NCBI GenBank assembly: GCA_963736115.1 | Contig: CAVTNR010000028.1 | Coordinates: 32,001 to 96,000, forward strand | DNA from: an uncultured bacterium | GTDB lineage: Bacteria > Zhuqueibacterota > QNDG01 > DTFT01 | Direction of reading: 5' to 3' | DNA length: 64,000 nucleotides | Part shown: positions 1-64,000 of the stretch, in pieces | How the letters are laid out: every line of letters starts with the position of its first letter | Numbering within the stretch: the stretch's first letter is position 1 | The notes under the pieces: generated by a model | What the model was told of the DNA's origin: nothing | Seen by the model: the letters and a program-made list of their open reading frames with translations, nothing else | Database searches by the model: none | Made by a program: the position numbers and the translations under genes

Positions 1-2057
1 TCGAGCCGGCCCCGCTTCATCTCGATCAATGCCCGCAACAGGGCGATTGCGCCCGGCCTTTCGTCCCCTCCGTCCGGACCGCCGCCATCCGGGAGCAGGG
101 AGAGAAGCCGTTCCGCGGCCGCGATCGAATCGATGGCCAGTGCGGATCGTGCACGGGAGACCAGCCGGATCACTTCGTTCGGATCCGTGACGCACGAAGG
201 CGGCAGGTCCGAGACCCAGCGGCCGGCGTCTCCGGAACCGCGGACTGCTGCAATGCGATGCCGCATCAGCCGGGTCTTCACCCAGAGCGGATCCGCCGGC
301 GGCCGGGAGCTCAATTGATCGAGACAGGCCAGTGCCGAATCCGTCAGCAGGGGATTTGGCTCCAGAATCGATCGCCGGAAAAAGCCATCCGCCATCATGA
401 ACCAGGCGGAATCAGCCCGGTCCGAATTCGCCGCGGATCTCAGCCAGGACAGAAAACGGGACCGCGATGCGGAATAGTCCTTGAGGGATTCGAAATAAAA
501 AAGACCGAGGTCGTACTCAAAGAAGGGCGAAGGCGTTCCGAGAGAAGCGTTGAGTATGGGCGCGAGCCGGCCCGCGAGGCCGGTGCCCTGAAGCGGGATC
601 GTCCATTCAATCCGTTCGAGAAGAACGCCTGCGGAATCGGCCCATGGAGAAAATGGCTGATCCGCGGTCAGTCTTCTCAGCAGGAGGCGCGCTTCCCCGG
701 CGCGGCCGAGTCTTGCGAGACCGCGGGCATAGCGGAATTGCGATTCCGGAATGCAGGGGCTGGCGGGAAACGCGTTCCAGAGCTTTTCAAGGGATCCGAA
801 CGCCTCCTCCGGCCTGCCGGTCCTTTCCATGTCAATCACCGCCTTGCGGATCAGGACGCGATCGACACAGGGATTGTCCGGAAATTCGAAGAGAAAGCGG
901 CTGTAGGATGCGGAGGCTTCCGCATCGGCTCCCCGGCCGGCCTGAGTATCCGCCAGCCCGAGCCGGGAAAGAGCCCGGACCGGCGCCGGCGCCTGTTCCG
1001 CGAGAGGGAGAAAAGCGGCCTCCGCCTCGTCCGGCCGGTTCATCCGGAGGAGAACCATCGCGGCTTCGAACCCCGCGGACGGTCCGCGGATTCCGGCAGG
1101 ATCGACATTCTGAAAAGACTTCAATGCGTCGGCCGGTCTTCCCGAAGCGGACTGCGACAACCCCAGCCACCAGCGGATATCATCCCCGTCCACGGGTTCC
1201 GCGCCTGCGGCAAGAACGCCTTCGAAAGATTGACAGGCGTCCGCATGATCCCCCATCAGGGCCTCGATACGGCCGAGCCTGAATCCTGCGATCCGCCTGA
1301 GACTGTCAACGACTCCTGGAGACGACAGTACTGCACGAAACTGGGCCTTCGCAGGGCTCCAATCACCGATTTCCGAATGAATCGACCCCAGCCGGACCGA
1401 TGCTTCAAACCGGTCCGGATCGCGGGCCGGCCGGGCTGCAATCGGCTGAAGAAGACGCATGGCCTCGTCCGGACGGTTGCGTCTCATCAGGATGTCCGAC
1501 AGCAGGAAAGCCGCCTTGGAGCGTGATTCCGGATACTCCGGAGACTCCAGAACAGCGGTCAACAGGGCTTCCGCTCTTTCGAGGCTGTCCGATCGCACGG
1601 CGAGAAAAGCGGATCTGAGAAGACTCTCGCCCGCCCATCTGGATTTCGGATGCAGGAGTTGAACCTGCCGGTAGCTCTGGGAGGCCGCGCCGGTTCTGCC
1701 GGAAAGCTCGAAGCATTCGGCCATCCGAAACTGGGCCAGGTCCGGATTCTTCGCATCCGGATATCGGAGAATGTAGCGCAGGAAGGCTTCCCGGGCGGCG
1801 TCAAAACGCTTCAGACGAAATAGGGACTCCGCCGCCATCCACTGCGCGTCCGGAGATTTCGGGCTGGTCGGGTAACGGTCCGGAAACGCTTCGAATTGGA
1901 TGGCGGAGAGCTCGAAAAGGCCTTCGCGGAACAGTCGTTCGCCGTAGGCGAAATCCTGCTGTTCCTGCGACGGCTGTCCGGAAGCGGCTACGGCCGCACC
2001 GATGATTAAGAGGAAGAACCACGAGGTTCCGGGGAAATGAGGCTGTCGTCTAGTCAT
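1..2057 (-). CDS. Large secreted TPR-repeat protein (partial, runs off the window's left edge)
   Basis: Not in the ORF track. Manual translation from ATG 2057 gives MTRRQPHFPGTSWFFLLIIGAAVAASG (signal peptide), then TPR-like repeats such as FPDRYPTSPKSPDAQWMAAESLF and YILRYPDAKNPDLAQFRMAECF. I translated only the 5' part by hand. Confidence 0.8.
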   Translation of the reverse strand, partial: MTRRQPHFPGTSWFFLLIIGAAVAASGQPSQEQQDFAYGERLFREGLFELSAIQFEAFPDRYPTSPKSPDAQWMAAESLFRLKRFDAAREAFLRYILRYPDAKNPDLAQFRMAECFELSGRTGAASQSYRQVQLLHPKSRWAGESLLRSAFLAVRSDSLERAEALLTAVLESPEYPESRSKAAFLLSDILMRRNRPDEAMRLLQPIAARPARDPDRFEASVRLGSIHSEIGDWSPAKAQFRAVLSSPGVVDSLRRIAGFRLGRIEALMGDHADACQSFEGVLAAGAEPVDGDDIRWWLGLSQSASGRPADALKSFQNVDPAGIRGPSAGFEAAMVLLRMNRPDEAEAAFLPLAEQAPAPVRALSRLGLADTQAGRGADAEASASYSRFLFEFPDNPCVDRVLIRKAVIDMERTGRPEEAFGSLEKLWNAFPASPCIPESQFRYARGLARLGRAGEARLLLRRLTADQPFSPWADSAGVLLERIEWTIPLQGTGLAGRLAPILNASLGTPSPFFEYDLGLFYFESLKDYSASRSRFLSWLRSAANSDRADSAWFMMADGFFRRSILEPNPLLTDSALACLDQLSSRPPADPLWVKTRLMRHRIAAVRGSGDAGRWVSDLPPSCVTDPNEVIRLVSRARSALAIDSIAAAERLLSLLPDGGGPDGGDERPGAIALLRALIEMKRGRL

Positions 2058-2118
2058 CGCAGGGAGCCGTTCTGGATGATCGGGAGTACGTTCGCGTCCT
2101 GCGGACAGACCGGTCCGT

Positions 2119-3297
2119 TCAGGGCCGGGCGGGTTCCGGCTGGCTTTTTTTCTCGGATTCCAGAAGCAGACGGAGTCTTTCCAGCTCTTCCTCGACCTTC
2201 TTCCGCTCGGCCTGAATCCGAGCCAGCTCCTGCTCCGCGGATTCCATGTCGCTCTGGCTATCGATCATCTTCTCGAGAATAGCCTGCCTGTCCTTGGCGG
2301 TTTGCTCCAGGCCGGATTTTTCCGACCGGTAGAGAGAACGTGGCAGAATGGCCAGCCGGATGCCGAGAATGCCGCGCCAGGAGGGATAATTGGGGAAATT
2401 CTTCTCTTTCGGCTTCACGTAACGGTAGTCGGTAAGGTCCTCCCCGGTCAGCAGGCTTTTATCAAACCCCATTTCCGCGCTGATCCAGCGCCTGAAACGG
2501 TAAGCGACGCCCAACGTGAGGTAGGACGCGTATTCCCGGCTGTAGGCGGGATCCGGCGGACGGGATAGAAACGTCCGACCGTTCATCTCCGCTGAAAAAC
2601 TGAACTGGTCCGACGGAAGGAGAAAACCCAATCCGGCCAGAAATTCGGAACTCATGCGCTGGGCCGACGGCGCGCCGGGAACCCGGGACAGGGAGCGGCC
2701 GACGTCATTGTGGTTCAGGTATCCCAGATTGGCGTGACAGGACCAGCCGGTTTCCGGGAAAAGCGCGTTGCGGTGATACGAAGCCAGTGCCGTCAGCTGA
2801 ACCGAGACGTTTCCCGCGGAATAGGGTTCGTATATGACATTGTGCACCTTCGCGGTCGGCAGACGCAGGGTCAACAGGCCTCCCCACACCCACGGGCTTT
2901 CCAGACCCCGGAAGGACCCGAATTTGACGGATGCCAGGATATCGTCCGGGAAATTGGCCTGGCCGTCCCAGAAATTGCCCCCCTGGCCGTTGATGTCCTG
3001 ATACAGAATGGGCGTGAGGGACAGTTCCACGTGCGGACCCGCGCCGTAATTGACCGACAGGGAATTCTGAACGTCCCACAGCATATACGCCCGCGTCGAC
3101 CCGCCGAAACTCGCGATTTTTCCGAAGTACCGAACTCCCGAGTAGAGTTCAAGCCTTCCCTTCTCCAAAGTCGACGCCGAATGCACGTATACCAGCCCCC
3201 TGCCGCCGTTCATCGGCGTGGCCAGCAGAACGCCGAAGCCGAGGAGCGCGGGAAGCGCGATTCCGAATGCTGAAAAAGATTTCACGATCGGTTTCAT
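2119..3297 (-). CDS. Hypothetical outer-membrane beta-barrel-like protein with C-terminal coiled coil
   Basis: Signal peptide MKPIVKSFSAFGIALPALLG, amphipathic beta-strand pattern, heptad-rich C-terminus. ATGA overlap with the upstream gene. Confidence 0.6.
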   Translation of the reverse strand: MKPIVKSFSAFGIALPALLGFGVLLATPMNGGRGLVYVHSASTLEKGRLELYSGVRYFGKIASFGGSTRAYMLWDVQNSLSVNYGAGPHVELSLTPILYQDINGQGGNFWDGQANFPDDILASVKFGSFRGLESPWVWGGLLTLRLPTAKVHNVIYEPYSAGNVSVQLTALASYHRNALFPETGWSCHANLGYLNHNDVGRSLSRVPGAPSAQRMSSEFLAGLGFLLPSDQFSFSAEMNGRTFLSRPPDPAYSREYASYLTLGVAYRFRRWISAEMGFDKSLLTGEDLTDYRYVKPKEKNFPNYPSWRGILGIRLAILPRSLYRSEKSGLEQTAKDRQAILEKMIDSQSDMESAEQELARIQAERKKVEEELERLRLLLESEKKSQPEPARP

Positions 3298-4034
3298 CGA
3301 ACCTCTGCTCTTTTTCCGTTTTCCTTCTCCGCAATGAGACAGTTGGCTCGGAAAAGCGATTCGAATGTTCCGGCATCCGTCCACCCACCGTTCAGTATTT
3401 CGAACGTCATCTGGCCTTTGCGGATATAGTGATTGTTCACGTCCGTGATCTCCAGTTCGCCCCGGTTCGACGGCTTCAAGGTTTTGATCACGTCGAATAC
3501 GAAGCGGTCGTACATGTAGATGCCGGTGACGGCGAATCGGGATTTCGGGGACTTCGGTTTTTCCTCGATCCCTGCGATACGGTCGCCCCGGATTTCCGCG
3601 ACACCGAAGCGCTCCGGATCCTCGACCTCCTTGAGCAGAATTTTGGATCCGGTCTCCTGTTCCGAGAAGCGGCGGACGGCGCCCGAAATGTCGGCCTCAA
3701 TGATGTTGTCGCCGAGTATGACCGCGATCGGTTCCCCGTCCGAGAAGGCCTCAGCCAGATCGAGGGCCTCGGCGATGCCGCCCTCCCCCTCCTGGTAGGT
3801 GTAATGCAGGTCCTTCAGCCCGAAATCCCGGCCGTTCCCGAGGAGGCGGAGAAATTCACCCGCATTGTTGCCGCCCGTGACGATGAGAATCTCCCGGATG
3901 CCGGCCGTGACCAGAGTCCCGATCGGATAATAGATCATGGGCTTGTTGTATATGGGAAGCAGGTGCTTATTCGTCACCTTGGTCAGAGGCAGGAGGCGCG
4001 TTCCCAGTCCGCCCGCCAGTACGACGCCTTTCAT
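3294..4034 (-). CDS. Glucose-1-phosphate thymidylyltransferase family (RmlA/SpsI-like)
   Basis: GVVLAGGLGTRLLPLT, KHLLPIYNKPMI, EEKPKSPKS, RGELEITD motifs. Confidence 0.92.
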   Translation of the reverse strand: MKGVVLAGGLGTRLLPLTKVTNKHLLPIYNKPMIYYPIGTLVTAGIREILIVTGGNNAGEFLRLLGNGRDFGLKDLHYTYQEGEGGIAEALDLAEAFSDGEPIAVILGDNIIEADISGAVRRFSEQETGSKILLKEVEDPERFGVAEIRGDRIAGIEEKPKSPKSRFAVTGIYMYDRFVFDVIKTLKPSNRGELEITDVNNHYIRKGQMTFEILNGGWTDAGTFESLFRANCLIAEKENGKRAEVR

Positions 4035-4061
4035 CCGCGATCCCGTCCTTTCCCCGTCCGG

Positions 4062-4556
4062 TCACTCCCGATTGCTGTAATAATCAGCCAACATGAACAT
4101 GTAATAGAACTGGACCAGGATGGCCAGCTTGGAGACGAAATCAAAGAAACGGGTGATCCAGTGGAATGTCGTTCCGTTGACGATAATCGTGTCTCCGGGC
4201 CTGAGCGTGGGAATCAGCCGCTGGTCCGCGGTTTCCACGTATTTCTTCACATCGATCTTGTACACGACACTGCCCCGTTTCGGGTCGTTCCGGATGATTT
4301 TAATCTCGTTGAGCCGGGCATTCTCGTTCGGGCCGCCCGCAAAGGAAAGAAGGGCGACGAGGTCGGTGTTGTCCGGAACCATGTACTGACCGGGTTTCTG
4401 GACGAATCCCCAGATGTTCACCGGAATCAACAGTTCGTCGCTGGACCCCAGATAATACTGCGCCGCACGGTCGATGGAAGGATTCTGCGGGATCCCCTGG
4501 GAAAAGAGGCCCGCAACCGGCAGAATCAGCAGGACGCACAACCACGCTTTTTTCAT
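4062..4556 (-). CDS. SLBB-domain (polysaccharide export-associated) protein
   Basis: Signal peptide; VNIWGFVQKPGQY..LVALLSFAGG and LRPGDTIIV SLBB motifs. Confidence 0.8.
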   Translation of the reverse strand: MKKAWLCVLLILPVAGLFSQGIPQNPSIDRAAQYYLGSSDELLIPVNIWGFVQKPGQYMVPDNTDLVALLSFAGGPNENARLNEIKIIRNDPKRGSVVYKIDVKKYVETADQRLIPTLRPGDTIIVNGTTFHWITRFFDFVSKLAILVQFYYMFMLADYYSNRE

Positions 4557-4563
4557 GACATCC

Positions 4564-5286
4564 TCATTGGATGGTGACGGATACCCAGGGACTTTCGGAA
4601 CCGCAGCGGGATTCGTTTCCGATAATGTCGACGCGCCATTCATAAGCGCGACCGATGATCAACCGGTTGACGGAGGCCGTGCCGTCCGTGTTATAGGTCG
4701 CGGACTGATATTCTTCTCCGTAACGGGCCTGAACCGCGCCGATCCAGACAATGCCCCCGGTCGTTTTGTCCTGAACCCGCACGATATAGGCGTTCGCGTG
4801 GGGAGAATTGTCATCCCGCCACCGGAATTCCGGTATGTCTCCGCAGGTTTCGCTGGGCTGAAGATCCTGGGCTTTCCGGATCAGCCTGTAACTTAAGGTG
4901 TCCGATGAATTACTGCGGCCGCCTTCGCCGTCAATGGCATTGACCGTGTAATAATACCGCGGATCGATTGAAGGGACCGTATCTTCGGTGTAACGCTGGC
5001 CCGGATCCTGAATGGTCACGATCTTCGAAAATGGACCCTGAGTGGAAACCGACCGGTTCACTTCATAACCTTCGGTTCTCTCATCGCCGTTGTCCGTCCA
5101 TTCGATCCGGATGGCGTTCCCTTCAGGGACTGCGTCCATGCCGCGCTCGACCCGGCAGGTGTCATCCACACCCGGTATCAGCCGGACTGCGGCGGGGCGC
5201 ACACGGCTCGGCCCCGAACTGTTCTTGCAATTAAAATTAATAAAAATAAGCACAAATAGCAAGAAAAAAACGGCTGAAGTTCTCAT
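4564..5286 (-). CDS. Putative lipoprotein with fibronectin type III-like domains
   Basis: Hydrophobic signal ending NFNC; FnIII-like IEWTD..GYEVNRS..YYYTVNAID..GGRS. Confidence 0.65.
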   Translation of the reverse strand: MRTSAVFFLLFVLIFINFNCKNSSGPSRVRPAAVRLIPGVDDTCRVERGMDAVPEGNAIRIEWTDNGDERTEGYEVNRSVSTQGPFSKIVTIQDPGQRYTEDTVPSIDPRYYYTVNAIDGEGGRSNSSDTLSYRLIRKAQDLQPSETCGDIPEFRWRDDNSPHANAYIVRVQDKTTGGIVWIGAVQARYGEEYQSATYNTDGTASVNRLIIGRAYEWRVDIIGNESRCGSESPWVSVTIQ

Positions 5287-5300
5287 ATAAAACCTCGTGT

Positions 5301-6333
5301 CTAGAAGGAGATCGAACAACCGACCCTGTGAAGGCTGTTCAGTGAATGGGATACGAATGCATAGTCGGCTTCCAGGAAACCTATTTTCAGGCCTGCGCCC
5401 GCGGTCAGGCGGCCGTCATCCGAACCGATTCTGAGAGCCATATGCGAAAAGCCCTGAAATTCCAATCCGGAGCGGTCGATTCCCCCCCATTTCGAATCAT
5501 GGTCATAGGCCAGGAGCACAGCCGTATTCCGGACCGGAAGCGGGCACCGGTAGGCCATTCCGAACTTCCAGTTCCTGGGCGTTTCGTCCTGATGACGGGT
5601 GTTCCATCGCATGGTGGTCCGCGTCGCGTCCTGAAGGTGAAGACCGATCGAAAACCACCCCGAGTTTATCCGACTGGAACAGATCGTTCAGATGGAAACG
5701 CATCATGGTCCCGATGTCCACGCCCAGACCGGTCGCCGAATAGGATCCCACGGACTGACGGATCCATTTGATATTGATGCCGAAGGGAATGTCGACCCGC
5801 ACCCGGTGATACAGCCAGCCGAGGTCGAGGCGGTTGGCGTTGAGCTTGGAAAACGAGAAGAAAAAGGCGTCTTCCGTGTCCTGAAGAAAACCTTCCGGCC
5901 GGCCGTCCGGCTGAAGCGACCGGTCCCGCAGCCGCTCCAGATAGGATTCTCCTTCCAGCCCCTGATAAACGGGGATGTCGTCCACGGAGAGGCGGATCCA
6001 GTTGACGCCGATCCGCACGTCTCCTTTCATGGGAAGCGCGAGTCCCAGAAAGTGATAATCGCCCAGCGGATTGGCGATCGTTCCGAATTGCGGACCGTAC
6101 ATGGCGGACAGGCGGGGACGCTCGACGAGCGACATGCCCGCGGGATTCCAGTAGAAGGCCGTTCCGTCGTCCGCGACGCCGCAGAAAGCTCCGCCCATGC
6201 CGAGGGCCCGCGGTCCGACTCCGATTTCCAGGAAGGCGTTCGTCGTCTCCTGTCCGTAAACCGGCCGGGTCGGGACAGCCGCGGACGCGAGAAGGAGGAT
6301 GAGGATCGGACCGAGTCTGTCTTGCCATGTCAT
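5301..6333 (-). CDS. PorV/PorQ-family outer membrane protein (one frameshift near 5650)
   Basis: AFLEIGVGPRALGMGGAF..ADDGTAFYWNPAG signature. The C-terminal ADYAF..LHRVGCSISF is in another frame; removing one base from GGGGTGGTTTT joins them. Confidence 0.8.
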
Positions 6334-9300
6334 CTCGTCCGGGCGATTTTGCCGGTGATTTCCTTCCGAAGGGAACCCTGGAGCGCGGTCATGCGGAAGA
6401 AATACACGCCGTTGGCCACGGGTTCGCCCCAGTCATCCGACCCGTCCCAGGCGATCTCATGATAATCCGGAGCGGCCATGGAGGCATCGTCGAAAACACG
6501 GATGAGCTTTCCGGAAACGGTATAAATCTTGAGTGTCAGCCGGTCCACGCGGTTCGCCAGACGGTAGGCGAACACGGTTTCGCGCCGGAACGGGTTGGGA
6601 TGGTTGCCGAGAAACGCCAGATCGAAACGGTCCGCCACAATGAACCGGACAGCCGCCGACCGGGCTGTATTGCCGTGAAGATCCGATGCGGCGATGCGCA
6701 ATGTATGCTCGCCCGCCGAAAGTTCGGGTTCGAAACGAATGCGCCTGCTGAGGTTGCCGGCGCCGCTGTCCGAAGGCAGCCAGGCATAGTCGCTTCGCCG
6801 GGCCTCGTCCAGAAAAATTTCAACAGCCCCGGACCGGCAGTCCACTCCGGACGGATCTTCGATGAGAATGGAAAACCGCGGACGGACGGGGACGAATCCG
6901 CCGTCCGAGAAGAACTGGTCTTCCATTTCAATCTCAATGCGGGGCGGTTCCGTGTCGGTCGCAGGCATGAAGCAGAACAGTCCGGGCCGGGAGGAATCGA
7001 CGGTGATCACCGAGTCCGACGGGGAATAAGGCACCGCAATCCATTCTCCGATATTGCGGTCGAGACGGTAAGGCCTGAATCCGGCCTGCGCAAGCGAATC
7101 GACCAGAACGAAGGTGAGACGCAGAGGAGCGGGAAGCACCGCGTCCTCCCCGATTCCGGCGAATGCAATCCAATGCACCAGGAGAGCGGGTTCTTCGTCC
7201 CTGGACTGACCCCTCGCCCAGTTCAGATCGCTCCGTACGGTCAGAACATCCGGCTCCGGGACGGTTCCCGGCTGAACCAGACAGCGGATACTCCGGACTG
7301 CGCCCATGGATTCAAAGCCCACCGGGATGGGACCTTCGGTTCCGTTCATGGATCCCGCTTCCGGCGTCACGCGGAATACCTTCACCGTCATCCGTTTGGA
7401 GGCCCGGTTGTTGTCCGTCCGGGATTCCGCGAGCGTCCGGTCCGGATCCAGCGAAACGCTGAAGGTGTAAGTGCCGATTCGGGATTCCCATGGGGCCGAG
7501 GCCGTGACCGTCGATCCGGCCGGAACATCCACGGTGTCCGCTCCGGACCATCCGATTTCCGGGCATTCGAACCGGAGGGCCAGACCCGCGAGTGCCGTCT
7601 GTCCGCCGTTGGAAACGGACGCCTGCACGGACACGAAAGATTCCCCGGACAGATCGATACCGGACACGAACGCATCCGCCTGTGTCGGGATGAGCCGAGA
7701 CTGCCAGGCGCTTAGCGTCACGCCGTTTTCCGTTTCAACGCGTATCCGGAACAGAAACGCGGATCCCGGATTGAACGGCCCGATGCGGCGGACTCCGGTG
7801 AACGCCTGTATGTTTTCATCCCATGCCAGCGCCACTGAATCCGCTGAAGGCTGACTGATTTCGCAGACGGCCTTCAGAACCGGATAACGGTCTGTCAACC
7901 GGCATTGCACGGCAATACTGTCCGTCCAGACCGGTTCGGCCGGTACGGTCCAGATGGAGTCGAAATGACTGGATTCGATTGCAAAAGGCCTGAAGGACCG
8001 GCTCTGAAAACCGGAGATTTCATCCCAGGAATGAATGCGTAGTCCGGAAGGTCCGGATCGGAGTTCAGCCGGAAGCGGGACTGAACCGGGTACCGGCCCT
8101 GCGGAAAAGACGGTCTCGACACCGGAGCGGGTTCGGATCGTGGAATCGATTACCTCGATGCGCGCCTGCAGCGGTACCGTTTGTTCTTTCCCAGATGAAA
8201 CGGACGGAATCACCCCTGCCGATGGAGCGCTCGGTCAGGGTGAAATCATTTGAATCCGGGGGGAACGCAAACCGGACGCACGGGTCCCCGATGAGGTTAT
8301 ACTGGTGGACCTCGGATTCAGCCAGATCGGTCCGGTTCTGCATCCGGTACAGCGTTTTTCCCTTTTGAATGATTTCCCCGATGGTCAGGCCGGGCTGGGA
8401 GCGGAAAGCCGTCAGCATATTCTGCATCAAAACGAAATCCGCGTTGGTCCATCCTACAGAGGTCGTTCCGAAGAAAGCGACTGCTCCGGCATCCGGTTTA
8501 CGGATTATGGCTTCGCCGAGACAATCCCTCGAACTTGCGAAATCCCCGGTGAAACAGGTGAGGCTGGTCACAACCGGATACTGGCCTTTATTCTCCAGAG
8601 AATCCACATCGTCCAGGGACATGACGCTCGGATTGCCGTCGGCCCATATGCCTCCTCCACCATGACCTCGAAAGTTGATCCAGGCGATCCCATTATTCAT
8701 GTAATCGAGGAGTTCATCCCGGCCTCCGACTTCCGGATTCGAAATAGTTCCGTGACGATACATACGGTATTGGACTGATGCTTCTCGATATCGATTCATG
8801 GATCAGGGACTGTATCTGTGTGGCGAAAACATACCGTTCAGAACCCGCCATCAATCATGAGGTACTGGTTTCTCCAGGTGGAGGGGGCGCCTGCTCATAT
8901 TCAATGATCTTGGATACATGGCTTTCAACTCCGTCTTGGATCGGACCGGAAGTCGGCCTATCGCAAGATCGGGTTCATCGTCTCCGTCCAGTAAGCGCGT
9001 ACCAGTGATCCGTTGCGGCGCCGCCCAGTTTCATCGTATGAAAGAGAGGCGATGGAATGATATGCGGTCGGCTCTCGGACAGACGGTAATTGAACGCCCC
9101 GTCTCCGACCAGCAGAACAAATCGAGGCGCCGGATTCCACTGGGTTGCAGCGAAACGGAAAAAATCCCGTATGGCTGACGGAGCGGGTATACCGTAATTG
9201 AATTCCGCATAAATGGAATCCAGGCTTGCGGTGACAATGCGGTATCCCTGGCTTTCCCGCAGATCGATCCACGCTTTCAGCGCTTCCCTGCCGAGCGTGT

Positions 9301-11048
9301 CGGAAGGCGTGACAACCAGAATGTCCGCACCGCGTCCGGGAATCCGGAGCGACACCGAGGGCATGTAGGTCACGGTATCCGGCGCCAGCTTTCCGGCCCG
9401 GGTCACGGCGAAGTATTCGACGGATTCGTTTACGACCCGATCCTGAAAAAAGAGAGTGTATCCTTCCCTTCCGAGAGAGTCAGCGGTCAGAAGTGTGCGG
9501 AATCCCGTGAGTTTTCCGGATCCGGATTTGTACAATTCAATGTCCGGGGTTTCGAATCCTTCGATGCGGAAAGGACAAAGAGTTCCCGCTGAAAGGAGGG
9601 GCGGCTTGAAACGGATATAGCGGCCGTCCGCCTTGTAAAGCCTCGGATAGGTCAGGTCGAACCAGTCAATGGACACAATGGAACGCTCGCCTTCCGATGA
9701 GCGGTTGACTGCGGTGAGGGTGTTCCTGCCGTCGATTAAATGGGATGGACTGAAATCTTCGCCGTGAACTATATACGGTGCATTGTCGCTCCAGGCGTCG
9801 GAAAGCATGAGTTTGTCATTGATCAGGAAATCGACCGGCTGAAGTTCCGAACCTGAGGTTTGGCCGTGAAATTTAAGTTCCATGGAAGCGGCCTGTGCCG
9901 CGTACAGATCCGGCTGTGGAATCGTGAAGGACAGGGTGTGGCTCTGGCCTCCACGCGGCGCATAGGTCATGACCCAGTATTCAGGGTCGTCGATTGTATC
10001 TGCGATGCTGTTGCCCAGACGGTTGAAAACCCAATCCTGTTCGATATGTTCCGTCCACGGAAACGATCTCGGAAAAGAAACACTGCCGTCCGTGGCCGGA
10101 ACCGAGACGTTCTGTTCCGCGTAACGGCTGCCGGGTCCGTCTTTGAGCACCAGCCAGACCACATTGTCCGTGGTGTACGGGTTGAGCCGCTTCTCTCCGG
10201 GTTTGGCTGTATCCCATTGTTGTTTTCCGAAAAATTCAACCGCATCCGGAAAATCGAATGATCCGTCCTCCTCGCCGATGACGCGGATGGGAATTTCCCC
10301 TTCCGGGCCGATGATAGAAAGCCGCCTGGGATCGATATCGGATACGTCCCATCCGGCCTTGACGACAAGGCTCCGGGGCACATGGTAAAAACCTTCCTGC
10401 GTGTACCGTATCTGAACGCAGGGCGGGTTATAGGGCAGGGGTTCGGGGAGACATCGGATTTCGACAGGAATGCGGCCTTTCCGGCCGGTTTTTTCCAATC
10501 GGATCCGAGAGGCGGGTGTTCGGATACACGGATATTCGGGGCCGTGACCCGGACCGTTATTCTCTCCGTCCATTTTCCGGAACCGGATCCCGAAGGTTCC
10601 GAATCCGGGTCCAGACGGATCGAGAAAATCCTGCGGCCGCTGCTGCGACCCAGGTCGGTCACCGCAATGGACGTGTTCTTCTCTCCGGCGGTATAAACCC
10701 GATCCGCAGCATCTTCCCGGTCAGGGCAATGTCGTCCGCCCAGACCAGCGGCTGCGGACCCGGGTCTGATGAAACCGAGCGGCTCTCCTCGATCACCTCA
10801 GGGGCGGATCCATCGCACGTGACGAAAACAGTGAGGGCGCGGCGCAAAGCGACACCCGGCCGGCCGGATCCATCCGGCAGGAAGGGCGCGGCGAACTGCG
10901 CGGTCACCCGCACCGCGTCCGTTCCGACCGGAAACGCGGACCAGGAGGCCTGGCCAGCGGATGCTGACCCGCCCGGTCCGACGGGCCCGAAGGCCGCGGC
11001 CAGCATGATCAGGGAAAGGATTCCGCCGGTACTCCGCATTTCAGGCAT
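6330..11048 (-). CDS. PorU-like C25 (gingipain-family) cysteine peptidase with CARDB and FlgD-Ig/T9SS-type C-terminus; split by several frameshifts
   Basis: Fragments carry FVLLVGD, LAIGRLPV, NFRGHGG (His), SLTCFTGDF (Cys), YNLIGDP, CARDB DPDRTLAESRTDNN, and C-terminal NHPNPF..IYTVSGKLIR..WDGSDDWGEPVANGVYF. Confidence 0.8.
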
Positions 11049-11826
11049 CCGCTCCCTGACGTACGCCGGCCGTCAGAACGCGCATCAGATTCTCATAATC
11101 GGAGACTTTTTCCATGGCCTCATTCTCGAATACCGTGATGCTGCCGGTCTCCTCGGAAACGGCGATCACCAGTGCGTCCGATTCCTCCGACATCCCCATG
11201 GCGGCCCGGTGACGCGTACCCCACAGTTCTTCGGACCGGGGATTTTTACTGAGCGGCAGAATGCATTTGGCCGCTTCGATCAGGTCGTTCTGGATGACCA
11301 CCGCGCCGTCGTGCAGCGGAGAACGGGGGTTGAAAATAGAAACGATCAGGGAGGCGCTGACCAGGGCCTGCATCCGGACTCCGGTTTCGATGATGGAACG
11401 CATGCCGGCGTCCCGCCCCAGAACGACCAGTCCCCCGTAACCCCGCCTGGACAGCTCCAGGCAGGCCTTCGCCAGTTCCTCGGAAACCGGGCTTGTCTGC
11501 TCCCTGGCGATCATGCGCACCAGGCGGTTTTGCCCCATGATGGTCAAAATCCGCCTCAACTCCGGCTGAAAAATGATAATAAAGGCGACCAGCCAGACGG
11601 TGCTCAGGTTGCGGAAGATCCAGCTCAGTTCCTGCATGTTCAAGGATTGTGCCAGAAATGACGCGGCGAAGATGAGTACCAGTCCGACGAACATCTGGAC
11701 GGCCCGGGTTCTCCGCATCAGGAGGTAGAGATTGTAGAAAATGATGGATACCGCGATGACATCCAGGACGTCGATCAGGCTGACCTCCAGGAAGCCGATC
11801 CGGAACAGGGTCATCCAGTTGTCCAC
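11041..11826 (-). CDS. cdaA: Diadenylate cyclase CdaA/DacA
   Basis: Three N-terminal TM helices; FQPELRR, PLHDGAVV, GTRHRAA, VSEETG motifs. Confidence 0.95.
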   Translation of the reverse strand: MDNWMTLFRIGFLEVSLIDVLDVIAVSIIFYNLYLLMRRTRAVQMFVGLVLIFAASFLAQSLNMQELSWIFRNLSTVWLVAFIIIFQPELRRILTIMGQNRLVRMIAREQTSPVSEELAKACLELSRRGYGGLVVLGRDAGMRSIIETGVRMQALVSASLIVSIFNPRSPLHDGAVVIQNDLIEAAKCILPLSKNPRSEELWGTRHRAAMGMSEESDALVIAVSEETGSITVFENEAMEKVSDYENLMRVLTAGVRQGADA

Positions 11827-11830
11827 GGCG

Positions 11831-12748
11831 TCACTCCGAGAGGCGGATCCGGTCCGCGATTCGCACCACCTGCGTCATTTCAGCGACGTCATGAACGCGG
11901 ACCAGGCGGGCGCCCAGAAAAGAAGCCAGCGCGACAGCGGAAGCGGTGCCGTGAAGACGGCCGGCTTCGGCGATTCCCAGGGCGGCGCCGATGAAGGATT
12001 TCCGCGACGGACCGACGCACACCGGCCTTCCGAGGGCCGTGAACGCTTCCATCCGCCGGATCAGCCGGAAGCAGTCATCCGCGGATTTCCCGAATCCGAT
12101 GCCCGGGTCGAAAACCAGCCGGTCCGCGGAAAGGCCGGCCCGGACCGCCCGCTCCAGGGTTTCGGAAAAAAACCGCGTGATCTCGCCGATCAGGTCCGCG
12201 TAGTCCGTGTTTTTCTGCATGAATTCGGGGGATCCCCGTTTATGCATGACGATCACCGCAGCGTCATTGCCGGCCGCGACTTCGACCATGGCCGGATCGT
12301 CCGCCAGTCCGCCGACGTCATTGATCCAGTGCGCGCCGTTCCGGAGGGCTTCCTCCGCGACGCTTGCCCGGCGCGTATCCACGGATATCGGAAGGTCCAC
12401 GGTCGCGGCTACAGCCTTGATCACGGGCAGTATCCGGGCCTTCTCCTCCTCCTCCGAGACCGGCCGGCTGCCCGGCCGCGTCGATTCCCCCCCGATGTCG
12501 ATTCCATCCGCGCCCTGAGCGGCCATTTGCTCCGCGCGGCGCACCGCGGATTCCACGTCCGGATACCGTCCGCCGTCGAAGAAGGAATCGGGCGTGACAT
12601 TCAGAATGCCTAGAATATGCGTCCGCCTAGAAAGGGCGAGCACGCGGTTCCCGATCCGCAGATCGGGAACCGGCCCGGAGTTCGGGACGGCAGCCGTCCG
12701 CGGGTGTTCCGGCCGCGGCGGGACGTTCTCTGCGGACGGACGGCTCAT
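11831..12748 (-). CDS. folP: Dihydropteroate synthase
   Basis: [45 protein letters not shown]; start approximate. Confidence 0.95.
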
Positions 12749-14720
12749 TCCGGTGCTGAACGCCCGGGCTTCTTCTGGGTGAAGCCGGCTTGGGCTTGGG
12801 CGCGGTTTTCCGTTTGCGGGTTGCAGGTAGGGACTTGCCCGCAAGGATGCGGTCGATTTCCCCGCCGTCCAGTATCTCTTTTTCCAGAAGCGCGGCCGCG
12901 AGCCGGTGCAGGAGCGCTTCATTTTCGTGGATCAGTTTTTCAGCGCGGTCTGAACCTTCCTGAACGATGCGTTTGACTTCCAGGTCGATTAAAACGGCGG
13001 TCTGCTCGCTGTGATCCCGGTGCCGGGCGATTTCGCGGCCGAGGAAAATCTCATCGGTTTTCTTTCCGAAAGTCACGGGTCCGATCTTCTCGCTCATGCC
13101 CCATTCGCAGACCATTTTCCGGGCGAGCTCCGTGGCGCGTTCGATGTCATTCCCGGCCCCGGTGCTCAACTCGCCTGTCACGAGCCTTTCCGCGATGCGT
13201 CCGGCCAGCAGATGGGTCATCAGCGTCTCGCAGTAACTCCTGCTGTAATTGTGCTTCTCGTCGATCGGCAGAAAGGAAGTGACGCCGAGGGCCCGGCCCC
13301 GGGGGATGATGGTGACCTTGTGCACCGGGTCGGATCCGGGGATCAGCTTGGACACCAGCACATGTCCGGATTCGTGATAGGCCGTGGCGCGCTTCTCCTC
13401 CTCCGAGATGACCAGACTTTTTCGCTCCACGCCCATCATGACCTTGTCCTTGGCCTCTTCAAGATCGGCCATCTCGACCTGTTTCTTATTCCGCCGCGCG
13501 GCCAGCAGCGCGGCCTCGTTGACCAGATTCGCCAGGTCCGCGCCCGAAAAACCCGGGGTGCCCTTGGCCAGCACCATGAGATCCACGTCGTCGGCCAGGG
13601 GGATTTTCCGGGTATGCACCTTGAGGATGCCCTCGCGTCCGCGGAAATCGGGCCGGTCCACCACCACCTGCCGGTCAAAACGGCCGGGCCGGAGCAGCGC
13701 CGTGTCCAGCACGTCCGGCCGGTTGGTTGCCGCGATGAGAATCACGCCCTCGTTGGTTTCGAATCCGTCCATTTCAACGAGCAGCTGATTCAGCGTCTGT
13801 TCCCGCTCGTCGTGACCGCCGCCCAGACCCGCGCCGCGGTGCCGTCCGACCGCATCGATTTCGTCGATAAAGATGATGCAGGGCGCGTTCCGCTTGCCCT
13901 GCTCGAACAGATCACGGACCCGCGAAGCGCCGACGCCCACGAACATTTCGACGAAATCAGCGCCGGAAATGCTGAAAAAGGGAACGCCCGCCTCTCCGGC
14001 CACGGCCTTGGCGAGCAGGGTCTTACCCGTGCCCGGAGGGCCGAGCAGGAGAACGCCCTTGGGGATGCGTCCGCCGAGGGTTTGGAACTTGTCGGGTTCC
14101 TTGAGGAACTCGATCACTTCCTGAAGCTCCTGTTTGGCTTCGTCCGCTCCGGCCACATCCTTGAACGTGATTTTGGGCTTGTTCTCGGTCAGCAGTTTGG
14201 CGCGGCTTTTCCCGAAGCTGAACAGACCTTTCGGCGCCCCGCTCTGGGTCCTCCGCCAGATGAACAGGAAATAGGACAGCAGCAGAATCCACGGCAGCAG
14301 GTTGAACAGAATGAATCCGAACCACTCCGTCGATTTCCCGCGCAACTCGTACCGGAGCCCGATCCGGTCCCATTCCTGAACCATGGCGCGGTCGACATCG
14401 AACGGAAGAACGGTCTTGAACCGTTTGTACCGGACGGTACGGCTGCCTTTGGTCAACGTCTCTTCGTACCGCAATTCGCCGTGGAACTCCCGGTCCTGAA
14501 TCAGGGCCTTCTCCACCGCGCCGGCCTGCAGAAGTCGCTGGCTTTCCGGATAAGCGATTTCCACTTCCCGGGATTTGCTCGGATTGAATAGGCGTCCGAA
14601 GTAAATGGCCAGAAAGACGAGGAAAATCCACATCAATCCGTTCCGCGCCAGGCGTTTCCAGGGCGGGTCCTGCGATTTATTCGGAGGTTGGGGCTGTTTC
14701 TCCATCGGATTCCATCTCAT
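12627..14720 (-). CDS. ftsH: ATP-dependent zinc metalloprotease FtsH
   Basis: GPPGTGKT Walker [22 protein letters not shown]. The C-terminal tail overlaps folP and may be extended by an indel. Confidence 0.97.
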
Positions 14721-16128
14721 GGGTTTTGGTTCGGGGATGCCGGGCCGCGGTCAGTTTCAGCCTTGAGGAATTGCCGGGTGCCGGGCGTAATCCTGACCCG
14801 GTCGTCCATCCTGAATCCGACGATCCAGATCGGCCCGTCGGCATCGGTCAGGATGGGAATTCTACTGCGAAGACAGTTGGGGATTTTTTCGTCAATAAAA
14901 AAACGCTTCACCTTTTTGGCGGCCGGCATGCCGAGTGGTGAAAACCGGTCGCCGGTCCTGTAATAGCGCAGACGAAGCGGCAGCCGGACCCTTTCCGCGT
15001 CGAAAAATTCGATGCGGGGATTCGCCTGCTTCAGCAGTCCGGGACCGACCGATTCCTCGTGATTGGACACCCGGACCCGGGTTCCGCCGTCCAAAGAAGC
15101 CCATTCGCCCGGTCGGATATCCATTGAACGGATTCCCGGGGCCGCGGTTCCGAGAAAAATCAGCTGATTCCCGCAGCGATGAACTCCGATGCCGTCGCGC
15201 AACAGCACCTTCCGGCCGCTTCGCGAGCGTTCCGCAAGGGATAGAACGCGTTCATAAGCGGCTGCATCCAGTTCGGCCGCTCCATCCGTCAGTTCCCGCA
15301 CAATCCTTGAAATGATGCCTTTACGGATGATGATAAAATAATGTAAAAACGGAAAAATATCAAGCCTTATTTCTCCCCAGGGTCCCGGCCGGGCGGCCTG
15401 GGAAAAAGCCCTTTCACTCTCATGTTCGATGAAATCCCAGGATTCCCCCGCGGATTCTCCGAATCGGCAGAGTGTGGACACAGCGCCCTTGCCGAACTGA
15501 CGTTTCAGGCCCGGGATGATTTTACGACGTACCCGGTTGCGGCGAAACCGCGTATCCAGGTTGGTTGCGTCTTCGCGGTAATCGAGCTTTTTTTCCGAAA
15601 CCTGTTTTTCAATGTCCTGGCGGCTTGCGAAGAGAAGCGGCCGGATCACTGTTCCATTCTGGGGCTGCATGCCTCGGGCTCCGCGGAGGCCCGCCCCTCG
15701 GAGCAGATTCAAAAGGATGGTTTCGGCCTGGTCGTCCGCATGATGTCCGACCGCGATCCTTTCGAAATTCAGCCGGTTGATCATTTCTCCGAGTATCCGG
15801 TATCTCAGGATTCTGGCGGATTCTTCCGTCGATTTCCTGTGACGTTCCGCAAATCCGGACACATCGGCTTTTTCACTGAAAAACGGGAGCCCCCTGGATT
15901 CGGCCATGGAACGGACGAAACGCTCGTCCTCATCCGCGCTTTCCCCCTCAGGCCGTGATTCACATGCGCCACGGCCAGGGTCAAATCCAGGTCCGGCCGC
16001 ACCCGGTTGAAACAGTCCAGGAGAACGACCGAGTCGATGCCTCCGGATACCGCGATCAGGATCTTTTCGCCCGGCAGGACAAGTCGGTGTGTCAGACAAT
16101 AGGATAGAAATCGGTCTGTGAATTCCAT
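14717..16128 (-). CDS. tilS: tRNA(Ile)-lysidine synthase (frameshift in G-run near 15945)
   Basis: [16 protein letters not shown], then ARILRY and [10 protein letters not shown] in another frame; one extra G restores the frame. Confidence 0.92.
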
Positions 16129-16136
16129 ATCCGTAT

Positions 16137-16172
16137 GAAAAAAAATGACCTTGCCGGCTTCCGGAAGGTCAT
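16137..16172 (-). terminator. Intrinsic terminator after tRNA-Met, just upstream of tilS
   Basis: ATGACCTTCCGG-AAG-CCGGCAAGGTCAT hairpin followed by a T-run. Confidence 0.6.
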
Positions 16173-16191
16173 TGAACCAGGGCTTTTGTTG

Positions 16192-16264
16192 TAGCGGTGC
16201 AGGGATTTGAACCCCGGACACGCGGATTATGATTCCGCTGCTCTGCCAACTGAGCTACACCGCC
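16192..16264 (-). tRNA. tRNA-Met (CAT), probably elongator
   Basis: GGCGGTG/CACCGCT acceptor, anticodon arm GCGGA-ATCATAA-TCCGC, GGTTCAAATCC T-arm; CCA not encoded. Confidence 0.92.
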
Positions 16265-16340
16265 ATACTTAATATTTTCCGGAAGTTAATTTAATAAATC
16301 AAACAGCAAAAATCAAGGGATTTCGCACCGTCCCGGCGGC

Positions 16341-18188
16341 TCAGGAAGCTTCTCCCTGAATATTGAATCCCCTCTGTTCCTGCTCAAAATAGGGTATGGT
16401 CTGACGTTTATTCACATCCCGGTGGAATTCCATCAGCAGTTCACGCACATTTTCGCTGGAATCCATGCTCATCGACTCCCCCACGAGTTCCTCGCATTCG
16501 GCGATGCGGACTGCCCGGACCCGCTCCTTGACTTCCATCAGCATGGAGGGGCTCATGCTGAGCTGACGCAGACCCAGCCCGATCAGGATTGCCGTGTACA
16601 TCGGGCTCCCGGCCATCTCGCCGCACAGAGACACGGATTTTCCGGCGTCGTTCGCGGCCTTGATGGTGCCCTGGAGCAGCCTCAATATGGCCGGATTCAG
16701 GGGCTGATAGAATTTGGCTACTTTTTCGTTGTTCCGGTCCACGGCCAGCGTGTATTGGATCAGATCATTGGTCCCGATGCTGAAGAAATCCGTGTACCGG
16801 ATCATCCGGTCCGCGAGTATGGCGGCGGACGGCACCTCGATCATGATGCCCGTGGGCGCGTTGTCATTGAAGGGACGGTTTTTTGCCCGTAGCTCTTCCT
16901 TGCATTCCTGCAGAACGGACCGGATTTCAAATAATTCCTCCAGGCTCGAAATCATCGGATACAGGATCCGGACGGGCCCGAAATGACTCGCCCGGAGGAT
17001 AGCCCGGAGCTGTTCCTTGAAAACATCCCGTTCCTGGAGCGAGATCCGGATGGAACGCCAGCCCAGGAATGGATTGATCTCCGCGGTGATGCCCTGAAAC
17101 GGGAGGAATTTGTCACCGCCCAGATCGAGCGTACGGATGGTGACCGTCCGTCCCTTCATGGCCTGGACGACGGTTTTGTATATCTGGAACTGTTCGTCCT
17201 CTGCCAGGAGTCTTCCGGCCGTCAGAAAGGGCAGTTCGGTCCGGAAAAGGCCGATTCCGCTGCTATGGTTGCGCACGGCCAGATGGACGTCGGGCATCAT
17301 GGAAACATTGGCCTGGAGGGATAGTTCAACGCCGTCCAGCGTACGGGAGGGCTGGTCCTTTTCCCGGGAGAGCCTGCGGATATAGGTTTTAAACTGAGAT
17401 TTGAGCCTGACGTAGCTGCGCAGGACATGCGGCGGAGGGTCTATGTAAACAATGCCCGTGTTCCCGTCCACGACGACCGTGCTTCCGTTGCGGATCTGGC
17501 ACATCAGTCTTTCGGTGCCCACGACGGCGGGAAGGTTCATCGACCGGGCGAGGATAGAAACATGGGACGTCTCGCCTCCGAGTTCCGTTGCGAATCCGAG
17601 CGTCTTTTTCCGGTCAAGCCGTGCGGTGTCCGAGGGCGTCAGATTGTGAGCTACGAGGATGACATTCTCATCCGCGGAAACGGATGCGTCCTCCGCCCTG
17701 AGCAGGATGCGCAGGAGCCGTACAGCCACATCCTGGATATCGTCCATCCGACTGCGAAAAAGCGCGTTGTTCATCTTCTGGAAGGAGGGCCGGATGCGGT
17801 CGACCCCCTCCTTCAGTAGAAACTCCGAATTGCGTTTTCTCGATCGGATGGCGGCCGGTATCTCCTCCTGGAAGAAGGGATCATTCAGGATGAGGATATG
17901 GGCCTCGAAGATCTGCGCCTCGGCCGGTCCCAGTTCCCGCCTGACGCGCTCGCTGCATTCCCTGAGTTGGACCGAAACGTCCTCGAGCGCCTTGCGGTAG
18001 CGGCTCAATTCCTCCGCGCTCCGGGGAACCGTCAGCACGGTTTCGGAGACTTCCTCCCAGGGACTTTTCAGTACCCAGGCCTTGCCGATGGCGATCCCCT
18101 CGGACACGGGTATGCCCCTCAGCAGACCCTGAAAAGCGCCGCTTTCGGATTCCGCGCAAGGCGTGGATGTGATCGAGGACGGGGACAA
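16341..18188 (-). CDS. ptsI: PEP-protein phosphotransferase (PTS enzyme I)
   Basis: GGETSHVSILARS (phospho-His), GIGLFRTE, RTLDLGGDK, NPFLGWR, FSIGTNDL, CGEMAG. Confidence 0.95.
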   Translation of the reverse strand: MSPSSITSTPCAESESGAFQGLLRGIPVSEGIAIGKAWVLKSPWEEVSETVLTVPRSAEELSRYRKALEDVSVQLRECSERVRRELGPAEAQIFEAHILILNDPFFQEEIPAAIRSRKRNSEFLLKEGVDRIRPSFQKMNNALFRSRMDDIQDVAVRLLRILLRAEDASVSADENVILVAHNLTPSDTARLDRKKTLGFATELGGETSHVSILARSMNLPAVVGTERLMCQIRNGSTVVVDGNTGIVYIDPPPHVLRSYVRLKSQFKTYIRRLSREKDQPSRTLDGVELSLQANVSMMPDVHLAVRNHSSGIGLFRTELPFLTAGRLLAEDEQFQIYKTVVQAMKGRTVTIRTLDLGGDKFLPFQGITAEINPFLGWRSIRISLQERDVFKEQLRAILRASHFGPVRILYPMISSLEELFEIRSVLQECKEELRAKNRPFNDNAPTGIMIEVPSAAILADRMIRYTDFFSIGTNDLIQYTLAVDRNNEKVAKFYQPLNPAILRLLQGTIKAANDAGKSVSLCGEMAGSPMYTAILIGLGLRQLSMSPSMLMEVKERVRAVRIAECEELVGESMSMDSSENVRELLMEFHRDVNKRQTIPYFEQEQRGFNIQGEAS

Positions 18189-18206
18189 ACAGGTTTCCTT
18201 TCTCTA

Positions 18207-18248
18207 TCTGTCAGCGAGCGCATTCCCCCGCTTCGCGGGGAGCATCAT
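18207..18248 (+). repeat. Minimal (about 42 bp) copy of the IS200/IS605-like palindromic element
   Basis: TCTGTCAGCGAGCGCATTCC-CCCGCTTCGCGGG-GAGCATCA matches both ends of the elements at 55879 and 62730. Confidence 0.75.
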
Positions 18249-18731
18249 TTATTCCAGGAACCGCTTCAGCCGGTTCTTCAGGAGCGTTTTCTGGAGCGCC
18301 GAAGCGTGATCGATGATGAGAACGCCCCGGAGATGGTCGATCTCGTGCTGAACGGCCCTGGCGGACATCCCCTCCAGCGTCTGTTCGACGGTTTTTCCGT
18401 CCGCATCCAGCCCGCGGATATGGATGGAACCCGGTCTGTGCACATGCACATGAATATCCGGAAGGCTGAGGCATCCTTCCTCAATGGAGACTTCCTCGGA
18501 ATCGGACTCAACGATTTCAGGGTTGATCAGACTGAAGGGCCCGTCACCCACGTCGACCACGATCACCTGTCTGGAGTCCCCGATCTGCGGCGCCGCAAGA
18601 CCCACGCCCTCTTCCTGGTACATCACTTCCGTCATGTGCTCGACCAGGTGGCGGATTTCCGAGTTCATGCGCTCGACCGGAGCGGCTTTCAGGCGAAGCA
18701 CGCGTGCGGGATAGATTTCGATCGGATTCAC
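18249..18731 (-). CDS. def: Peptide deformylase
   Basis: GVGLAAPQIG, EGCLS, QHEIDHL; GTG start overlapping the thiC stop. Confidence 0.95.
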   Translation of the reverse strand: MNPIEIYPARVLRLKAAPVERMNSEIRHLVEHMTEVMYQEEGVGLAAPQIGDSRQVIVVDVGDGPFSLINPEIVESDSEEVSIEEGCLSLPDIHVHVHRPGSIHIRGLDADGKTVEQTLEGMSARAVQHEIDHLRGVLIIDHASALQKTLLKNRLKRFLE

Positions 18732-20050
18732 GGTCCGGATCCCTCTGTTGGAAATCCCTCCGGGCCGGCAGAACCGGACGGGTCGCGCATCAGGCGGATC
18801 GCGCAATACGAGCCGCACATCGTGCAGACCTCCTCCTGCTCCGGGAGCGAGGATTGACGGAGCGTCCGCGGACGCTCCGGGTCTATGGCCAGGCGGTACT
18901 GGGATTCCCAGTCCAGCCGCCTCCGTGCCTCGGACATGGCCCGGTCGCGTTCGAGCGCGCCGGGAACCCCTTTGACGATATCCGCGGCATGTCCGGCAAT
19001 CCGGGCCGCAATGACGCCCTGACGGACATCCTCCTCGTCCGGCAGGCGCAGATGCTCCCCGGGAGTGACATAGCACAGAAAATCAGCGCCCGCGGCAGCG
19101 GCAACAGCGCCGCCGATCGCCGCCGTGATGTGGTCATACCCGGGCGCCGCGTCGGTCACGAGCGGGCCGAGCACGTAGAAAGGCGCGTTCTCACAGATGC
19201 TTTTCTGAAGCCGGATATTGGTTTCGATCTGGTTCAGCGGCACATGGCCGGGCCCCTCGATCATGACCTGAACACCGCGGTCCCAGGCACGGCGCGTCAG
19301 CTCACCAAGCAGAATCAATTCCTCGATCTGGGCGCGGTCGGTCGCATCCAGGATGGACCCCGGCCGAAGACCGTCTCCGAGACTCAAAGTGACGTCATGG
19401 GCGGCCGCGATGTCGAGGAGCCGGTCGTACTTTTCGTACAGCGGATTTTCCTCGCGATGCGCGGCCATCCAGGAGGCAAGAAAGGATCCTCCGCGGCTGA
19501 CAATATGCATGACCCTTCCCTGACGGGTCAGGCGTTCCAGACTCCGGCGGGTGACCCCGCAATGCACGGTGAAAAAATCAACCCCCTGTTCCGCCTGGCG
19601 CTCCAGCACGGAAAAAAGCCCCTCAACCGTCATGTCCGAAATGCTGCCCCCGCCACGGCAGGCTTCCACAGCCGCCTCGTAAATCGGAACCGTGCCCAGT
19701 GCGACCGGAGCGGCCTCCATCAATGCCATGCGTATTTCCCGGAGGTCTCCGCTCGTGGACAGATCCATGAGCGCATCCGCGCCCGCGTCGACTGCGATCC
19801 TGGCCTTGGCGATTTCCCGAGCGACGTCGGGCGAGTCCGGAGACGTGCCCACGTTGGCATTGACCTTTGTCCTGAGCTTCCTGCCGACTCCCAGGGGCCG
19901 TCCGTTCCGGCGGCCCGGATTCTTCAGGATGACTGTTTCTCCGCGGCGTACGTGTTCGAGAAGCTCCTTTTCCGGGATGCTCTCTTCCGCTGCGATAGAA
20001 GCCATTTCATCCGTGATCCGGCCCGATAGAGCCGCTTCGCGCTGCGTCAT
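18728..20050 (-). CDS. thiC: Phosphomethylpyrimidine synthase (short ThiC family)
   Basis: KVNANVGTS, MDLST, SRGGS, SLGDGLRPG, EGPGHVP, YDHIT, C-terminal CTMCGSYC. Confidence 0.9.
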   Translation of the reverse strand: MTQREAALSGRITDEMASIAAEESIPEKELLEHVRRGETVILKNPGRRNGRPLGVGRKLRTKVNANVGTSPDSPDVAREIAKARIAVDAGADALMDLSTSGDLREIRMALMEAAPVALGTVPIYEAAVEACRGGGSISDMTVEGLFSVLERQAEQGVDFFTVHCGVTRRSLERLTRQGRVMHIVSRGGSFLASWMAAHREENPLYEKYDRLLDIAAAHDVTLSLGDGLRPGSILDATDRAQIEELILLGELTRRAWDRGVQVMIEGPGHVPLNQIETNIRLQKSICENAPFYVLGPLVTDAAPGYDHITAAIGGAVAAAAGADFLCYVTPGEHLRLPDEEDVRQGVIAARIAGHAADIVKGVPGALERDRAMSEARRRLDWESQYRLAIDPERPRTLRQSSLPEQEEVCTMCGSYCAIRLMRDPSGSAGPEGFPTEGSGP

Positions 20051-20135
20051 AAACGGCACTGGTTTCCTTTCGTAAACGTTTAAATATACGAAAATTGGCC
20101 GGAAAAATCCACTTTTAATCGGGTGGCGGGGTCCC

Positions 20136-21389
20136 TCATTCCAAGCCTGTTGCGCGTGTCACGATACCGTCCCCGAACTTGTCCCGCAAACTGTCAGCCG
20201 CGCGGTTCAATTTGCCTCTCCGGATGTCTGCTTTCGGTATGAACAGTTCCGTCTGTCCGGTCGTTTCTTCGGACAGGCCGGAAACACCGACTCCGAGAAG
20301 ACGCACTTTGCGTTTTCCGGCGAGCACCGGTCCGGCCAGCCGTAAAACCGCCGCAAATATCCGCTCAGAGAGATCCGTCGGACACTGGAGGGATACGCGT
20401 CTGGAGAGCGTTTCGAAATCCTCAAACCGCACCTTCAGTTCGATGACCCGGCCGGTGCGCTGTGCCCGCCTGAGGCGCAGTCCCACGCGTTCCGACAACT
20501 CAAGCAGAACCGCGTGCAGGAATCCGGGATCCGCTGTATCCTCATCGAAAGTCGTCTCGTTGCTCACGGAACGGACTTCGTGTTCGGTCGTCACCGGAGA
20601 ATCGTCCCTGCCGAACGCGGACTGGCGGAGCCAGTTCGCGCCTTCTCCGCAGATGCGAATCCAATCTTCCTCTCGGATGTCCTGCAGGTCTCCGATGTTC
20701 AAAATGCCAAGCCGGCGAAGACGATCCCGGGTCTTCGGACCGACTCCCGGAATACGACCTACCGGAAGCGGACGAAGAAATACAGCGGTTTCATCCGCCG
20801 GAATCCAAACCAGCCCGTCCGGTTTCCGGAGATCGGAGGCGATCTTGGCGGTTGTTTTGGAACAGCCGATGCCGACCGATGCCGTCAGACCTTCCGATTC
20901 GCGGATCTCCCCTTTGATCGCTGAAGCTGCGTCCAGGGGGGATCCGGAAAGCCGGCCGGTTCCGGTCATGTCCAGGTAAGCTTCGTCCAGACCGGCTGGT
21001 TCGAGGAGAGGTGTGCGGGCCGACAGCAGGGCCATGATGCGGCCGCTGATTTCTTCATACCGGCTGAAACGCGGACGGACGAACGCGCCCTCGGGGCAGA
21101 GACGGAAAGCCTTTGAAATCGGCATGGCGGAAGCAATTCCGAAACGCCTCGCTTCATAGGATGCGGCGGAAACAACGCCCCTGCCGTTCCCGCCTTTGGG
21201 ATCGGCTCCGACGATGACCGGTTTTCCCCTCAGGCCGGGGTCGTCCAACTGTTCCACGGACGCGAAAAAGGCGTCCATATCCACATGGAAGATGTGGCGC
21301 GGCTCGGGACGCGGCTCACGACGCGTCTCGCTTCCCGACTCGGGACGCGGCTCATCCATGCCGCGGGGATTGATTATCGGTTCTTTCAC
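20136..21389 (-). CDS. dinB: DNA polymerase IV
   Basis: HVDMDAFFASVE, SYEAR, LDEAYLD, AKIASDLRKPDG. Confidence 0.95.
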   Translation of the reverse strand: MKEPIINPRGMDEPRPESGSETRREPRPEPRHIFHVDMDAFFASVEQLDDPGLRGKPVIVGADPKGGNGRGVVSAASYEARRFGIASAMPISKAFRLCPEGAFVRPRFSRYEEISGRIMALLSARTPLLEPAGLDEAYLDMTGTGRLSGSPLDAASAIKGEIRESEGLTASVGIGCSKTTAKIASDLRKPDGLVWIPADETAVFLRPLPVGRIPGVGPKTRDRLRRLGILNIGDLQDIREEDWIRICGEGANWLRQSAFGRDDSPVTTEHEVRSVSNETTFDEDTADPGFLHAVLLELSERVGLRLRRAQRTGRVIELKVRFEDFETLSRRVSLQCPTDLSERIFAAVLRLAGPVLAGKRKVRLLGVGVSGLSEETTGQTELFIPKADIRRGKLNRAADSLRDKFGDGIVTRATGLE

Positions 21390-21856
21390 TTGTGATATTT
21401 CTCGTTCCGCAGGATGGAAAAGGCCCGGTACAGCTGTTCCAGAAAAATTAAACGCGACATCTCATGAGTGAAGGTCATCGGTGAAATGGAGAGTACGAAA
21501 TCCGAGGCCCGGATCGCGGAATCGCTGAGTCCGGCAGGCCCCCCGATGACGAAACAGGCATCCGCGACGCTGCGGTTCTGTAGGAGTCGGATCTTTTCGG
21601 CGAAATCTTCCGATGAAAGCATCCTGCCCCTGCGGTCGAGGGCCGTCAGGTAACTGCGGGCAGGGACCGTCTCAGCCATGCGGCGCCATTCCTGTTCCCG
21701 GATATCCTCAACCGGCCGGTTCTGTGTGCAGCGGATCTCCCGGACCGTGATGAGCCGCACGGACACGACTCGTTCCAGCCGGCCGAGAAAATCCTTCTCC
21801 CCCTCCAGAATGTAGCCGGACCGCGTGCGGCCGGGAGTCACAATCGAAATACGCAC
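21386..21856 (-). CDS. rlmH: 23S rRNA pseudouridine-1915 N3-methyltransferase
   Basis: LDRRG..SSEDFA, FVIGGPAGL, MTFTHEMSRLIFLEQLYRAF..YHK. Confidence 0.95.
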   Translation of the reverse strand: MRISIVTPGRTRSGYILEGEKDFLGRLERVVSVRLITVREIRCTQNRPVEDIREQEWRRMAETVPARSYLTALDRRGRMLSSEDFAEKIRLLQNRSVADACFVIGGPAGLSDSAIRASDFVLSISPMTFTHEMSRLIFLEQLYRAFSILRNEKYHK

Positions 21857-21879
21857 GGCTCACTCTCCCATCCGCGTTC

Positions 21880-21908
21880 AGTATACGGAAAATGCGTTTG
21901 CGTTTCAA
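21880..21908 (-). promoter_or_regulatory. sigma70-type promoter for rlmH-dinB
   Basis: TTGAAA-17 nt-TATACT. Confidence 0.6.
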
Positions 21909-21926
21909 GCGAAAATGTGATAAAAT
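21898..21926 (+). promoter_or_regulatory. sigma70-type promoter for the pheA leader
   Basis: TTGCGT-17 nt-TAAAAT with extended -10 TG. Confidence 0.6.
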
Positions 21927-21929
21927 GAG

Positions 21930-22087
21930 GAACCCCGCCGCAAAAAGCGGGGCATCACGGGAAACCTGGATGATGGACGCTGCAAGCGGCGGAGAATATA
22001 ACCAGTCGGAGCGGCCAGAAGCCCGATCTCCAATCATCCAGAAAAACTGAGTCCAGAATGACCAGGCTTCTGGCCGCCCGATTGACA
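21930..22087 (+). ncRNA. Candidate structured RNA or leader with interleaved long helices
   Basis: 21966-77 pairs with 22029-41 and 22003-23 pairs with 22065-84; 5' hairpin CCCCGC/GCGGGG. Confidence 0.45.
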
Positions 22088-22108
22088 GACTTATTGCAGG
22101 AGAATTCC

Positions 22109-22936
22109 ATGCCGAAAGTCGCATTTCAGGGGGAAAAAGGCGCGTTCAGTGAAGACGCCGCAATCCGCTTCTGGCGTTCCGGAGTGTCTCCCGTCCCCCA
22201 CCGGACCTTTCGGGACGTTTTCGACTCCGTCTGGAAGGGACGATGCGAAGCGGGGATCATTCCGATCGAAAACGCGCAGACCGGGAGCATCCATCAGAAC
22301 GTGGATCTGCTCCTCGAATACAGACTGTCCGTGACGGGCGAGATCATTTTGCGCATCCGGCATTGTCTCCTGGCCCTGCCCGGCGTCCGGATGAAGGACG
22401 TCCGCCGCATCCTCTCCCATCCGCAGGCGCTCGAACAGTGTTCCGGTTTCCTGCGTTCAAAAAAAGGCATCGCCTCCGTTCCGACCCACGATACGGCCGG
22501 ATCCGCGAAGATGATCAGCGAGGAACGCCAGAAGGACAGCGCGGCCATCGCCAGCGCGCGGGCAGGTCAGGACTATGGCCTCGCCGTGCTGAAACGCGGC
22601 ATTGAGAATCACGAGCAGAATTATACACGCTTTCTGGTCATTTCGAAAAAGGCCGGCTCTCCGACGCGCGGGGCCAAAACATCGGTTGTATTCAGCCTCA
22701 AGGACATCCCCGGGGGGCTTTACAAAGCGCTCAGCGTTTTCGCGCTCAGAGACATCAACTTGCTGAAAATCGAATCCCGCCCCATGCGAAAAGGCCCTTG
22801 GAAATACTGGTTTTATCTGGACTTCGAAGGCGCCATGCTCGATTCGCACTGCTCCAGGGCCATCGATCATCTCGGCGAAATCACGACATACCTGAAAGTA
22901 CTGGGATCCTACCCGCTCGGACGTGTCATCGAATAA
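22109..22936 (+). CDS. pheA: Prephenate dehydratase
   Basis: VAFQGEKGAFSE, PIEN, SHPQAL, NYTRF, LLKIESRP, ACT domain; AGGAG RBS. Confidence 0.95.
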   Translation: MPKVAFQGEKGAFSEDAAIRFWRSGVSPVPHRTFRDVFDSVWKGRCEAGIIPIENAQTGSIHQNVDLLLEYRLSVTGEIILRIRHCLLALPGVRMKDVRRILSHPQALEQCSGFLRSKKGIASVPTHDTAGSAKMISEERQKDSAAIASARAGQDYGLAVLKRGIENHEQNYTRFLVISKKAGSPTRGAKTSVVFSLKDIPGGLYKALSVFALRDINLLKIESRPMRKGPWKYWFYLDFEGAMLDSHCSRAIDHLGEITTYLKVLGSYPLGRVIE

Positions 22937-22948
22937 TGTTCAAAACAG

Positions 22949-22980
22949 AGAGGGGAACCGGACCGCCGGTTCCCCTCTTT
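22949..22980. terminator. Intrinsic terminator between convergent pheA and merR-like genes
   Basis: AGAGGGGAACCGG-ACCG-CCGGTTCCCCTCT perfect 13-bp stem. Confidence 0.75.
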
Positions 22981-23009
22981 CCTGATCTATTTCCGCTGGA
23001 CCATTCCGT

Positions 23010-23381
23010 TTATCCGATCATTTCCCGCAACTCCTCCAGCCCTTTCCGTATTTCAATCAACCTGTCCACGAGGCTGCGGCTGACCGCCGTCCGGCCCGGA
23101 GAAGAAACTTCTTCGATCCGGCCTTCCTCTCCGTCCGGTTCCCGGGTCTCCAGTCTTCTGGCGATGTCCAGATCGTCCAGACCGGCCGACACCCAGTCGC
23201 GGATCTGCTCGACGGTATGGATGTCGGAAGGACGGTAGAGACGCTTGCCGGATTTGGACTTGGCCGGACGCAATTGGGGGAATTTCCGTTCCCAGGCCTT
23301 CAACGTATGGCTGGAAATCCCGGTCGCGTCGCAGATTTCCTTCATCGTGAAATAAAGGCGGCGTATTTCCGGAACGGTCAT
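23010..23381 (-). CDS. MerR-family HTH regulator
   Basis: LYFTMKEI..HTLKAWERKFPQLRPAKSKSGKRLYR. Confidence 0.85.
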   Translation of the reverse strand: MTVPEIRRLYFTMKEICDATGISSHTLKAWERKFPQLRPAKSKSGKRLYRPSDIHTVEQIRDWVSAGLDDLDIARRLETREPDGEEGRIEEVSSPGRTAVSRSLVDRLIEIRKGLEELREMIG

Positions 23382-23415
23382 AGTGGAATCCGCAGGAAGT
23401 GATCGGACCGGCCGC

Positions 23416-24309
23416 TCAGTCGGACGAAGGCTTGACCAGCGCCGTGCCGTGAGAACAGAAATTGATCACGCGAAGCTTGACATCCTCGAGAAAACCCAGC
23501 GGAGAACCGGTTAATTTGGACCTGAGGCTCAGCCTCCCATCGAAAAGATAATACGCCTTTCTCTCAAAAACAAGCGTTTTATCCCCCGGTTTCCGGAGCC
23601 AGAATCCGGCGGCCTTGTCGTATCCGGCCCGACGCATGGCGTCGAGAACACCGTCGTTGTACCGTCCGAAAGGGAAAGAAAGAAAACGGACCGGCTGGTT
23701 CAAACCGTCCTCCAGGGTCCGCCTGGAATCCCTGAGTTCTGCGTCCATGCGTGAGGCGGAAACCCGGGTCAAGTCCGGGTGCCGCGCGGTATGCGAACCG
23801 ATTTCCCAGCCCGCGTCCCGGAGCTCACACAGGCGGGGCCAGTCCAGGTGCGTGAACCGGATCCATCCGAGATTCACATCCCAGGTGTTTTCGAGACCGA
23901 CGTAATCCGTGATCACGAATACCGTCGCCCGGAAGCCGGCCGCGGCGAGAATGGGTAAAGCGTTCCGGTGAACGCTCTCATAAGAATCGTCGAATGTCAG
24001 AACGACCGGCTTCTCGGGAAGGCGCGCGGGATCCGCGCAATCCGCGAGGGAGACGGAAGCATACCCCCGGTCCCGCAATTCTGACACGACCCGGCTGAAC
24101 CGCGACCGGCCGATCCGCGTCACACCCCATTCAAACCGGTCGTCCACTTTGTGGAAGGCGAGAACCGGAACGGGACGGATGGACGGAGGCGTCGCTCCGG
24201 ACTTCAGCCGATCTTCCTCGGTCTCACCAGGACCGTGTAGGGTTCCATGCCGTCCAGCACGGACTCTGCCGCAGCGCGGATGTCCCGCATCGAAACCGAC
24301 CGGAAACAC
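23416..24309 (-). CDS. Polysaccharide deacetylase family (true start probably near 24200)
   Basis: VLAFHKV, LTFDD, EIGSHTARH, FSFPFG-like motifs. Confidence 0.85.
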   Translation of the reverse strand: MFPVGFDAGHPRCGRVRAGRHGTLHGPGETEEDRLKSGATPPSIRPVPVLAFHKVDDRFEWGVTRIGRSRFSRVVSELRDRGYASVSLADCADPARLPEKPVVLTFDDSYESVHRNALPILAAAGFRATVFVITDYVGLENTWDVNLGWIRFTHLDWPRLCELRDAGWEIGSHTARHPDLTRVSASRMDAELRDSRRTLEDGLNQPVRFLSFPFGRYNDGVLDAMRRAGYDKAAGFWLRKPGDKTLVFERKAYYLFDGRLSLRSKLTGSPLGFLEDVKLRVINFCSHGTALVKPSSD

Positions 24310-25442
24310 CGCATGACCCGCTCGATGGGGGTATAGGATTTTGTGTAGGCTTCCATTTTCGCCAGCCGGCTCATCCGGTGGCCGCAGTCCTCGTACGTCA
24401 GATGCAGATTCCCGATAATCTGAGATTTTACCCGTTCGAGAGCGGCCGCGGGCATCCCTTCCCGGACCAGAAGCCGTGTCTCGGTCCGGATGGCCTCAAG
24501 CGCGCGTTCCAAGGTTTCCGGCGAAGTGCTCGCGTAAACGCCCCAGAGTCCTGAGTCGGACCAGAAATCCAGAAATGAATAAACGGAGTAGGAAAGTCCC
24601 TGCTCCTCCCGCAGTTTCTGAAAAAGGCGCGAGCTCATGCCGCCCCCGAAATACGTGTCCAGTATCAGCAGCGGAAATTTGCGGGCGTCGGTGTAGGACA
24701 CGCCGGGTGCGCCGGTGCAGACATGCCCCTGGGAAATCGGAGCGCGCACCGTGCGGGTCCGGACCGAACCGATGCCGGGGGGAAGCCCCTTCGCCGGCCG
24801 TCCGGCGCCGAGATCCCGGAAACGACTGTCGATCAGACTGCAGAGACGGCGATGGTCCACGTTGCCGGCCGCCGACACAATGCAATTGGGGAAAGTGTAC
24901 CGGGATTTCCGGTACGTCAGCATATCCTCGCGACGGATGCCGCGGAGGGTGGTCGGCGAACCCAGGATGGGCGCGCCGAGCGGATGCCGAGGGAAAACCG
25001 TTTCGACAAACCGCTCGTGAATCAGGTCCTCAGGCGTATCCTGCACATTGCGGATTTCTTCGAGAATGATGCCCTTTTCGCTCCGCAGATCCGAGGGTCG
25101 GAGAACAGGATGCTGAACGATGTCCGCGAGAACGTCCACGGCCTGTTCGAGATGCTCATCCAGGACGAGGGCGCAGAAGCAGGTAAATTCCTTCTCGGTG
25201 AAGGCGTTCAGGTGACCGCCCAGGGATTCCAGGCTCACGGCGATTTCATAGGAACTCCTCTGCCCGGTACCCTTGAACGCCATGTGCTCGAGCAGATGGC
25301 TGAGGCCGCCGGTCCGGGCGGCCTCGTGGCGCGAGCCTGAGGTGATCCAGACGCCGATGGAGACGGAACGGATCCAGGGCATGGACTCCGTGACGACGCG
25401 GAGTCCGCTGTCCAGCCGGGTCTTCCGGTACCGGACGCTCAT
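24204..25442 (-). CDS. M16 family zinc peptidase
   Basis: HLLEH inverted zinc motif, GGGMSSRLFQ; usual position downstream of pnp. Confidence 0.93.
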   Translation of the reverse strand: MSVRYRKTRLDSGLRVVTESMPWIRSVSIGVWITSGSRHEAARTGGLSHLLEHMAFKGTGQRSSYEIAVSLESLGGHLNAFTEKEFTCFCALVLDEHLEQAVDVLADIVQHPVLRPSDLRSEKGIILEEIRNVQDTPEDLIHERFVETVFPRHPLGAPILGSPTTLRGIRREDMLTYRKSRYTFPNCIVSAAGNVDHRRLCSLIDSRFRDLGAGRPAKGLPPGIGSVRTRTVRAPISQGHVCTGAPGVSYTDARKFPLLILDTYFGGGMSSRLFQKLREEQGLSYSVYSFLDFWSDSGLWGVYASTSPETLERALEAIRTETRLLVREGMPAAALERVKSQIIGNLHLTYEDCGHRMSRLAKMEAYTKSYTPIERVMRCFRSVSMRDIRAAAESVLDGMEPYTVLVRPRKIG

Positions 25443-27598
25443 CGGCGCCGGGGCGGCCTGTCGTTTCCACCGTCGCGGGGCGGCCGGTCGTTTCCGCCTT
25501 CCCGAGGCGGCTCACCCGCGGGCTTCTCGAGGAGGACTTTGCGGCTCAGCTCGTATTTGCCTTCCGGGCTGACGCTGAGAAGCTTCACCTCCACCTCATC
25601 GCCGACCTTCATGTATTCCTCAACCCGGGCAACGCGGTGGTGGGCGATCTCCGAGATGTGCAGCAGTCCTTCCTTGCCGGGGAGAATTTCCACGAACGCC
25701 CCGAAATTGGTCGTCTTGGTGACCCGGCCCTTGTAGATTGTGCCGGGTTCCGGTCTTTTCGTGAGTCCTTCGATGATTTCGCGCGCCATCCGGCATGCGG
25801 CGTCATCCGCCGATGCGATCTGAATCGTGCCGTCGTCCTCAATGTTGATCTCCGCGCCGGAACGTTCGCAGATCTCGCGTATCATCTTGCCGCCGGGGCC
25901 GATGACCGCGCCGATCTGGTCTACGTCGATCTTGATCCAGATGATGCGGGGCGCGTACGGCGAGAGTTCGGGCTTCGGCGCGGCGATCGTCCTGTCCATG
26001 ATGTCCAGAATGTGGGTACGGCCGGCCTTCGCCTTCTCCAGTGCCTCGCGCATCAACGCGGAGGAAATCCCCTTGATCTTGATGTCCATCTGGAATGCGG
26101 TGACGCCCTTGCGGGTGCCGGTCACCTTGAAGTCCATGTCGCCGACGTGATCCTCGTCGCCCAGGATGTCGGTGAGCACCGCCACCTGGTCGCCTTCCTT
26201 GACGAGTCCCATGGCGATGCCTGCCACGCTCGACTTCACGGGAACGCCCGCGTCCATCAGCGCCAGCGAGCCCGCGCAGACCGTGGCCATCGAGGAGGAC
26301 CCGTTGGATTCCAGAATGTCGGAAACGATCCGGAGCGTGTACGGAAAAGCCGATTCCGTGGGGATGACGGCCTTCAGCGCGCGTTCGGCCAGGTTACCGT
26401 GTCCGATTTCCCTGCGGCTCGGACCGCGAAAGGGTTTCACCTCTCCGACGCTGAAGGGCGGAAAATTATAATGGAGCATATAGGTCTTCCAGGACTCCCC
26501 CTCCAGCCCTTCGATTCTCTGCTCGTCCGTTTTCGTCCCCAGCGTGGCCACGGTCATGCTCTGGGTTTCGCCGCGGGTGAAGAGCGCCGATCCGTGCGTG
26601 CGCGGAAGGACCGCGATCTCGCAGGCGATGGGACGGATTTCGTCGACGCCCCGTCCGTCGATGCGCTTTTTCTCGGAGAGAATTTTTTTCCGGATGATTT
26701 CCCGCTCGCACTCGTCGAAAATTTCCCCGACGATTGCTTCCGATTCCGGGAAGGCTTCAGCCGTGGACGTCCTGATTTCGTCGAGAATCGCATGGACGGC
26801 GCGGCGCCGTTCGAGTTTCGAGACAGTCTGCAGGGCCGCGGGTAATTTTGCCATCGCCGTCCGGCGGACGGCTTCAACGAGCCCCTCCGGAATCGCGCGC
26901 TCCGGCACCGGGCGTTTGGTCCTCCCCGCCTCGGCGACGAGTTCCTTCTGAAGCCGGACGATTTTCCGGCAGGCCTCATGGGCGAACTCGAGGGCCGCCA
27001 CCATGTCGTCTTCGGAAATTTCGGCCGCCTCGCCCTCGACCATCGCGATGGCGTCCTCGGACGCCGCGACCACCACATTCATGTCGCTTTCGGTCAGCTG
27101 GGCGAAAGTGGGATTGAGGATGAGTTCCCGGTTCACGCGGCCGACCCGGACGGCGCCGATGGGTCCGTCAAAGGGGATGTCCGAGATGCACACGGCCGCC
27201 GATGCGCCGATGATTCCGAGCACGTCCGGGTCGTGCTCGCGGTCGGACGACAGAACCGACACGAACACCTGCACTTCGTACGGGAAAAATTTCGGGAACA
27301 GGGGCCGGATGGGCCGGTCGACCAGACGGGAACTGAGCGTCTCCTTTTCGGTGGGTCTGCCCTCCCGCTTGAAAAATCCGCCCGGTATTTTGCCCACGGC
27401 GAAGGCTTTTTCGCGGTATTCGACGGAAAGGGGGAAGAATCCCGCGTTTTCCTTCGGGGTCTGGGATCCCACGACCGTCGCCAGTACGACGGTGTCGCCG
27501 TAACGGACAACAACCGCGCCGTCTGCCTGCTTGGCCAGCCTGCCGGTTTCCAGCCCGAGCGTCTGCCCGGCCAGATCCAAGGTTTTATTCAATGTCAT
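25439..27598 (-). CDS. pnp: Polyribonucleotide nucleotidyltransferase
   Basis: Two RNase PH domains, ESNGSSSMA, KH and S1 domains. Confidence 0.98.
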   Translation of the reverse strand: MTLNKTLDLAGQTLGLETGRLAKQADGAVVVRYGDTVVLATVVGSQTPKENAGFFPLSVEYREKAFAVGKIPGGFFKREGRPTEKETLSSRLVDRPIRPLFPKFFPYEVQVFVSVLSSDREHDPDVLGIIGASAAVCISDIPFDGPIGAVRVGRVNRELILNPTFAQLTESDMNVVVAASEDAIAMVEGEAAEISEDDMVAALEFAHEACRKIVRLQKELVAEAGRTKRPVPERAIPEGLVEAVRRTAMAKLPAALQTVSKLERRRAVHAILDEIRTSTAEAFPESEAIVGEIFDECEREIIRKKILSEKKRIDGRGVDEIRPIACEIAVLPRTHGSALFTRGETQSMTVATLGTKTDEQRIEGLEGESWKTYMLHYNFPPFSVGEVKPFRGPSRREIGHGNLAERALKAVIPTESAFPYTLRIVSDILESNGSSSMATVCAGSLALMDAGVPVKSSVAGIAMGLVKEGDQVAVLTDILGDEDHVGDMDFKVTGTRKGVTAFQMDIKIKGISSALMREALEKAKAGRTHILDIMDRTIAAPKPELSPYAPRIIWIKIDVDQIGAVIGPGGKMIREICERSGAEINIEDDGTIQIASADDAACRMAREIIEGLTKRPEPGTIYKGRVTKTTNFGAFVEILPGKEGLLHISEIAHHRVARVEEYMKVGDEVEVKLLSVSPEGKYELSRKVLLEKPAGEPPREGGNDRPPRDGGNDRPPRRR

Positions 27599-27625
27599 GA
27601 TGTCTCCTGTATCCCTGACGATAGG

Positions 27626-29059
27626 TCAGGGCTTTTTATTGGATTTTCCCCCCGCGCCGGAGAGCCCGGATGGTTCCGGGTTTTCCGCGGAGTCTTTCTC
27701 TGCGGTCCATGCGTTGCGCGAAGGCGTGAGATGCTTGAAAATGTCGTTCCGGGCCGTTGCGACCCAGCGAGTCGAACGGTTGATGAGAAACAGGGTGCGG
27801 ATATCCCGGGCCTTTCCGAATCCGATCCGGGCCACCGATTCGCCTCCCTCCCCTTCCAGGATGACCTCGCGGCCGGCCGGTTCAAGCCCGTAGCGGGACA
27901 GTCCGTCCGGGTTCCGGGTGATCGTGGTCTCCGCCTTGAGAGAAGCCAGTGCGGTCAGCAGATCCTCGACCCGTTTTCCGTCCGCCCGTTCCGGCGCCGG
28001 CGGATCGAAAATCCATGTGCCTGAAGAATCCTTCCGGAAGGCCACCGATCCGGAGGACGGCGAGCGGATCTCGACGCGCTTCACTTTCCATTCCTCGAAG
28101 GGCGCGACCTTCGTCTCGCGGAAATCATCCGCCCGTTTCAGAAGGGCGTTGACGAGTCCGGTGTCCACCAGCAGAACGGACGGCCTGGTCGAATCCGCGG
28201 CATAGACCTGCCCGGCCCGGCGGGTTCCGAACAGGAGCGTTTTCCGTACGGAATCAGGACCTGCGGTCACGGTGAGCCGGATTCCGGGCGGGTCGAGTCC
28301 GACCCTGGACCGGGACACCGGAGAATTGTCGACAAAGGACTTGACCTCGGCCCATCGGATGCGGTTGAGCAGTTCGTCGACGGGAGCCGTCGCGGCCGCG
28401 GCTTCGATCGGTTTCCGGATTTCCCAGCCGCCGTTCTGCTTTTCGATGACCAGGAGTCCGGCCGGACGCCGGATCTCCACGCGCAGTACCTCGTCTTTTT
28501 CGAATGACAGCACGGAACGGTCACGGAGTTCGAAAAGCGGACGGACAAGCGACGATCTCAGGGACGCATCCGTCAAAACGGCCCGGTCCTGCCCCGGACG
28601 CCGGACATAGATGAAGGCGCCTGTGGGATTGGCATCTCCGATCAGGAGGGTATCGGTTTTACCTTCATCCGGAACGACAAACACGGTCAACTCGGGATAC
28701 TCCAGCCCGTAGGCGGCCCAGTCCTCGATGCCTTCCATCACGCGTTCCGTTTTCGCCCGGCGGATCGCCGAAATGAGGTTCCCCACGACAGTGCAGTCGG
28801 CGGGCGAATCCACCGGCGAAAGAATGCGCCAGGATCCCCCTTGCCGCTCCACAATCAGCGTCTCGGATCCGGAGGCGGACGCCTCCGCCGGGCGTCGGAT
28901 GGTGAGCCGCCGGATCCCGTCCGCGCCCGTGGAAATGAGACGGCCGGAACGCTCCGCCTGTTCGGAACGCCGGACGCCGCCCCGGATTTCCAGAAAATAA
29001 ACCGCTGCCGCGGCAGCGACGCACACAATCAAGAGGATCAGCGTGGAACGCGCCTTCAT
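27626..29059 (-). CDS. DUF4340-repeat protein
   Basis: N-terminal TM; three repeats of W..P..A..V..LL..L and YGL..P. Confidence 0.8.
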   Translation of the reverse strand: MKARSTLILLIVCVAAAAAVYFLEIRGGVRRSEQAERSGRLISTGADGIRRLTIRRPAEASASGSETLIVERQGGSWRILSPVDSPADCTVVGNLISAIRRAKTERVMEGIEDWAAYGLEYPELTVFVVPDEGKTDTLLIGDANPTGAFIYVRRPGQDRAVLTDASLRSSLVRPLFELRDRSVLSFEKDEVLRVEIRRPAGLLVIEKQNGGWEIRKPIEAAAATAPVDELLNRIRWAEVKSFVDNSPVSRSRVGLDPPGIRLTVTAGPDSVRKTLLFGTRRAGQVYAADSTRPSVLLVDTGLVNALLKRADDFRETKVAPFEEWKVKRVEIRSPSSGSVAFRKDSSGTWIFDPPAPERADGKRVEDLLTALASLKAETTITRNPDGLSRYGLEPAGREVILEGEGGESVARIGFGKARDIRTLFLINRSTRWVATARNDIFKHLTPSRNAWTAEKDSAENPEPSGLSGAGGKSNKKP

Positions 29060-30570
29060 CTGGACCGTCTCTCCCTGCGGATGTACATCCAGATACCCGC
29101 CAGTGCGGCCGCCAGCGGCATGGCCACTACGGTGAGCAGAAAAACGGCCCGGCCCTGCTTGGCGTTCAGGAATACTCGCCTGTCCTCCGGCTGCCGGGCC
29201 CGGATGGAGATCAGGTCCTTCTCCTCCGCGAGCCAGCTGACCGTATTGAGAAATAAATCGCCGTTGCCCTGGACCCGAAAGTACGAATTATTCGCGAAGT
29301 CGGCGTCTCCGAACACCGCCAGACGCGACTGGATGCCGCCTGATTTTTTTGTCGAGACCGCGGCAATGGTGACCGGTCCCGCCAGATCCCGGCCCTTGTC
29401 GAAACGGACGTCCGGAGTCCCGAGCGTGGTTTCTCCCCAGCTGTTGGCCGATGTCCGGAGCAGAGGCTCGACTGTCCATTCCGGCCCGGGTTCCGTTTTC
29501 GGCGTCACGGAACGGCAGTACGGAAAGAAGGTCATCACCCGGAATTGATCCGTGACCGGATGCGGCGGATAGTCGGTGACCAACGGCACCTCCGGTCCCA
29601 TGCCGAACAGCTGTCCCATGCCGCTGGCGTCGATGACGACGTCGCTGCCGATGGTCATGCCCCATGCGCCGGCGAACGCTTCGAATCCGGCGACTTCCGC
29701 GTCGATCATGAACAGCGCCTTGCCGCCGCGCTCCAGAAAGGCCTGGAGCGTATCCAGTTCGGACTGAAAATATGCCTTCTGAGGGCCGCACGCGACCAGA
29801 ACGGTGCAGTCGGAGGGAATCCGCTTCTCGGTCGCAAGGTTGAGTTTCCGCACCCGGTAGTGCTCGTCCTCGATCGCTTTCCGGGCGGAGGCATAACCCG
29901 TTTTTTCCGAGGAATCAATGTCGTTCTCTCCGTGTCCGTCCAGGAAGAGCACGGTCTTCCTTTCCTCCCGGGTGACACGGATGAGCGCGTTGGTGAGGGC
30001 CTGTTCGCCTTTTTCAGTGATCTTCTGGGACTGGCCGCCGCATTCCAGCACCAGCGTGCCGTCGGTCGTGACACCGTACAGTTTCGCCGTCGAGGGTTTC
30101 CTGTCCGGATCCACGAACTCGAATTTCAGGCGGGACGCGTAGAAACGGTAGGATTTGAGAATGTCTTCGACGGGCTTCTGGTCCTGGGCCTTGACAAAGG
30201 CGATGATCCGGACGTCCCGCTTCAGGTTCTTGAGAACGTTCCGGGTCTGGGGCGAGAGGCTGAACTGCCCGCCTTTCGAGAGATCGACTCTCAGGCTGTG
30301 GCGGTTGACCGTGAAATTCACCAGCCCGAGCAGGACGAGGACCATCAGCGAGACCGCGACGGCGTTGCCGCCGTACCGGAATGAACGGAGCGAGGAAAGC
30401 CGCCGGATGTCATCGAACCGCATCACCCCGTACAAAACGACGAGCGCAAGGCCGGCTCCCGATAGAATCCATGAAAGGGCGGTCCACACCTTCCCGGTCT
30501 GGAAATGGACCAGGGCCGCGGCAATCAGGATGCCGCCCAGGAACCCGGCGATTCCAGGCAGTCTCTTCAT
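29056..30570 (-). CDS. GldG-like ABC auxiliary component
   Basis: DLSKGGQFSLSPQT, FVDPD, FLDGHGE, VFGDADF, NGDLFLNTVSWL. Confidence 0.85.
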   Translation of the reverse strand: MKRLPGIAGFLGGILIAAALVHFQTGKVWTALSWILSGAGLALVVLYGVMRFDDIRRLSSLRSFRYGGNAVAVSLMVLVLLGLVNFTVNRHSLRVDLSKGGQFSLSPQTRNVLKNLKRDVRIIAFVKAQDQKPVEDILKSYRFYASRLKFEFVDPDRKPSTAKLYGVTTDGTLVLECGGQSQKITEKGEQALTNALIRVTREERKTVLFLDGHGENDIDSSEKTGYASARKAIEDEHYRVRKLNLATEKRIPSDCTVLVACGPQKAYFQSELDTLQAFLERGGKALFMIDAEVAGFEAFAGAWGMTIGSDVVIDASGMGQLFGMGPEVPLVTDYPPHPVTDQFRVMTFFPYCRSVTPKTEPGPEWTVEPLLRTSANSWGETTLGTPDVRFDKGRDLAGPVTIAAVSTKKSGGIQSRLAVFGDADFANNSYFRVQGNGDLFLNTVSWLAEEKDLISIRARQPEDRRVFLNAKQGRAVFLLTVVAMPLAAALAGIWMYIRRERRSR

Positions 30571-31352
30571 CGGGTCCTCCACCGTTTCGATTCCAGCGAA
30601 AGATGCGTCAGGAACAGAAAGAATCCGATGAAGCTGAGGTACAGAACGATATCCTTCAGGTCGATCACGCCTTTCGCGAATTCGTCGAAATGGGAAAGCA
30701 GGGACACGTAAGCCAGAATCGAGCCGACTCCGGGACCGGCGAATTCATCAGCCCATCCGACCACCCAGAACAGCAGCAGCAGGATGATCGTGAGAAACCC
30801 GGCCACGATCTGGTTTTCCGTCAGGGTGGAGAGAAAGATGCCGACCGCGACAAACGCCCCGCCCAGCAGCAGGAGTCCGATATAGCTCGTGAGTATCTGC
30901 CCGGGTTCGGGTTTTCCGCTGAAAAACAGAACGGCCACGTAGACAAGCGTCCCCGCGATGAGAGACGCGACCAGCACGAAAGCCGCCAGGGCTTTGCCCA
31001 GCACCGTCTCCCAGTTGCGGAGCGGCGAAGTCATCAGAAGCTCGATCGTCCCGTTCCGGAACTCCTCGGCGTATAGACGCATCGTGATGAGCGGCACCGT
31101 GAAGATCAGGACGACGGCCAGGTTGTGAAAGAAGGGCCTCAGCGCCATGAGATTGACGTTGATCGGCGGAGGCGCCATCCGGTAGTACTGCGCCTGCATT
31201 TCGGAACGCAGGGCCGTGTTCAGAAAACTCGTCAGGATCGCGTAGAAAAAGAATCCCGCGATCAGGAGGAAACCCGCCATCACGGCGTAGGCCAGCGGCG
31301 AGCTGAAATAGGAGCGGAGTTCGCGCCGGAAAACGATCCACGTGTTCCTCAT
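30567..31352 (-). CDS. ABC-2 permease (GldF-like)
   Basis: RRELRSYFSSPLAY, TMRLYAEE..GTIELL. Confidence 0.88.
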   Translation of the reverse strand: MRNTWIVFRRELRSYFSSPLAYAVMAGFLLIAGFFFYAILTSFLNTALRSEMQAQYYRMAPPPINVNLMALRPFFHNLAVVLIFTVPLITMRLYAEEFRNGTIELLMTSPLRNWETVLGKALAAFVLVASLIAGTLVYVAVLFFSGKPEPGQILTSYIGLLLLGGAFVAVGIFLSTLTENQIVAGFLTIILLLLFWVVGWADEFAGPGVGSILAYVSLLSHFDEFAKGVIDLKDIVLYLSFIGFFLFLTHLSLESKRWRTR

Positions 31353-32299
31353 GCCGGCACCTCCTCTTCCCGGGTGGTCAGGTGGAGAAAAACCTCCTCC
31401 AGGCTCATGCCCACGGGACGCATCTCCAGAAGACCCCACCCCTGTCCGACCACCAGCGCGGCGAGATCCCGCCGGACGTCCCTGCCGATTTCCGTCTCGA
31501 TCAGGTATCCGCTCCGGCGGCTCTTCTCCGTTTTCCGCAGCGAAACGGCCGTGACGCCGCCAAGGGCGCGGACCTTCGCTTCGACCGACTCCTCAGGCCC
31601 CTCCACTTCCACGTAGATGTTGTCGGAACCCCGGAGGCGCCGCGTGAGGTTCTCCGTGGTGTCCGAGGCGACAATGTGGCCCTCGTTGATGATGATCACC
31701 CGGCCGCAGGTCATGCTGACCTCGGGCAGGATGTGCGTGGAGAGGATGATGGTGTGATCCCCGCCGAGCCCCTTGATCAGCTCCCGGACCTCGATGATCT
31801 GCTTGGGATCCAGGCCCACGGTGGGCTCATCCAGGATGAGCACTTCCGGGTTGTGAATCAACGCCTGGGCGATGCCCACCCGCTGGCGGTATCCCTTGGA
31901 CAGGTGCTTGATGATGCGTCCCGCCTCGGTCCGGATGGAGGTTTTCTCCATGACCTCAGGTACCCGGGTTTTCAGCAGGCGCCGATCCATCCCCTTGATG
32001 CCGCCGACGAACTCCAGGTACTTCTCGACGGTCATCTCAGAGTACAGGGGCGGATTCTCCGGAAGGTACCCGATGCGGCGGCGGACCTCCATCGACTGTT
32101 CGAACACGTCAAAGCCCGCGATGGAAGCCCGTCCGCTCGTGGCGGGCATGTAGCACGTCAGAATCCGCATGGTGGTCGTTTTGCCCGCGGCGTTGGGCCC
32201 GAGAAAACCCAGGATTTCGCCCCGGTCCACGGAGAAGGTGATATCCTGCACCGCGGTTTTGGTTCCGTAGACCTTCGTCAGATGGCGGATGTCAATCAA
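31349..32299 (-). CDS. ABC ATP-binding protein (GldA-like)
   Basis: GPNAAGKTT, LSKGYRQR, ILDEPT. Confidence 0.92.
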   Translation of the reverse strand: MIDIRHLTKVYGTKTAVQDITFSVDRGEILGFLGPNAAGKTTTMRILTCYMPATSGRASIAGFDVFEQSMEVRRRIGYLPENPPLYSEMTVEKYLEFVGGIKGMDRRLLKTRVPEVMEKTSIRTEAGRIIKHLSKGYRQRVGIAQALIHNPEVLILDEPTVGLDPKQIIEVRELIKGLGGDHTIILSTHILPEVSMTCGRVIIINEGHIVASDTTENLTRRLRGSDNIYVEVEGPEESVEAKVRALGGVTAVSLRKTEKSRRSGYLIETEIGRDVRRDLAALVVGQGWGLLEMRPVGMSLEEVFLHLTTREEEVPA

Positions 32300-32320
32300 G
32301 GCCGGCTCTCCTTCCCGGAT

Positions 32321-32590
32321 CTACCTGCGGATGCCGAGCTTCTGGATCAGGGACCGATAGCCTTCCAGATCTTCCCGGATGAGGTAATCGAGAAGTTTGC
32401 GGCGCTTGCCGACCATCTTCAGAAGTCCGAGCCGGGACAGATGGTCCTTGGGATTGGTTTGGAAATGCCCGGTGAGCTGGTTGATGCGTTCGGTCAGCAG
32501 GGCGATCTGGACGGCCGTGGTTCCGGTGTCTTTCTCGCTTTTGCCGTACGTTTTGATGAGTTCTTCCCTTTTTTCCTTGGTCAGTGGCAT
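32321..32590 (-). CDS. rpsO: 30S ribosomal protein S15
   Basis: [31 protein letters not shown]. Confidence 0.98.
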
Positions 32591-32591
32591 G

Positions 32592-33528
32592 TCATCCTCC
32601 TTGCCGGTTCAACATTTGACGCGCGGCGTCCCGGTCTCTTCCCATCTGGCCAATCATGGTCCGGACCGAGTCGAATCGGATCTCGTCGCGCAGTTTTCGA
32701 AAAAAGTCAATGCGTACGGTTTCGCCGTACAGATCCCCCTCAAATTCCATCAGATGAGCCTCGATGGTCCGGTCGCCGCCGCCCACCGTCGGGTGGTTGC
32801 CGACGGCTACGACCGCCGGATGCCTGTCGTTTCCGATCCGGACGAAGGCCGCGTACACGCCGTCGCCCGGGACCAGTTTGTCCGTCCGCCCGGGGCGGAC
32901 ATTGGCCGTGGGAAAACCGAAACCCCGTCCAAGCCCCTTTCCGGGAACCACGCGGCCGACAACCGTATAGGTCCGCTCCAGGAGAACGGCCGCCTCCTCA
33001 ACCCGTCCCTGTTCCAGCAGAGCCCGGATGCGGGTGCTGGAAACCGGCGCTCCGTCCAGAATCACGGGCGGCTCGACGCGAACGGCGAACCCCTTCTCCT
33101 GACCGAGCCGCGACAGCAGCGCCCCGTCCCCCGAGCGCCCGCGCCCGAATGCATGATTGTAGCCGGCGATCAGGCCGGCCACCCGCACATCAGGGATCAG
33201 GACCTCCCGGATGAAATCCTCAGGCGTCCGGCGCGCAAGTTCAGCGGTGAACGGCAGAACCGCCGCTTCATCCACGCCTTCCAGTTCCAGCCGCTCGATT
33301 TTCTCCTCACCCGGGGTCAGCAGGCCGACCGGGACGCCGGGATCGAGGACAGTCTTCGGATGGGGGTCGAAGGTCACGACCAGACTCACCGCGCCCTCCT
33401 GCCGTGCCGCTTGGGTCAGACTCTCGGAGGATGGCACGATGGCCGGAATGAACCCCGTCAAAAATGCCCAGGGTGACCCAGTGCCGGGCGCCTGAATCGG
33501 ACGCCGGAAGTCGGTCCCGGGTCTTCAT
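32592..33528 (-). CDS. ribF: Riboflavin kinase/FAD synthetase (frameshift near 33430)
   Basis: [10 protein letters not shown] in one frame; [23 protein letters not shown] in the next. Confidence 0.92.
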
Positions 33529-34556
33529 CCCGGCCGGGGACGCGCCGCAGGCCCTTCGCCGGCGCCGGACGGACGGAACAGCGGCCCGAGGACTTCCAGA
33601 ATCCGGCTTTTGACTTCATTTTCCTCGCCCCGGATCATGCATCCGGAAGCCCGCATGTGTCCGCCGCCGCCGAACTGCTTGGCGACTTCGTTCACGTCCA
33701 CGTACGACTTCGAGCGGAAGCTGACCTTGAAGAGACCGGGCTGCAGCTTGAGCATGAAGAATTCGACCTCGGTTCCTTCGACCGTGAGCAGGTGGTCGAT
33801 GAAACCCTCCGTATCCGGTCGTTCCGGTGATTCGCTGGAATGGTGATTGAGGTGGATCGAGGCGACGGCTCCGTTGAAGTGGAATTCCAGGGTCGAGAGC
33901 GCCGAGGAGAGCGCCTTCAGGGTTTCGGGGGAATTCCGGAAGTAAATCCGTTCGGCGATGCGCCCGGGATCCGCGCCCTTCCGAACCATATCCGAACAGA
34001 TCTCCAGGGACCGGTGCGTGATGTTCGGAAAGAGAAAGCGCCCGGTGTCGCAGACGATTCCCGTGTACACCAGCGTGGCGATTTCAGGCGTCACAGGAAG
34101 ACCGCACACGGCGGCGAGATAATAGACCAGTTCCACTGTGCTGCTTTCCTCGGCGTCGCAGATCCGGGCGTCCCCGAGGCACTCGCTCTCCGGATGGTGG
34201 TCGATATGAATGACGGCCGACTCGGGACGGATGAAACCGCTCACCCGTCCGATCCGCTGGAGGGTGGACGCGTCCAACACGGCGATCACGTCCGGTTCGA
34301 ACGCGGGCTTGAACCCATCGAAGGTCCGGACCGATCCGATCCCCGGCAGGAAATCGAATTTGCGGGGCACGGCGTCGTCGATCACAATGCAGTGTGTCTT
34401 GTTGTACCGCTGGAGAATGGCGGAAAAAAGGAGTACCGAAGCGATCGAATCGCCGTCCGGATGGATATGGGTGGTGACCCAGAAGCGGTCGCGCCGTTCG
34501 ATGAGAGTTTTGATGTCTCCGAGCTGGTCCCGGTGGGTGTCGATCTTATTCCGCAT
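33525..34556 (-). CDS. DHH/DHHA1 phosphoesterase (NrnA-like)
   Basis: HIHPDGDSIAS, IDHH, GIVCDTG.F, FGGGGH..ASG; as assembled it is in frame with rbfA. Confidence 0.9.
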   Translation of the reverse strand: MRNKIDTHRDQLGDIKTLIERRDRFWVTTHIHPDGDSIASVLLFSAILQRYNKTHCIVIDDAVPRKFDFLPGIGSVRTFDGFKPAFEPDVIAVLDASTLQRIGRVSGFIRPESAVIHIDHHPESECLGDARICDAEESSTVELVYYLAAVCGLPVTPEIATLVYTGIVCDTGRFLFPNITHRSLEICSDMVRKGADPGRIAERIYFRNSPETLKALSSALSTLEFHFNGAVASIHLNHHSSESPERPDTEGFIDHLLTVEGTEVEFFMLKLQPGLFKVSFRSKSYVDVNEVAKQFGGGGHMRASGCMIRGEENEVKSRILEVLGPLFRPSGAGEGPAARPRPG

Positions 34557-34943
34557 GGTTGGAAATCGTTGTTTCCCCGTTTTTTCCGTTTCTTCCTTTT
34601 TGAGCCTCTCGAGCAGGGCGTCGATCCGCGCGCCGTATTCGTTGCTTTCGTCCAGCACGAACCGCAGGACGGGCATGTACCGCAGGCGGATCCTATCGCC
34701 CAGGAGGTTCTGTACGGCGGGCCGGGCGCGGTCGAGCGCGGCCAGCGCTTCCCGCTTCCGATCCGCGTCTCCCATCACGCTGACGAATACGCGCGCGGTC
34801 CGGATGTCCTTCGAAACCTCGGCCCCGGTCAGGGTCACGAATCCGATGCCCGGATCCCGGAGTTCGGTCTGAAGAATGCCGCTGATCTCCCGGACCAGCA
34901 GGTCGGCGATCTTCTGGCAGCGGATGGATGGGGATTCGGGCAT
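34546..34943 (-). CDS. rbfA: Ribosome-binding factor A
   Basis: LRDPGIGFVT..VSKD..ARVFVS, LRYMPVLRFVLDES; end inferred. Confidence 0.92.
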
Positions 34944-34952
34944 CTCCGCCTC

Positions 34953-35234
34953 CTACCAGACTTCGACACGGCGGTCCACCACTTCGACCCGGGTCTCCGC
35001 GTCCGACGCGTTCATCAGCCGCTCGAAAAGCGAATCGATCCCTTCCGCTCAGCCGACACGCAGGCGAAGGCCAGGACGGAGTGCTGCCATTTTTCCTGAT
35101 AATCCACTTCGGCCACCGAAACGTTGAATCCACTGCGGATTTTCTCTTCAGACTATGCAGAACGAACCGCTTGTCTTTCAGCGAGAAGGCCCCGGGAAGG
35201 AGCAGTCTCGACCTGCAGGGTCCCGAGTCATCAT
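34953..35234 (-). CDS. DUF503/YlxP protein (frameshifted)
   Basis: LPGAFSLKDKRFVL and FNVSVAEVDYQEKWQ segments in different frames; syntenic between infB and rbfA. Confidence 0.75.
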
Positions 35235-37853
35235 GCGCCGAGGGTCCGCGCCGTTTCCACGACCTGGATCGCCTCAAGTGTGTCGCCGACCTCGAGCGCC
35301 TCGTAATTCTCAAGCGTGAGCCGCATCTCGAATCCGCCGCCACTTCACGGACATCGTCCTTGAAACGCTTGAGGGAGGAGATGCGCGCGGTCTGAACCAG
35401 TCTGCCGTCCCGCTTGATCCGGACCGTGTTGTTCCGGGCGATTTTCCCTGAAATCACGAAGCATCCGGCGATCGAGGCCGATCTTGGAAGCCTTGAAAAT
35501 GTTCCTGACCTCGAGAGCGCCGATCACTTCCTCCCGTTTCTCGGGCTCCAGCATGCCTTCGAGGGCCAGCTTGATGTCGTTGACCAGGTCGTAGATGATC
35601 GAATACAGGCGGCATATCCACGTCCTCCTTGGCGGCCAGATCCGGGCCTTGGACGTCGGCTCGACATGGAATCCGAGGACCACCGCCTGTGAAGCCTCGG
35701 CCAGCAGCACGTCGGATTCGGTGATTGCGCCGACGCCGCGGTGGATGATGCGGACGCCGACGCTTTCGTGCTTGATCTCCATCAGGGTGTCGGCGATGGC
35801 CTCAAGGGATCCGTCCACGTCGGCCTTGAGGACGATCATCAGCTCCTTGACCTCCCCGTCCGCGATGCGTTTCGATATCTGGTCGAGCGTCAGCCGGCGG
35901 ACCTGGCGGAGACTCTGCTCCCGCTGGAGCTGCTGCCGCTTGAGCGCGATCTCGCGGGTCTCGGATTCGGAATCGAATACAACGAGCTCGATCGCCGGCC
36001 TGGGGCATGCCCGTGAATCCGAGCACCTGTACCGGGGTCGCCGGAAGGGCCTCGCGGACCGGTCGGTATCGTTCATCGAACATGGCCCGGACGCGCCCGT
36101 TGAACTGCCCGGCGAGGAAAACATCGCCGATCCGGAGCGTGCCTTCTGGACCAGCACGGTGGAAACGACGCCCTTGCCCCGGTCCAGCCGACGCCTCGAC
36201 GACCACGGCCTTCGGCTTGGCCTCGGGATTCGCCTTCAGTTCCAGGACCTCCGCCTCGAGCAGGATGAGGTCCAGCAGGCGCTCAATGCCCTGTCCGGTC
36301 TTGGCGGAGATTTCGGCGCACTGAGCCTTGCCGCCCCATTGTTCCACCAAAACGTTCGTGTTCCGACAGCTGCTTCCGGATCATGTCCGGATTCGCCTGG
36401 GGACGGTCGATTTTATTGATGGCCACCACGATGGGGACGCCGGCCGCTTTCGCGTGGTTGATGGCCTCGATGGTCTGCGGCATGACGCTGTCGTCCGCTG
36501 CGACGACCAGGACCACGATATCGGTGATCTGGGCGCCCCTCGCGCGCATGGCCGTGAAGGCTTCGTGACCCGGCGTGTCCAGAAACGTGATTTTCCGGCC
36601 CCGGAACTCGACCTCGTACGCGCCGATGTGCTGGGTGATGCCGCCCGACTCACCGGCGATGATGTTGCTCTCCCGGATATGGTCCAGAAGCGAGGTTTTG
36701 CCGTGGTCGACGTGTCCCATGATGGTCACCACCGGAGAACGCGGCTTCAGCAAGCTGGGATCGGCCTGCTCGGGCGTCTCGTCCTCCCGGTTTTCCACGA
36801 CGTCCTCGCCGAAAGCCGAAAGGAACTTGACCTCGTAGTCGAATTCGTCGGCCAGCATGATGATCGTATCCCGGTCCAGCCGCTGGTTGATCGAAACCAT
36901 GAGCCCCAGCGAAAGGCAGGCCTTGATCACTTCGCTCGATTCAATGTCCATCAGGTTGGCGAGTTCCGCGACCGAGGCGAACTCCGTCGTCTGGATGACG
37001 TTCACCTCCGAAGTTTCGGCCTCCTCCCCGGTCTCCTTCTCCTTGCGGTGCTTCCGCCGGCGGGAGGTATCGCCCATTTTGGCGAGTGTCTCGCGGATCG
37101 AAGCTTCGATCGCCTTCTCGTCGATGGGCGTGCCGGCCTTCTTGCGTTTTTTCTTCTTCTTCCGGTGGCCCGTGCCGAATTGGGCCGCGGGGACCGCCGG
37201 GCCGTCTTTGCGGCCCTTGCGCGCCTTGGCATCGTCGTCGGCGAGAATGATGCGCGGCCCGCCTCCGGCTTCCTCTTCGGCCGTGGGACGGCGTTTCAGA
37301 TGGCGTTTCGGCTTTCCGGCGCCGGTCTTGGGCTTCTCCTTCGCTCCGGGTTCCGGTTTAAGCTGAATCACGGGCAGCGGAATCCGCGCGGGGGCAGGAG
37401 CGGCCGCTTCCGGACCGGCGGGCTGAACAGCGGCCTCTTCAGCGGCTGTCTTCCGGCCGGCGGGAACGACTGTTTCAGCCTTGCGCCGATCGGCTTTGGC
37501 GGGCTTCTTCTCGGGTTCGGCGATGACCGGAAGATCGCCCTTCGAATATTCGAGAATTTCGTCGATTTCCTGCCGGATCGCCTGTTTCCGGGCTTCTTCC
37601 TCTTCTTCTTATCCTGTATCTTTTTCCGGAAATCAGGCTCTTTCGCGGTCTCCGTTTCCTCTTTTTCCTTCTGAAAATGACCGGTGAGCAGGGAGACCTG
37701 CTCGTCGGTGAGGGGCGCCATAATATTCCGCACCTTGAACTTGTGCAATTCAAGGAATTCGGTCACCGCCTCGTTGGAGATATTGAATTCCTTGGCGACC
37801 TGGTAGATGCGTTTTTTCTTGGACAAATCCGGCTGTTTTTCAGTTTCTTTCAA
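35231..37853 (-). CDS. infB: Translation initiation factor IF-2 (multiple frameshifts)
   Basis: RIYQVAKE N-terminus, [39 protein letters not shown] spread across several frames. Confidence 0.95.
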
Positions 37854-39250
37854 CGGGCGTCTCCGGCAGGTTTGGATTCCTCTTCCGGCTGGGGTTCCGC
37901 GGCCGGTTCCGGTCCGGTTTCCCCGGATTCCGTCTCGATCGCGGCCTGCTCCGGCCGACCGGCTTCCGGACCCGGTTCGGTTTCAGGTCCGATTCCCTTG
38001 TCCTTCAGCGGTTCATCCTCGTAATAGGAGGTCAGCACCTCGAAAATGCGGTCCGCTGTTTTGTCGCCGAATCCCTTCAGTTCCAGAATCGTCTCGCGTC
38101 CCGCATCGAGCACTTCCTCCGCGGATTCGAATCCGGCCGCGGCGAGCTTCTCGACGATGGTCTTGGTCAGTTCCGGGATGTCGGAGAGCAGGAGCTTCTC
38201 TTCCTTCGGCTGACTCTTGTCCCAGTCGGACTGCTTGACTGTTTCAACCGCATATCCCGTGAGCATGCAGGCCAGCTGGCGGTTCTGGCCCCCTTTTCCG
38301 ATGGCGAGTGAAATCTGATCATCGGAGATCACCGCCGTGGCGCTTTTCTGTTCATTGTTGAGGAGGATGCGGACGGGTTTCGCGGGCGAAAGGGCGCGGC
38401 TGATAAAAATCTCCGGTTCGCTGCTCCAGTTGATGACGTCGATCTTCTCGTTGTTCAGTTCCTTGACGATGGACTGGATGCGGACGCCCTTGAGGCCCAC
38501 ACAGGCGCCGACGGCATCAATCCGCTTGTCGTTGGAATAAACCGCGACTTTCGCCCGATCTCCGGGAAACCGCGCGACGCCCTTGATTTCGATCACGCCG
38601 TCGTAGATCTCCGGCACTTCCAGCTCGAAGAGCCGGATGAGGAACTTGGAATCGGTCCGCGAGACGATCACTTCGGGGCCGCGCGAGGTCTGGCTGACCT
38701 CCTTGATGACGGCCCGAACCGTGTCGCCCCGGTGATAATGTTCGTTGTGGATCTGCTCGGACCGGGGCAGCGTGACTTCCATGTGGTCCACGGAGATCAG
38801 CACTTCGTCGCGGTTGTTCTGGCGGATGTCGCCGACCACCACCTCGCCCACGCGGTCCTTGAACTCGTTGAACAGCACTTCCTTTTCGGCTTCCCGGATC
38901 TTCTGCGTCAGGCTCTGCTTGGCCGACGTGATCAGGCGCCGGCCGAAGCTCATGGGATCGATCATCTCGGCGAACTCGTCTCCCAGGTCCAGGTCGGGCT
39001 CAATCTCCTTCGCCCGCTCCACGCCGATCTGCGTGACCGGATCGGTAACCTCTTCGACGATGTTCTTGACCTGGTAGATTTCGACTTCGCCTTTGTCCAT
39101 ATTGACGAAGACATTGAAATTGTCGGAAGTGCCGAATTTCCGCTTGATCATCGAAACGAAGATGGATTCGATGATGCCGCTGAGGGCCTCCCGTTTAATG
39201 TTCCGTTCCTTCGCGATCTGGGTTACGGCTTCAATGATTTCCGTGTTCAT
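37850..39250 (-). CDS. nusA: Transcription termination factor NusA
   Basis: FGR..AKQ, LFELEVPEI, GACVG..G.RI, LAIGKGGQN. Confidence 0.97.
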   Translation of the reverse strand: MNTEIIEAVTQIAKERNIKREALSGIIESIFVSMIKRKFGTSDNFNVFVNMDKGEVEIYQVKNIVEEVTDPVTQIGVERAKEIEPDLDLGDEFAEMIDPMSFGRRLITSAKQSLTQKIREAEKEVLFNEFKDRVGEVVVGDIRQNNRDEVLISVDHMEVTLPRSEQIHNEHYHRGDTVRAVIKEVSQTSRGPEVIVSRTDSKFLIRLFELEVPEIYDGVIEIKGVARFPGDRAKVAVYSNDKRIDAVGACVGLKGVRIQSIVKELNNEKIDVINWSSEPEIFISRALSPAKPVRILLNNEQKSATAVISDDQISLAIGKGGQNRQLACMLTGYAVETVKQSDWDKSQPKEEKLLLSDIPELTKTIVEKLAAAGFESAEEVLDAGRETILELKGFGDKTADRIFEVLTSYYEDEPLKDKGIGPETEPGPEAGRPEQAAIETESGETGPEPAAEPQPEEESKPAGDAR

Positions 39251-39266
39251 GGAAGAAGACTCCTGT

Positions 39267-39731
39267 TCACCATTGCACCGCACGGCGGGCGCGGGACACC
39301 GCCGTCAGTGGAATGCGGACCGTTTGTCCGTCGATTTCAATTTCCACGGCGCCGTCAACCGCGGTACGGACGATTCCCTCGTCCCGGCGCGGAACGCCAT
39401 CCCGTGTCCATTCGATCCGGATCTTCCGGCCGGTCTGCAGGCGGAAATCCTTCTCCGTTTTTAAAGGCCGGTCCAGGCCGGGCGAGGACACCTCGATGCG
39501 CCAATCCTGGGCTTCGGGTCCGGCCAGCTCGATGCGGGACCGCAGGCTGCGGTGAATGACCGCGCAATCCTCGATCGTGATGCCGCCCGGCTTGTCCGCG
39601 ACAACACAGAGAGTCGGCGCGCGTGCGGATCCCCGCAGAGACACATCCAACAGCTCGATACCCGACTGTACGGCCGCGGATTCCGCTTCACGGATCAGGT
39701 CTGGGAGAAGTTCCGGTTTCATGGACTCCAT
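39267..39731 (-). CDS. rimP: Ribosome maturation factor RimP
   Basis: GGITIEDC, IEVSSPGLDRPL. Confidence 0.93.
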   Translation of the reverse strand: MESMKPELLPDLIREAESAAVQSGIELLDVSLRGSARAPTLCVVADKPGGITIEDCAVIHRSLRSRIELAGPEAQDWRIEVSSPGLDRPLKTEKDFRLQTGRKIRIEWTRDGVPRRDEGIVRTAVDGAVEIEIDGQTVRIPLTAVSRARRAVQW

Positions 39732-39797
39732 TAAAAAAAGTGGGTTTGAGACCCACTTTTCAGCATTCAATATAGTTAAATGTTTTAAAAAATGCAA
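39732..39797 (-). promoter_or_regulatory. rimP operon promoter plus leader hairpin/attenuator
   Basis: TTGCAT-17-TATATT (39797-39769); AAAAGTGGGT-CTCAA-ACCCACTTTTTTT hairpin, typical of rimP leaders. Confidence 0.7.
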
Positions 39798-39839
39798 GAA
39801 AAAGATGGGTTTAAACGGGGGCGCGCCGCCTTCCGCCCG

Positions 39840-40508
39840 TTACATCGACAGCTTCATCCATTCCGTTTCCTGGGCCACCTGGCTTTCCGGAAACTTTTTT
39901 TCAATGGTTTCCAGGACGGCGCGTGCGGATTTCAGGTCTCCGGCCGCCAAATGGCACCGGGCCGCTTCCTTCAGGTAAAACGGCACGGCAAAGAGGTCGG
40001 CATTTTTTTCCGCCGCCTGAACGTAGAGCCGGGCCGCATCCGGCCAGCGCTTTTCAGATTCTGCGATCGCGGCCCGTCCGGCCAGGCTCGATGCGCGGAA
40101 AACGGGATTCTTGCAGTGCTTGTCCGTTACCAACGCGAAACGCCCGTCCGCCTCCTTTAGGTCGCCGGATTCAAAAAGCGCATTGCCTGCGTAAAACGCC
40201 GCTTCTCCCGCGGCCCGTGTGCCCTCGAATTTCTTCGTGACATCGTCCATCTTCCGGATGAGGCTTCCGGGGTCGTTCATGTATAAAGACTGAAGCGCGT
40301 CTCCCAGGGCGGACTGCGCCTTGATTTCCTCGATCCGCCGGCTTCTGGCCATGAGCACGCCGATCACGGCCAGCGCCAGAACCGCGATCAGGACGGCGTT
40401 CACCGTTCGGCTGTTGTGGTCGTACAATTGTCTGGCCTGAAAATACCGGGTGACCAGTACGTCTTCCTTGATTTCCTTCTTGTGCAGCTTTTTCTTCGGT
40501 CTCAGCAT
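39840..40508 (-). CDS. Membrane-anchored TPR protein (YfgM-like)
   Basis: KKEIKED N-terminus, single TM, TPR helices. Confidence 0.75.
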   Translation of the reverse strand: MLRPKKKLHKKEIKEDVLVTRYFQARQLYDHNSRTVNAVLIAVLALAVIGVLMARSRRIEEIKAQSALGDALQSLYMNDPGSLIRKMDDVTKKFEGTRAAGEAAFYAGNALFESGDLKEADGRFALVTDKHCKNPVFRASSLAGRAAIAESEKRWPDAARLYVQAAEKNADLFAVPFYLKEAARCHLAAGDLKSARAVLETIEKKFPESQVAQETEWMKLSM

Positions 40509-40538
40509 GAATCCGTGCTCCAGTTGAGGGGGGTGCGC

Positions 40539-40919
40539 CTATTCGGTGCTGTAGGAACCCTCCAGAACATCCTTGACGATTTTGGAAAGCGTGATCTGAA
40601 GGTCCGCGGGTTTGGTGAAAAACGGGTATCCATGTGCTTTCTGCTGTTCGAGTATTTCGGCTTCATCGGCATATCCGGTCATCAGAATGATTTTCTGTTC
40701 CGGATTTCTTTTCCGGAGCGCGTTCGCCAATTCGAATCCGTTCATTTTCGGCATCTTAATGTCGCTGATCACCAGGTCCGGCTTGAACCGTTCCCATATG
40801 TCCAGAGCCTCTTCGCCGTTGAATGCGATCCGGACCTCGTATCCCTGCCGGTCGAGAAAGCGCGTATAGACCCGGGCGATGGTATCCACATCATCAACGA
40901 CCAGTATCTTTGCCTTCAT
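40539..40919 (-). CDS. Single-domain response regulator
   Basis: ILVVDD, SDIKMPKMNG, MTG, KP. Confidence 0.9.
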   Translation of the reverse strand: MKAKILVVDDVDTIARVYTRFLDRQGYEVRIAFNGEEALDIWERFKPDLVISDIKMPKMNGFELANALRKRNPEQKIILMTGYADEAEILEQQKAHGYPFFTKPADLQITLSKIVKDVLEGSYSTE

Positions 40920-40977
40920 GCCAACCCCCTGTAACAGGTTCGATGGTCCCTCGAAGGATCGATTCCCTCTGACCGAG

Positions 40978-41050
40978 TACCCCAGGCAGGAGTTGAACCT
41001 GCGGCCAACGGTTTAGGAAACCGCTGCTCTATCCTCTGAGCTACTGGGGC
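40978..41050 (-). tRNA. tRNA-Arg (CCT)
   Basis: GCCCCAG/CTGGGGT acceptor, loop TTCCTAA, GGTTCAACTCC. Confidence 0.93.
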
Positions 41051-41065
41051 ATTTTCCATCTTTTC

Positions 41066-41094
41066 AATGTATAAAAATATTTCCGAAAAGGCAA
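41066..41094 (-). promoter_or_regulatory. sigma70-type promoter for tRNA-Arg(CCT)
   Basis: TTGCCT-17-TACATT. Confidence 0.6.
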
Positions 41095-41138
41095 GATTTT
41101 TTTGACGTTGCGTCTGCTCCCGGAACCGAATAAAGCCG

Positions 41139-41167
41139 TTGAATTTAGCGAAATTCTTTCGTACACT
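41139..41167 (+). promoter_or_regulatory. sigma70-type promoter for M20-epmA
   Basis: TTGAAT-17-TACACT. Confidence 0.55.
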
Positions 41168-41204
41168 ACGGCCGTTCTCCCTCGCATCTTTGAAGGAACT
41201 TCCC

Positions 41205-42443
41205 ATGCAGGCTCCCTCCGAATCCGTAACCGAACGAATTGATGCGCTTGAATCGGAATCCGTCTCTCTTCAACGCGTCCTGACCTCCATCCCTGCCGTC
41301 GCCCCGGAATCGGGGGGCGAAGGCGAGGAAATAAAGGCTGAATTCGTCCGAACGGTTCTACGGGCCCTGCCTTGCGACGAACTGATTGAATCGCCCGCGC
41401 CGGACAACCGCGTTCCAGCCGGGATAAGGCCGAATCTCATTGCCACATTCCGCGGCTCCCGGACCGGCCGCACGGTCTGGATTCTCTCGCACCTGGATGT
41501 GGTTCCGCCCGGCGCCCTCGCCCAGTGGGACGGAAATCCATTTCAGCTCTCGGTGCGGGACGGACGCTGTTACGGCCGGGGCGTCGAGGATAATCACCAG
41601 GGCATCGTCTCCTCCCTTCTTTCGGTGCGGGCGCTTCTGGAACTGCGTCTCCAGCCCGTGTCGAACATCGGACTCGTCATCGTCTCGGACGAAGAGCTGG
41701 GTTCGGCCTACGGCCTGGGTCATGTGTTGAAGCGGCATCCCCGGCTTTTCCGGCCCGGAGACTGGATCGTGGTGCCGGACGCCGGGAATGCGGACGGGAC
41801 CATGATCGAGGTGGCCGAAAAATCCATACTCTGGCTCCGCTTCCTCGTCCGGGGACGGCAATGCCACGGATCCGAGCCGAACCGGGGCGTCAACGCCCAC
41901 CGGGCTTCCGCGAACCTGGTCGTCCGCATGGAAGAACTGCACCGGCTGTTCCCTTCCGCCGATCCGGTTTTTGAGCCGCCGATTTCGACTTTCGAGCCGA
42001 CCCGGAAGGAGGAAAACGTTCCGAATATCAACACCATCCCCGGTTCGGACGTGGTGTTCTTCGACTGCCGCATCCTGCCTGAATACGAATTGAAGGAGGT
42101 CAAACGCGTGATCCGGCGGATCACGGACGGAATCGAGCGTGATTTCGGCGTCTCCGTTGAGATCACATTCCCGAATGATGCGCCCGCGCCTCCCGCGACT
42201 CCGGTCGACGCCCCCGTCGTGCTCGCCCTGAGCCGCGCGGTCCGCGAGGTGACGGGCCGGACCGCCCGGCCGACGGGCATCGGCGGAGGGACGGTGGCAT
42301 CCCTTTTCCGGCGGGCGGGCCTTCCGGCCGTCTGCTGGCAGACCATCGAGGATACGGCCCATATGCCGAACGAATCCTGCGTCATCGCCAACATGCTCAC
42401 GGACGCAAAGGTGTTCGCACGCCTCTTTCTCATGACCGAATGA
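41205..42443 (+). CDS. M20 metallopeptidase/amidohydrolase (DapE/ArgE-like)
   Basis: SHLDVVPPG, YGRGVEDN, SDEE, GIGGGT, C-terminal H..NE. Confidence 0.9.
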   Translation: MQAPSESVTERIDALESESVSLQRVLTSIPAVAPESGGEGEEIKAEFVRTVLRALPCDELIESPAPDNRVPAGIRPNLIATFRGSRTGRTVWILSHLDVVPPGALAQWDGNPFQLSVRDGRCYGRGVEDNHQGIVSSLLSVRALLELRLQPVSNIGLVIVSDEELGSAYGLGHVLKRHPRLFRPGDWIVVPDAGNADGTMIEVAEKSILWLRFLVRGRQCHGSEPNRGVNAHRASANLVVRMEELHRLFPSADPVFEPPISTFEPTRKEENVPNINTIPGSDVVFFDCRILPEYELKEVKRVIRRITDGIERDFGVSVEITFPNDAPAPPATPVDAPVVLALSRAVREVTGRTARPTGIGGGTVASLFRRAGLPAVCWQTIEDTAHMPNESCVIANMLTDAKVFARLFLMTE

Positions 42444-43468
42444 CGGATCCGAACTGGCGCCGGCTCCTCGACGGACGCCTCGACTGGTCCCTGTTCCGGT
42501 CGCGTCATGCCATGGTACGTTTTCTCCGCGATGATTTCGACAACCGGGGATACCTGGAAACGGAAGCCCCCCTGCTTGTCCCCTGTCCCACCCTCGATTC
42601 GAACATCCGATCCCTGACCGTGGAGGTCGCGTCCATCGACGGCCTTCGAAGACCGTTCTATCTGCACACCTCGCCCGAATATGCGATGAAAAAACTGCTG
42701 GCCGCCGGAGCGGAACGCCTCTATTTCCTGGGGAAAGTGTTCCGGGACGGTGAGACCACGGCCCTGCATAATCCGGAATTCACCATGCTTGAATGGTACC
42801 GGACGGGGGTCTCGATTCCGGACCTGCTGGACGAAACGGAGGATTTCATCCGCAGGCTCGCGGTGGAGATGACCGGATCGACGTCCGTGCCGTACGGGGG
42901 CCGGATCGTGGATATGTCTCCACCCTGGCCGCGCGTCCGCATGGCCGATCTTTTCCGCGCCTCCACCGGCGCGGATCTCGATCCCGAATCCGGCGCCGCC
43001 GGGCTCCGACGCGTGGCGTCCGACCTCGGCGTCTTCCATAATCCGGACGACGACTGGGAAACGATGTTCATGCGGATTTACATGGAAAAGATGGAGCCGG
43101 GGCTCGGATTCGATAAACCGGTTTTCATCACCGATTACCCGTCCTGCCTGGCGATGAACGCTCGCCTGCGGGCGGACGACCCCCACTGGGCGGAGCGGTG
43201 CGAGCTGTTCATCGCCGGGCTGGAGCTGGCCAACGGCTATACGGAAATCACGGATCCGGCGGAACAGCAGCTGCGCTTCGAGTCAGACCTCAATAAAAAG
43301 CGGCTGGAAATCGGGCCAGAACCGCCGGTGGACCGTGAACTTTTGGAGGCCATGGAAGCGGGTCTCCCGCCATGCGCGGGAATGGCGCTGGGTGTGGATC
43401 GCCTGGTGATGCTCCTGCTGAACCGCCGGGACATCGCGGATGTGCTGATTTCCCCTTTTCCCCGATAA
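42440..43468 (+). CDS. epmA: EF-P lysine aminoacylase
   Basis: YLHTSPEYAMKKLLA, HNPEFTMLEWY, ELANGY.E, GLPPCAGMALGVDRL; LysRS catalytic domain only. Confidence 0.93.
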   Translation: MTDPNWRRLLDGRLDWSLFRSRHAMVRFLRDDFDNRGYLETEAPLLVPCPTLDSNIRSLTVEVASIDGLRRPFYLHTSPEYAMKKLLAAGAERLYFLGKVFRDGETTALHNPEFTMLEWYRTGVSIPDLLDETEDFIRRLAVEMTGSTSVPYGGRIVDMSPPWPRVRMADLFRASTGADLDPESGAAGLRRVASDLGVFHNPDDDWETMFMRIYMEKMEPGLGFDKPVFITDYPSCLAMNARLRADDPHWAERCELFIAGLELANGYTEITDPAEQQLRFESDLNKKRLEIGPEPPVDRELLEAMEAGLPPCAGMALGVDRLVMLLLNRRDIADVLISPFPR

Positions 43469-43602
43469 ACGCAGAACAGGGGCGTCGGACGGCCGACCGT
43501 CCCGCCTTTGCTTCTGAAAGGCTTCGTGGGCCGGCCCGTCCATCCGCCCCGTTCATCACATATTTATAACGAAAAAACGTTCAGCCCGATCCGTCCGCAC
43601 TG

Positions 43603-44328
43603 CTAGATGAAGCGGTGCCGGATCACCGATGCGTACCGCCGGCTGATCACCAGGGGCTTGTCCATCCCCCGCAGATGCACGCGGAACGAATAATTGAACC
43701 ATTCCTCGATGCGTTCGACCTGATCCATCTGGATGATGGTGGACCGGTGGATACGGCAGAAAGCGTGCGCAGGCAGGCGCTGTTCCCACTCCCGGAGAGG
43801 TTTCGGAACAAGGCCCTTCTGTCCGTCCGTGGTGACCACTTCAGAATAATCCCCGGCGGAATGGATGCAGAGGATACTTCCCACTCGTAAAAATCTCAGG
43901 CGATTGTCGACCGAAAGAAACAGGCGATCCTCGGTCGACCATACTGCGGCCGGTTCGACGCCGGGCGGATCCGTCCGCTCCAGTCGGTCGACAGCCCGCG
44001 TCAGCCGCTCCGGATTCACGGGCTTGAGCAGGTAATCCAGGGCGTTCACTTCGAACGCCCGGATCGCGTATTCGTCGAATGCCGTGACGAACACGATTCT
44101 CCCCTGGTAATCGCACTGGTCCAGAAGATCGAAACCGGACTGCCCCGGCATCTGGATGTCCAGGAAGACCAGATCCGGATTCAACCGCTCGATCGCCTCC
44201 AGGGCGGAAGGAACGTCCTGGGCTTCGCCCACCACCCGGACGTCCCGGTGCGACGCCAGAAGCGATATCAGGTCCTTCCGGGCGAGCCTTTCGTCATCCA
44301 CCACCAGCGCTTTGGCCGTTTTCTTCAT
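43603..44328 (-). CDS. LytTR-family response regulator
   Basis: VDDE, FLDIQMP, ALDYLLKP, F.RIHRS. Confidence 0.95.
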   Translation of the reverse strand: MKKTAKALVVDDERLARKDLISLLASHRDVRVVGEAQDVPSALEAIERLNPDLVFLDIQMPGQSGFDLLDQCDYQGRIVFVTAFDEYAIRAFEVNALDYLLKPVNPERLTRAVDRLERTDPPGVEPAAVWSTEDRLFLSVDNRLRFLRVGSILCIHSAGDYSEVVTTDGQKGLVPKPLREWEQRLPAHAFCRIHRSTIIQMDQVERIEEWFNYSFRVHLRGMDKPLVISRRYASVIRHRFI

Positions 44329-45415
44329 GTCGGTCATCCATCCCTTTATACAGTTCGACCCGCAATCGCGCTCCATCGTCGTCGCAGTCGAAACCGATCC
44401 GGTGCCGGCCGGGATAGGTGGTTTCGAGCATGCGGCGCACCCAGCGCACCTTCGCCTCCCCATTGTCCGCCTGCGGCGGCGCCCCGTTCCCCGCCCACCT
44501 TCCGGATTGCCGCACGGTCACCTGCAGGCCCTCGCCGGCCATTTGCGCCGAAACGGTTAGACGCAGGGGGAGCGTGCACGAAGTCATGCCCTGCCGGAGC
44601 GCGCTCTCGACAAGCGGATTCAGAAAAAACACCGGAACCGGGTAGTCAGCGGCCGCCGGATCCAGGTCCACAGCCGATACAAGTTTGTCCTCGTATCGCG
44701 CGGCCTCGATGGAGAGATAGCGTCGGACGGCGTCGACTTCGCGTGACAGCGTCACCGTGCCCGATCCGCCTCCTTCGAGCGAATGCCGGAGTAACTCTGA
44801 AAGATCGGTGACAAGGCGCTTTGCCTTCCGCCTGTCCTCTCCGATCAACGCCCGTATCGCGTTCAACGCATTGAAAAGAAAATGCGGGTTCATCTGATAG
44901 CAGAGTGTCTGAAACTGGTGCGCCTGGAACGATTTCAAGGCCTCTTCGGCCTGCTTCCGTTCCTGGTTCCAGTCGGACCAGAGTTTGAGGGTCACGTACA
45001 GGGCGCTCCAGATCACGAATAAGACAAAGTCCATGAACATCGGATACAGAAAACGGATCGGTGGCCCCTGACGGACCCAGGCGGCAAAGGCTTCCGGACC
45101 CTCGACGATCGAGAGGGAGATGAAACGGACAGACCAGAACCACAGGGCGGCGGCCGCCGCGGATGCCGGGAGGATGAGAATTGAAAGCCGGACGAGGGAG
45201 GTCCGCCTGACGTCGATTCTCCGGACCCAGAGACGGTAGGCGGACGAGATCAGGAAACCCAGCGCCATGGCGAGCGTCATCCGGACCAGGTTCGAGCTCT
45301 TGCCCCCGCGGAAGAGCAGCATGTGAAAGGCGTACACCGCGAAGTACAGAGACCAGCCGAAAGCCTGAAGGCTCCAGAAACCCGGAAGCGAGGCGCGTTT
45401 CGGAAGGACGCTCAT
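44294..45415 (-). CDS. LytS-type histidine kinase paralogue with degenerate ATP-binding domain
   Basis: QMNPHFLFNALN intact; N-box and G-box altered. Confidence 0.85.
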   Translation of the reverse strand: MSVLPKRASLPGFWSLQAFGWSLYFAVYAFHMLLFRGGKSSNLVRMTLAMALGFLISSAYRLWVRRIDVRRTSLVRLSILILPASAAAAALWFWSVRFISLSIVEGPEAFAAWVRQGPPIRFLYPMFMDFVLFVIWSALYVTLKLWSDWNQERKQAEEALKSFQAHQFQTLCYQMNPHFLFNALNAIRALIGEDRRKAKRLVTDLSELLRHSLEGGGSGTVTLSREVDAVRRYLSIEAARYEDKLVSAVDLDPAAADYPVPVFFLNPLVESALRQGMTSCTLPLRLTVSAQMAGEGLQVTVRQSGRWAGNGAPPQADNGEAKVRWVRRMLETTYPGRHRIGFDCDDDGARLRVELYKGMDDRHEENGQSAGGG

Positions 45416-46590
45416 ACGACGGCCTCCGGCGCGCGATCCTGCGGCCGGCCGGACCAGAGATCGATCCGGATACGGACGCCTTCGCTCTCGGGGTCGATAC
45501 GGAATCCGTGACAGCCGGGGAACAGCGCCTGCAGTCTCTGGCGGACGTTGGACAGACCCGTGCCGGTTCCACTTCCGATTCCGGAGCCCGGGACGATCCA
45601 CCGGCCGGTGTTGTAGACTTCGATCGACAGCCGGTCGTCTTCCGTCATCGCGGAAACCCGGATGCGCAGGGGCATCCGGCTTGTCTTCATGCCGTACTTC
45701 ACCGCGTTTTCCACAAGCGGATGCACCAGGAAGGGGATGACGGGGTATCCTTCCGCCCTGGGGTCCGAGAGGAATTCGACCTCGAGTTTATCTTCGTACC
45801 TTTTCTTCTCGACGGCGAAATAGTGCCGGAGCGCCTCCAGTTCGTCCGCCAGCGGGATGTCGGACGCGTTTTTCGTGATGAGGGAATACCTCAGGAATTC
45901 CGCCAGTTCGGTCACCATGTCGCGGGCATGTTCCCCGTTCTCGTCAATCAGCGCGCGCACGGAATTCAGCGCATTGAACAGGAAATGCGGATTGAGCTGT
46001 GTCCGGAGCATCTGGATCTGGGATTGATGGGCAAGCGATCCGATCCGCGCCGTCTTCTCCTGCTCATGGAAGAAGGCAAACCAGAAACAGAGGACGAAAT
46101 ACAGAACACTCCATCCGGCCAGCAGGAGCTCATAGTAGAAAAGGTAGGTGAGATAATTGGCCCAGGTGACCGATGCCGCCTTGTCCCCGGGTTCCCTGAT
46201 GAAGACGTCCAGGAGAAGATCGATGCCGTACCAGTAATTCGCCGCGAGAAAAGTGACGGCCAGCACGAGAATGAGGACGGAACCCGGCCGGACGGTTTCG
46301 ATCCGGACCCGGCAGTAGACCCATCGCATCCAGAACCCGGCTGAGAAACCGACGCAGGCGATGAGCGTGCACCAGAAGAGGATCCTGGGCTGCCATCCGG
46401 CGGCCGAGGCATGGGCCAGGCTCAGAAAAACCAGATAGAAGAGCCAGTATGCCGGATTCAGTATCCAGAAAAACCGGTCCTTCTTCCGCACCCGGTTGAA
46501 CAGGGTGGAGAAGGCCGGGCCGATGCGGCCTTCCGGTCCGGCCTTTCCGGCCGTCCGGGAACCGATTCGCTTTTTATCCGATGCCGTCAT
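45412..46590 (-). CDS. LytS-type sensor histidine kinase
   Basis: Four TM segments, QLNPHFLFNALN, PLVENAVKYG, GTGLSNVRQRL. Confidence 0.93.
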   Translation of the reverse strand: MTASDKKRIGSRTAGKAGPEGRIGPAFSTLFNRVRKKDRFFWILNPAYWLFYLVFLSLAHASAAGWQPRILFWCTLIACVGFSAGFWMRWVYCRVRIETVRPGSVLILVLAVTFLAANYWYGIDLLLDVFIREPGDKAASVTWANYLTYLFYYELLLAGWSVLYFVLCFWFAFFHEQEKTARIGSLAHQSQIQMLRTQLNPHFLFNALNSVRALIDENGEHARDMVTELAEFLRYSLITKNASDIPLADELEALRHYFAVEKKRYEDKLEVEFLSDPRAEGYPVIPFLVHPLVENAVKYGMKTSRMPLRIRVSAMTEDDRLSIEVYNTGRWIVPGSGIGSGTGTGLSNVRQRLQALFPGCHGFRIDPESEGVRIRIDLWSGRPQDRAPEAVV

Positions 46591-46873
46591 CCTGTATAAG
46601 TGTACGTTAAATCCTGAAAAAGTGCCAAAAAATTCGGTTCGGCGGCGTCATTATTCTGCGAACGGTTCCGGAAACCGCCGAACGGCTTCGCCTTTTTGAT
46701 CCTTCGTTCCTCCGCACGTTCAACCCCGCCCCCTTTCCCCCGTTTCAGCGACCGCCCGGATCCCGGAGCGTCCGCTCGCCGATTTCCCGTTTGGATTGGC
46801 CCCGCCGTTTGATATTCTATTCCCGAATATTCCACGGTGTCACGGTCTCAACCCCTTCGGGAAGGAGGAATGG

Positions 46874-49800
46874 ATGAAACGGAAGTGGATGGCACTCATC
46901 GCTCTCTGGATCTGGTCGGCGGGAACCGCAGCTTTCGGCCAGGAAGACGCAACGCTGTCCGGCCGGGTCACGGACGAGAACGGCCGCCCGCTGGTCGCCG
47001 CGAATGTCATGATCCGTTCGCTGCGGCTCGGCGCGGTCACGGACGTGGAGGGCTATTACCGGTTCGAGGTTCCGGGTTCGATCGGCAAGGCCGAAACCGC
47101 GGAGCTGGAGGTCAGCTATATCGGTTATAAAAAGTCGACTGCGCGGATCGATCTCGGTGAAACCCGCACGATCGTGCGGAATTTCACGCTCGTCTCGGAC
47201 GTCCTGAAAATGGACGAGGTCGTGATCACGGGATTCGGCGTCGGGGTCGAGAAGGAGAAACTCGGCGTGACCATCGCGAAAGTCGGGGGAAGCGATGTGG
47301 TCAACAGCGACGAGGGTAATGTGGTGAGCGCGCTGCACGGCAAGGTGGCAAACGTTGAAGTCACCTCCCAGAGCGGGGAGCCCGGCGCCGCCTCCTACAT
47401 CCGGATCCGTGGGGCGAATTCCATCACCGGCGGAACCCAGCCCCTGTTCGTCGTGGACGGATCGCCGGTCAGCAATGAATCTGTTTTCAGCGACAACACG
47501 CTGGGGCATGACGGCGTTTCGGAGAGCAACCGCGCTTCGGATCTCAATCCCGAGGACATCGAGTCCATCGAGATCCTCAAGGGCCCGGCGGCCTCGGCGA
47601 TCTACGGGTCCCGCGCCGCGAACGGAGTCGTGATGGTGCAGACCAAGAAGGGCAAGGCGGGACGCGCCCGGCTCTCGTACAAGATGAGCTATTCCTGGGA
47701 CAAGGTCAATCGCACACAGCCGCTCCAGTCGGCCTGGGGCCAGGGCGTCGACGGACTGGCGGACCCGACGTCCCCATGGAGCTGGGGTCCGAAGCTGGAT
47801 GCCGGTGTCCCCGTCTACGACCATGAGACGGATCTGTTCGAGACCGGTCACGTATTCGAGAACAATGTATCGGTTTCGGGCGGAAACGAGAGAACCGCGT
47901 ATTACCTGTCCCTGGGCCGCTACGACCACGACGGCTATATCAAGGGGAATTCGGGTTACCGCCGGTACGCGGCGCGACTGAACGCGTCTCAGTTCATCAA
48001 TGATCATCTGCGGTTGTCCGGCAACTTCAGTTTCAGCGACGCGAACGCGGACCGGATCCAGAGGGGATCCAACGTCAGCGGCCTCCTGCTCGGCGCGTGG
48101 CGGACGCCCCCGGATTTCGACAACAGCCGATATCTGTCGGCCGAAGGGTACCACCGTTCCTACCGGCTGCAGAATCCGGTTTCGGAGAATGGCACGCGGG
48201 GCTACGACAATCCCTTCTTCATCGTAAACCGGCAGATCAACGCATCGAAAGTGGGCCGCGCGTTCGGAAACATCAAACTCGATTACGATCCCGTCCGTTG
48301 GATCCACCTGAACTACACTCTGGGAAACGATTTTTCGAGCGACGAGCGTCGGACGCTCTTCCCCAAGGGAAGTTCGTCGTATCCGGACGGACGCATCGCG
48401 CGCGAAATATTCAACATTCAGGAAACCGACGGCCATTTCACGGCCGAGGCCACCCGGAATTTCAGCCCCGCGGACATGCGGCTGAACGTTCTGCTCGGGC
48501 ACCAGTGGAACCAGAGGCGGTTCGAGCAGTTTTCCGTGTTCGGCGAACAGATCGGCGCGTCCGGATTCGACCAGCTGGACAACGTATCCACGTCTCTCCC
48601 GAACGAGTACCAGGAACTGGTCCGTGACGAGTCCTTCTTCGGCGTGACCTCCGTCGACCTGTTCAAGCAGCTTTACCTGTCGGCGGGTCTCCGGAACGAC
48701 GGATCCTCGACGTTCGGACGCAGTAAAAAGCGGCACTGGTATCCCAAGGGAAGCGCGGCCTGGGAATTCACCAACCTGGGGATGTTTCAAAAAACCGAAT
48801 CGCCCCTGGACTTCGGGAAAATCCGGTTCGCGTACGGCGAGGCCGGGCAGCAGCCCGATCCATACCTCACCATCACCGCCTATTCCACGGACATCTACAC
48901 GGACAGCTGGATCCAGCCGAACGGCGGGCTGACGCCTTTCGCCTACGGATTCCCCGGCTTCCATAGCACTTTCATCCGCGGAAACGACGACATCCTTCCG
49001 CAGCGATCCAAGGAATGGGAATCCGGAATCGACCTGGGCTTTTTCGGCGGCCGTCTCGGGCTCGGCGCCACGGTCTACGACAACCGGACGGAGGATGTCA
49101 TCTATCAATTTCCCGTCGCCACCTCCACCGGCTTTCTGCAACAGTTGAAGAACGGCGGACTGATCTCGAACAAGGGACTCGAACTTAATCTCGACGTCCG
49201 GCCCGTCTCTACCGCGAATTTCCAGTGGGACCTCGGCCTGGTCTGGGCGAAGAATAAAAACCGCGTCGAGCGTCTGGACGGCGCCGATTTTATATTCATC
49301 CAGGGATTCGAGACATCCTGCTACGCCCAGGAAGGGTACGCCATGAGCATCTTCCGTGGAGCCGATTTTGTCCGATTCGGACGCGGATGCACGGTACCGG
49401 ATGCGTCCGGCAATGCGGTCTCGATCGACGACGCTTTCACGGGATGGAAGAATGGCGACCTGTACGTCGCCGAGGACGGATTCCCGGTCCAGGATCCGGA
49501 AGACCGGGTGATCGGAGATCCCAACCCGGACTGGACCGGAAGCATCCGGAACAGCTTCCGGCTGTTCAACAAACTCACCGTTTCGGCCCTGGTCGACATC
49601 AAGCGGGGGGGCGACGTGTACAACGGGACCAAGGGCGCCCTGGTATACTTCGGAACCCATGAGAGCACCGACATCGAGAATCCGGACCTTCAGGGGAACC
49701 TCGCCCGCGGGAAACAGCACGTCTTTGAGGGCGTTGGGCCCGGAGCCGGGACCGCGGTCTTCCTGGACCAGGACACCTGGTACGCTTTCGGTCTCGGCAA

Positions 49801-50083
49801 TTCGTTCAACGGTCCGGACGCGCAGTTCGTCGAGGACGGAAGCTTTGTGAAACTCCGCGAGGTCGCCGTCTCCTACAACCTGCGACATCCGGCCCTCACC
49901 CGCTGGACCGGCCTTTCGGACATCGATATCCGTCTCAGCGGGCGCAACCTGGTCACCTGGACGAAATACACGGGAATCGACCCGGAAACCAACATCTCGG
50001 GCAACGAGAACTGGCGCGGTCTGGATTATTTCAACAATCCGCAGACGCGGTCCTACATGTGCACGCTGCGTCTTAACTATTGA
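46874..50083 (+). CDS. SusC/RagA TonB-dependent outer membrane receptor
   Basis: N-terminal carboxypeptidase-regulatory-like domain, QPLFVVDG, DLNPEDIESIEILKGPAASAIYGSRAANGV, C-terminal aromatic residue. Confidence 0.95.
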   Translation: MKRKWMALIALWIWSAGTAAFGQEDATLSGRVTDENGRPLVAANVMIRSLRLGAVTDVEGYYRFEVPGSIGKAETAELEVSYIGYKKSTARIDLGETRTIVRNFTLVSDVLKMDEVVITGFGVGVEKEKLGVTIAKVGGSDVVNSDEGNVVSALHGKVANVEVTSQSGEPGAASYIRIRGANSITGGTQPLFVVDGSPVSNESVFSDNTLGHDGVSESNRASDLNPEDIESIEILKGPAASAIYGSRAANGVVMVQTKKGKAGRARLSYKMSYSWDKVNRTQPLQSAWGQGVDGLADPTSPWSWGPKLDAGVPVYDHETDLFETGHVFENNVSVSGGNERTAYYLSLGRYDHDGYIKGNSGYRRYAARLNASQFINDHLRLSGNFSFSDANADRIQRGSNVSGLLLGAWRTPPDFDNSRYLSAEGYHRSYRLQNPVSENGTRGYDNPFFIVNRQINASKVGRAFGNIKLDYDPVRWIHLNYTLGNDFSSDERRTLFPKGSSSYPDGRIAREIFNIQETDGHFTAEATRNFSPADMRLNVLLGHQWNQRRFEQFSVFGEQIGASGFDQLDNVSTSLPNEYQELVRDESFFGVTSVDLFKQLYLSAGLRNDGSSTFGRSKKRHWYPKGSAAWEFTNLGMFQKTESPLDFGKIRFAYGEAGQQPDPYLTITAYSTDIYTDSWIQPNGGLTPFAYGFPGFHSTFIRGNDDILPQRSKEWESGIDLGFFGGRLGLGATVYDNRTEDVIYQFPVATSTGFLQQLKNGGLISNKGLELNLDVRPVSTANFQWDLGLVWAKNKNRVERLDGADFIFIQGFETSCYAQEGYAMSIFRGADFVRFGRGCTVPDASGNAVSIDDAFTGWKNGDLYVAEDGFPVQDPEDRVIGDPNPDWTGSIRNSFRLFNKLTVSALVDIKRGGDVYNGTKGALVYFGTHESTDIENPDLQGNLARGKQHVFEGVGPGAGTAVFLDQDTWYAFGLGNSFNGPDAQFVEDGSFVKLREVAVSYNLRHPALTRWTGLSDIDIRLSGRNLVTWTKYTGIDPETNISGNENWRGLDYFNNPQTRSYMCTLRLNY

Positions 50084-50117
50084 TCCGGCGCTTCAATCCA
50101 AAAATGAGGGACGACCC

Positions 50118-51497
50118 ATGAAAAATTTCCGATGGATGGCGCCTCTGGCGCTCGTTCTGCTGGCCGGCTGTTCGAAGGATTTCCTGGAAGGGCCCGAGGT
50201 TCAGAAAGATCCGAACCGGGCCGTCGATGTCACCGTCGACCAGCTGTTCAACGCCGTTCAGGTCAAAACGTACTTCCTGCAGGAGGGATCCCTGTCCCGT
50301 ACGCTCGGAATCTGGATGCAGTCCCTGGCCGGAACCGACCGGCAGACGGGATCGCTTTCGGAATACGAAGTCGTGGAAACCGATCATGCGGATGAGATGG
50401 AGGAGGTTTTCATTCAGGGCGGCCTGGTGGACATCAAGGAACTCCGCGCCAGGACGGAGGCCGCGGGGAACCGGGTCTATGCCGGAATCGCCAAATTCCA
50501 CGAGGCGTTCAACATCGGAATGGCCGCGAGCATCTGGGGTGATTTCCCCTATTCGGAGGCCTGTTCCAGGGTGGCCACGCCGAAGCTGGACAGCCAGAAC
50601 GACATCTATGCTGCGCTCCAGGCGCTTCTGGACGAGGCTATCGCCGATCTGGAAAGTGGCGAACGCGGGACTTCCCTCGCCTCCAGTCCGGTCAATGACG
50701 TGAATTACGGCGGGGACGCGCAGAAATGGGCCGCGGCCTGCCGGTCGCTGAAAGCGAGACTGTACATGCACTGGGCCGAAACGGATCCGGCCAATTACGA
50801 TCGGGCCGCGGAACAGGCGGCCCGGGGCATCGTTTCGCCGGCCGATAACTTCCAGGCAAAGCATACGGCCAGCCTGAACGAGGAGTTCGGCTATTACACC
50901 TACCAGAACCAGCGGGACTCGTACATCCGGGCGGGCAAGCACATGGTGGACCTGCTGAAGGCGAAAAACGATCCCCGCCTGGCTCTCTATTTCGATCCCG
51001 ACGCCGACGGGCAGTATACGGGCGCTGCTGCCGGGGAACGGAACGTGGGCGCATCGATGCTGAGCACCGCCGTTTTTCTCAATCCGGCCCATTCATTCGA
51101 TCTGCTGTCCTGGGAGGAAACCCGGTTGATTCAGGCGGAATGCGCCTTCCGCTCAGGCGACGAGACCGGCGCCTCGGCCCTCCTGAATGAAGTCCGGCGT
51201 GGCATCGAAACCCGCTGGTCCTTCGATGCCGGATCCCTGGGCGACGCATCCGGGCTGACGGGCGACGCCCTGTTCGACGCGGTAATGCATGAAAAGTATA
51301 TCGCCCTGTTCCTGAACATCGAGGTCTATAACGACTGGAAACGGACGGCCCGTCCGGTTCTGGCCCCGTTCGGCGGCGGGGATCCGGTTGCGCGGATTCC
51401 GCACCGCCTCTACTACAGCAACGACGAGCGGAACGCCAATCCGAACATACCGGTTCCTTCCAGCCAGCCGCTCCGCAACGAAAACGATCCTTTCTGA
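50118..51497 (+). CDS. SusD/RagB lipoprotein
   Basis: LAGC lipobox, DPN, WGDFPYSEA, EKYIALF..E.YNDWKRT. Confidence 0.92.
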   Translation: MKNFRWMAPLALVLLAGCSKDFLEGPEVQKDPNRAVDVTVDQLFNAVQVKTYFLQEGSLSRTLGIWMQSLAGTDRQTGSLSEYEVVETDHADEMEEVFIQGGLVDIKELRARTEAAGNRVYAGIAKFHEAFNIGMAASIWGDFPYSEACSRVATPKLDSQNDIYAALQALLDEAIADLESGERGTSLASSPVNDVNYGGDAQKWAAACRSLKARLYMHWAETDPANYDRAAEQAARGIVSPADNFQAKHTASLNEEFGYYTYQNQRDSYIRAGKHMVDLLKAKNDPRLALYFDPDADGQYTGAAAGERNVGASMLSTAVFLNPAHSFDLLSWEETRLIQAECAFRSGDETGASALLNEVRRGIETRWSFDAGSLGDASGLTGDALFDAVMHEKYIALFLNIEVYNDWKRTARPVLAPFGGGDPVARIPHRLYYSNDERNANPNIPVPSSQPLRNENDPF

Positions 51498-51547
51498 GGG
51501 AGGGAGTCCGCCTTCGGGCGGAAATCGCTTCTTCCTTGCCTCTTCTG

Positions 51548-51579
51548 CGGAAAAGCCCCGGCCGAGCGGGGCTTTTCCG
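51548..51579 (+). terminator. Terminator after susD
   Basis: CGGAAAAGCCCCG / CGGGGCTTTTCCG inverted repeat. Confidence 0.65.
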
Positions 51580-51614
51580 TTTCCGTTCCGAGCCGCTACC
51601 GGACGGTTCCAGAA

Positions 51615-51644
51615 AATAAAAAAAGCCCTCTCTCGAGGGCTTTT
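51615..51644 (-). terminator. Terminator after tRNA-Arg(CCG)
   Basis: AAAAGCCCTC-GAGA-GAGGGCTTTTTTT. Confidence 0.75.
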
Positions 51645-51645
51645 G

Positions 51646-51719
<74 letters not shown>

Positions 51720-51731
51720 GCAACGGACCGT

Positions 51732-51760
51732 ATTATAACACAAATTAACCGCTTTGTCAA
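51732..51760 (-). promoter_or_regulatory. Perfect consensus sigma70 promoter for tRNA-Arg(CCG)
   Basis: TTGACA-17-TATAAT; the -35 overlaps the stop codon of the symporter gene. Confidence 0.85.
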
Positions 51761-53235
51761 GTCTTTGCCGGGAAAAGTTTTACCAGCTCGGCCGGCGACG
51801 GTTTCGGGGTCAGCAGGCTGACCGCCACCAGGCTGAAAACGGACACGGCCAGGGCCGGAAAGATCGAGGGAATGCCCCATGGATCATCGCCCTGCATGAC
51901 GCGGGGCCAAACCAGAGGGACACCAATCTCCAGGAACAACGCGGTCAGGGCGCCGGATACGATCGACGCAACTCCCCCCGCCCGCGTCGCCCGTTTCCAG
52001 GCCAGGGCCGCCAGAAGCGCCGGCGTAATTGACACTCCGTACATGGTGTAGGCAAAATAGCTGTACTTCAGGACGGAGATGTTCAGATGAAGGACAGTCG
52101 GGATGAAGATCAGCGCGAACGCCGCCAGCCCGAGGACCACCACCACTATTTTCTGGATCGCGACGTAGCGGGACGCGTCAGGCTTGGTCCTGCTGAACGG
52201 TTCCAGGATATCCCGCAGCACATTGGTGCTGGGCGACAGCAGGTAGTTCATGCCCGTCGAGATCACCACGGCGCAGGCGGCCGCGAGCAGCAGGAGCCCG
52301 ACCGGCGCGGGCACCATGTGTTTCGCGGCCTGGAGCACCATGGAGGCCGGATCCCTGGAGGGATCGCCCCAGAACCGGGCGGCCGCGAACACCGCGATGA
52401 CCACGACCACGATCTCAACCACGATCGTGCCGACGATCCAGAGGGCGACCGCCTGACGCGCATCCTTCGGGGTTTTCGCGCTGTAGAATTTCTGGTACAT
52501 GGACTGAATGCCCATGAGCAGCATTAAAGTGGCGAGAAAGTAGCCGAACGCCTTGAGTGCCGGATGGGCCCCGAAATCCGGACTGAACACCTGAAAATGC
52601 CCGGCCGGCAGGGCCGCTTTCGCCTGCGCCAGGCCTCCTGCGTTCGCGACGACGAATGGGACGGCCACGATGCAGGCGGTCACGATGAGGATGCCGTTCG
52701 GCAGATCCGTGTACGCCACGGCCATCATGCCGGCCAGTGCCGTGAACGCGATCACGAAAAAGGCGGCGATGGCCTGCCCCCACTCCACGGAAATCCGGCC
52801 TTCGGTGGCCACGTTGAGGATGTACCCGCCCGCGCGGAACTGGTAGCTGACGATGGTGACGAATGCGATGATGAGCGCGACGGCCCCGAACACCCGGGCG
52901 AAACGGCCGTAGCGGATTTCAAGGATGTCGCCGATCGTGTACTGGCCGAAAGTGCGTATCTTGGCCGCGAGAAAATAAATGAGCGCGATGCCGAGCCAGG
53001 CGCCCGCGGGAAGCCAGAGCGAGCTGAATCCGGCCTTGTAGGCGTATTCGGCGCCCGCAATGAAGGTTCCGGATCCGATCCACGTGCAGATCAGAGTGAA
53101 GACCATGACCCGGATGGAAAGGGACCGGCCCGCGACCATGAAATCGTCCTTCGTTTTCACGCGGCGGGAACGGACGATGTTGAATCCCATCAGAACGACG
53201 AGATAGGCCAGAATCACCCACAGAGTCCACGTCAT
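51757..53235 (-). CDS. Sodium:solute symporter (PutP-like)
   Basis: About 13 TM helices, DFMVAGRSL, GGM-like GMMAVAYTD. Confidence 0.92.
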   Translation of the reverse strand: MTWTLWVILAYLVVLMGFNIVRSRRVKTKDDFMVAGRSLSIRVMVFTLICTWIGSGTFIAGAEYAYKAGFSSLWLPAGAWLGIALIYFLAAKIRTFGQYTIGDILEIRYGRFARVFGAVALIIAFVTIVSYQFRAGGYILNVATEGRISVEWGQAIAAFFVIAFTALAGMMAVAYTDLPNGILIVTACIVAVPFVVANAGGLAQAKAALPAGHFQVFSPDFGAHPALKAFGYFLATLMLLMGIQSMYQKFYSAKTPKDARQAVALWIVGTIVVEIVVVVIAVFAAARFWGDPSRDPASMVLQAAKHMVPAPVGLLLLAAACAVVISTGMNYLLSPSTNVLRDILEPFSRTKPDASRYVAIQKIVVVVLGLAAFALIFIPTVLHLNISVLKYSYFAYTMYGVSITPALLAALAWKRATRAGGVASIVSGALTALFLEIGVPLVWPRVMQGDDPWGIPSIFPALAVSVFSLVAVSLLTPKPSPAELVKLFPAKT

Positions 53236-53244
53236 GCCGCCTCC

Positions 53245-54432
53245 TTATGCCTCGATCCGGATCAGTTCGTTCTGCTCCTCGCCCGCCACCACCACCTCCC
53301 CGCCGAGCGTGATGAAAACGTCCACTTCGGTGCGCACCGCCATTTTTCCTTCAAGGTAAATGCCCGGCTCCACGGAGAAGCAGATGCCCGGGATCAGCCG
53401 GCGCTCCTCCTTGGTCTCCAGATTGTCGATGTGCACGCCATTGCCGTGGACATTCTCGCCGATCGAATGCCCGGTACGGTGGATGAATCGGGAGCCGTAT
53501 CCCGCGTCCCGGACCACTTGCCGGCAGGCGTCGTCCACTTCCCATCCGTAACAAGGCCTGCCCTCGGCGAAACGTTTGCGGACGAAGGACACGGCCGCGT
53601 TGCGGGCGTCCCGCGCGATGCCGAAAATCTTCTCGTACTCAGCCGGCGGTTCGGCGCCCACATAGCCGCACCAGGTGATGTCCGCGAAAATCGCGCCGGG
53701 TTCATCCAACTTCGCCCAGAGGTCGATCAGCAGGGTGTCTCCCTTTTGGATCAGACGCGCGTTCGACGGCGTAGGCTCAAAATGGGGATTCGCAGGATGA
53801 TCGTTCACGCCGACGATGGGGAATTCGTCCATGCAGGTCAGTTTTTCCTCGCCGAAACGCCGGACGATGAACTTCTGCAGTTCGAACTCATTGATGAGTT
53901 TCCCCTCGCGGAGCGCCACCCGCACCTGGTCGAAAGCTTCGTCCTTGATCCGGTGGATGAGGCGGCTGGCTTCGAGATGCGACCGGTAGCCTTCTTCCGA
54001 GATGACGGCTTCGAACAGCTGGACCAGATCCGCGGAGGAAACCACTTCGTGCCCGAAACCGCGGACGAGTTCGACTGTTCCCGCGTCAACCAGGGAGACG
54101 TAGGGGATGTTGTTGAGCGGCGAATATTGCATGGCGATCCGCTTCGGCGCAGGATCGAGCATGCGACGCAGTTCTTCATGAAGCTCGGTCCAGGCCAGAT
54201 AGGCTGTTTTGCGGCCGGGAAGACCGTCGAGTTTCGTGGGTTCCACGCGGTGTACGAGCCGGACCGGATCGCCTTTCGCCGGTATGAAATAGTACCACCG
54301 CCTGCTGGTAAATTTTCCGGAATCGAGCCCCAGAACGCTGTAGGCGATCGGATCCCGGTTGTGAAAATCGCAGAGCAGCCAGCCGTCGATTTTTAAATCG
54401 ACCAGAACATCCTGAATAGCCTTGAGTTCCAT
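53245..54432 (-). CDS. M24 Xaa-Pro aminopeptidase family
   Basis: IDLW, ADIT, HRTGHSIG, SVEPGIY, VRTE. Confidence 0.9.
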   Translation of the reverse strand: MELKAIQDVLVDLKIDGWLLCDFHNRDPIAYSVLGLDSGKFTSRRWYYFIPAKGDPVRLVHRVEPTKLDGLPGRKTAYLAWTELHEELRRMLDPAPKRIAMQYSPLNNIPYVSLVDAGTVELVRGFGHEVVSSADLVQLFEAVISEEGYRSHLEASRLIHRIKDEAFDQVRVALREGKLINEFELQKFIVRRFGEEKLTCMDEFPIVGVNDHPANPHFEPTPSNARLIQKGDTLLIDLWAKLDEPGAIFADITWCGYVGAEPPAEYEKIFGIARDARNAAVSFVRKRFAEGRPCYGWEVDDACRQVVRDAGYGSRFIHRTGHSIGENVHGNGVHIDNLETKEERRLIPGICFSVEPGIYLEGKMAVRTEVDVFITLGGEVVVAGEEQNELIRIEA

Positions 54433-54435
54433 GTG

Positions 54436-55383
54436 TCAGTGCTCCTGTGGGCTTCCGCCGATTCCAAACCTCGAAACGGATGGCCCCGCATCCACCGTGT
54501 ACGGTGAAAAAGGACCGTGGATGAGAGCGATCAGCCGATTCCGCTCAGCCGGCCTGAGCCTGTTTCCGGACCGGAGCAGGAAATCCTCCGCAACAAACCG
54601 GTAATGACTGCGAAGAGAATCAAGATCGGATCTCACCTGATTTTCACCGGCAATCCCCCTGAATCCGTCCGCATGGAGCAGAAGCCGGTGCGTGGTCACA
54701 TCCGCTTCCGAATAATCCCCGCGAAATGCCTGATATTGAAAGATAAAACCGTGTATTCTCAGATCCGGGAGCATCCGGCGGAGCAAATGAGGGGATAAAT
54801 CCATTGACAGACACAGAGGACGGGATTTGACGTTGCTGCGCAGGATATACAAAAAGCAGGCCAGGACTTCCTTCGAATAACCACCTGCTGCGCATCCGGG
54901 AGGAGCAGGCTGATCTGAAGCGTTCCCCGCTTCAGGCGTCATGGATAATCCGTGCTCCCTGCGGACAGAATCCGTGAACCAGAGCCGGTCCAGGAATCCC
55001 ATGGGCAGGACCGCGACGTCGCGCCTGTATCCGTGAACAGATTGCCAGAACAGCACACTATCCGTGTCCGCCAGGGACCCGGTGAAAAGAACGGCTTTCT
55101 CAGGGCATGAATCCAGCAGAAGGCGGCCGTATTCGATCAGCCATTCCGGGAATCCGCCCCTGTCCCGGATTTTTCCGCAAACAACCGCTGTTTCCTTCCG
55201 GCTTCCATTCCGGAGCGCGATTTCCAGGTCCGCCGAGAAACGGGCATGAGGAATCCGGTAGTCCTCGGAAACGGGCGGGCGGTCCGATGCGGCCGTTCCG
55301 GACAAAGCCAGACCGGCCCAGATCGCAATTCCGGATAGAAACGCGAAGCGGGATTTAAACCGAATGGAAGATGGAGAGGTCAT
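54436..55383 (-). CDS. Hypothetical secreted protein with a DUF2723-like segment
   Basis: Signal peptide; PEKAVLFT..DT..WQSVHGYRRDV resembles my recollection of the DUF2723 C-terminal motif. Confidence 0.5.
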   Translation of the reverse strand: MTSPSSIRFKSRFAFLSGIAIWAGLALSGTAASDRPPVSEDYRIPHARFSADLEIALRNGSRKETAVVCGKIRDRGGFPEWLIEYGRLLLDSCPEKAVLFTGSLADTDSVLFWQSVHGYRRDVAVLPMGFLDRLWFTDSVRREHGLSMTPEAGNASDQPAPPGCAAGGYSKEVLACFLYILRSNVKSRPLCLSMDLSPHLLRRMLPDLRIHGFIFQYQAFRGDYSEADVTTHRLLLHADGFRGIAGENQVRSDLDSLRSHYRFVAEDFLLRSGNRLRPAERNRLIALIHGPFSPYTVDAGPSVSRFGIGGSPQEH

Positions 55384-55397
55384 GATTCGGCACCGGC

Positions 55398-55934
55398 TCA
55401 GGCCAGCTTGTATCCGATTTTCCGGAGCAGTTCCATGCGGTTCCGGACATCCTCGGGTTTTTCCGTTCCGAGCGGGGACTGGCCGTCGATCACACCGAGA
55501 ATACCCCTTCCCCGTTCGTTCTGCGCCACAATGACATCCGTGGGATTGGCCGTGGCGCAGAAGATCCGGCAGACCTCCGGAACCTGGCGCAGCACTGGAA
55601 GCACGCTCACCGGAAAGACATTCTCGAGGAAAACGATGAAGGCATGGCCCGCGCCGATGCGGAGCAGGTTGGTTTCCGCCAGGCGGGTCATTTCAGGGCT
55701 CGTTCCGCTGATCCTCAGCAGGCGCGGGCCCGAAGCCTCGCAGAAAGCCAGGCCGAAACGGATGCCTGGAACCGCCTGCACCAGCGTCTCGTGCACATCC
55801 TCGACTGTCTTGATGAAATGGGACTGGCCCAGGATGAAATTGACGGATTCCGGCTTCTCGATGGTGACGCATTCCAGATTGAAGCTCCCCGCGGCAAGCC
55901 GCGGGGAATCTTCTATCTGTAGAGAAGAAATCAT
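55398..55934 (-). CDS. Adenosine-specific kinase family (DUF355); native start displaced by an inserted element
   Basis: NFILGQSHFIKTVED, FGLAFCEASG, IFCATANP, GRGILGVIDG. Confidence 0.9.
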   Translation of the reverse strand: MISSLQIEDSPRLAAGSFNLECVTIEKPESVNFILGQSHFIKTVEDVHETLVQAVPGIRFGLAFCEASGPRLLRISGTSPEMTRLAETNLLRIGAGHAFIVFLENVFPVSVLPVLRQVPEVCRIFCATANPTDVIVAQNERGRGILGVIDGQSPLGTEKPEDVRNRMELLRKIGYKLA

Positions 55935-56080
55935 TTTATATTCGCTCGCTTTCCCCGCCGCCCGCTGCGCGGGACCAATTTATTATATTTTTAGAGTATT
56001 GAAGGCAAGCGGCGGGCCTTCAATGAGAAATTATCTTGTTGCTTGGTCCCGCGCAGCGGGGGAATGCGTTCGCTGACAGA
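55879..56080 (-). mobile_element. 202-bp IS200/IS605-like non-autonomous element with two nested cassettes
   Basis: Near-identical ends to 62730-62885; right end GATTCCCCGCGGCTTGCCGCGGGGAGCTTCAA. Confidence 0.75.
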
Positions 56081-56081
56081 T

Positions 56082-57566
56082 TCACGCATGCGCTCCCTTG
56101 CCGGATGACGCGGCGCCTCCGGACACGGCCGGCCGTTCCAGCCATCCGGCGGCGCGGAACAGATCTTCTTCGCCGAAACGCTTTCCGGTCAGCTGAACGC
56201 CGACGGGAAGCCCGTTGCGGTCGCGGCCCGCAGGGACGGATATGGCCGGAAGTCCGGCCAGGGGCGCGGTGACCGTGAATATGTCGGACAGATACATGGC
56301 CATCGGATCGTCCGTTTTTTCTCCGAGACGGAAAGCGGTTGTAGGCGTCGTCGGTCCCAGCACCACGTCGCAATTCCGGAACACGTCGTCGAAATCACGG
56401 ACGATCATTGTCCTCGCCTTCAGGGCCTTGCGGTAATAGGCCTCGACATATCCGGCTGAAAGAACGTATGTCCCCAGCAGAATACGCCGCTTGACTTCGT
56501 TCCCGAAACCCGCATGGCGCGTCCGGACCATCATGGTGTCCAGTCCGTCCTCTTCTCCGGCCCGCAGTCCATAATGGGCGCCTTCGTACCGGGCGAGGTT
56601 CGAGGACGCCTCGGCCGTGCAGATCAGATAGTAAGTCGCGATGCCGTAGGCGGCATGCGGGAGAGAAACCGGCACGAGCCGGCCGCCCGCCTGTTCCAAT
56701 CGTCCGGCCGCGGTCTCCACCGCGGCCCGGACGTCCGCGTCAACGCCGTCGTCCAGAAACTCCCTCGGCAATCCCACGCGGAGCCCCGTCATTTCCCGGC
56801 CGATGGTCTCCGAGTAGCTGGGGACGGGCTCTCCGGAGCAGGTCGCGTCCAAAGGATCCGGTCCTGCCATGACTTCGAGTATGCGCGCCGTGTCCTCCAC
56901 GGTCCGTGAAAGACTGCCGATCTGATCGAGCGAAGAGGCGAAAGCCACGAGTCCGTGCCTGGAGACGCGTCCGTAAGTCGGACGCAGTCCGACCGTTCCC
57001 GTGTGCGCCGCGGGCTGGCGCACGGAACCGCCTGTATCCGTGCCCAACGCGGCCATGACGACGCCGGCCGCGACCGCGGCCGCGGATCCGCCGCTCGATC
57101 CTCCGGGCGTCCGCTCCGGATCCGCGGGGTTCCGGACCGGGCCGAATGCGGAATTCTCGTTGGAAGACCCCATGCCGAATTCGTCCATGTTGGTCCTGCC
57201 GACGACCACCGCTCCTTCCGATCTCAGACGCCGGACAGCCGTGGCCGTGTACGGCGAGACGTATCGCTCCAGCATCCGCGAGCCGCAGGTGGTTGGAAGG
57301 CCTTCCATGGCGATCAGGTCCTTGACCCCCAATATCAAGCCCGCCAGACGGCCGGGACAACCCGCGGCCACGGCCCGGTCCGCGGCGGCCGCGTCTTCCA
57401 GCGCCTGATCGCGGCATAGGGATGTGAATGCGTTCAATCCGGCGCCGTGTTCGGCCAGCCGGAGCGCATGCTCGGCCAGCGTCTCTATCCGGATTGTACC
57501 GGACAGAACGTCTTCGCGGACAGCGGAATAATCCCGGGGAAAATCAGGGGTCGGCTGTCGTGACAT
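56082..57566 (-). CDS. gatA: Asp/Glu-tRNA amidotransferase subunit A
   Basis: TNMDEFGMGSS, PGGSSGGS, LGTDTGGSVRQPA, EASSNLARY, EVKRRILLG. Confidence 0.96.
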   Translation of the reverse strand: MSRQPTPDFPRDYSAVREDVLSGTIRIETLAEHALRLAEHGAGLNAFTSLCRDQALEDAAAADRAVAAGCPGRLAGLILGVKDLIAMEGLPTTCGSRMLERYVSPYTATAVRRLRSEGAVVVGRTNMDEFGMGSSNENSAFGPVRNPADPERTPGGSSGGSAAAVAAGVVMAALGTDTGGSVRQPAAHTGTVGLRPTYGRVSRHGLVAFASSLDQIGSLSRTVEDTARILEVMAGPDPLDATCSGEPVPSYSETIGREMTGLRVGLPREFLDDGVDADVRAAVETAAGRLEQAGGRLVPVSLPHAAYGIATYYLICTAEASSNLARYEGAHYGLRAGEEDGLDTMMVRTRHAGFGNEVKRRILLGTYVLSAGYVEAYYRKALKARTMIVRDFDDVFRNCDVVLGPTTPTTAFRLGEKTDDPMAMYLSDIFTVTAPLAGLPAISVPAGRDRNGLPVGVQLTGKRFGEEDLFRAAGWLERPAVSGGAASSGKGAHA

Positions 57567-57570
57567 GCGT

Positions 57571-57750
57571 TCAGGGCTTGGCAGAATCGTCGTTTTTCCG
57601 GTCGTCCGGATCGGGATTCTTTGTGGCATCCTTGAATTCGCGGATGCCTTTACCCAGACCCCGCGCCAGCTCCGGGATCTTCTTCGATCCGAACAGGAGC
57701 AGCACCACCAGAAGTATGATCAGAAGTTCGGGCACGCCTAAACTGGGCAT
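57571..57750 (-). CDS. tatA: Twin-arginine translocase TatA
   Basis: [33 protein letters not shown]. Confidence 0.92.
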
Positions 57751-57803
57751 TGGGTCTCCTCTCAATGGCGGACTCCGACGGACGGACGCTTGCCGCCGCC
57801 GGT

Positions 57804-58010
57804 TCATCCTTTCAGTTTCTTTTTTTCATCAGCGTCGTTTTCGTCGATGATTTTACGCATTTCCTCTCGCGCGTTCGAAGTCATCCGCTGCAGGTCGCGG
57901 TATCCTTTTCCCAGCTTGCGCGCCACCTGGGGCAGTTCGCGGCTGCCGAACAACAGCAGGAAGATCAGCAGAATGAGAAGCAGTTCCCCCATGCCCACGG
58001 GACCGAACAT
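57804..58010 (-). CDS. TatA/TatB-family subunit
   Basis: [26 protein letters not shown]. Confidence 0.85.
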
Positions 58011-58028
58011 GCGGTTTTCCTTTCCCGG

Positions 58029-58775
58029 TCAGGATTCCCTGCGGCTGTCCGCGATGAACAGACTGATAAAGGATTCCTCGCCCCGGGCGATGGAAGCGGT
58101 CCACTGCAGAATGCCGGACGCGATGAAGATGCAGAACATCGGGAACAAGGTCCGCTCCGGAAAGGACAGAGCCAGGCACAGGCCGGCGAGAACCAGGATC
58201 GACTTGATGCTCTGCCATCGGTCGATCCGGAAGTTCACTTTCGGCCAGTTATAGGGAATGGTACTCATCATCAGGAGGGGAACCGCCACCGCGATGAAAA
58301 ACCAGGGAAGCAGCGGGTTGGAACCGAACCAAGCGTTCTGGAAAAGCCAGAAAGTCGTGACCGTCATGGCTGAGATGGGGATGGTGAGCCCCAGATATTC
58401 ATGATCCTCGACTTCGGCGTTCATCACGTTGTACCGCGCCAGACGGTAGGCGCCCCCGAACAGGAAGAAGAAGCTCAGGGGGATGCCGATCATCGGATGC
58501 AGGGGGACGAAAACGGCCTGGTGCAGAAAAACGGCCGGAGCCAGCCCGAACGAAACGATATCACAGAGCGAATCCAGCTGGAGGCCGAAACGGCTCTCGG
58601 CGCCCGTCCATCGCGCCAGCCGTCCGTCAACCGCATCGATGATCGCGCAGATGACGACCAGCCAGGCGGCAACGTGAAAATTGCCCTCGATGGACTGCAG
58701 GATGGAAAAGAATCCGCAGAACAGATTCAGAAAAGTGAAGGTGCTCGGAATCATGGCCGTGGTTCTAGGATGCAT
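58029..58775 (-). CDS. pssA: CDP-diacylglycerol--serine O-phosphatidyltransferase
   Basis: DAVDGRLAR..G.QLDSLCDIVSFG, RLARYN; adjacent to psd. Confidence 0.88.
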   Translation of the reverse strand: MHPRTTAMIPSTFTFLNLFCGFFSILQSIEGNFHVAAWLVVICAIIDAVDGRLARWTGAESRFGLQLDSLCDIVSFGLAPAVFLHQAVFVPLHPMIGIPLSFFFLFGGAYRLARYNVMNAEVEDHEYLGLTIPISAMTVTTFWLFQNAWFGSNPLLPWFFIAVAVPLLMMSTIPYNWPKVNFRIDRWQSIKSILVLAGLCLALSFPERTLFPMFCIFIASGILQWTASIARGEESFISLFIADSRRES

Positions 58776-59430
58776 TCAGGAATTCTCCTATGATGGTTTC
58801 TCCCCCCTTCACGCGTTCCCCGGTTTTCACCCGCAAGGTAACACCCGCGGGAAGAAACAGCTCCGTCCGGGAGCCGAATTTAATCATGCCGAAGCGCGCC
58901 CCCCGGTCGACGGCATCCCCCTCCCGGACGCGGCAGACAATGCGGCGGGCGATGATGCCGGCGATCTGGCGTACGAGAAAACGGCCGGCCGGGCTCTCGA
59001 TACCGATCTCCATGCGCTCGTTGACCGCCGATGCTTCGGGCTCAAAGGCCTTGCGGAATTCGCCTTTCCGGTATGAACAATAGGTGACGCGGCCGTCCAC
59101 GGGAACACGATTGACGTGCACGTCCCAGACTGAGAGAAAAATCGCCACCCGGACCGCCTTCCCGCCCATGAAGGACGCCTCCTCCACCTCGGAGATGTCC
59201 ACAATCTGCCCGTCCGCGGGGGAGACGATTCGGTGGCTGCCTTCCGGAACGATCCGTTCCGGGTCGCGGAAAAAATACAACGTGAACACCAGGAGCAGGC
59301 CGAAGACCGCTCCCGCAACAATGAAAACCCTCCAGTGCGTGAACCGGAACAGCGCCCACATGAGGAGCGCACCAGCCGCCCACGCGGCCAGCGCGGGCAA
59401 TGATTCCTTGAACAACCGTCCTCCTATCAT
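58765..59430 (-). CDS. psd: Phosphatidylserine decarboxylase proenzyme
   Basis: FFRDPER, SPADG, DVHVNRVP, QIAG..ARRI, IKFGSR. Confidence 0.93.
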   Translation of the reverse strand: MIGGRLFKESLPALAAWAAGALLMWALFRFTHWRVFIVAGAVFGLLLVFTLYFFRDPERIVPEGSHRIVSPADGQIVDISEVEEASFMGGKAVRVAIFLSVWDVHVNRVPVDGRVTYCSYRKGEFRKAFEPEASAVNERMEIGIESPAGRFLVRQIAGIIARRIVCRVREGDAVDRGARFGMIKFGSRTELFLPAGVTLRVKTGERVKGGETIIGEFLNAS

Positions 59431-59486
59431 CAATGAGATTTTCTGAACAACGCCTCTGCGCGGGACGCTTCCCGGTCCGGAGTCTG

Positions 59487-60200
59487 TCACCGGACCTCGA
59501 TGCGCCCGGCCAGATCTTCGAACACTTCGTCCGCGTCCCGTTTGCCGATCTGGAAATGGGACATGTCCAGCCGTCCGTCCGCATCCGCGTCCCAGAGCTG
59601 GCAGGTTTCCGGGCTGATTTCGTCGCCGAGCGCCAGGGTTTCGTTCCGCATGCCGAATTCCAGAACCATATCCGCGAGCCGTAAATTCCGGCGTCCGAAG
59701 AAATCCTTGAGCACCACATTGACCTTTCGGGCGAGCCGGTCCATCTCCTGAATCTGTTCCGGCCGGCCCAAGCCGAGGATCTGGATGTGGTCCGCCTGAA
59801 CCATTGGATGATGCAGGGCCGGATTTTTCCAGGTCCACTCCAGCAGGGGCGTTTCGAAGGCCCTGCCCTTCTCGAATCCGTAACGTTTGCACAGGCTTCC
59901 GGACGCCGCGTTCCAGACCCAGACCGTGAGCGGGATCATGTCCAGCCTTCGCACCGCCATTTCACCCGGCCTGGGAACGGAAACGAAATGGGTCGGGATA
60001 TGATAATTCTCCAGAAATCGGAACAGATGGCCTGAGATGGTGCAGGCATGTTTGCCCAGGTTTTTCCCTTTGACGGGCTCTTTGCGGTCCCCGGCCGTGG
60101 TCTCGTTCTTGAACACCAGAAGGGCCGCGTCGTCCCGGTTCGTGGCGTACAGGCGCTTGGTCCTGCCTTCCTGCAGCATTTTCCCTTTTCGAATGTCCAA
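59487..60200 (-). CDS. SAICAR synthetase-like protein with degenerate active-site motifs
   Basis: PurC fold pattern (IPTHF, LDMIP, LEFG, DEISP..C.LWD) next to purB, but key residues are substituted. Confidence 0.8.
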   Translation of the reverse strand: MDIRKGKMLQEGRTKRLYATNRDDAALLVFKNETTAGDRKEPVKGKNLGKHACTISGHLFRFLENYHIPTHFVSVPRPGEMAVRRLDMIPLTVWVWNAASGSLCKRYGFEKGRAFETPLLEWTWKNPALHHPMVQADHIQILGLGRPEQIQEMDRLARKVNVVLKDFFGRRNLRLADMVLEFGMRNETLALGDEISPETCQLWDADADGRLDMSHFQIGKRDADEVFEDLAGRIEVR

Positions 60201-60252
60201 AGCGAACCTCCCTCGTTATAAATCCGCCGACAGGACGAATCGCGCCGTGTCG

Positions 60253-61551
60253 CTAGGGGATCAGGCCGGCCCTCCGGAAAATCCTGTCCACATGGCGAAG
60301 CTGGGCGCCGGGGTCGAAACAGGCCCCGATTTCAGCGGGCGTCAGCGTTTTCAGGATCTCCGGGTGACGGCCCGCGGCCGCCCTGAAGGACGCGCCGCTG
60401 TTCCAGCATTCCATCGAGAGATCCTGAACGATCCGGTACGCTTCCTCCCTCACAAGGCCCTTCGCAACCAGCGCCAGAAGCAGGGTCTGGGAGAAAACCA
60501 GGCCGCCGGTTTTTTCCAGGTTCTCGAGCATGCGGCCGGGATGAACCACCAGCTTTTCGATCAAAGTCGACGTCTTGGAAATCATGTAATGCATCAGAAT
60601 ATTGGCGTCCGGAAAAACCACGCGCTCGACCGAGGAATGAGAGATGTCCCGCTCATGCCAGAGGGGCTGGTTTTCCATTCCGCAGAGCGCGTAGGAGCGC
60701 ATCAGGCGGGCCAGGCCCGCGATTCGCTCGCAGACGATGGGATTCCGTTTGTGGGGCATGGCCGAGGACCCTTTCTGGCCCTTGGAGAAGTATTCCTCGG
60801 CCTCGAGCACTTCGGTCCTCTGGAGATGCCGGATCTCGACCGCCATCTTTTCGAGCGTGCCTGCGAGCACGGCCAGGACGGCGAGGTACTCGGCATGGCG
60901 GTCCCGCTGGACGACCTGGTTCGACACGGGCGCTGGACGAAGCCCCAGCCGGCCGCAAGCCTCCTCCTCGACTTCCGGATCCAGATGGGCGAATGTCCCG
61001 ACGGCGCCGGAAATCTTGCCGACGGATACGCTCTCGACCGCGGCTTCGAGCCGGCCGATCGACCGGCCGATTTCGTCGTACCACAGGGCGAGTTTGAGGC
61101 CGAAGGTGATGGGTTCCGCGTGCACGCCGTGCGTGCGGCCGATGCACACCGTGTCCTTGTGCTCCAGTGCCCTGCGGCCGATCCGTTCGCGGAGCCCCTC
61201 CAAGCCGCCAAGCAGGAGCCGTCCCGCCTCCCCGAGCTGAAGCGAAGTGGCCGTGTCCAGAACGTCCGACGAGGTCATGCCCATATGGATGAACCGGGAT
61301 TCGGGTCCGACTTTCTCGGCCACGCTGGTGAGAAAAGCGATGACATCGTGCTGGACCGTTTCCTCGATTTCGGCGATCCGGATCGGGTCGAATCCGGCCC
61401 TGGTCCGAATGACGTCCATCGCCCCGGCGGGGATCACGCCGCGGCCGGCCTGGACCTCGCACACCGCGAGCTCCACATCCAGCCATTTCCGGTAGCGGTT
61501 CTCCAGGCTCCAGACGGCGCCCATTTCGGGCAGGGTGTAGCGGTCGATCAC
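60253..61551 (-). CDS. purB: Adenylosuccinate lyase
   Basis: MIDRY, HDVIAF, GRTHG, GSSAMPHKRNP. Confidence 0.97.
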   Translation of the reverse strand: MIDRYTLPEMGAVWSLENRYRKWLDVELAVCEVQAGRGVIPAGAMDVIRTRAGFDPIRIAEIEETVQHDVIAFLTSVAEKVGPESRFIHMGMTSSDVLDTATSLQLGEAGRLLLGGLEGLRERIGRRALEHKDTVCIGRTHGVHAEPITFGLKLALWYDEIGRSIGRLEAAVESVSVGKISGAVGTFAHLDPEVEEEACGRLGLRPAPVSNQVVQRDRHAEYLAVLAVLAGTLEKMAVEIRHLQRTEVLEAEEYFSKGQKGSSAMPHKRNPIVCERIAGLARLMRSYALCGMENQPLWHERDISHSSVERVVFPDANILMHYMISKTSTLIEKLVVHPGRMLENLEKTGGLVFSQTLLLALVAKGLVREEAYRIVQDLSMECWNSGASFRAAAGRHPEILKTLTPAEIGACFDPGAQLRHVDRIFRRAGLIP

Positions 61552-61552
61552 G

Positions 61553-62890
61553 TCAGCGCTCCTCCGTCCCCGGTTTGGGGCTCAGTACCAGCCGATACAG
61601 CCTTCCGTTCCGGAAAATCCCCAAATCGACGGGCGTTACCGCGTCCGGGTCGAACAGCTCGGTGAAATTCCGGTAGGCGTCCGCGCCGCGAACCGGCTTC
61701 TGGTTGATAGTGATTATGACATCCCCCGGCCGCAGATCCGAACGTCCGGCCGGGCTTCCGGTCCGTATGCTTTCGATGCGGACCCCGTCACGGCTGGAGA
61801 TGCCGAGGCGCATGGCTTCGGCCGCGCTCAGCTCCCTGATTCCGATGCCGGTCCACGACTCGCGCTCCACGCGTCCGGCCGTCTTCAGGGCGGGCAGAAT
61901 GGCCTTGACGCGGTGTATGGGAATCGCGAATCCGATGCCGATCGAGGTCTTTTCGTAATTACTGCCCGAAATGATGAAGGCGTTGATGCCGATGCACTCG
62001 CCCAGGCTGTTGACGAGCGGGCCGCCGCTGTTTCCGCCGTTGATGGCCGCGTCCGTCTGGATCATGTCCCCGTACGAGCGGCCGGCGATGCGCAGTTCGC
62101 CCTTGAAATTCATGCCGATCGCGCTGACGACGCCGACGGTGACCGTCGGCTTGGAATTGACGTCGAACAGGCCGAACGGATTGCCCAGGGCGATCACCCA
62201 TTCGCCGATGAGAATATCCCGCGAATCGCCCAGTGGAATAAACGGGAAACGGGTCCCCTTGATTTTGAGAAGGGCGACGTCGAACAGAAAATCCGCTCCG
62301 ACGCGCTCGGCCGTGTACTGCTTCCCGTCCGTGGTCGTCACGATGATTTCAGATGCGTCGTGGACCACGTGTTCGTTCGTGAGAACGTAGCCGTCCCGTG
62401 AAATCAGGAAACCGGACCCGAGCCCCTGAACCCGCTGGGTCATCTCGCGGGGTTCGAAAAACATGCGAAAAAACGGATCATCGAACGGCGACGTCTCGAC
62501 CCGCTGAATCTGGGTCACGTTGATGCCAACCACGGCAGGGCTGACATCCGCGACAGCCCGGGTGATGGCGCTTTGCCGCGACTGGCTGACCGCGTCGTTG
62601 AGGTCCGCCCGGGTCTGCGCGTAGACGGCCTGCCCGGCTGCGGGCGGAAGGGCCTGCGGTCCGGACTTCCGGCCGCAGGCGAGGACCATCAGGGCAGCCA
62701 CAGTCAGGAAACTTTTAAATGAGCGAATATTGAAGCTCCCCGCCGCAAGCGGCGGGGAATCTTCTATCTGTAGAGAAGAGACATCTGATATTCGCTCGCT
62801 TACCCCGCGGCCCCGCTTCGCGGGACCAATCGATTCTATGCCTTCTGGTTGAAGGCAAGCCGCGGGGAATGCGCTCGCTGACAGATTCAT
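61553..62890 (-). CDS. HtrA/DegQ-like serine protease with PDZ domain (lipoprotein); 52-codon in-frame element at the N-terminus
   Basis: GLGSGF, LTNEHVV, DVALLK, QTDAAINGGNSGGPL; VLAC lipobox; alternative start 62914. Confidence 0.9.
   Translation of the reverse strand: MNLSASAFPAACLQPEGIESIGPAKRGRGVSERISDVSSLQIEDSPPLAAGSFNIRSFKSFLTVAALMVLACGRKSGPQALPPAAGQAVYAQTRADLNDAVSQSRQSAITRAVADVSPAVVGINVTQIQRVETSPFDDPFFRMFFEPREMTQRVQGLGSGFLISRDGYVLTNEHVVHDASEIIVTTTDGKQYTAERVGADFLFDVALLKIKGTRFPFIPLGDSRDILIGEWVIALGNPFGLFDVNSKPTVTVGVVSAIGMNFKGELRIAGRSYGDMIQTDAAINGGNSGGPLVNSLGECIGINAFIISGSNYEKTSIGIGFAIPIHRVKAILPALKTAGRVERESWTGIGIRELSAAEAMRLGISSRDGVRIESIRTGSPAGRSDLRPGDVIITINQKPVRGADAYRNFTELFDPDAVTPVDLGIFRNGRLYRLVLSPKPGTEER
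62730..62885 (-). mobile_element. 156-bp IS200/IS605-like non-autonomous element with one nested cassette
   Basis: Second full copy; TCTGTCAGCGAGCGCATTCCCC...GCGGGGAGCTTCAA. Confidence 0.75.
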
Positions 62891-62919
62891 ACTGCTTTTC
62901 CGATAATCGTTCATGTGAC

Positions 62920-63651
62920 TCAGTATTCCACGCGGACCAGAAACAGGCCTTGCGGCGGAGCCGTGGGCCCGGCCTTTTCGCGGTCTCCGGATTCCAGAAC
63001 AGCGCGGAAATCGGCCGGCGTCAGTGCGCCCCTGCCCACCTCGACCAGCGTGCCGATGAGAATCCGGACCATGTGGTGAAAGAACCGCACGGCGGCGATC
63101 TCGAACTTCACCGTGTCCGCCTCCGCCTCCCACCGCACCGAATGCACTTCCGATTCGTACCGCTCCTCTTTCGGGTCCCGCTTGCAGAAAGCCGTCCAGC
63201 GGTGGAGCCCCTTCAGACATTCGGAGGCGGCCGCCATGGCCTCCACATTGAAACGGCATCGGGGATGCCAGGCGTACTGTCTTCCCACGGCCAGTGGCGC
63301 ACGCGAGAGCACGTACCGGTAAACGCGGCGGCTGGCGCGCCGCCTCGCGTCGAAACCGTCCTCCGCCGTTTCCACGGACCGGACGCGGATGTCAGCCGGC
63401 AGCATGGCGTTCAGGGCGCGTTGTACCGTTTCCAGAGGGTACTTGTCCTCAGCCCTGCAGCTCGCCACCTGTCCGAGCGCGTGCACGCCGGCGTCCGTCC
63501 TACCGGCGCCGGTGACGGGCACCGGACCGCCGAACAGGCGCCCCAGCGCCGCTTCCAATTCCGCCTGCACGGTGCGGTCTCCGGGCTGACGCTGCCAGCC
63601 GTGAAAATCCGACCCGTCGTATTCGAGCACCAGTTTATAGGTGCGGTTCAA
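62920..63651 (-). CDS. truA: tRNA pseudouridine(38-40) synthase
   Basis: EYDGSDFHGWQ, AGRTDAGVHA, F..HMVR..G, TAPPQGLFL. Confidence 0.96.
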   Translation of the reverse strand: MNRTYKLVLEYDGSDFHGWQRQPGDRTVQAELEAALGRLFGGPVPVTGAGRTDAGVHALGQVASCRAEDKYPLETVQRALNAMLPADIRVRSVETAEDGFDARRRASRRVYRYVLSRAPLAVGRQYAWHPRCRFNVEAMAAASECLKGLHRWTAFCKRDPKEERYESEVHSVRWEAEADTVKFEIAAVRFFHHMVRILIGTLVEVGRGALTPADFRAVLESGDREKAGPTAPPQGLFLVRVEY

Positions 63652-63654
63652 GCC

Positions 63655-64000
63655 TCATCCCGCGGAGAAAAAAGACGGTCGCACGAGAAGCGCGTCCGCG
63701 GTGAGAGTAGCGGCCGCGATACAGAACGCTGCAGCGAGCGCCATCCGGTCAGGCCGCCTGAAAGCCAGCGGCCGGAACTGGGTGCGGCCGTCTCCGCCCT
63801 GATAGCACCGCGCATCCATGGCCATGGCCAGATCCCCGGCCTTCCTGAAACTGGACACAAAAAGCGGTATGACGACCGGGAAAACGCCGCGTATCCGGGT
63901 CTGAAGCGAACCGCCGGTCCGGGCTCCCCTGGACAACTGGGCCTTGCGGATGCGGTCGGCCTCGTCGATCAGAAGCGGTATGAACCGGATGGAGATCGAG
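63655..64000 (-). CDS. ecfT: ECF transporter transmembrane component T (3' part)
   Basis: SIRFIP....ADRIRKAQLSRG, LAMAMDARCY; typical position upstream of truA. Confidence 0.88.
   Translation of the reverse strand, partial: SISIRFIPLLIDEADRIRKAQLSRGARTGGSLQTRIRGVFPVVIPLFVSSFRKAGDLAMAMDARCYQGGDGRTQFRPLAFRRPDRMALAAAFCIAAATLTADALLVRPSFFSAG

Follow-up and report, generated by a model that had tools for sequence, protein, structure and literature searches.

A 45-bp module lodged in GC-rich hairpins of other repeats in a genome of the Zhuqueibacterota

Introduction

Modular mosaic repeats of bacteria include the BIME-1 (RIP) elements of E. coli, in which an IHF site is enclosed by two REPs, and the pneumococcal BOX. 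Strict IS200/IS605 behaviour predicts a target tetranucleotide and an orientation bias, and the attC sites of integrons have the core consensus RYYYAAC/GTTRRRY. REP, BIME and REPIN repeats, which are associated with RAYT (TnpA_REP), are described as short, high-copy, extragenic GC hairpin repeats (PMC2817692, PMC3116915, PMC3733652, PMC8266576). REPs located within other palindromes were reported for GTAG-23 of T. roseum, GTAG-15 of A. variabilis and CGTC-1 of H. neapolitanus (PMC3733652). REPs were also reported to recruit IHF (PMC3479197) and to serve as insertion targets of IS110-family elements (PMC12288879), and small mobile repeats bearing IHF sites have been described (PMC2229807). In IS608, 19 nt separate the left cleavage site from the hairpin foot on its 5' side and 10 nt separate the foot from the TCAA right site on its 3' side, and guide bases next to the foot select the cleavage sites by pairing with them (PMC3201880); the GTAG of REPs was proposed to act in the same way (PMC8266576).

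Features of the window and the host element

The window is the whole 64,000-nt stretch of DNA that was analysed. It contains the following features.

55879..56080, + strand: host element H1, 202 bp in all, made up of two cassettes and the 111-bp element, with paired ends
55961..56005, + strand: cassette 1, CCCGC-TGC-GCGGG hairpin, ACCAA, AT-rich 20-nt core, TTGAAGG
56017..56060, - strand (inverted): cassette 2, 19-nt core, at the 3' base of the host hairpin of cassette 1
62730..62885, + strand: host element H2, 156 bp in all, made up of one cassette and the 111-bp element
62812..62855, + strand: cassette 3, core of 19 nt from the most frequent subfamily (..ATGCCTTCTGG)
63646..63647, no strand: empty target site, ..GGTGCGG^TTCAAGCC.. 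in this genome, from alignment with orthologues

An earlier note had described three such cassettes, each interrupting a palindrome of a host element, and both observations are borne out. The pattern GCGGGACCAA-N15-25-TTGAAGG has three matches in the window, which are the three cassettes at the positions and on the strands listed above, and none in 100 dinucleotide shuffles. Each cassette splits a hairpin, CCCCGCSG-CAAG-CSGCGGGG, in the repeated host element H, which is MITE-like, 111 bp long and contains two GC hairpins. Cassette-free host copies occur in this genome and in sister genomes, where many matches cover query positions 931-1012 and 1055-1091 and skip the cassette. Cassettes 1 and 3 are placed 3' of the 5' arm in the second hairpin of H1 and H2, respectively. 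Cassettes 1 and 2 form an inverted dimer that folds into a single long imperfect hairpin (DNA fold of 55950-56070: -35 kcal/mol, z -6.2). Cassette 2 is represented among the filled/empty paralogue pairs described below (pair h122); the site of cassette 3 has an empty paralogue at C27:116673 (96% over 80 nt, pair h121), and C27:116663 aligns with the site in the window with a single clean gap.

H1 opens with TTGAAGCT.., closes with ..GCTGACAGA, and TTCA follows. Orthologous sites lack the whole of H1 in G001:C78 and G003:C257, and lack H2 in G001:C78, G002:C124 and G003:C293; an environmental contig joins 62709 to 62887 via 24 other letters, so that H2 is absent there too. Sister species are empty at all four informative composite sites of G000 (this genome). 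At 63646..63647 the orthologue in G001 is an H without cassettes and that in G003 a shortened H with three; the cassette load of orthologous host elements varies between species. The lengths of 36 H copies with paired ends cluster at 111, 156, 200, 245 and 288 bp, and the load per host element is 0-4 cassettes. Of 54 H copies, 52 have TT as the 3' flank on the + strand, and in 35 of the 54 the flank reads TTCA. Read on the reverse strand, H is always preceded by TGAA, with 18 nt from this site to the first hairpin foot, and terminates in ..TTCAA, 8 nt past the second hairpin, a layout closer to that of IS608 than the layout of the cassette is. H appears to be recently mobile, with the layout of an IS200/IS605-type MITE.

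Module anatomy and core family

The module reads (T)CCCGC-NNN-GCGGG, A(C/T)CAA, an AT-rich core of 17-23 nt and TTGAAG(G/A), about 45 bp, with a 5-bp GC stem in its hairpin. A perfect hairpin of at least 4 bp directly abuts 139 of 186 anchor matches in this genome, as against 603 of 7354 control AYCAA sites (8.2%). Strict matches number 62, and 153 of the anchor matches were accepted as true cassettes, a family of about 150 copies. The stem carries compensatory variants: CCCGC/GCGGG (88 copies), CCGGC/GCCGG (17) and CCCG/CGGG (16), and more rarely GCCGC/GCGGC (5), CCAGC/GCTGG (2) and CCAT/ATGG (1).

The variable parts had been taken by the earlier note as unrelated and spacer-like, and one of its two readings was a dispersed single-spacer system (TnpB, IscB or HUH) with each 19-20 nt core as a captured guide. 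A core of 17-23 nt falls in the guide range of TnpB, and TTCAA-like ends together with TTGRT before the hairpin resemble IS200/IS605 ends. The three window cores have just 6-9 of 19 positions in common with one another; genome-wide, the cores have a common consensus. Core lengths in the 153 copies are 20 nt (68), 19 nt (53), 17 nt (18) and others (14), within a range of 15-25 nt. Mean pairwise identity is 0.61 for 19-mers (43 distinct) and for 20-mers (58) and 0.65 for 17-mers (17), against about 0.3 in letter-shuffled controls (0.25-0.32), and the inner sequences form a homologous continuum. Two of the three window cores are repeated exactly elsewhere, TTTATTATATTTTTAGAGTA in three copies and TCGATTCTATGCCTTCTGG in two: identical matches to the core of cassette 1 lie at C14:258560 and C3:25261, and the core of cassette 3 is found again at C2:13965 and, in a relative, at G001:C25:3147. 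Both also recur in sister species, and identical cores in several species argue that the cores are not spacers. By sequence comparison the cores are one homologous, drifting family with subfamilies common to several species, and not captured guides. The constant parts (13-nt hairpin, 5 nt and 7 nt) are far below the size of an omega-RNA scaffold. The TnpB domain PF07282 has no match in this genome and PF01385 none in the four genus members, whose genomes are 76-96% complete. The composite element is without a match in 50,697 phage records, and the single viral-contig match to the pattern lacks the hairpin and is GC-rich inside. The guide-system reading is thereby close to refuted and is given hardly any weight here.

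Insertion into hairpins

A total of 78 filled/empty paralogue pairs differ by gaps of 38-49 bp, which measure 43-49 bp in 76 pairs (45 bp in 34, 44 bp in 17, 46 bp in 13, 43 bp in eight and 48 bp in three; 49, 41 and 38 bp in one pair each). Empty-side bases are missing in none of the 78 pairs, so the host sequence is intact. Junctions show 0-4 nt of microhomology, no fixed target duplication and no conserved target tetranucleotide in these pairs. Cassette orientation is unbiased with respect to both GC skew (42/41/36/34, 153 copies) and gene direction (38/29). In all pairs the site is within or adjoining a GC-rich hairpin, and at least 12 hairpin contexts are represented. The hosts are the two hairpins of H (both strands), a pair of REP families found at the flanks of RAYT genes, further GC hairpins and the hairpins of other cassettes. 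The module takes two alternative positions relative to the host hairpin, and identical cores occur at differing host positions (C14:258559 versus C28:87973). The module is a discrete, loss-free indel without fixed duplication in many hairpin hosts, and insertion into the cassette's own hairpin gives rise to tandem and inverted arrays.

It might be argued that nothing was inserted and that hairpin loops expanded by slippage or template switching and then drifted. This would suit the 17-nt-core type, which is arrayed head to tail at 38-bp intervals (C9:30552-30632; a three-unit array lies at G001:C13:32816-32925), and the 10-nt segment GCTTCGCGGG found on either side of the module in one REP host (pair h27). 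Such expansion is nonetheless improbable, given the recurrence of one module with unchanged ends in 12 or more unrelated hosts, at two positions relative to the hairpin, the identical cores at differing host positions, the absence of graded-length intermediates among the 78 pairs, and the low-copy cassettes of other families in the order, which lie outside any GC-hairpin repeat family. Another recombinase that targets folded hairpins or REPs, either of IS110/IS1111 type or an integron-type tyrosine recombinase on attC-like sites, would agree with the reported insertion of IS110-family elements into REPs (PMC12288879). The probability of this is rated lower still: 45 bp is too short to encode a bridge RNA, and in a by-eye comparison the cassette ends do not match attC core sites.

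Covariation of the two ends

The C/T adjacent to the hairpin covaries in Watson-Crick fashion with the terminal G/A about 30 nt off, an observation new in this analysis. The four genomes together give 322 concordant and 11 discordant copies; these counts concern a single variable pair, in copies that are not independent because many are carried along on H. The numbers of C..G, T..A, C..A and T..G pairs are 72/44/3/2 in G000, 52/26/2/0 in G001, 25/47/0/2 in G002 and 30/26/1/1 in G003. Both concordant states are seen with identical or near-identical cores; TTTATTATATTTTTAGAGTA, for example, has T..A at C3:25261 and C..G at C14:258560 and C28:87974. Conversion that exchanges cores but retains both ends could imitate independent double changes.

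The covariation suggests that the two ends pair or are recognised jointly, like the ends of single-strand (Y1/HUH) transposons. The hairpin would thus adjoin bases that covary with the distal terminus, comparable to the pairing of guide and cleavage site described for IS608 (PMC3201880). The likeness to IS200/IS605 ends pointed out earlier is a fair lead, and this covariation and H support it better than the spacer logic does.

Distribution and genomic context

Of 31 genomes of the order, 18 match the pattern GGGAYCAA-N17-21-TTGAAGR: 115, 78, 72 and 56 times in the four genus members and 1-18 times in 14 further genomes, with 0-1 matches per genome for the reversed-pattern control. The cassette family is spread over the order, with its biggest expansion in this genus. 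Nearly every cassette is intergenic. Crude ORFs contain 56 of the 153 and miss the other 97; 53 of the 56 sit at ORF ends, where the ORFs are probably over-extended.

These data bear on the possibility that the module serves the cell as a functional motif instead of being selfish, namely as a protein-binding site or a DNA/RNA structural element moved between GC hairpins. Its spread would then be due chiefly to gene conversion, recombination and passive transport with host repeats. A comparable motif is the linker in BIME/RIP elements of E. coli that binds IHF. The intergenic location speaks for such a motif, as does the conservation of the ends and the first core half (G-C/T-W-A-T..AT) in the 18 genomes; order-wide persistence with conserved ends is also compatible with a selected cellular function. 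Compared with the IHF core consensus of E. coli, a distant organism, AYCAA plus core fits ATCAANNNNTTR in 23 of the 49 copies of the ATCAA type and AYCAANNNNTTR in 71 of all 153. Half of the copies are off the IHF-like core, however, and cassettes contain no sigma-70-like promoter and have no Rfam match. A binding site also leaves unexplained the Watson-Crick covariation 30 nt apart, the exact indel, free of host loss, across 12 unrelated hairpin contexts and the nesting in the cassette's own hairpin. A cellular motif is considered unlikely, though the least so of the alternatives.

Candidate enzymes and comparison with known systems

The search for TnpA(Y1) and RAYT genes that the earlier note proposed found three RAYT-like Y1 genes in this genome, of which only the C19 type is kept in all four genus species. 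These three and five inspected in relatives have their own GTAG-type REPs at their flanks, and neither cassette nor H ends adjoin any of them. Across the order, Y1 presence does not follow cassette presence.

Like REP systems, the cassette occurs as singletons, inverted dimers and mosaic-forming clusters, shows compensatory stem changes, is found in a genome with RAYT genes and persists long-term within one lineage. Unlike REPs, it has no GTAG/CGTC tag, the reverse-strand bases 5' of the foot being TTGRT; it is a hairpin with a 30-nt AT-rich tail ending in TTGAAGR and not a bare palindrome; it flanks no RAYT gene among the Y1 genes inspected; and it targets its own hairpin as well as those of other repeat families. 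With the non-autonomous derivatives of IS200/IS605 (PATEs) it shares the seamless indel and the lack of inverted terminal repeats and target duplication. It differs from IS200/IS605 in having a single hairpin and not two subterminal ones, a length of about 45 bp, and neither target tetranucleotide nor GC-skew strand bias, and IS200-type tnpA or tnpB was not found (this genome; tnpB domains in the 76-96% complete genus members). As in BIME-1/RIP and BOX, optional modules are combined in variable number, and as in BIME-1/RIP an AT-rich linker lies between GC hairpins, with an IHF-like core in some copies. In contrast to both, the cassette inserts precisely within the hairpin itself and has paired ends.

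Conclusion

We consider it probable that the cassettes are nested, non-autonomous mini-elements of the REP/MITE kind, mobile or formerly mobile. The idea of a tiny hyper-parasitic element, raised in the earlier note, is supported by the discrete loss-free indel, by the nesting in its own hairpin and by orthologous hosts that differ in cassette load. Most copies would multiply as passengers of H. First insertions into new hairpins may take place on single-stranded folded DNA through a Y1/HUH enzyme acting in trans, which would recognise the hairpin and have its cleavage site set by near-foot bases pairing with terminal bases; that such an enzyme makes the original insertions is a tentative part of the proposal, to which the lack of a target tetranucleotide and of orientation bias, the single hairpin and the one Y1 type common to the whole genus are contrary. 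On this reading the module is a parasite of repeats, which settles within or next to the 5' arm of GC-rich hairpins that belong to other repeats.

Cassette family and core sequences

The cassette, about 45 bp long, is a discrete and structured module that sits nested within hairpins of other repeats. Its parts are a GC hairpin, A(C/T)CAA, an AT-rich core and TTGAAG(G/A). The sequences of the three window cassettes agree with their first description. They lie in two copies of H, a MITE-like host element with two GC hairpins.

Cassettes and host elements in the window
55879-56080: H1, copy of H with two cassettes
55961-56005 (+): first cassette
56017-56060 (-): second cassette, forming an inverted dimer with the first
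62730-62885: H2, copy of H with one cassette
62812-62855 (+): third cassette

The pattern GCGGGACCAA-N15-25-TTGAAGG has three matches in the window and none in 100 dinucleotide-preserving shuffles. Window positions 54000-64000 and cassette-free H copies gave no match in Rfam at E values up to 1. The inverted dimer is predicted to fold into a single long imperfect hairpin (-35 kcal/mol, z -6.2).

The window corresponds to C28:32001-96000 of the studied assembly, which comprises 3.34 Mb in 31 contigs, with a G+C content of roughly 60% and a completeness of 87%. The genome-wide pattern search proposed in the earlier note was carried out and found 62 matches to the strict cassette pattern. The looser anchor GACCAA-N12-30-TTGAAG has 105 matches, and 186 are found when A(C/T)CAA is allowed. 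Of these 186, 139 are directly preceded by a perfect hairpin of 4 bp or longer, compared with 603 of 7354 control AYCAA sites (8.2%). Matches with a hairpin of at least 4 bp, or with an AT-rich core preceded by GG, were kept as true cassettes (153 copies); about 30 anchor matches, mostly GC-rich and within genes, were discarded as chance. The family size in this genome is about 150 copies.

Core length among the 153 copies is 20 nt in 68, 19 nt in 53, 17 nt in 18 and other values between 15 and 25 nt in 14. Consensus cores are GCtATTatATTTtTgaAtTA, GCtATTAtATgccTTCTgg and tCtaCAGATGCcGgcTA. Distinct cores have mean pairwise identities of 0.61, 0.61 and 0.65, versus 0.25-0.32 when the letters are shuffled within each core. 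The variable parts had been described as unrelated to each other, a fair impression for the window trio, because only 6-9 of 19 positions are equal among them. Genome-wide the description fails, as each core belongs to a subfamily with homologous cores. The first window core has three exact copies in the genome and the third has two, while the second has relatives at 4-5 mismatches. The same or near-identical cores are present in the three sister species of the genus (G001-G003). Judged by these comparisons, the cores are homologous family sequences and not spacers. The suggestion that the cassettes are guide or spacer loci is not supported; what was found, variable lengths and a continuum of homologous inner sequences, is what the earlier note itself had named as refuting it.

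Stem and end covariation

The hairpin stem occurs in compensatory variants: CCCGC/GCGGG (88 copies), CCGGC/GCCGG (17), CCCG/CGGG (16), GCCGC/GCGGC (5), CCAGC/GCTGG (2) and CCAT/ATGG (1). Covariation links the second base of A(C/T)CAA to the base that follows TTGAAG. Among the 153 copies of the studied genome the end pairs are C..G in 100, T..A in 44, C..A in 4, T..G in 3 and others in 2. Exact-pattern matches in the four members of the genus give one covarying pair, with 322 copies concordant and 11 discordant.

End pairs among exact-pattern matches
Studied genome (G000): C..G 72, T..A 44, C..A 3, T..G 2
G001: C..G 52, T..A 26, C..A 2, T..G 0
G002: C..G 25, T..A 47, C..A 0, T..G 2
G003: C..G 30, T..A 26, C..A 1, T..G 1

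Each of the three main length classes contains both concordant states, and both are also seen on cores that are identical or differ by one mismatch. They are likewise found together in distant genomes of the order, for example three times C..G and once T..A in G019. The ends are read as having probably undergone at least four independent double changes; the counts include related copies, many of them riding on H, and conversion of the core only would look identical. A scan of position pairs brought no second pair to prominence within the cassette. Inner-core signals were weak and inconsistent, and a hairpin within the core was dropped for that reason. An imperfect inverted repeat, YCAA / TT(GAA)GR, is one way to express the end pairing. 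Seen from the reverse strand, the first two bases of the module would pair with a dinucleotide separated from the hairpin foot by one base (TTGR-T-foot).

Insertion into hairpins

Insertion was studied in filled/empty pairs, in which a cassette-bearing copy is aligned to a paralogue of the same host site lacking it. For 124 copies selected with a hairpin-aware expression, 45 nt of left and 45 nt of right flank were joined and searched against the genome. A paralogue spans the joined junction for 81 of the 124, and global alignment gives one clean gap in 78. The gap measures 45 bp in 34 pairs, 44 bp in 17, 46 bp in 13, 43 bp in 8, 48 bp in 3, and 49, 41 and 38 bp in one each. In all 78 the empty side is complete, with no base missing. 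Microhomology at the junction varies from 0 to 4 nt (0 nt in 18 pairs, 1 in 33, 2 in 13, 3 in 6 and 4 in 8), so a target duplication of fixed length is absent. Diverse hosts are used, every one a GC-rich hairpin.

Host sites of the cassette (^, point of insertion)
Both H hairpins, either strand: after the 5' arm, CCCCGCSG^CAAG
Base of the same H hairpins: ATTC^CCCGCSG
Loop of the REP flanking the RAYT gene on contig C2: GCAGCCTGAA^GGCTGC
REP flanking the RAYT gene on contig C19: two positions
Further GC-rich hairpins
Hairpin of another cassette: CCGG^CTTCGCCGGACCAA

Nesting of the cassette in its own hairpin explains stacked arrays and the tandem runs of the 17-nt-core type with a 38-bp period. 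Head-to-tail arrays of this subtype lie within REP loops at C9:30552-30632 of the studied genome (two units) and at C13:32816-32925 of G001 (three units).

Host element H

Cassette-free H is 111 bp long and consists of TTGAAGCT, a hairpin, AATCTTCTATCTGTAGAGAAGA.., ATTCGCTCGCTTA, a hairpin and AATGCGCTCGCTGACAGA, the two GC hairpins being direct. Lengths of the copies with both ends (n=36) cluster at 111-112 bp (6), 154-156 bp (7), 199-202 bp (7), 244-248 bp (7) and 286-288 bp (2), which corresponds to zero to four cassettes per H. Shorter variants of 91, 124, 137, 180 and 221 bp also occur. The right end of H is followed by TT in 52 of 54 cases and by TTCA in 35 of 54; empty H sites retain TTCA.

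H is recently mobile. The H1 composite is missing at the orthologous site in G001 and G003, and the H2 composite in all three sister species. Composites at C9:25534 and C14:258530 are likewise missing at their orthologous sites; for C12:324547 and C8:249443, at most one flank was recovered in the sister assemblies. An environmental contig of a relative joins window positions 62709 and 62887 without the element. Contigs in three sequencing runs skip 62808-62854 and represent cassette-free H copies, possibly from other loci. Near window position 63646 the studied genome is empty, G001 carries H without a cassette and G003 carries a shortened H with three. The flanks of this site are identical in G001 and G003, as is an unusual right-end variant of H, so that cassette load varies within what is apparently one orthologous element.

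On its reverse strand, H is preceded by TGAA; the first hairpin foot comes after 18 nt, and the terminal ..TTCAA stands 8 nt past the second hairpin. For IS608 (PMC3201880), left-end cleavage is placed 5' of the hairpin foot at a distance of 19 nt, and right-end cleavage, at TCAA, 3' of the foot at 10 nt. This layout of H resembles an IS200/IS605 end pair but does not prove membership; H also behaves like an IS200/IS605-type MITE. The first H hairpin together with ATCTTCTATC has a terminator-like score. Among sigma-70-like matches in the region, the best (CTGACA-18-GATAAT, 10/12) lies at window positions 62878-62907, where it overlaps both the flank and the right end of H2 and faces the downstream ORF.

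Plasmids of Ca. Manganitrophus (Nitrospirota) carry an H-like element between convergent genes, with 77-78% identity over 99-104 nt.

H-like element on Ca. Manganitrophus plasmids
CP114557.1 (L244), 3001-3105; also CP114554.1 and CP114562.1: end motifs shared with H, ATTGAAGCT.. and an end followed by TTCA

As Nitrospirota is a phylum other than that of the studied genome, H-type elements cross phyla. A phage or plasmid origin of the cassettes themselves was rejected: no phage match was obtained, and the plasmid matches cover H only. A lone pattern match on a viral contig is read as chance because it has no hairpin and its inner part is GC-rich.

Genomic setting

Cassettes are found in both orientations (77 + and 76 -), and no orientation bias with gene direction was detected among them. 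By crude ORF calls, 97 of the 153 are intergenic and 56 lie inside ORFs, 53 of the latter no more than 400 nt from the ORF start or 150 nt from the end; ORF over-extension is the likely cause of such end-located cases. On these calls, 150 of the 153 are outside ORFs or at ORF ends. The third window cassette is one of the three deep cases, and the ORF over it is over-called, given that the sister genomes lack the element there. A promoter function, with TTGAAG as -35 and an AT-rich -10 in inverted dimers, was rejected, as a consensus scan placed no sigma-70-like site inside the cassettes; the three such sites in the 7.7 kb scanned are all outside. A small peptide was also rejected, the reverse-strand ATG frame through the second cassette being, by eye, not preserved in paralogues.

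Occurrence in related genomes

The pattern search was extended to 41 relatives, among which the strict pattern is multi-copy only within the genus (62, 45, 20 and 28 matches). Outside the genus it has a single match in three genomes and none in 34, with none in the reversed control. The relaxed pattern GGGAYCAA-N17-21-TTGAAGR is present in 18 of 31 genomes of the order (control 0-1), with 18 matches in G026, 15 in G028, 5 in G023, and 4 in each of G027, G019 and G005, all of these with local core subfamilies. The cassette has paired, covarying ends, is old, and has expanded in this genus. In a scan of one genome per species, 41 of the 80 matches listed come from three unnamed-phylum MAGs and the rest are singletons, including one each in 10 Bradyrhizobium genomes. 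Among 120 metagenome stretches listed, at least about a dozen are convincing cassettes from other contigs.

Two single cassettes in more distant genomes were recorded. At locus L004 (G028:C2, ~1350-1560, minus strand, another family), a single cassette closes an insert of ~135 nt that lies directly upstream of a tRNA gene and has a 17-nt duplicate of the 5' end of the tRNA at its flank. At locus L005 (G030:C18, ~1350-1600, minus strand), a single cassette separates a 20-codon fragment of a Ser/Thr-kinase-like gene start from its full copy. The duplicate there is ~57 nt long and diverged, and the insert provides GGAGG 8 nt ahead of the downstream ATG.

Candidate enzymes

The search for TnpA(Y1)/RAYT and TnpB genes sharing the cassette ends, also proposed earlier, brought up Y1 genes, of which none of the eight inspected has cassette ends, and no TnpB domain. 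PF07282 has no match in the studied genome, and PF01385 has none in the four genus members (completeness 76-96%). PF01797 (Y1_Tnp) identifies three RAYT-like genes in the studied genome.

RAYT-like Y1 genes in the studied genome (loci L001-L003)
C17:75009-75746
C2:71373-71915
C19:57396-57902

Each gene has its own REP family on both sides, GTAG-type or other, rather than cassettes; two of the three REP families also host cassettes. Five more Y1 genes (in G001, G026 and G028) are likewise flanked by their own REPs. No autonomous partner of H or of the cassette was found, with H or cassette ends on none of the eight Y1 genes inspected. The C17-type gene is restricted to the studied genome, the C2-type is shared with G001, and the C19-type has orthologues of 70-77% identity in all four genus members. 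Of the 31 genomes of the order, 20 have distant homologues, in a distribution that does not follow that of the cassette; phyletic matching of Y1 genes to cassette presence was uninformative.

Comparison with known systems

With REPs the cassette shares a short GC-rich palindrome, high copy number and extragenic placement. It differs in lacking GTAG/CGTC at the 5' foot, where the reverse strand has TTGGT or TTGAT, whereas the REPs flanking the RAYT genes of the studied genome do carry GTAG. It also flanks no cognate RAYT gene (REPtron), the three Y1 genes of the studied genome and the five in relatives all being associated with other REP families. Like IS200/IS605 PATEs, the cassette is inserted seamlessly, with no target duplication, no inverted terminal repeats and no host loss in 78 of 78 pairs. 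Unlike them it has one hairpin, at one end only, whereas H has two. The fixed tetra- or pentanucleotide target seen in H is absent from the cassette, whose flanks differ among contexts. A replication-linked strand bias is also absent, orientation against the sign of local GC skew giving 42/41/36/34, a weak test in this fragmented assembly.

Cores that are 61% identical on average, against about 30% when shuffled, and common to several species set the cassette apart from a TnpB/IscB omega-RNA locus. Unlike a CRISPR array, the cassettes are dispersed, and their tandem runs reach no more than 2-3 units, in which the cores are homologous. The R''/R' core sites of integron attC follow RYYYAAC ... 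GTTRRRY; by eye, the cassette ends GGGAYCAA ... (A/G)TTGAAGR do not fit this consensus. REPs inserted within small palindromes are on record in PMC3733652 and are the nearest published precedent for nesting. Searches of the open-access literature yielded no account of a module with these ends, nor of cassette-type insertion into REP or MITE hairpins, which cannot prove that the module is undescribed.

Interpretation and significance

We infer that the cassette is a non-autonomous element. It would enter folded single-stranded hairpins and would be moved in trans by a Y1/HUH enzyme, and most copies may have arisen by riding on H. The involvement of such an enzyme is plausible in view of the pairing of guide and cleavage site described for IS608 (PMC3201880) and the guide role proposed for GTAG in REPs (PMC8266576). 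Taken as a whole, a tentative and rather doubtful reading is that the cassette is an undescribed minimal single-strand (HUH/Y1-type) module of one hairpin and a tail of ~30 nt, whose terminal dinucleotide would pair with the foot-side dinucleotide. As such it would specialize in invading the hairpins to which the transposases of other Y1-dependent repeats bind, those of REPs and of an IS200/IS605-like MITE, as a hyperparasite persisting across a whole bacterial order.

For the lineage itself, cassettes break MAG assemblies, with many matches at contig ends, and they are liable to be mistaken for guide or spacer loci. The spread of REPs and other tiny hairpin repeats is described as still poorly understood (PMC8266576). 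The cassette family is a clean natural data set on repeat spread, with hundreds of copies, exact empty and filled sites and many hosts, and its built-in compensatory pair points to the mode of end recognition. If a Y1 enzyme moves the cassette, this would be the smallest known substrate of that chemistry, and repeats would parasitize the recognition hairpins of other repeats.
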